Of a stretch of 15,912 bases of DNA, positions 1-15,912 are shown piece by piece. Each line of letters opens with the position of its first letter. Position 1 is the first letter of the stretch. The notes beneath the pieces were generated by a model, which was not told where the DNA came from, did not search any database, and saw nothing but the letters and a program-made list of their open reading frames with translations. Source of the DNA: Candidatus Fervidifonticultor quintus (lineage in GTDB: Bacteria; Sysuimicrobiota; Sysuimicrobiia; Sysuimicrobiales; Humicultoraceae); assembly GCA_031459535.1 (NCBI GenBank), contig JAVKIJ010000077.1, forward strand, positions 1-15,912, read 5' to 3'. The position numbers and the translations under genes are program-made.

Positions 1-649
1 CACTCACCATTAGCAGGCCCAGTCGCCATCCCCGTCCCGATCCAAGGATCAGCGCGACCGCCAGGCCGGCGGCGGCGCCCAGCCAAGCCCCGCGCGACCA
101 GGTGAGGACCAGCGCGGCGACGACCACCGCCAGACCCCCGGCCGCCGCCAGACGTCGCCGGCCGTCGCCGTCGGCTGCGAAACCGGCTAGCAGAGCGGCG
201 GCCGTGGCCAGCGTGGTGCCCAGTTCGTTGGACGTCAGGTAGGGGAGCCAGGTCCGGGCATCGGCGGCGCTCCCCAGTCGGGCGATGCCCCACGCCCCGG
301 CCACCACGCCGCCCGCTGCCCACGAGGCCAGGAACCTGCGGCCGAACTCGCTCCGGCGCCGCGCGGCGAGGACCGTCGCCCGCACGACGACCGCGGCGAC
401 CACGGTGAGCGTGGCCGCCGCGACCAGCGCGTTGCCCGTGTACTCCGACACGACCCCGGAGGCCAGCGCCGCGGCGCACAGCATCCAGAGGCCGGGGTCG
501 AGGGCGGTGCGGACCCACAGGGGTTCGCCAGCAAAGATCTCTCCCAGGAGGATGATCGCCAGTAACCCTGCGGCGACGAGCGCGTGGCCGGAAGCGAAAC
601 CCAGCCCCATCGCCACCAGCAGGGCCTCGCGCCAGCGCCACGCCGGCAC
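1..649 (-). CDS. O-antigen ligase family (WaaL/Wzy_C-like) membrane protein, 5' part only (runs off the left edge)
   Basis: Not in the ORF track. Manual translation from GTG at 649 (1 nt after the GT2 stop) is open to the window edge: VPAWRWREALLVAMGLGFASGHALVAAGLLAIILLGE...YLTSNELGTTLA...VVVAALVLTWSRGAWLGAAAGLAVALILG. It has several hydrophobic segments and the T-x-SRG-x-W-L motif typical of O-antigen ligase/Wzy_C proteins. Confidence 0.8.
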   Translation of the reverse strand, partial: MPAWRWREALLVAMGLGFASGHALVAAGLLAIILLGEIFAGEPLWVRTALDPGLWMLCAAALASGVVSEYTGNALVAAATLTVVAAVVVRATVLAARRRSEFGRRFLASWAAGGVVAGAWGIARLGSAADARTWLPYLTSNELGTTLATAAALLAGFAADGDGRRRLAAAGGLAVVVAALVLTWSRGAWLGAAAGLAVALILGSGRGWRLGLLMVS

Positions 650-650
650 C

Positions 651-1577
651 TTACCGACCCTCCGGCAGCGCGCGGAACCGGTCGAGGGCGGACAGGTAGT
701 GGCGGTTGAGGACGCCCCGAATCACCAGGCCCGCCAGCGCGTACTGGCCGCGCGCCAGGAGCCAGCGCGCGAGGCGCGGCGCATTTCGGGAGGTGAGCAG
801 GCCGCCGCCGCCCAGGATGAAGTGAATGGCCCGCTGCACCGGCGTGTCCTGGATCATCCATCGGGTCTGCGCGGTCGGGTGCTTGCGGAGCAGGTAAAGC
901 GCAGTGCGCGCGCGTTCCTCTTCCTTCGCCAGATACCGCTCCAGGGTGTCCACCGTCGGGACGGGCTGGATGTGAAACGCGATGGCCTCGTGGTCGAAGA
1001 CCCGGGGAATGCCCAGGGCCTGCAGCCGCAGACCCAGATCGAAGTCCTCCCACCCGTACGCTCGGAAGCCCTCGTCGAACATGCCCACGTCCACCAGGGT
1101 CTGGCGCGGGATCGAGGCGTTGGCCGTGTCGAGATAGGCCGGCGAGAGACGGGCGACGGGATCCCGCGCCGGCAACGCCGCGGCGGGGATCAGGACCACC
1201 GGTCCCCGGCCCACGACGGGTCTGCCGGCGCCGCGGTGGAGGTCGAGATGGCGCCGGAGGAATTCCGGCCGCACCAGTACGTCGCTGTCCACGAACACGA
1301 TGAGCGGCGCATCGGCCGCGCGGATGCCGGCGTTGCGGGCCGCGCTACGTCCCCGGTTGGTGTCGAGGCGCACACAGCGCACGCGCACCCGATCCCGCGC
1401 GGCCACTGCGATCACCTGGGGCGTCTCGTCCGTGGAGCCGTCATCGACCACCACGATCTCGTACGCCGCCGGTGGCAGTGTCTGCCTGCACAGATGGGAG
1501 AGCGTGAGGCCGAGCACGCCGGCGTCGTTGTAGACCGGTACCACCACGCTGAGCTGGGGCGAGCGGGCAGCACTCAC
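651..1577 (-). CDS. Glycosyltransferase family 2 (GT-A fold), about 308 aa
   Basis: Motifs LSVVVPVYN, VVVDDGSTD, GRSAARNAG, DxD (FVDSD) and GWEDFDLG. Start placed at GTG 1577, 4 nt after the ABC transporter stop, rather than the track's 1661, which overlaps the upstream gene. Confidence 0.92.
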   Translation of the reverse strand: MSAARSPQLSVVVPVYNDAGVLGLTLSHLCRQTLPPAAYEIVVVDDGSTDETPQVIAVAARDRVRVRCVRLDTNRGRSAARNAGIRAADAPLIVFVDSDVLVRPEFLRRHLDLHRGAGRPVVGRGPVVLIPAAALPARDPVARLSPAYLDTANASIPRQTLVDVGMFDEGFRAYGWEDFDLGLRLQALGIPRVFDHEAIAFHIQPVPTVDTLERYLAKEEERARTALYLLRKHPTAQTRWMIQDTPVQRAIHFILGGGGLLTSRNAPRLARWLLARGQYALAGLVIRGVLNRHYLSALDRFRALPEGR

Positions 1578-1581
1578 GGCG

Positions 1582-3348
1582 CTACGATGAGGAGGTGGCC
1601 GTAGGCGCGGCGCCCTCCGCCGGAGTGGCGTCGAGAACCTGCAGTCGGAGCAGGCGCGCATACGCGCCGTCCCGGGTCACCAGATCGTCGTGCCGGCCGT
1701 CCTCGACCACCCGGCCCTGATCGAGGACAATGATGCGGTCCGCGCGCCGGATGGTGGATAACCGGTGGGCGATGATGAACGTCGTGCGACCCCGGGTGAT
1801 GTGGTCGATGGCGTCTCGGATCTGCGCCTCAGACTCGCTGTCCAGCGCCGAGGTCGCTTCGTCGAAGATCAACAGGCGTGGGTTGTTCAGCAGCGCTCGT
1901 GCGATGGCCAGGCGCTGCCGCTGGCCGCCCGAAAGCTGCAGGCCGTCGTCGCCCAGCAGCGTGTCGTAACCGTTACGCAGGCTGACGATGAAGTCGTGGG
2001 CGTTGGCGGCGCGGGCGGCGGCCGTCACCTCCTCCAGGGAGGCGTCGGGCCGCGCGTAGGCGATGTTGTCGCGAACCGTGCCGGCAAACAGCACGGTCTC
2101 CTGAGGGACCAGGCCGATCTGTGCGCGCAACGACCGCAGCGTGACCCGCCGGAGGTCACGACCGTCGATCTCCACGCGCCCCTCGACCGGGTCGTAGAAC
2201 CGCGCCAGCAGGTTCACCAGCGTGGACTTCCCCGCGCCGCTGGCACCCACCAGCGCCACGCGCTGCCCCGGGGGGACCTCTAGCGTGAGGTCGCGCAGCG
2301 CCCACCGGCCCGGCGCGTACGCAAAGGAGACGCGGTCAAACCGCACCCGGCCCGAGATCGGCGGCAGTGGGACCGCGTCAGGACTCTCGTGGAGCTGCGA
2401 AGGCTCGTCCAGTAGCGCCCGCACCCGGCCGAACGCGCCAAGGGCCTGGCGCAGACCCGAGTAGTGGCGGGTCAGCCCCACGGCCGGCTCGACTGCGAAC
2501 CCCACGTAGGCCAGGAACGCCACCAGCGAACCGGCGGTGAGATGGCCGGCGTTGACCCGCTGACCGCCCAACCAGAGCACGAGCACCAGGCCCAGCGCCG
2601 TCAGAAAACTCACCACCGGGACCTGGACCGCCACAAGACGGGCAATGCGCACATTGGCGGTGAAGCTCTGCTCGTTGCGCGTTCGAAACCGACCGATCTC
2701 ACGGTCCTCGCGCGCGAAGGCCCTGATGACCCGGGCGCCGGTGAACGCTTCCCGGATGAGCCCGGCCAGCCCCGCGACGTGCTCCTGGGCGCGGACGGTC
2801 GTCCCCTGGATCTCCTGGCCGAACCGGCGCGCCAGCGTGCCCACCAGCGGAATGACCAGGGCCACCGCCAGTGCCAGCTGCCAGTCGATCCACACCAGCA
2901 TCACCACGATGCCGAGCAACATGAGCGCGGTGGAGATGGCGTCGATAGCCCCGGTCAGCAACTGCGACTGCACCACCTGGGTATCCTGCAGGCTGCGCGC
3001 GATGGCATCGCCGCTCTGCCAGACCGCGAAGCGGTCCAGCGACCACCGCTGAATGCGGGCGAACAGATCCTGACGAAGGTCGGCGGTGACCCGATGACTC
3101 AGGTAGAACATCAGGTAGAGCTGCGCGTAGAGCATCAGGCTGCGCAACCCGAAGAGCAGCAGGATGATCAGCGTGGCGCGATTGAGAGCCGCAAACGAGC
3201 GGGTCGCGATGAGCTCGTCGATCAGGCCGCCGGTGTAGCGTGGCACCCAGAGGTTGACGGCCGTCACGCACAAGGCCGCGCCCAGGGCGCCCGCGAGATG
3301 GAGGTGGTAGCGGGCCACATAGGCAATCAGGCGCTGTATGTCGCTCAT
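1582..3348 (-). CDS. msbA: ABC exporter with fused TMD and NBD, MsbA-like (probable lipid A flippase), 588 aa
   Basis: N-terminal transmembrane domain of about 6 helices, Walker A GASGAGKST, Q-loop LVPQE, signature LSGGQRQR, Walker B/D-loop LIFDEATSALD and H-loop IAHRLST. ATG 3348 overlaps the lpxB-like stop (ATGA). The family call is strong; the MsbA function is inferred from context. Confidence 0.85.
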   Translation of the reverse strand: MSDIQRLIAYVARYHLHLAGALGAALCVTAVNLWVPRYTGGLIDELIATRSFAALNRATLIILLLFGLRSLMLYAQLYLMFYLSHRVTADLRQDLFARIQRWSLDRFAVWQSGDAIARSLQDTQVVQSQLLTGAIDAISTALMLLGIVVMLVWIDWQLALAVALVIPLVGTLARRFGQEIQGTTVRAQEHVAGLAGLIREAFTGARVIRAFAREDREIGRFRTRNEQSFTANVRIARLVAVQVPVVSFLTALGLVLVLWLGGQRVNAGHLTAGSLVAFLAYVGFAVEPAVGLTRHYSGLRQALGAFGRVRALLDEPSQLHESPDAVPLPPISGRVRFDRVSFAYAPGRWALRDLTLEVPPGQRVALVGASGAGKSTLVNLLARFYDPVEGRVEIDGRDLRRVTLRSLRAQIGLVPQETVLFAGTVRDNIAYARPDASLEEVTAAARAANAHDFIVSLRNGYDTLLGDDGLQLSGGQRQRLAIARALLNNPRLLIFDEATSALDSESEAQIRDAIDHITRGRTTFIIAHRLSTIRRADRIIVLDQGRVVEDGRHDDLVTRDGAYARLLRLQVLDATPAEGAAPTATSSS

Positions 3349-4538
3349 GCCGTCAGCGTGTCCGCCAGGACATGGTCCAAGATGCGGCCTGACGCGCCGA
3401 CTTCCCGGGGGACAGACTCCAGGGCCTCCACCAGCGCGGCCCTGGCCGCCTCGTCCCTGACCAGACGCGCACATTCTGCCGCCACCTGCTCAGGCGTCAC
3501 GTTCCCGATCAACTCGGGCATGACGCGCCGGCCGGCCCGCATGTTGGGAAGCGCCACGTACGGCCGGCGCCGCACGTACGCCCGGGCGATTCGCAGCCGC
3601 AATGCCGGGCCGAGGTAGGGGATCCGCGTGATCCACTCAATGAGACCTTCGGCCGGGATCTGGGGCGCCAGGCTGAACGGCAGCACGACCAGGCTGGGGA
3701 TCCGCAGGATGGCCAGCTCCAGGGTGTTGGTGCCGGGGATCGTCAGCACCAGGTCAGACCCCACAACGCTGGGCCAGCCGCCGAAGCCGACCTCAATGCC
3801 CGCCGCGTCCAGGGTCTGTCGGTACCGAGCCACCAGCGCGGCGCGGGTCTGCGGCGACACAAACGGCGAGATGATGGTCTGCAACCGGGCCTCGGGGAGC
3901 TCGCGTCGCAGTGCCGCCGCGGTCTGGACCCAGAAGGGGAACACCGCGGAGAAGACCGTATCGCGGCTTCCGGGCAGGAAGGTCACCGTGGGGTGCGTCC
4001 CATTGCCCTGGGCGGGGGCACTGGCAGCATCGTGCAGGACCGCGTCGTAGCGAGGATCACCGACGACCGTGACCTTCTCCGGGGGCACGCCATACCGTAT
4101 CAGGCGCTCCCGGAGTTCCGCCGTGGGCACGAAGATCGCCCGAAACGACCTGTGGCCGTGTGCAATGTGCGCCCGCTCCACGAAGGCCGACGCGGGCGCC
4201 TTCCAGCGCCGGGCCAACCGCCGGCTGAACCAGAGGTCCCCGCCGACGTGCAATACTGCGGCCGCTCCCTCCGGCCTCCACCCCGGCAGGCCCAGCGCCA
4301 GGCGTGTGACGTCCCGCGGATCGAGGATACGGTCGAACAGGCCGCTGGCCTCGGCGGCCGCCCGCTCCTGACCGCTGGCAAACTGGCAGGGCGGCAGGCA
4401 GAGGGTGATCTCGAGGGCCTCCGGCCGGTTTCGACGCCGCTTGCGGGCTTCCGTCGCAATCGGCATGGCCCACCCGGCAACTTCGCCCGGGCCGTTGCCG
4501 ACGACGATGAGAGAGGTAACCGGCGGGCCGGCAGCCAT
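3345..4538 (-). CDS. lpxB: Lipid-A-disaccharide synthase-like protein (LpxB/GT19, divergent type), about 397 aa
   Basis: LpxB-like motifs in the canonical order: VVGDP (cf. VGHP), FLPGSR (cf. LLPGSR), PGTNTLELAILRIP (cf. SGTATLE..L...P) and VALPN...VMPELI (cf. SLPN...PELLQ). The N-terminal loop is GNGPGE. Start is ATG 4538 or TTG 4547. Confidence 0.78.
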   Translation of the reverse strand: MAAGPPVTSLIVVGNGPGEVAGWAMPIATEARKRRRNRPEALEITLCLPPCQFASGQERAAAEASGLFDRILDPRDVTRLALGLPGWRPEGAAAVLHVGGDLWFSRRLARRWKAPASAFVERAHIAHGHRSFRAIFVPTAELRERLIRYGVPPEKVTVVGDPRYDAVLHDAASAPAQGNGTHPTVTFLPGSRDTVFSAVFPFWVQTAAALRRELPEARLQTIISPFVSPQTRAALVARYRQTLDAAGIEVGFGGWPSVVGSDLVLTIPGTNTLELAILRIPSLVVLPFSLAPQIPAEGLIEWITRIPYLGPALRLRIARAYVRRRPYVALPNMRAGRRVMPELIGNVTPEQVAAECARLVRDEAARAALVEALESVPREVGASGRILDHVLADTLTA

Positions 4539-4555
4539 CGCGCGCAAGACGCTCC

Positions 4556-4585
4556 ATTATAGTCTCCGGCTGGGGACCATGGCAA
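4556..4585 (-). promoter_or_regulatory. Putative sigma70-type promoter for the lpxB-msbA-GT2-ligase operon
   Basis: The minus strand reads TTGCCA (4585-4580), an 18-bp spacer, then a perfect TATAAT (4561-4556), directly upstream of the lpxB-like start in otherwise very GC-rich DNA. Confidence 0.65.
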
Positions 4586-4665
4586 TTCGCGTCGCAGGCC
4601 GCATACCGTCGCTGGACGTGCCGGTTCGAAGGTCGCTGGCTCGCGAGCGGCGAAACGTGGGACGG

Positions 4666-6276
4666 ATGCGCCCCGGCGTCTTGGCACTTCTGGTCGGGCT
4701 GGCGGGGCTGGTGATCCTGGCGGCTGCGCCGGTGCCGCACGTTGACGGGGACGCGCTGCTCTACGCCAGGATCGCCGCCAACGTCCTGGCCTCCGGTGAC
4801 TGGCTCACGTTTCACCACCCTGGCTGGCTGGTCGACAAGCCCCCAATGGTGTTCTGGTTCATGGCCGGTTCATTCTGGCTGCTGGGGATCTCGGACGCCA
4901 CGATGCGGCTGTGGCAACTGCTGCTGGCGCTGGGACTGATGGGGATCACCACGGCGGCCTCGCGCGCCTCGGGCGGCTCACGCGTCGAGAGCCTGCTCGC
5001 GGCGTTGATCCTGGGTACTGCACTGCAGTTCTTCTACCAGGCCACTGCACCCGGACAGGATGTGGCCCTGACGGTCTTCCTCTCGTGCGCGGTCTACGGT
5101 CTGCTCCGCTACGTCCAGCGCGGCGGAGCATGGTGGATGGGGGTCAGCAGCGTAGCGGTGGCGCTGGCCATGCTTACCAAGGGCCTCGTCGGTCTCGCCC
5201 TCTTCGGCGCTGTAGTGATGGTTGCGGCAGCGTGGATTCGCCGCGCGCCGCCGTATCCGTGGCCTCGCATGGCGGCGCACGCCGGGGCGGCGGCCGTGGG
5301 ATTCGCCGCGGTGGCACTGCCGTGGTACGCCTACGGGGTCTGGCGGCACGGCGAGCCGTTCGTGAATACGTTTCTCACCTCGGGGGCGCTCGGGATCGGC
5401 CGATTCTTCCGGCCGGTGCTCTCCGCGCCGCCGCCTTACTGGATCGCCATCTTCGCCTACCTGCCGTTGCTGCTCCTGGGCGCGTTGCCGTGGACGCCTG
5501 CGTTCCTGGCTGGCTTGCCAGGCATCGCCAGGATCGTACGCGAGGACCCGCCGGGCCCACGGATTGTCGTCGCCTGGTTCGTGGGGATGTTCGCGGTACT
5601 GTCCCTGTCGTCGGGCGACAAGGTCTTTCGCTACCTGCTCCCGGTGTACCCGCCCCTCGCCGTCTTGACGGCACGGGGCCTGATAGGACTGGTGGAGGAT
5701 CGCCGGCGCCTGCGCGCAGCCGGATGGCTGGCGGTGGGGCCTGCCGTCGTCCTGGCGGCAGCGGGCTTCTGGTCGCTGTGGGCGGCATTTCCGCCTGCCC
5801 GTGGGCTGCTGGTGGCGGTGGTGCTGCCCGGCGTCGGCATGCTCGCGGTGGCGGTGGCGGGCTTTGGCGCTGCGGCTCTGGCGGGGGCAGGGCGCGCGGC
5901 GATCCTGATCGCCGCCGTGGGTGCCATGACCGGGTATGCCTTGTTCGAGCGCAGCCTGGTGGTCCACAGGACGGCGGTGGATCCCTGGCCGGCCATCGTG
6001 ACGGCCGCCGCCCCGTACGCGCAGGCGCGCCCGCTCCTGGTGCTCTACGGCCGAGCCGCTGAAGGGTTCAACTTCGCCCAGTTCCACTTCGAGACCCCGG
6101 TCCTGACCGCGCAGTCGCTGGACGAGCTGCGCGCCCTCTGGCAGCAGCACCTACTGGTGGTCGTGCCGCTCGAGCGGGCCGGCGAGCTCGCTGCGCTGCG
6201 CCCGACGCCCGTGGTCCTGCTGCGCAGCGATGCCCGCGTGCTCCTGATTTCCAACAACCCTCCGCTCGGGCGCTGA
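4666..6276 (+). CDS. ArnT/GT83 (PMT_2 family, GT-C) polyprenyl-phosphate-sugar-dependent glycosyltransferase, about 536 aa
   Basis: Motifs GDALLYARIAANVLASGDW, DKPPMVFW, QDVALT, MLTKGLVG, ALPWY, YLPLLLLGALPW and K.FRYLLPVYPPLA, with many TM helices and a soluble C-terminal tail. The start is uncertain: in-frame ATG 4579, GTG 4657 or ATG 4666. The track's 4405 start overlaps lpxB. Confidence 0.85.
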   Translation: MRPGVLALLVGLAGLVILAAAPVPHVDGDALLYARIAANVLASGDWLTFHHPGWLVDKPPMVFWFMAGSFWLLGISDATMRLWQLLLALGLMGITTAASRASGGSRVESLLAALILGTALQFFYQATAPGQDVALTVFLSCAVYGLLRYVQRGGAWWMGVSSVAVALAMLTKGLVGLALFGAVVMVAAAWIRRAPPYPWPRMAAHAGAAAVGFAAVALPWYAYGVWRHGEPFVNTFLTSGALGIGRFFRPVLSAPPPYWIAIFAYLPLLLLGALPWTPAFLAGLPGIARIVREDPPGPRIVVAWFVGMFAVLSLSSGDKVFRYLLPVYPPLAVLTARGLIGLVEDRRRLRAAGWLAVGPAVVLAAAGFWSLWAAFPPARGLLVAVVLPGVGMLAVAVAGFGAAALAGAGRAAILIAAVGAMTGYALFERSLVVHRTAVDPWPAIVTAAAPYAQARPLLVLYGRAAEGFNFAQFHFETPVLTAQSLDELRALWQQHLLVVVPLERAGELAALRPTPVVLLRSDARVLLISNNPPLGR

Positions 6277-6350
6277 CGCAGCCCGGCTCGACAAGGGAAG
6301 CTCCGGAGCCCGGCAGAATATGGATCGGGACTTTGGCGTTGAGGTGTGGC

Positions 6351-7901
6351 GTGCGCGGCCTTCTCTGCCTGGCGGCCATCGTGCTCACACTGGCTGTCCA
6401 GCGCGCCGGCGCCCAGCCAGCCTCGGTGACGGTCGAAGCCGATCTCATTAGTTATGATTCGGTTCGACGGATCGTCACCGCGCAGGGGAATGTGCGCATC
6501 ACCGGTCCCCGCTACCGGGTCTTCGCCGATGCGGCGCGCTACGACCTGGGCGGAGAAGTCATGGTGGCCACCGGTCAGGTTCGGATCGTCGATGACCGTC
6601 GCCGCGAGCTGCGCGGAGCGACCCTCACGTACTTCACACGAACCGATGAGGTGCGCCTGGAGCCCAGCGAGGGGATCATCGATCCACAGCGTCGCGTCTT
6701 CGTGCGCGCGGCGCGGGCGCAGTTCACCCCGCAGCGCATCACGGGCGAGGAGAGCTTCGTCACCACGTGCGATCCCCGTCAACCGTTGGTGCACGTGACC
6801 GCGCGGCGCATTGAGATCGTACCCGAGGAGCAGCTCGTCGCCCACGACGCCGCGGTGTTCTTCGGCTCCCGCCGGATCTTCGGCATGTCGCGCTTCGTGG
6901 TCTCGCTGGTGCCCGGCGAGGAGGGCGTGCTGGTGCCCGGCTTCGGACACAACACCGTGGACGGGTTTTGGGTGGACCATCGGGCGCGCCTGCGGCTCCC
7001 GTCCGCCCGGGGGATGGTGCAGCTCAAGTACGGCACCCAGTCCGGGTTGTTCGGACTCCTGACGCTGACCTCTCCCGCACCGGCGTACACAGCGACGCTG
7101 CGGCTGGGGCGCACCCAGACCGTCAGCGACGAGCGCGAGCGCAGCCTCCTGCCCTACTACGTGGCCGAGATCGGCGCCCAGAGCCGGCCGGCGCCTGTGG
7201 GCCGGACGCCGTGGTCCTGGTCCGTCTCGGGCACAGCGGGGTGGTTCGAGGATCAGACGGCGCGGGTCTCGACCACGCGCCTGGACGGCCAGGTCCTGCT
7301 CCAGTCCAGCAGCATCTCCATCGCTCCCCGTCTGTCGTTCTCGGCGAACGCAGGCGTGCAGCTCACTGCCTACGGCACGGGCGCGAACAGGACGATCGCC
7401 AGCGCCGGGGTCGTGCTGTCGTACGCCGTAGATGCCCACACCACGGCCACGGCGGGCTATACGCTGCGTGGGATCAGCGGGGCTTCACCGCTGACCATCG
7501 ACGTCGTCGATCCGGCGAGTACGGTGAGCCTCGGGATGACCCGCGCGGTGACCGACCGGTATGTCGTCTCGACGTCGGTGGCCCACAACTTCGCGGTTCC
7601 AGAGACCACGGCCTGGGCGGCGGTCGCGGTGGCCGTCGGGTCGTCGTGGGAGGTCGGGGTGTCTGCGGTCTACAACTTCCGGCTGGCGGCATTCGACGAC
7701 ATTGACTACACCCTGCGACGGATCTGCGACTGCGTCGACGTGGTAGTGCGCTACCGGCAGGTCCGCAGCGAGGTGTCCATCGAGTTGGGCCTCGTGGGCT
7801 TCACCCAGCGCCCAGGGATCTTCGTACCGCGCTCAACGCCGCGTCCGCCGGCCTCGGAGGAGAACACGCCACGTCAGGCGATGGAGAACAACGCGAGATG
7901 A
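6351..7901 (+). CDS. lptD: LPS-assembly protein LptD-like (signal peptide, OstA/beta-jellyroll domain, short beta-barrel), about 516 aa
   Basis: GAGGT Shine-Dalgarno at 6341-6345 before GTG 6351 (alternative TTG 6333). Signal peptide ends AGA|Q. OstA-type segment VEADLISYD..IVTAQGNVRI..ADAARYD, then FVTTCDP (cf. FTSC), then alternating amphipathic beta-strands, with C-x-C near the C-terminus. Confidence 0.72.
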   Translation: MRGLLCLAAIVLTLAVQRAGAQPASVTVEADLISYDSVRRIVTAQGNVRITGPRYRVFADAARYDLGGEVMVATGQVRIVDDRRRELRGATLTYFTRTDEVRLEPSEGIIDPQRRVFVRAARAQFTPQRITGEESFVTTCDPRQPLVHVTARRIEIVPEEQLVAHDAAVFFGSRRIFGMSRFVVSLVPGEEGVLVPGFGHNTVDGFWVDHRARLRLPSARGMVQLKYGTQSGLFGLLTLTSPAPAYTATLRLGRTQTVSDERERSLLPYYVAEIGAQSRPAPVGRTPWSWSVSGTAGWFEDQTARVSTTRLDGQVLLQSSSISIAPRLSFSANAGVQLTAYGTGANRTIASAGVVLSYAVDAHTTATAGYTLRGISGASPLTIDVVDPASTVSLGMTRAVTDRYVVSTSVAHNFAVPETTAWAAVAVAVGSSWEVGVSAVYNFRLAAFDDIDYTLRRICDCVDVVVRYRQVRSEVSIELGLVGFTQRPGIFVPRSTPRPPASEENTPRQAMENNAR

Positions 7902-9277
7902 ACGTGCCTGTCCGCCTCAATCCCGAGATGTTCCGCGAGTACGACATCCGCGGCGTGGTCGGGACCGACCTCACACCCCAGACTGCCGAGCGGATCGCGC
8001 GGGCGTACGCCGCCCTGCTGGCGCCGGGCTCGCCCGTGGTGCTGGGTCGGGACAACCGGGAACACTCGCCGGCCCTCGCCGAGGCTGTCGCCCGCGGCCT
8101 GGTCGCGTCGGGCTGTCAGGTTGTGGACATCGGCACCGTGATCAGCCCCACGTTCTACTTCGCGCGGGTCCACTGGGGCATCGAGGGCGGGGTCATGGTG
8201 ACGGCGAGCCACAACCCGCCCCAGTTCAACGGGTTCAAACTGGGCGGCGGGCCTGGGACACTGTACGGCGAAGAGATCCAAGCGGTGCGTCGCCGGGCGG
8301 AGGGCGGACCATTCCGAGCCGGCCGCGGTCACCTGGAGGTTCGGGACGCGACCACGCCGTACCTGGACGTCCTGCGGGAGAAAATCCGCCTGGGCCCTCG
8401 GCCGCTGCGCGTGGCCCTCGACTGCGGGAACGGCACCGCCAGCCTCATCGCCCCCCGGGTGCTCGCCGATTGGGGCGCCGAGGTGCTCCCGCTCTACTGC
8501 GAGTCGGACCCGCGCTTCCCGCACCACCATCCCGATCCGGTGGATCCGCACAACCTGGGCGACCTGGTGGCGCTGGTGCGCCGCGAGCGCTGCGACCTCG
8601 GTATTGGCCTGGACGGCGACGGCGACCGCCTCGGGGTCGTGGACGACCAGGGGACGATCCTTTGGGGCGACCTGCTCATGATCCTGTACTGGCGGGAGAT
8701 CCTGCCGCGGTATCCGGGAGCCGATGTGATCGTCGAGGTCAAGTGCTCGCAGGCGCTCCCAGACGAGGTCCGCCGTCTGGGGGGCAGGCCGTTCTTCTAC
8801 CGCACCGGGCACTCGCTGATCAAAGCCAAGATGCGCGAGATCGGCGCCGTCTTCACCGGTGAGATGTCGGGCCACATGTTCTTCGCCGACGAGTATTACG
8901 GGTTCGATGACGCGCTGTACGCCGCGGGCCGCCTGCTGCGCATCCTGTCCCACGCCGACCGGCCGCTCTCCGCGCTGCTTGGTGATGTCCCCCGGTACCC
9001 CATTACGCCCGAGGTCCGCATCAGCTGCCCTGACGACCGGAAGTTTGCCATTGTGGCCGCGCTGGCCGATCAGTTCAAGGCCAGCCACGAGGTCATCGAC
9101 GTGGACGGAGCACGGATTCTGTTTGACGAGGGCTGGGGCTTGGTGCGGGCCAGCAACACGCAGCCAGTACTGGTGGTCCGCGCCGAAGCGACCAGCGAGC
9201 CGGCGCTGGCGCGCATCAAGCAGGCGATTGCCACGGCGCTGGCGCAGTATCCTGAGGTGGGCCCGCTCACCTGGTGA
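7898..9277 (+). CDS. manB: Phosphomannomutase/phosphoglucomutase (AlgC/ManB type), 459 aa
   Basis: FREYDIRG start, catalytic TASHNP, metal loop DGDGDR, sugar-binding GEMSGH and C-terminal [11 protein letters not shown] overlaps the lptD stop (ATGA). Confidence 0.95.
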
Positions 9278-9281
9278 GGCG

Positions 9282-10337
9282 ATGACCGCCATGCGCAAAG
9301 CGCTGATCACGGGGATTACGGGACAGGACGGGTCCTACCTGGCGGAGTTCCTCCTGGCGAGGGACTACGAGGTCCACGGGGTCATCCGGCGGGCCTCGAC
9401 GTTCAATACCGACCGCATCGACCACCTCTACCAGGATCCACACGAGCCGCAGCCCAGGCTGCGCCTGTACTATGGCGACCTGACCGACGGCACAGGCCTG
9501 CGGGTGTTGCTGGAGCAGGTGGAGCCCGATGAAGTCTACAATCTCGGGGCGCAGTCCCATGTGCGCGTCTCGTTCGACCAGCCCGAGTACACCGCCGAGG
9601 TCGTGGCCCTGGGGACCCTGCGGCTGCTGGAGGCGATTCGCGACTACCAGAGGCGGACGGGCCGGGTGGTGCGGTTCTACCAGGCGGGTTCCTCGGAGAT
9701 GTTCGGGAACTCGCCGCCGCCGCAGAACGAGCAGACGCCCTTCTATCCCCGCAGCCCCTACGGTGTGGCCAAGGTCTACGCGCACTGGCAGACGGTGAAC
9801 TATCGTGAGGCCTACGGCCTGTTCGCGGCCAACGGCATCCTGTTCAACCACGAGTCGGCGCGCCGGCACGAGACGTTCGTCACACGCAAGATCACCCGGG
9901 CTGCGGCGCGGATTGCCCTGGGGCTGCAGGACCGGCTCTATCTTGGCAACCTGGACGCCCGGCGCGACTGGGGGCACGCCGCGGACTATGTCGAAGCCAT
10001 GTGGTTGATGCTGCAGCACCCGTGGCCCGATGACTTCGTGATCGCCACCGGGCGGTCGCGCTCGGTACGGGAGTTCCTCGAGGCGGCTTTTGGGCTGCTG
10101 AACCTGGAGTGGGAGCGCTACGTTGTCATCGACCCCAGGTATTTCCGCCCCACAGAAGTCGACCGTCTGGAAGGCGATGCCTCGAAGGCCCGGGCGGTGC
10201 TCGGGTGGGCCCCGAAGCGCACCTTCGACGACCTAGTGCGTGAGATGATCGACCACGACCTGCAGATGGCCAGAGCCGAGCGAACGCTTCGAGACTCCGG
10301 CCACCGGGTCAGCTCAAGGGGAGCCGGCGGTGGGTGA
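9282..10337 (+). CDS. gmd: GDP-mannose 4,6-dehydratase
   Basis: [72 protein letters not shown] and RYFRPTEV. Start is ATG 9282 or 9291; the track's 8859 start lies inside manB. Confidence 0.97.
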
Positions 10338-11301
10338 CCATGCGTTCTGGTCGGGCCGCCGCGTGCTCATCACCGGCGGGGCGGGCTTTCTCGGATCTGT
10401 GGTGGTGGAGCGCCTCCAGGCAGCCGGCGCCCTCTGCGTCGTTCCGCGCCGGCGCCACTACGACCTCACGGACCCGGCGGCCGTCGAGCGGCTCTTCGCC
10501 GACAGCCAGCCGCAGGTCGCCTTCCATTTGGCCGCCGCCGTGGGCGGCATCGGCGCCAACCTGGCCAACCCCGGCCGGTTCTTCTATGAGAACATGGCCA
10601 TGGGCCTCAACGTCGTGGAGCAGGCCCGCCGGTACGGCCGCCTGGAGAAGATCGTGATTGCCGGCACCACTTGCGCCTATCCGGCACAGATCCCCCTGCC
10701 GTTCCGCGAGGACGACCTGTGGGCCGGCTACCCCGAGCCGACCAACGCGCCCTACGGCGTCGCCAAGCGGGCGTTACTGGTAATGGCCCAGGGCTACCGG
10801 GCCCAGTACGGCCTCCGGGCCATCTACCTGATCCCGGCCAACCTCTACGGTCCCGGCGACAACTTTGATCCCCAGACTTCTCACGTGATTCCGGCGCTCA
10901 TCCGCAAGACGGTGGAGGCCATCGAAGCCGGCAGCACGGAGATCGTCGGATGGGGGGATGGGACACCCACGCGCGAGTTCCTGCACGTCCGGGACGCCGC
11001 GCGAGGGCTGATCCTGGCTGCTCAGGATTATGACGCCCCCGAACCGGTCAACCTGGGAACTGGCCAGGAAATCTCCATCGCTGCGCTCGCGGCGTTGATC
11101 GCGCGCCTGGCGGGGTTCGAGGGGCGCATTGTGTGGGATCCATCCCGGCCAGGGGGCCAGCGCCGGCGCCGGCTGGACACCTCTCGAGCCAAGGCGGCGT
11201 TCGGCTTCCAGGCAGAGATCGCCCTCGAGGACGGGCTGCGGGAAACCATTGCCTGGTACAGGGCCCACCGGGCCGCGGTGACGTCTGTCCAGACCACGTG
11301 A
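10330..11301 (+). CDS. fcl: GDP-L-fucose synthase (GDP-4-keto-6-deoxymannose epimerase/reductase), 323 aa
   Basis: [24 protein letters not shown] (catalytic Cys), [11 protein letters not shown] (YxxxK), [19 protein letters not shown] (catalytic His) and [11 protein letters not shown]. It directly follows gmd with an 8-nt overlap. Confidence 0.95.
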
Positions 11302-12431
11302 GGATTGTCCTCACCGTCGAGTTCTACTACCCGCGCCGAGGAGGCGCCGAGCAGGTGGTAGCGAGCCTCGCCGAGCGCCTGGTGCGCAGGGGCCATGAGA
11401 TTGTCGTGGCCACGAGCGCCGACCCCCGGCGCCGCGAAGACCACCACAACGGCGTGCGCATTGTCGGCTTCGGCATCACCGGCAACGCGTCCCGCGGTAT
11501 GCGTGGCGATCTGCGCCGGTACCGTCGCTGGCTGCTGGACGAGCCGTGCGACGTGATGATGAACTATGCGGCGCAAGTCTGGCCCACGGACGCTGCCCTG
11601 GATCTCCTCGACCAACTGCCGTGTGCGCGGGTCCTGGCCACGTGCGGCTTCTCCGGGCTGCACGGCGCCCGCCGCCTGCTGTACTGGAGGTACTATCGGC
11701 GGATGCGCGCTCGTGCGGGCCTCTACCACGCCTTCGTCTATCACGCGTGCTCCGGCGCCGACGTCTCGTTCGGGCAGCGGTTCGGCCCGAGCGTCCAGGT
11801 GGTCATCCCCAACGGGGCGGAGGCGTCCGAGTTCGACGGGCCCCGCGGTGAATTCCGCAGGCGATGGGGCATCGGCGCCCGGCCCCTGTTGCTGCACGTG
11901 GGCAACCACTACCGCCTCAAGGGTCATCGCGACCTCTTCGCGCTCATGGACGCCCTCGGGCCGCGCGCGGGCGACCTGACGCTGGTCATGGTCGGTGACG
12001 ATCCCGGCGGCCGGACGAGCTGCTGGCAGGCGTGCGTGCGGGCCGCGGCAGCGCGGTCGAACGTGATGCTGCTCTCGGGCCTGGCCCGAGAAGAGGTGGT
12101 CGCCGCGTTTCGAGATGCCGACCTGGTCCTGCTACCGTCGCGGTTCGAGGTGGCTCCTCTGGTCCTGGTCGAAGCCATGGCCGCAGGCGTACCGTTCGTC
12201 ACCTACGACGTGGGCAATGCCCGTGAACTGGCAGGGGGCGTCGTCACCACTGGCATCTCTGGGCTGATCGAGGCCACGGAGAGTCTGTTGTACGACGAGG
12301 ACCGCCGTCTGGCACTCGGGGCGCAGGGGCGCCAGGCGCAGCGGCACCATCTGGAGTGGGATCGTATCACGGACCGCTACGAGGCTCTATTCGCCGCGCT
12401 GACGGAGCCGAAGGGATCGGGGCAGGCGTAG
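11298..12431 (+). CDS. Glycosyltransferase family 4 (GT-B), about 377 aa
   Basis: Starts at GTG 11298 (GTGA overlap with the fcl stop). Motifs YYPRRGGAE, VIPNG, HVGN..LKG and the Ex7E motif EVAPLVLVE-AMAAG. Confidence 0.92.
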   Translation: MRIVLTVEFYYPRRGGAEQVVASLAERLVRRGHEIVVATSADPRRREDHHNGVRIVGFGITGNASRGMRGDLRRYRRWLLDEPCDVMMNYAAQVWPTDAALDLLDQLPCARVLATCGFSGLHGARRLLYWRYYRRMRARAGLYHAFVYHACSGADVSFGQRFGPSVQVVIPNGAEASEFDGPRGEFRRRWGIGARPLLLHVGNHYRLKGHRDLFALMDALGPRAGDLTLVMVGDDPGGRTSCWQACVRAAAARSNVMLLSGLAREEVVAAFRDADLVLLPSRFEVAPLVLVEAMAAGVPFVTYDVGNARELAGGVVTTGISGLIEATESLLYDEDRRLALGAQGRQAQRHHLEWDRITDRYEALFAALTEPKGSGQA

Positions 12432-12435
12432 AGGT

Positions 12436-14475
12436 ATGGACGCCGCGTCCATCCAGGTCTCTGTAGTGGTCTTGACGTGGAACTCCTCCCGGAACGTCGG
12501 GCGGGCCCTTGCCGCTCTTTCCCAGGAGTGCCACGGTCTGGCAGCCGAGGTCATCGTGGTCGACAACGGATCCACGGACGATTCGCTCGCGGTGGTCGCC
12601 GCCAGCGCGCCGCAGGCGCGCGTGGTGCGCAACACCAGGAACCTCGGGGTCGCCCCTGCGAGGAACCAGGGCATGCGCCAGGCCAGGGGCCGCTACGTGC
12701 TGCTCCTCGACAGCGACACCGAGATGATGCCCGGGAGCCTGCGTGCCATGGTGGAGTTCCTCGACGCGCGTCCCGAGGTGGCAGTGGTCGGCCCCAAGCT
12801 GGTCTATCCGGACGGCACGCTGCAGTTCAGCTGCCGCCGCTTTCCCACCGTGCCCGGCAAGCTCTTCCGGCTGTTGCCGCTGGCCTGGCGGCGGGCCCTC
12901 CCATGGGTGGCGGACGAAGAGCTGATGGGCCTGGATCACTCCATCGCACAGCCGGTGGACTACGTCATCGGTGCCTGCCAGCTCATCCGCCGGTCTGTCA
13001 GCGAAGCGCTGGGCGGGCTGGACGACCGCATCTTCTACGGCCCCGAGGACGTGGATTTCTGCCTGCGAGCCTGGAAGGCCGGATGGGAGGTCTGGTACCT
13101 GCCAGGGGCTGTGGTGATCCACAGCGAGCAGCGCGTCACCCGCAGACGCCCGGGAATGCTGACGTGGCATCACGGCCGGGCGCTGGTCTACTACTTTGCC
13201 AAGCATCGGTACGTCTGGAAGCGCCCGGTCCCTGAGATTCCCGCGCCGGTGCTTCGGAAATCCGGCCGTCCGCCGCGAGCCCTGGTCCAGGCCCCGCGGG
13301 TGCCCCGGGTGCCCAAGGTTCTCCAGCTGGTCACCCTGTCGGAGTGGGGCGGGGCACAGACGCACGTGCTCGCCCTGGCCAGGGGTCTCCGGGGTGCCTA
13401 TGACGTCACCATCGGCTGCGGGCCCGGGGGCCCGCTGGTCACCCGTGGGCGCCAAGCCGGCATCCGCGTGGTGGAGATCCCGTCGCTAGTCCAGCCTCCT
13501 CGCTTCTTCGCCGACCTGGCCACGCTGTGGAGGCTGGTGCACTGGATCCGGGCCGAATCCTTCGAGATCGTCCACTGTCACAGCACCAAGGCCGGGCTGC
13601 TGGGTCGGATCGCGGCGAGACTGGCCCGTGTGCCCGCCGTCGTCTTCACGGCCCACGGATGGCCGTCGCTGGATGCGCTCCCGCCTCTCGTCCGCCTGGC
13701 CTACCAGATCGCGGAACGGGGCGTGGCTCGCCTCAGTGACGTGGTCATCTGTGTGTCGGAGCACGACAGGCGTCGGGCTCTGGAGATGGGGGCCGGAACC
13801 CCCGACCGCCTCGTGGTGGTCCGCAACGGCGTGGATCCCGCGCTGTGGGCGCGACCAACAGGTCACCTGCTCGAGCGGGGGTATGTCGCTCCCATGGACC
13901 GACCCGCCCACGACGGCGCCTGCACCGCAGTCTGTGTGGCCAGACTGACCGTGCAGAAAGACCCGCTGTTGCTGCTGAGGGCCTGGAAGATGGTCCGGGG
14001 TGCGCACAGGCTCGTCCTGATCGGGGACGGGCCTCTGCGAGTCGAGCTAGAAGTTTTCTCCGCTCGGGAGGGATTGTCCGACCGCGTCGCGTTTCTGGGC
14101 GCGCGCGACGACGTACCCGTGGCGCTGGGGGCCGCAGACCTGTTCGTCCTGGCCAGCCGGTGGGAAGGGCTGCCGTTCGCCGTGCTGGAAGCGATGTTCT
14201 TTGGCCTGCCGGTCGTCGCCACTCGCGTGGGCGGGATCCCCGAAGCGGTCGCAGACGGCGAGACCGGCATCCTGGTGCCGCCGGGCGATGCTCGGGCGCT
14301 GGCCGAGGCGGTGGAGCGTCTGGCGGCCGATCCGCACCTTCGGCGTAAGATGGGCGCCGCGGGCCGGCGGCGTGCCGAGGCTTGTTTCACCGAGGCCCGC
14401 ATGCTGGCCGAGAGCGCCGACGTCTACGCGCGGCTGCTGATGCCCCGGGGCGCGGCGGTGGTGCCCTCGCGGTGA
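12436..14475 (+). CDS. Fused bifunctional glycosyltransferase: N-terminal GT2 (WbbL-like) and C-terminal GT4, 679 aa
   Basis: GT2 part: SVVVLTWN, VVDNGSTD, LLLDSD, GACQLIR, FYGPEDVDFC. A Pro/Arg-rich linker follows. GT4 part from about residue 292: GGAQ, VHCHSTKAG, FTAHG, VVRNGVD, ARLTVQK, GDGP and the Ex7E motif EGLPFAVLE-AM. One uninterrupted frame. Confidence 0.92.
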   Translation: MDAASIQVSVVVLTWNSSRNVGRALAALSQECHGLAAEVIVVDNGSTDDSLAVVAASAPQARVVRNTRNLGVAPARNQGMRQARGRYVLLLDSDTEMMPGSLRAMVEFLDARPEVAVVGPKLVYPDGTLQFSCRRFPTVPGKLFRLLPLAWRRALPWVADEELMGLDHSIAQPVDYVIGACQLIRRSVSEALGGLDDRIFYGPEDVDFCLRAWKAGWEVWYLPGAVVIHSEQRVTRRRPGMLTWHHGRALVYYFAKHRYVWKRPVPEIPAPVLRKSGRPPRALVQAPRVPRVPKVLQLVTLSEWGGAQTHVLALARGLRGAYDVTIGCGPGGPLVTRGRQAGIRVVEIPSLVQPPRFFADLATLWRLVHWIRAESFEIVHCHSTKAGLLGRIAARLARVPAVVFTAHGWPSLDALPPLVRLAYQIAERGVARLSDVVICVSEHDRRRALEMGAGTPDRLVVVRNGVDPALWARPTGHLLERGYVAPMDRPAHDGACTAVCVARLTVQKDPLLLLRAWKMVRGAHRLVLIGDGPLRVELEVFSAREGLSDRVAFLGARDDVPVALGAADLFVLASRWEGLPFAVLEAMFFGLPVVATRVGGIPEAVADGETGILVPPGDARALAEAVERLAADPHLRRKMGAAGRRRAEACFTEARMLAESADVYARLLMPRGAAVVPSR

Positions 14476-15878
14476 CGGCTCTCCCTCGCTTTCGCCAACA
14501 GCTCCAGGTCTCGGAGCGGAAGGTGCTGCTTGCGCTCGGAGATCTGGCGATGCTTTCCCTGGGTCTGTTCTTCGTGTTGGCCGTACGGCTCCAAGCGGCG
14601 TTCGAGACGACGCCGGCCGTCCGGCGCGCGACTTGGTTCGTCCTGCTGGCGGCGGCGTGGGCGGTCGCAGGAACGCTGGCAGAGGTCTACGATCTACGCC
14701 GCGCCGCCAAGCTGGGGGTCGGACCGCTGCGGGCCGCCGCCGCGGTGCTGGCCGCCGATGCGATCTATCTCGCCATTCCCTACGTGACGCCCTATCTGCA
14801 CGCATCGCGGCTGACCATTGTCCTGTTCGCTCTGGCGACGGGCGGCCTCGTAGCCCTGTGGCGGGTGCTCTACGCGGCCGTCCTGGTGCAGCCGTCGTTC
14901 CGGCACCCCGTGCTCATCCTCGGCGCCGGTCCACCCGGCCGGGAGATCCTGGCCGCGATGCGGTCGTACGGATCCACCGAGTACCTCCCCGTCGGATTCG
15001 TGGACGACGACCCGGCCCTGGTCGGCAAGGAGGTTGACGGCCTGGAGGTCCTCGGACACCACCGCGAGCTGCACAGGGTGCTGGAGCGCACCGGGGCGTC
15101 CGAAGTCGTCGTCGCGATTCCGGCGGGCGCACCCTCCACCGGCCAGCTCTTCCAGGCCCTCGTGGACAGCCACGAGCGCGGGATTGCGGTCACCCCCATG
15201 CACCGCCTGTTTGAAGCGCTGACCGGACAGGTGCCGGTGGAACATGCCGGGCGCAACCTGGCCGTGGTGCTGCCCCTCGACCGTCCCCCTCCGGTACTCT
15301 TCGACTCGTTCAAGCGCGTCACCGACGTCCTGATGGCCACCGCCGGTTTGCTCCTCACCCTGGTGGTGACGCCGTTGGCGGCGGTGGGGCTCTGGTTGGA
15401 GGACCGGGGACCGGTGTTCTACCGGCAACGCCGCGTCGGTCAGGCCGGTCGCCAGTTCGAGATCCTGAAGTTCCGCACGATGGTCGAGCACGCCGAGATC
15501 AACGGGCCCCAGTGGGCGGCGGTCGGCGACCCGCGGGTCACCTGGACGGGACGCATCCTCCGGCGCCTCCACCTGGATGAACTCCCGCAGGCCTGGAACA
15601 TCTTGAAGGGCGACATGAGCGTGATCGGACCGCGTCCGGAGCGCCCGGAGTTCGTCGAAGCGCTCCAGGCGGCGATTCCGTTCTACCGAACCCGACTCAG
15701 CGTCCGGCCCGGGGTCACCGGCTGGGCCCAGGTCAATTTCGAGTACGGCGACTCGATCGAGGACGCCCTGATCAAGCTGCGCTACGATCTGTACTATATC
15801 AAGCACCGGTCGCTGCTGCTGGAGCTCACCATCCTCGTGCGGACGCTGGGGCACGTCTTCCGCCGCGGCGGACGCTAG
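14472..15878 (+). CDS. Initiating polyprenyl-phosphate glycosyl-1-phosphate transferase (WcaJ/WbaP/CpsE-type), about 468 aa
   Basis: GTG 14472 overlaps the upstream stop (GTGA). It has N-terminal TM helices, a Rossmann-like VLILGAG and VGFVDDD, and the catalytic domain KRVTD..FYRQRRVG..KFRTM..LDELPQ.WNILKGDMSVIGPRPERP..RPGVTGWAQV..DLYYI. Confidence 0.95.
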   Translation: MTALPRFRQQLQVSERKVLLALGDLAMLSLGLFFVLAVRLQAAFETTPAVRRATWFVLLAAAWAVAGTLAEVYDLRRAAKLGVGPLRAAAAVLAADAIYLAIPYVTPYLHASRLTIVLFALATGGLVALWRVLYAAVLVQPSFRHPVLILGAGPPGREILAAMRSYGSTEYLPVGFVDDDPALVGKEVDGLEVLGHHRELHRVLERTGASEVVVAIPAGAPSTGQLFQALVDSHERGIAVTPMHRLFEALTGQVPVEHAGRNLAVVLPLDRPPPVLFDSFKRVTDVLMATAGLLLTLVVTPLAAVGLWLEDRGPVFYRQRRVGQAGRQFEILKFRTMVEHAEINGPQWAAVGDPRVTWTGRILRRLHLDELPQAWNILKGDMSVIGPRPERPEFVEALQAAIPFYRTRLSVRPGVTGWAQVNFEYGDSIEDALIKLRYDLYYIKHRSLLLELTILVRTLGHVFRRGGR

Positions 15879-15912
15879 GCGTCGTCTGCTGCTGGCAGGT
15901 GGTCATGGCGCC

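Follow-up and report, generated by a model that had tools for sequence, protein, structure and literature searches.

A short LptD-like protein with a predicted 18-stranded barrel as a probable LPS translocon in Candidatus Fervidifonticultor quintus

The window analysed here is a stretch of 15,912 nucleotides from Candidatus Fervidifonticultor quintus (Sysuimicrobiota; contig JAVKIJ010000077.1 of assembly GCA_031459535.1). On its forward strand, at positions 6351–7901, lies a gene for a short LptD-like protein, defined by its ORF and translation. The reading frame has no stop between 6333 and a TGA codon at 7899–7901, and the sequence makes the GTG at 6351 the likely start: a GAGG motif lies 6 nt 5′ of it, and a database protein of 99% identity is also 516 residues long, which fits the 516 aa translated from this codon. 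Residues are numbered throughout from the TTG at 6333 (P0001, 522 aa). A Sec signal peptide can be read from the translation at 6351–6413 (forward strand, residues 7–27), with cleavage presumably between AGA and Q; AlphaFold2 models residues 4–25 as a helix. A search returned 63 homologues, of which 60, with lengths of 460–546 aa, align over 87% or more of the query, so the feature is not a chance reading frame. Contigs from a metatranscriptome library match positions 6034–7217 and 7777–8482 with ∼99% identity, so that parts of the gene are covered; this hints weakly at expression, as DNA carry-over is possible. Such contigs cover the window in every one of its 30 bins, and their depth cannot rank the genes.

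The neighbouring genes include several that point to lipopolysaccharide (LPS) synthesis. An MsbA-like ABC exporter, a candidate lipid A-core flippase, is encoded on the reverse strand at 1582–3474 (ABC_membrane, E = 1e-42; ABC_tran, E = 2e-36); its matches to TIGR02204 MsbA_rel (1.5e-148) and TIGR02203 MsbA (3.3e-141) both fall below the curated cut-offs. Also on the reverse strand, at 3345–4547, is an LpxB-like lipid-A-disaccharide synthase (Pfam LpxB, E = 1.5e-8, 34.4 bits against a cut-off of 22.6; TIGR00215, 2.1e-13, under its cut-off), the ORF of which overlaps msbA and probably has an over-called 5′ end. Directly upstream of the short gene, on the forward strand at 4405–6276, is a membrane glycosyltransferase of the ArnT/PMT_2 type (PMT, 8.2e-14; PMT_2, 3.5e-13; ArnT PRK13279, 4e-20, under its cut-off). 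Its position is not conserved in genome G001, which has a HEPN/nucleotidyltransferase pair there instead. Downstream, a phosphoglucomutase/phosphomannomutase gene (pgm; 7898–9277, forward strand, four PGM_PMM domains) has an ATG that overlaps the stop codon of the lptD-like gene (ATGA).

We compared this linkage in six other genomes from five families of the 94-genome phylum. An msbA-like gene accompanies the short gene in five of the six (G001, G080, G047, G092 and G077), with none seen in G062. PGM is present at the locus in four (adjacent in G001, G047 and G062, and at the same locus in G092), and LpxB is found in two, G001 and G080, in the same position. A second short-type copy in the present genome, on contig C58, also adjoins a PGM gene. 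The window and the short-gene loci are rich in genes of the O-antigen/EPS type (Wzy_C, Wzz, GDP-fucose synthesis). Elsewhere the genome encodes LpxC (3.9e-83), one LptF/G (3.7e-89) and BamA, and contig C60 carries LptB together with LptA-like and LptC-like genes. Judged by gene content from profile matches, the organism appears to make LPS and to possess the rest of the Lpt bridge. The main text of the Sysuimicrobiota genome paper (PMC11604079), whose abstract reports chemoautotrophic enrichments of members of the phylum, makes no mention of LPS, outer membrane, diderm, Lpt or Gram-negative.

Residues 33–191 of the short protein (6429–6905, forward strand) form a β-jellyroll of the LptD/LptA type with 12 strands, including the invariant Cys146 (6768–6770). 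The HMM support for this LptA/OstA-type domain is weak and the structural match is clear. Pfam LptD_N (PF03968) gives E = 0.01 and 16.5 bits, below its cut-off of 20.4, and the NCBIfam LptD model PRK04423 gives E = 3.9e-4 over residues 33–212; an orthologue from family f4 does clear the Pfam jellyroll cut-off (34.2 bits). Searching the PDB with a profile of the short family (A1) returned LptA (PDB entry 7zax, E = 8e-4) and LptD (PDB entry 7omm, E = 2e-3), with residues 42–200 aligned. In the VIA structure comparison, the jellyroll superposes on LptA (PDB entry 2r1a) with a Z-score of 14.4 and an r.m.s.d. of 2.2 Å over 117 residues, and on LptH (PDB entry 4uu4) with a Z-score of 13.8 and an r.m.s.d. 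of 2.1 Å.

A predicted β-barrel occupies residues 203–487 (6939–7793, forward strand) in the confident AlphaFold2 model, which was built from an alignment of 32 sequences and has a mean pLDDT of 89.3 and a pTM of 0.73. DSSP assigns 18 strands to this region of the model, with the four-residue element 328–331 counted with its neighbour, and the longest loop has at most 11 residues. Strand number and barrel closure rest on this predicted model, which has 18 strands rather than the 26 of LptD. By parity, the turn carrying Cys465 and Cys467 would face the periplasm, as the jellyroll does, only if the strand count is even. The fold itself is consistently that of LptD: full-length LptD takes every one of ranks 1–15 in Foldseek (E = 7e-21 to 2e-14), VIA matches LptD with Z-scores of 15.7–22.7 and an exhaustive structure search of 48,161 chains has LptD as its top three (Z = 16.7–19.1). 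A TamB/AsmA-type protein or an unrelated outer-membrane protein as the best fold was rejected, as LptD came first in all three structure searches. Taken alone, the barrel matches 18-stranded OccAB1 (Z = 15.0–15.1, r.m.s.d. of 3.9 Å, 252 aa), and the whole barrel also superposes on OpdQ, MOMP, chitoporin and maltoporin; residues 196–491 span entire 18-stranded barrels with r.m.s.d. values of 3.5–4.3 Å. The 16-stranded Omp85 barrels (BamA/TamA/Sam50) match only up to residue ∼460. The LptD barrel model PF04453 has no match in the short protein at E ≤ 10 and none in the genome; across the phylum, 17 of the 94 genomes have a match at E ≤ 1 and one clears the cut-off.

Cys146 and Cys467 (7731–7733) are present in all 32 sequences of the short family. 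The latter sits in the periplasmic turn that joins strand 16, the third-last, to strand 17, the second-last. In E. coli LptD, according to the accessible text of a recent review (PMC12644819), the jellyroll is anchored to the β24–β25 turn of the 26 strands; the pair here corresponds in topological position to the E. coli disulfide, and the two residues may likewise be bonded. At strand 1, Pro202 (32/32) and Gly205 are invariant. The barrel ends in a G-x-x-x-F motif, with Gly486 in 27 and Phe490 in 18 of the 32 sequences. Beyond it, a Pro/Arg-rich C-terminal tail (residues 488–522; 7794–7898, forward strand), presumably periplasmic, is modelled with pLDDT values of 40–59. It varies in length and sequence, shrinking to 13 aa in the remotest members of the family, and only a VPR-type motif and Pro499 are conserved in it.

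Much of this had been proposed in an initial annotation of the window. It described a signal peptide and an OstA-type jellyroll, both of which are borne out by the translation and by the match to LptA (PDB entry 2r1a, Z = 14.4), followed by barrel segments running from LVPGFGHN to EVSIELGLVGF, two strings that are indeed in the translation. Its count by eye of about 18 strands agrees with the 18 DSSP strands of the model, and the Pro/Arg-rich tail that it noted is there. Its suggested structure prediction and Foldseek comparison gave a barrel that is not 26-stranded and a best match to LptD, not to an unrelated outer-membrane protein or to TamB/AsmA. The HMM searches that it suggested were mixed: PRK04423 matched and Pfam LptD_N did so weakly, while PF04453 did not.

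The same annotation had seen no lptE in the window, and Pfam likewise found no LptE among its 13 ORFs. The LptE model PF04390 has no match in the 88.85%-complete assembly, and no genome of the 94 in the phylum has an LptE match above the cut-off (three are weak), with a model that is insensitive outside a few phyla and matches only three of 14 control genomes. LolA likewise has no match in this 88.85%-complete assembly. DUF3769 (PF12600) has none in the short protein; across the genome it matches the C58 copy alone (E = 0.02, 14.1 bits against a cut-off of 20.5). These data are consistent with a short LptD that may be independent of LptE. Nothing that closes the lumen of the short barrel was identified; with 18 strands and all loops of 11 residues or fewer, the pore would be wide open unless closed, and the plug-free reading may therefore be wrong.

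A second, longer form of the protein bears directly on the function of the short one. This paralogue of ∼695 aa, a canonical LptD size, occurs in four of five same-genus genomes (G004–G007), and NCBI names some of its members ‘LPS-assembly protein LptD’. It has ∼28 DSSP strands after residue 210 and aligns with LptD structures over 520–577 residues (Z = 16–21). Its gene lies in an operon with LptC-like (lptC′) and LptA-like (lptA′) genes, and after it is encoded a conserved small secreted protein of ∼200 aa, which matched nothing in Pfam, NCBIfam or a PDB sequence-profile search. The two forms are homologous over their whole length (hhalign probability 100%, E = 5.2e-45) and have in common the jellyroll, the positions of the cysteine pair and the C-terminal motif; the long form has ∼10 more strands, in two insertions. 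They form separate clades, each with an SH-aLRT of 100, and are thus both old; the branching order between them is not settled by the tree. The initial annotation had also asked for a second, full-length lptD, and here the answer is divided between the genome and its relatives. When the 88.85%-complete assembly was searched by tblastn with the G007 long protein and three neighbours, no long operon was found; the matches were all cross-hits, either to lptA/lptC or to the short genes. In G007 and G005 the long gene has a protease gene on its downstream side. That protease gene maps here to contig C15, and the relevant side of C15 carries another protease fragment and no long operon. At this completeness the assembly could have missed a long operon, which could be the LPS route.

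Profile A1 finds a match in 89 of the phylum's 94 genomes. Within the high-quality set of 54 genomes, by our own reading of the match lists, the short form is present in 49 and the long form in 27: 25 have the short form only, 24 have both, three have the long form only and two have neither, and LpxC is found in 51. The short form is thus near-universal and linked to msbA/lpxB, whereas the long form is patchy and resides in the lptC′–lptA′ operon. In family f4 the long form is absent from all 23 genomes and LpxC is present in 22; G001, which is 97% complete in four contigs, has the short form only, plus LpxC. Three high-quality genomes (G009, G051 and G054) are long-only, so the short form was either missed there or is dispensable.

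We therefore favour the reading, with a probability of roughly 0.65, that the gene is a reduced LptD orthologue acting as the outer-membrane LPS translocon of a Terrabacteria-type LPS diderm, probably without a plug. The suggestion of a reduced-barrel, LptD-like LPS insertase in a non-proteobacterial diderm, already made in the initial annotation, gains support from the predicted fold and strand count, from the LPS-gene context and from the genome. The pathway might run as follows. Lipid A-core would be made by LpxB, encoded next door, and LpxC, encoded elsewhere in the genome, and would be flipped by the adjacent MsbA-like exporter; LptB, the single LptF/G and LptC would extract the LPS, which would pass from one LptA-type jellyroll protein to the next until it reached the jellyroll at the N terminus of the short protein. 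The acyl chains may leave at the junction of jellyroll and barrel, while the saccharide would cross the 18-strand lumen and exit sideways through the seam between strand 1, with its invariant Pro202, Gly203 and Gly205, and strand 18. A putative Cys146–Cys467 disulfide would staple the jellyroll to the strand-16/17 periplasmic turn, as an equivalent of the β24–β25 staple of E. coli. In the 26-strand form, additional strands accommodate the LptE plug; the short barrel apparently lacks them, which suggests that it is probably plug-free.

The presence of the long form raises the alternative that the short protein is a jellyroll-barrel exporter of some other envelope lipid (a glycolipid, a lipoprotein or a polysaccharide–lipid conjugate) and that, wherever the ∼695-aa paralogue occurs, it is the one that truly translocates LPS; in this genome it would be hidden in the unassembled 11%. 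The long form is of canonical size, with ∼28 strands and Z-scores of 16–21 to LptD, shares its operon with lptC′, lptA′ and the gene for a small secreted partner, is found in the same-genus genomes G004–G007 and is called ‘LPS-assembly protein LptD’ by NCBI in some of its members; the window is rich in O-antigen/EPS-type genes, and for Borrelia it has been proposed that lipoproteins are moved by homologues of LptD (available text of PMC11784454). Yet 25 of the 54 high-quality genomes carry the short form only while 51 have LpxC, the long form is missing from all 23 genomes of family f4, msbA and lpxB are linked to the short gene and not to the long one, none of the four long-operon genes was found in this assembly by tblastn, and in Acetonema longum it is the short form that is expressed and detected, as the accessible text of PMC13018214 has it. 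We consider this alternative unlikely.

A division of labour, in which both forms insert LPS, the 18-strand protein serving lipid A-core or short glycoforms and the large barrel with its small partner serving bulky O-antigen-capped LPS, so that either can be lost, would account for the shared jellyroll, cysteine pair and C-terminal motif (with end-to-end alignment at E = 5.2e-45), for the two old, separate clades (SH-aLRT 100 each) and for the occurrence of all four presence/absence patterns among the 54 high-quality genomes. However, three long-only cases are about what chance predicts from ∼5% genome incompleteness, nothing ties either form to a glycoform, and the short gene lies among O-antigen-type genes, the opposite of what this scheme expects; it strikes us as decidedly improbable. 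That the protein is an ordinary 18-strand diffusion porin, unconnected with lipid export, to which an OstA-like domain in the periplasm happens to be attached seems very improbable indeed. The barrel alone does fit Occ/OprD, maltoporin, chitoporin and MOMP best (Z = 14–15), but its identity to porins is 6–12% and it has no constriction loop (none exceeds 11 residues); moreover, each of the three structure searches puts LptD at the top when the whole protein is compared, the cysteines of the LptD-type pair are fully conserved, the msbA/lpxB linkage recurs across the phylum and there is end-to-end homology with proteins that sources name LptD.

To return to the short protein as an LPS translocon, textbooks and, in their accessible text, recent reviews (PMC13721041, PMC12644819) still present LptD as a barrel of 26 strands that depends on LptE. 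An apparently plug-free LptD of 18 strands, near-universal in a whole phylum of LPS producers, strengthens the argument, first made for Acetonema, for a far smaller minimal LPS insertase. It offers a compact, high-confidence model with which to ask how LPS passes through and out of a barrel that has no LptE, and within the phylum a small form can naturally be compared with one of canonical size that has a candidate new partner. This has practical weight because LptD–LptE is an antibiotic and vaccine target and the essential core defines what can vary. We put forward, tentatively and with some doubt, that a jellyroll-barrel of 16–18 strands is the self-sufficient, plug-free core from which large LptDs arose by hairpin insertions at two hot spots, each enlarged lumen then recruiting a plug. 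The phylum would keep both states: the plug-free 18-strand form, and a ∼28-strand form with a secreted, non-lipoprotein plug of ∼200 aa unrelated to LptE. If so, LptE-type plugging evolved more than once.

Compared with the proteobacterial LptD–LptE complexes (E. coli, Shigella, Klebsiella and Neisseria; PDB entries 4q35, 5iv9, 7omm and 9kn3), which are its best structural matches (Z up to 22.7), the short protein has the same jellyroll continuous with barrel strand 1, a conserved Pro/Gly motif at that strand, a jellyroll cysteine paired in position with one in the turn that links the third-last strand to the second-last, and a common pathway of MsbA, LptB, LptF/G, LptC and LptA. It differs in having 18 rather than 26 strands, 516 rather than ∼780 aa, no PF04453 match and no loop above 11 residues, with no LptE or LolA found in the assembly; it has one conserved cysteine pair and a third cysteine, whereas proteobacterial LptD has two disulfides. 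Cyanobacterial LptD (DUF3769, PF12600; PMC4365693) is likewise from the Terrabacteria side and has an OstA domain and a barrel outside PF04453. With ∼610 aa in the Atlas cluster, the cyanobacterial proteins exceed the short protein in length, and the short protein itself has no DUF3769 match, whereas six of 26 distant short relatives do; a control search with DUF3769 gave matches in Synechococcus and Thermus.

Small LptDs of this type are widespread among diderms outside the Proteobacteria. The closest parallels are the short LptDs of diderm Bacillota, and the novelty implied in the initial annotation was overstated, since such proteins are already in print (PMC13018214, PMC5491611; accessible text of each). 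For Acetonema longum F7NLY8, of 480 aa with a 16-strand AlphaFold barrel and detected by proteomics, the 2026 report (PMC13018214, Nat Commun) concluded, in its accessible part, that it is the functional LptD and set aside a 26-strand-like paralogue; Veillonella parvula Vpar_0647 is another (PMC5491611). The protein described here is thus not new in kind. Like these, it has a signal peptide, a periplasmic jellyroll and a small C-terminal barrel (516 aa here, 480 aa in F7NLY8), and, as in diderm Bacillota going by the available texts, it goes with no identified LptE, a single LptF/G and a second, 26-strand-like LptD paralogue in the genome or clade. Look-alike clusters of 460–514 aa, named ‘LptD family’, seem to be commonest in Bacillota, the taxa being taken from Atlas cluster labels only. 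Family A1 aligns along its whole length with a diverse short class, A4 (26 proteins of 444–512 aa, with 18–41% identity to their first member, F7NLY8 not being among the proteins compared), over 433 columns with an hhalign probability of 100% and E = 1.9e-74; class A4 is without one hairpin of the present protein (residues ∼398–426). This would be the extra hairpin that makes 18 strands here and 16 in the published F7NLY8 barrel. The present protein also comes from another phylum, and its gene is linked to msbA, lpxB and pgm, whereas that of Veillonella, in the accessible account, has two conserved upstream genes.

The structure predicted for the product of the gene at 6351–7901 (+) is that of a reduced, 18-strand LptD. 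The AlphaFold2 model, built with 32 homologues in the alignment, has a mean pLDDT of 89.3 and a pTM of 0.73; it contains a 12-strand jellyroll (residues 33–191), a barrel of 18 strands (residues 203–487, counting the four-residue element 328–331 with its neighbour) in which the longest connection is at most 11 residues, and a Pro/Arg-rich C-terminal tail (residues 488–522) that is disordered in the model. Foldseek, the comparison proposed in the initial annotation, returned full-length LptD from the PDB at ranks 1–15 (E from 7e-21 to 2e-14), and LptD also took the top three places when the model was compared exhaustively with 48 161 representative chains (Z of 16.7–19.1). VIA-align gave Z of 15.7–22.7 to LptD with an r.m.s.d. 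of 10–15 Å, which is high because the barrel sizes differ. Next after LptD, residues 196–491 alone superpose on 18-stranded barrels across the full extent of the latter, for example OccAB1 (Z of 15.0 and r.m.s.d. of 3.9 Å over 252 residues), OpdQ, Campylobacter jejuni MOMP, chitoporin, maltoporin and ScrY. With the 16-stranded Omp85-type barrels (BamA, TamA and Sam50) the alignment ends at around residue 460 and the final hairpin is unmatched. Parity gives the same count, since the C465-D-C467 turn is periplasmic, on the side of the jellyroll, only if the number of the preceding strand is even. As the whole-length superposition and the parity agree, the estimate of about 18 strands originally made by eye is confirmed for the predicted model, as is the likeness to LptD, which comes first in all of the structure searches.

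The HMMs weakly suggest an OstA/LptD jellyroll in the sequence: Pfam LptD_N matches with E = 0.01 (16.5 bits, below the cut-off of 20.4) and NCBIfam LptD PRK04423 with E = 3.9e-4 over residues 33–212. Searched against PDB sequences, a profile of the 32-member family (A1) finds LptA at E = 8e-4 (7zax) and the LptD of Neisseria at E = 2e-3 (7omm); with this LptD residues 42–200 align, a stretch that takes in the cysteine of T-C-D/S and the L-P-G motif of strand 1. All 32 aligned members have Cys146, in the jellyroll, and Cys467. The mature protein contains three cysteines in every case: the third occupies position 465 in 27 members and position 138 in the other five, never both and never neither. 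In the model, Cys467 lies in the turn that joins strands 16 and 17 of 18 on the periplasmic side; counted from the C-terminus, this is the position of the β24–β25 turn to which disulfides tie the jellyroll of the 26-strand Escherichia coli LptD (PMC12644819). Pro202 and Gly205 of strand 1 are invariant, and the last strand terminates in G-x-x-x-F (Gly486 in 27/32 and Phe490 in 18/32), corresponding to the glycine four positions before an aromatic residue reported for LptD-like barrels (PMC10629564).

The window has a G+C content of 68–73% and shadow ORFs are abundant. The open frame extends from 6333 to its TGA (7899–7901), and residues are numbered here on the 522-residue product counted from TTG 6333. 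A GAGG lies 6 nt 5′ of GTG 6351, a candidate start that gives 516 residues, equal in length to a database protein with 99% identity. The product has a Sec-type signal peptide ending in AGA|Q (residues 25–28), and the stop codon and the ATG of the following gene overlap (ATGA). Contigs from a hot-spring metatranscriptome library span 6034–7217 and 7777–8482 at ∼99% identity and are weak evidence of expression, with DNA carry-over being possible.

Upstream on the minus strand are genes for a GT2 glycosyltransferase (651–1661; Pfam 4.9e-29), an MsbA-like ABC exporter (TIGR02204 1.5e-148 and TIGR02203 3.3e-141, both below the cut-off) and an LpxB-like protein (3345–4547), and an ArnT/PMT_2-type transferase gene (4405–6276, +) lies immediately 5′ of the target. 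The region 3′ of it (7898–15878) is an O-antigen/EPS-type block that points to a surface glycan containing fucose; it encodes PGM/PMM, GDP-mannose 4,6-dehydratase, GDP-L-fucose synthase, a polyprenyl-phosphate sugar transferase and three glycosyltransferases, with a GT4 and a fused GT2+GT4 protein of 679 residues in the block. Two longest-ORF calls are too long at the 5′ end: the 492-residue ORF at 8859–10337 has its Gmd domain from residue ∼147 and overlaps pgm by ∼420 nt, and the lpxB ORF at 3345–4547 overlaps msbA by 130 nt. The real starts of both are probably internal. The ORF at 285–1604 (+; 439 residues, no family) is antisense to the GT2 gene and is most probably a shadow frame of the kind found in high-G+C DNA.

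At 88.85% completeness and 5.24% contamination, the genome assembly consists of 138 contigs. The organism is a diderm that makes LPS, as LpxC (3.9e-83), BamA and an lptC–lptA–lptB–lptF/G row on contig C60 are encoded together with the LPS genes of the window. LolA had no match in the assembly and Lgt had two. A single LptF/G was found (3.7e-89), and one gene only implies a homodimeric permease. Such a permease has been reported for Negativicutes. The inner-membrane operon with this lone gene occupies C60:31903–35148, the contig terminating just 5′ of lptC; its LptA-like protein (342 residues) is longer than E. coli LptA, and an extra LptA-like gene is found on contig C68. ArnT/PMT_2-type membrane glycosyltransferase genes adjoin Lpt genes both in the window (4405–6276) and beside lptF/G (C60:30245–31963), a pairing that hints at lipid A/core modification coupled to export.

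Two other LptD-like proteins came to light, one in this assembly and one in related genomes. The first is a second short copy (C58:27267–28862, −), which shares 38% identity with the target and lies among msbA-like, pgm and wzz genes of its own. No orthologue of it was found in the same-genus genomes; its best matches (46–49%) come from other genera, where the short form is single-copy, and it falls in a different subclade of the tree (SH-aLRT 98). Its contig has the lowest G+C content of the 138 (0.660; mean 0.687, SD 0.009) and may be a contaminant or a transferred island. The other is a family of ∼695 residues that came out of the A1 search of the phylum; NCBI calls some of its members ‘LPS-assembly protein LptD’. 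Homology to the short family extends over its whole length (hhalign probability 100%, E = 5.2e-45), and it has some 130 additional residues following strand 2 and ∼30 close to short-form residue 408. Its model (pLDDT 83.2) has ∼28 strands beyond residue 210 and aligns with LptD over 520–577 residues (Z of 16–21) and with LptD core barrels over 406–417 residues (r.m.s.d. 5.5–7.2 Å); in size the long form is canonical. At four loci outside the window (G007:C59, G006:C34, G013:C45 and G051:C256) it follows lptC-like (191 residues) and lptA-like (412 residues, three OstA repeats) genes. The initial annotation had considered that a full-length lptD elsewhere in the genome might do the job; neither the long form nor any of the four genes of its operon was found in the 88.85%-complete assembly, and the operon is present in four of five congeners (G004–G007; not G008), so that it may have been missed here. 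In a synteny check, a protease gene found 3′ of the long gene in G007 and G005 mapped to contig C15, where the side in question carries another protease fragment and not the operon.

GTDB lists 94 genomes for the phylum, all of a single order divided into seven families. A1 matches 89 of these, and 52 of the 54 with ≥90% completeness and ≤5% contamination. A short form was scored only if the match entered the barrel outside a long gene, and a long form only at E < 1e-90 or from clear long-type fragments; tallies were read from the matches listed, to which 106 further A1 matches are additional. Among the matches listed, 25 of the 54 have the short form only, 24 have both, three have the long form only (G009, G051 and G054) and two have neither (G036 and G072). 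Three long-only genomes is about the chance expectation at 5% incompleteness. LpxC is found in 51/54 (85/94 overall). Family f4 has LpxC in 22/23 genomes and, among the matches listed, the short form in 22/23 and the long form in 0/23; in G001 (97% complete, four contigs) LpxC is accompanied, on the same basis, by the short form only. Hence, among the matches listed, the short form is near-universal and the long form accessory. The tallies include two unpublished genomes (G016 and G024), from which no sequence was used and without which the f1 counts shift by at most two. In six other genomes inspected, the short gene lies near msbA-like, lpxB and pgm genes (G001, f1), msbA-like and lpxB (G080, f5), an msbA-containing gene and pgm (G047, f3), msbA-like and pgm at the same locus (G092, f6), a divergent msbA-like gene (G077, f4), or pgm and an O-antigen ligase-type gene with no msbA-like gene seen (G062, f4). 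The LPS export genes are tied to the short gene rather than to the long one. The fold, the cysteines, the msbA/lpxB linkage and the LPS genes of the genome support the proposed LPS insertase of a non-proteobacterial diderm; from these we infer that LPS translocation in this organism is most likely the task of the target.

The suggested independence from LptE fared less clearly: none of the 94 genomes has an LptE match over the cut-off (three weak matches, all in f3), with an HMM that was positive in only 3/14 controls. The target probably works without an LptE-type plug; its 18-strand barrel, with short loops only, may need something to close it. Directly 3′ of the long lptD in f1 and f3 is a gene for a conserved secreted protein of ∼200 residues, with a type-I signal peptide lacking a lipobox cysteine and no match in Pfam, NCBIfam or PDB sequences. 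Its distribution follows the long form (38/94 genomes; f1 20/33, f3 6/22, f4 0/23 and f5 12/12), and the protein is a candidate for a plug or partner, other than LptE, of that form.

Homologues of the target are labelled ‘Armatimonadota bacterium’ MAGs in the source records and Candidatus Sysuimicrobiota in the Atlas clusters. Full-text literature searches and a term search of the phylum’s genome paper yielded no account of either LptD or LPS for this phylum. Against 1.84 billion representatives, A1 finds 6320 proteins at E ≤ 1e-3 (163 at E ≤ 1e-30), in length classes of ∼450–530 and ∼640–830 residues; Atlas look-alikes of 460–566 residues are most frequent in Synergistota and Bacillota, as leads. 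In a quick maximum-likelihood tree of 55 hand-picked rows, the 18-strand short proteins and the long ones each form a clade (SH-aLRT 100 for both) and both stand apart from the PF04453 LptDs (98); the tree does not order the two. A set of 26 distant short proteins (444–512 residues) aligns with the target family from end to end (hhalign E = 1.9e-74); they have 16 strands, as one hairpin (residues ∼398–426) is absent. LptD_N matches 15/26 and DUF3769, the LptD barrel family of cyanobacteria (PMC4365693), matches 6/26.

Short LptDs have been described before. An earlier study did not find LptD/E in the clades of Acetonema longum and Veillonella parvula (PMC5007114), Vpar_0647 of V. parvula is an outer-membrane LptD homologue (PMC5491611) and a database survey places LptD-like proteins in stepwise barrel-size classes (PMC10629564). 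A. longum F7NLY8 (480 residues, 16-strand AlphaFold barrel) was seen by proteomics and judged to be the functional LptD; beside it A. longum has a 26-strand-like paralogue and one LptF/G, and no LptE (PMC13018214). The target differs from this kind by one hairpin; it adds to the kind and does not found a new one.
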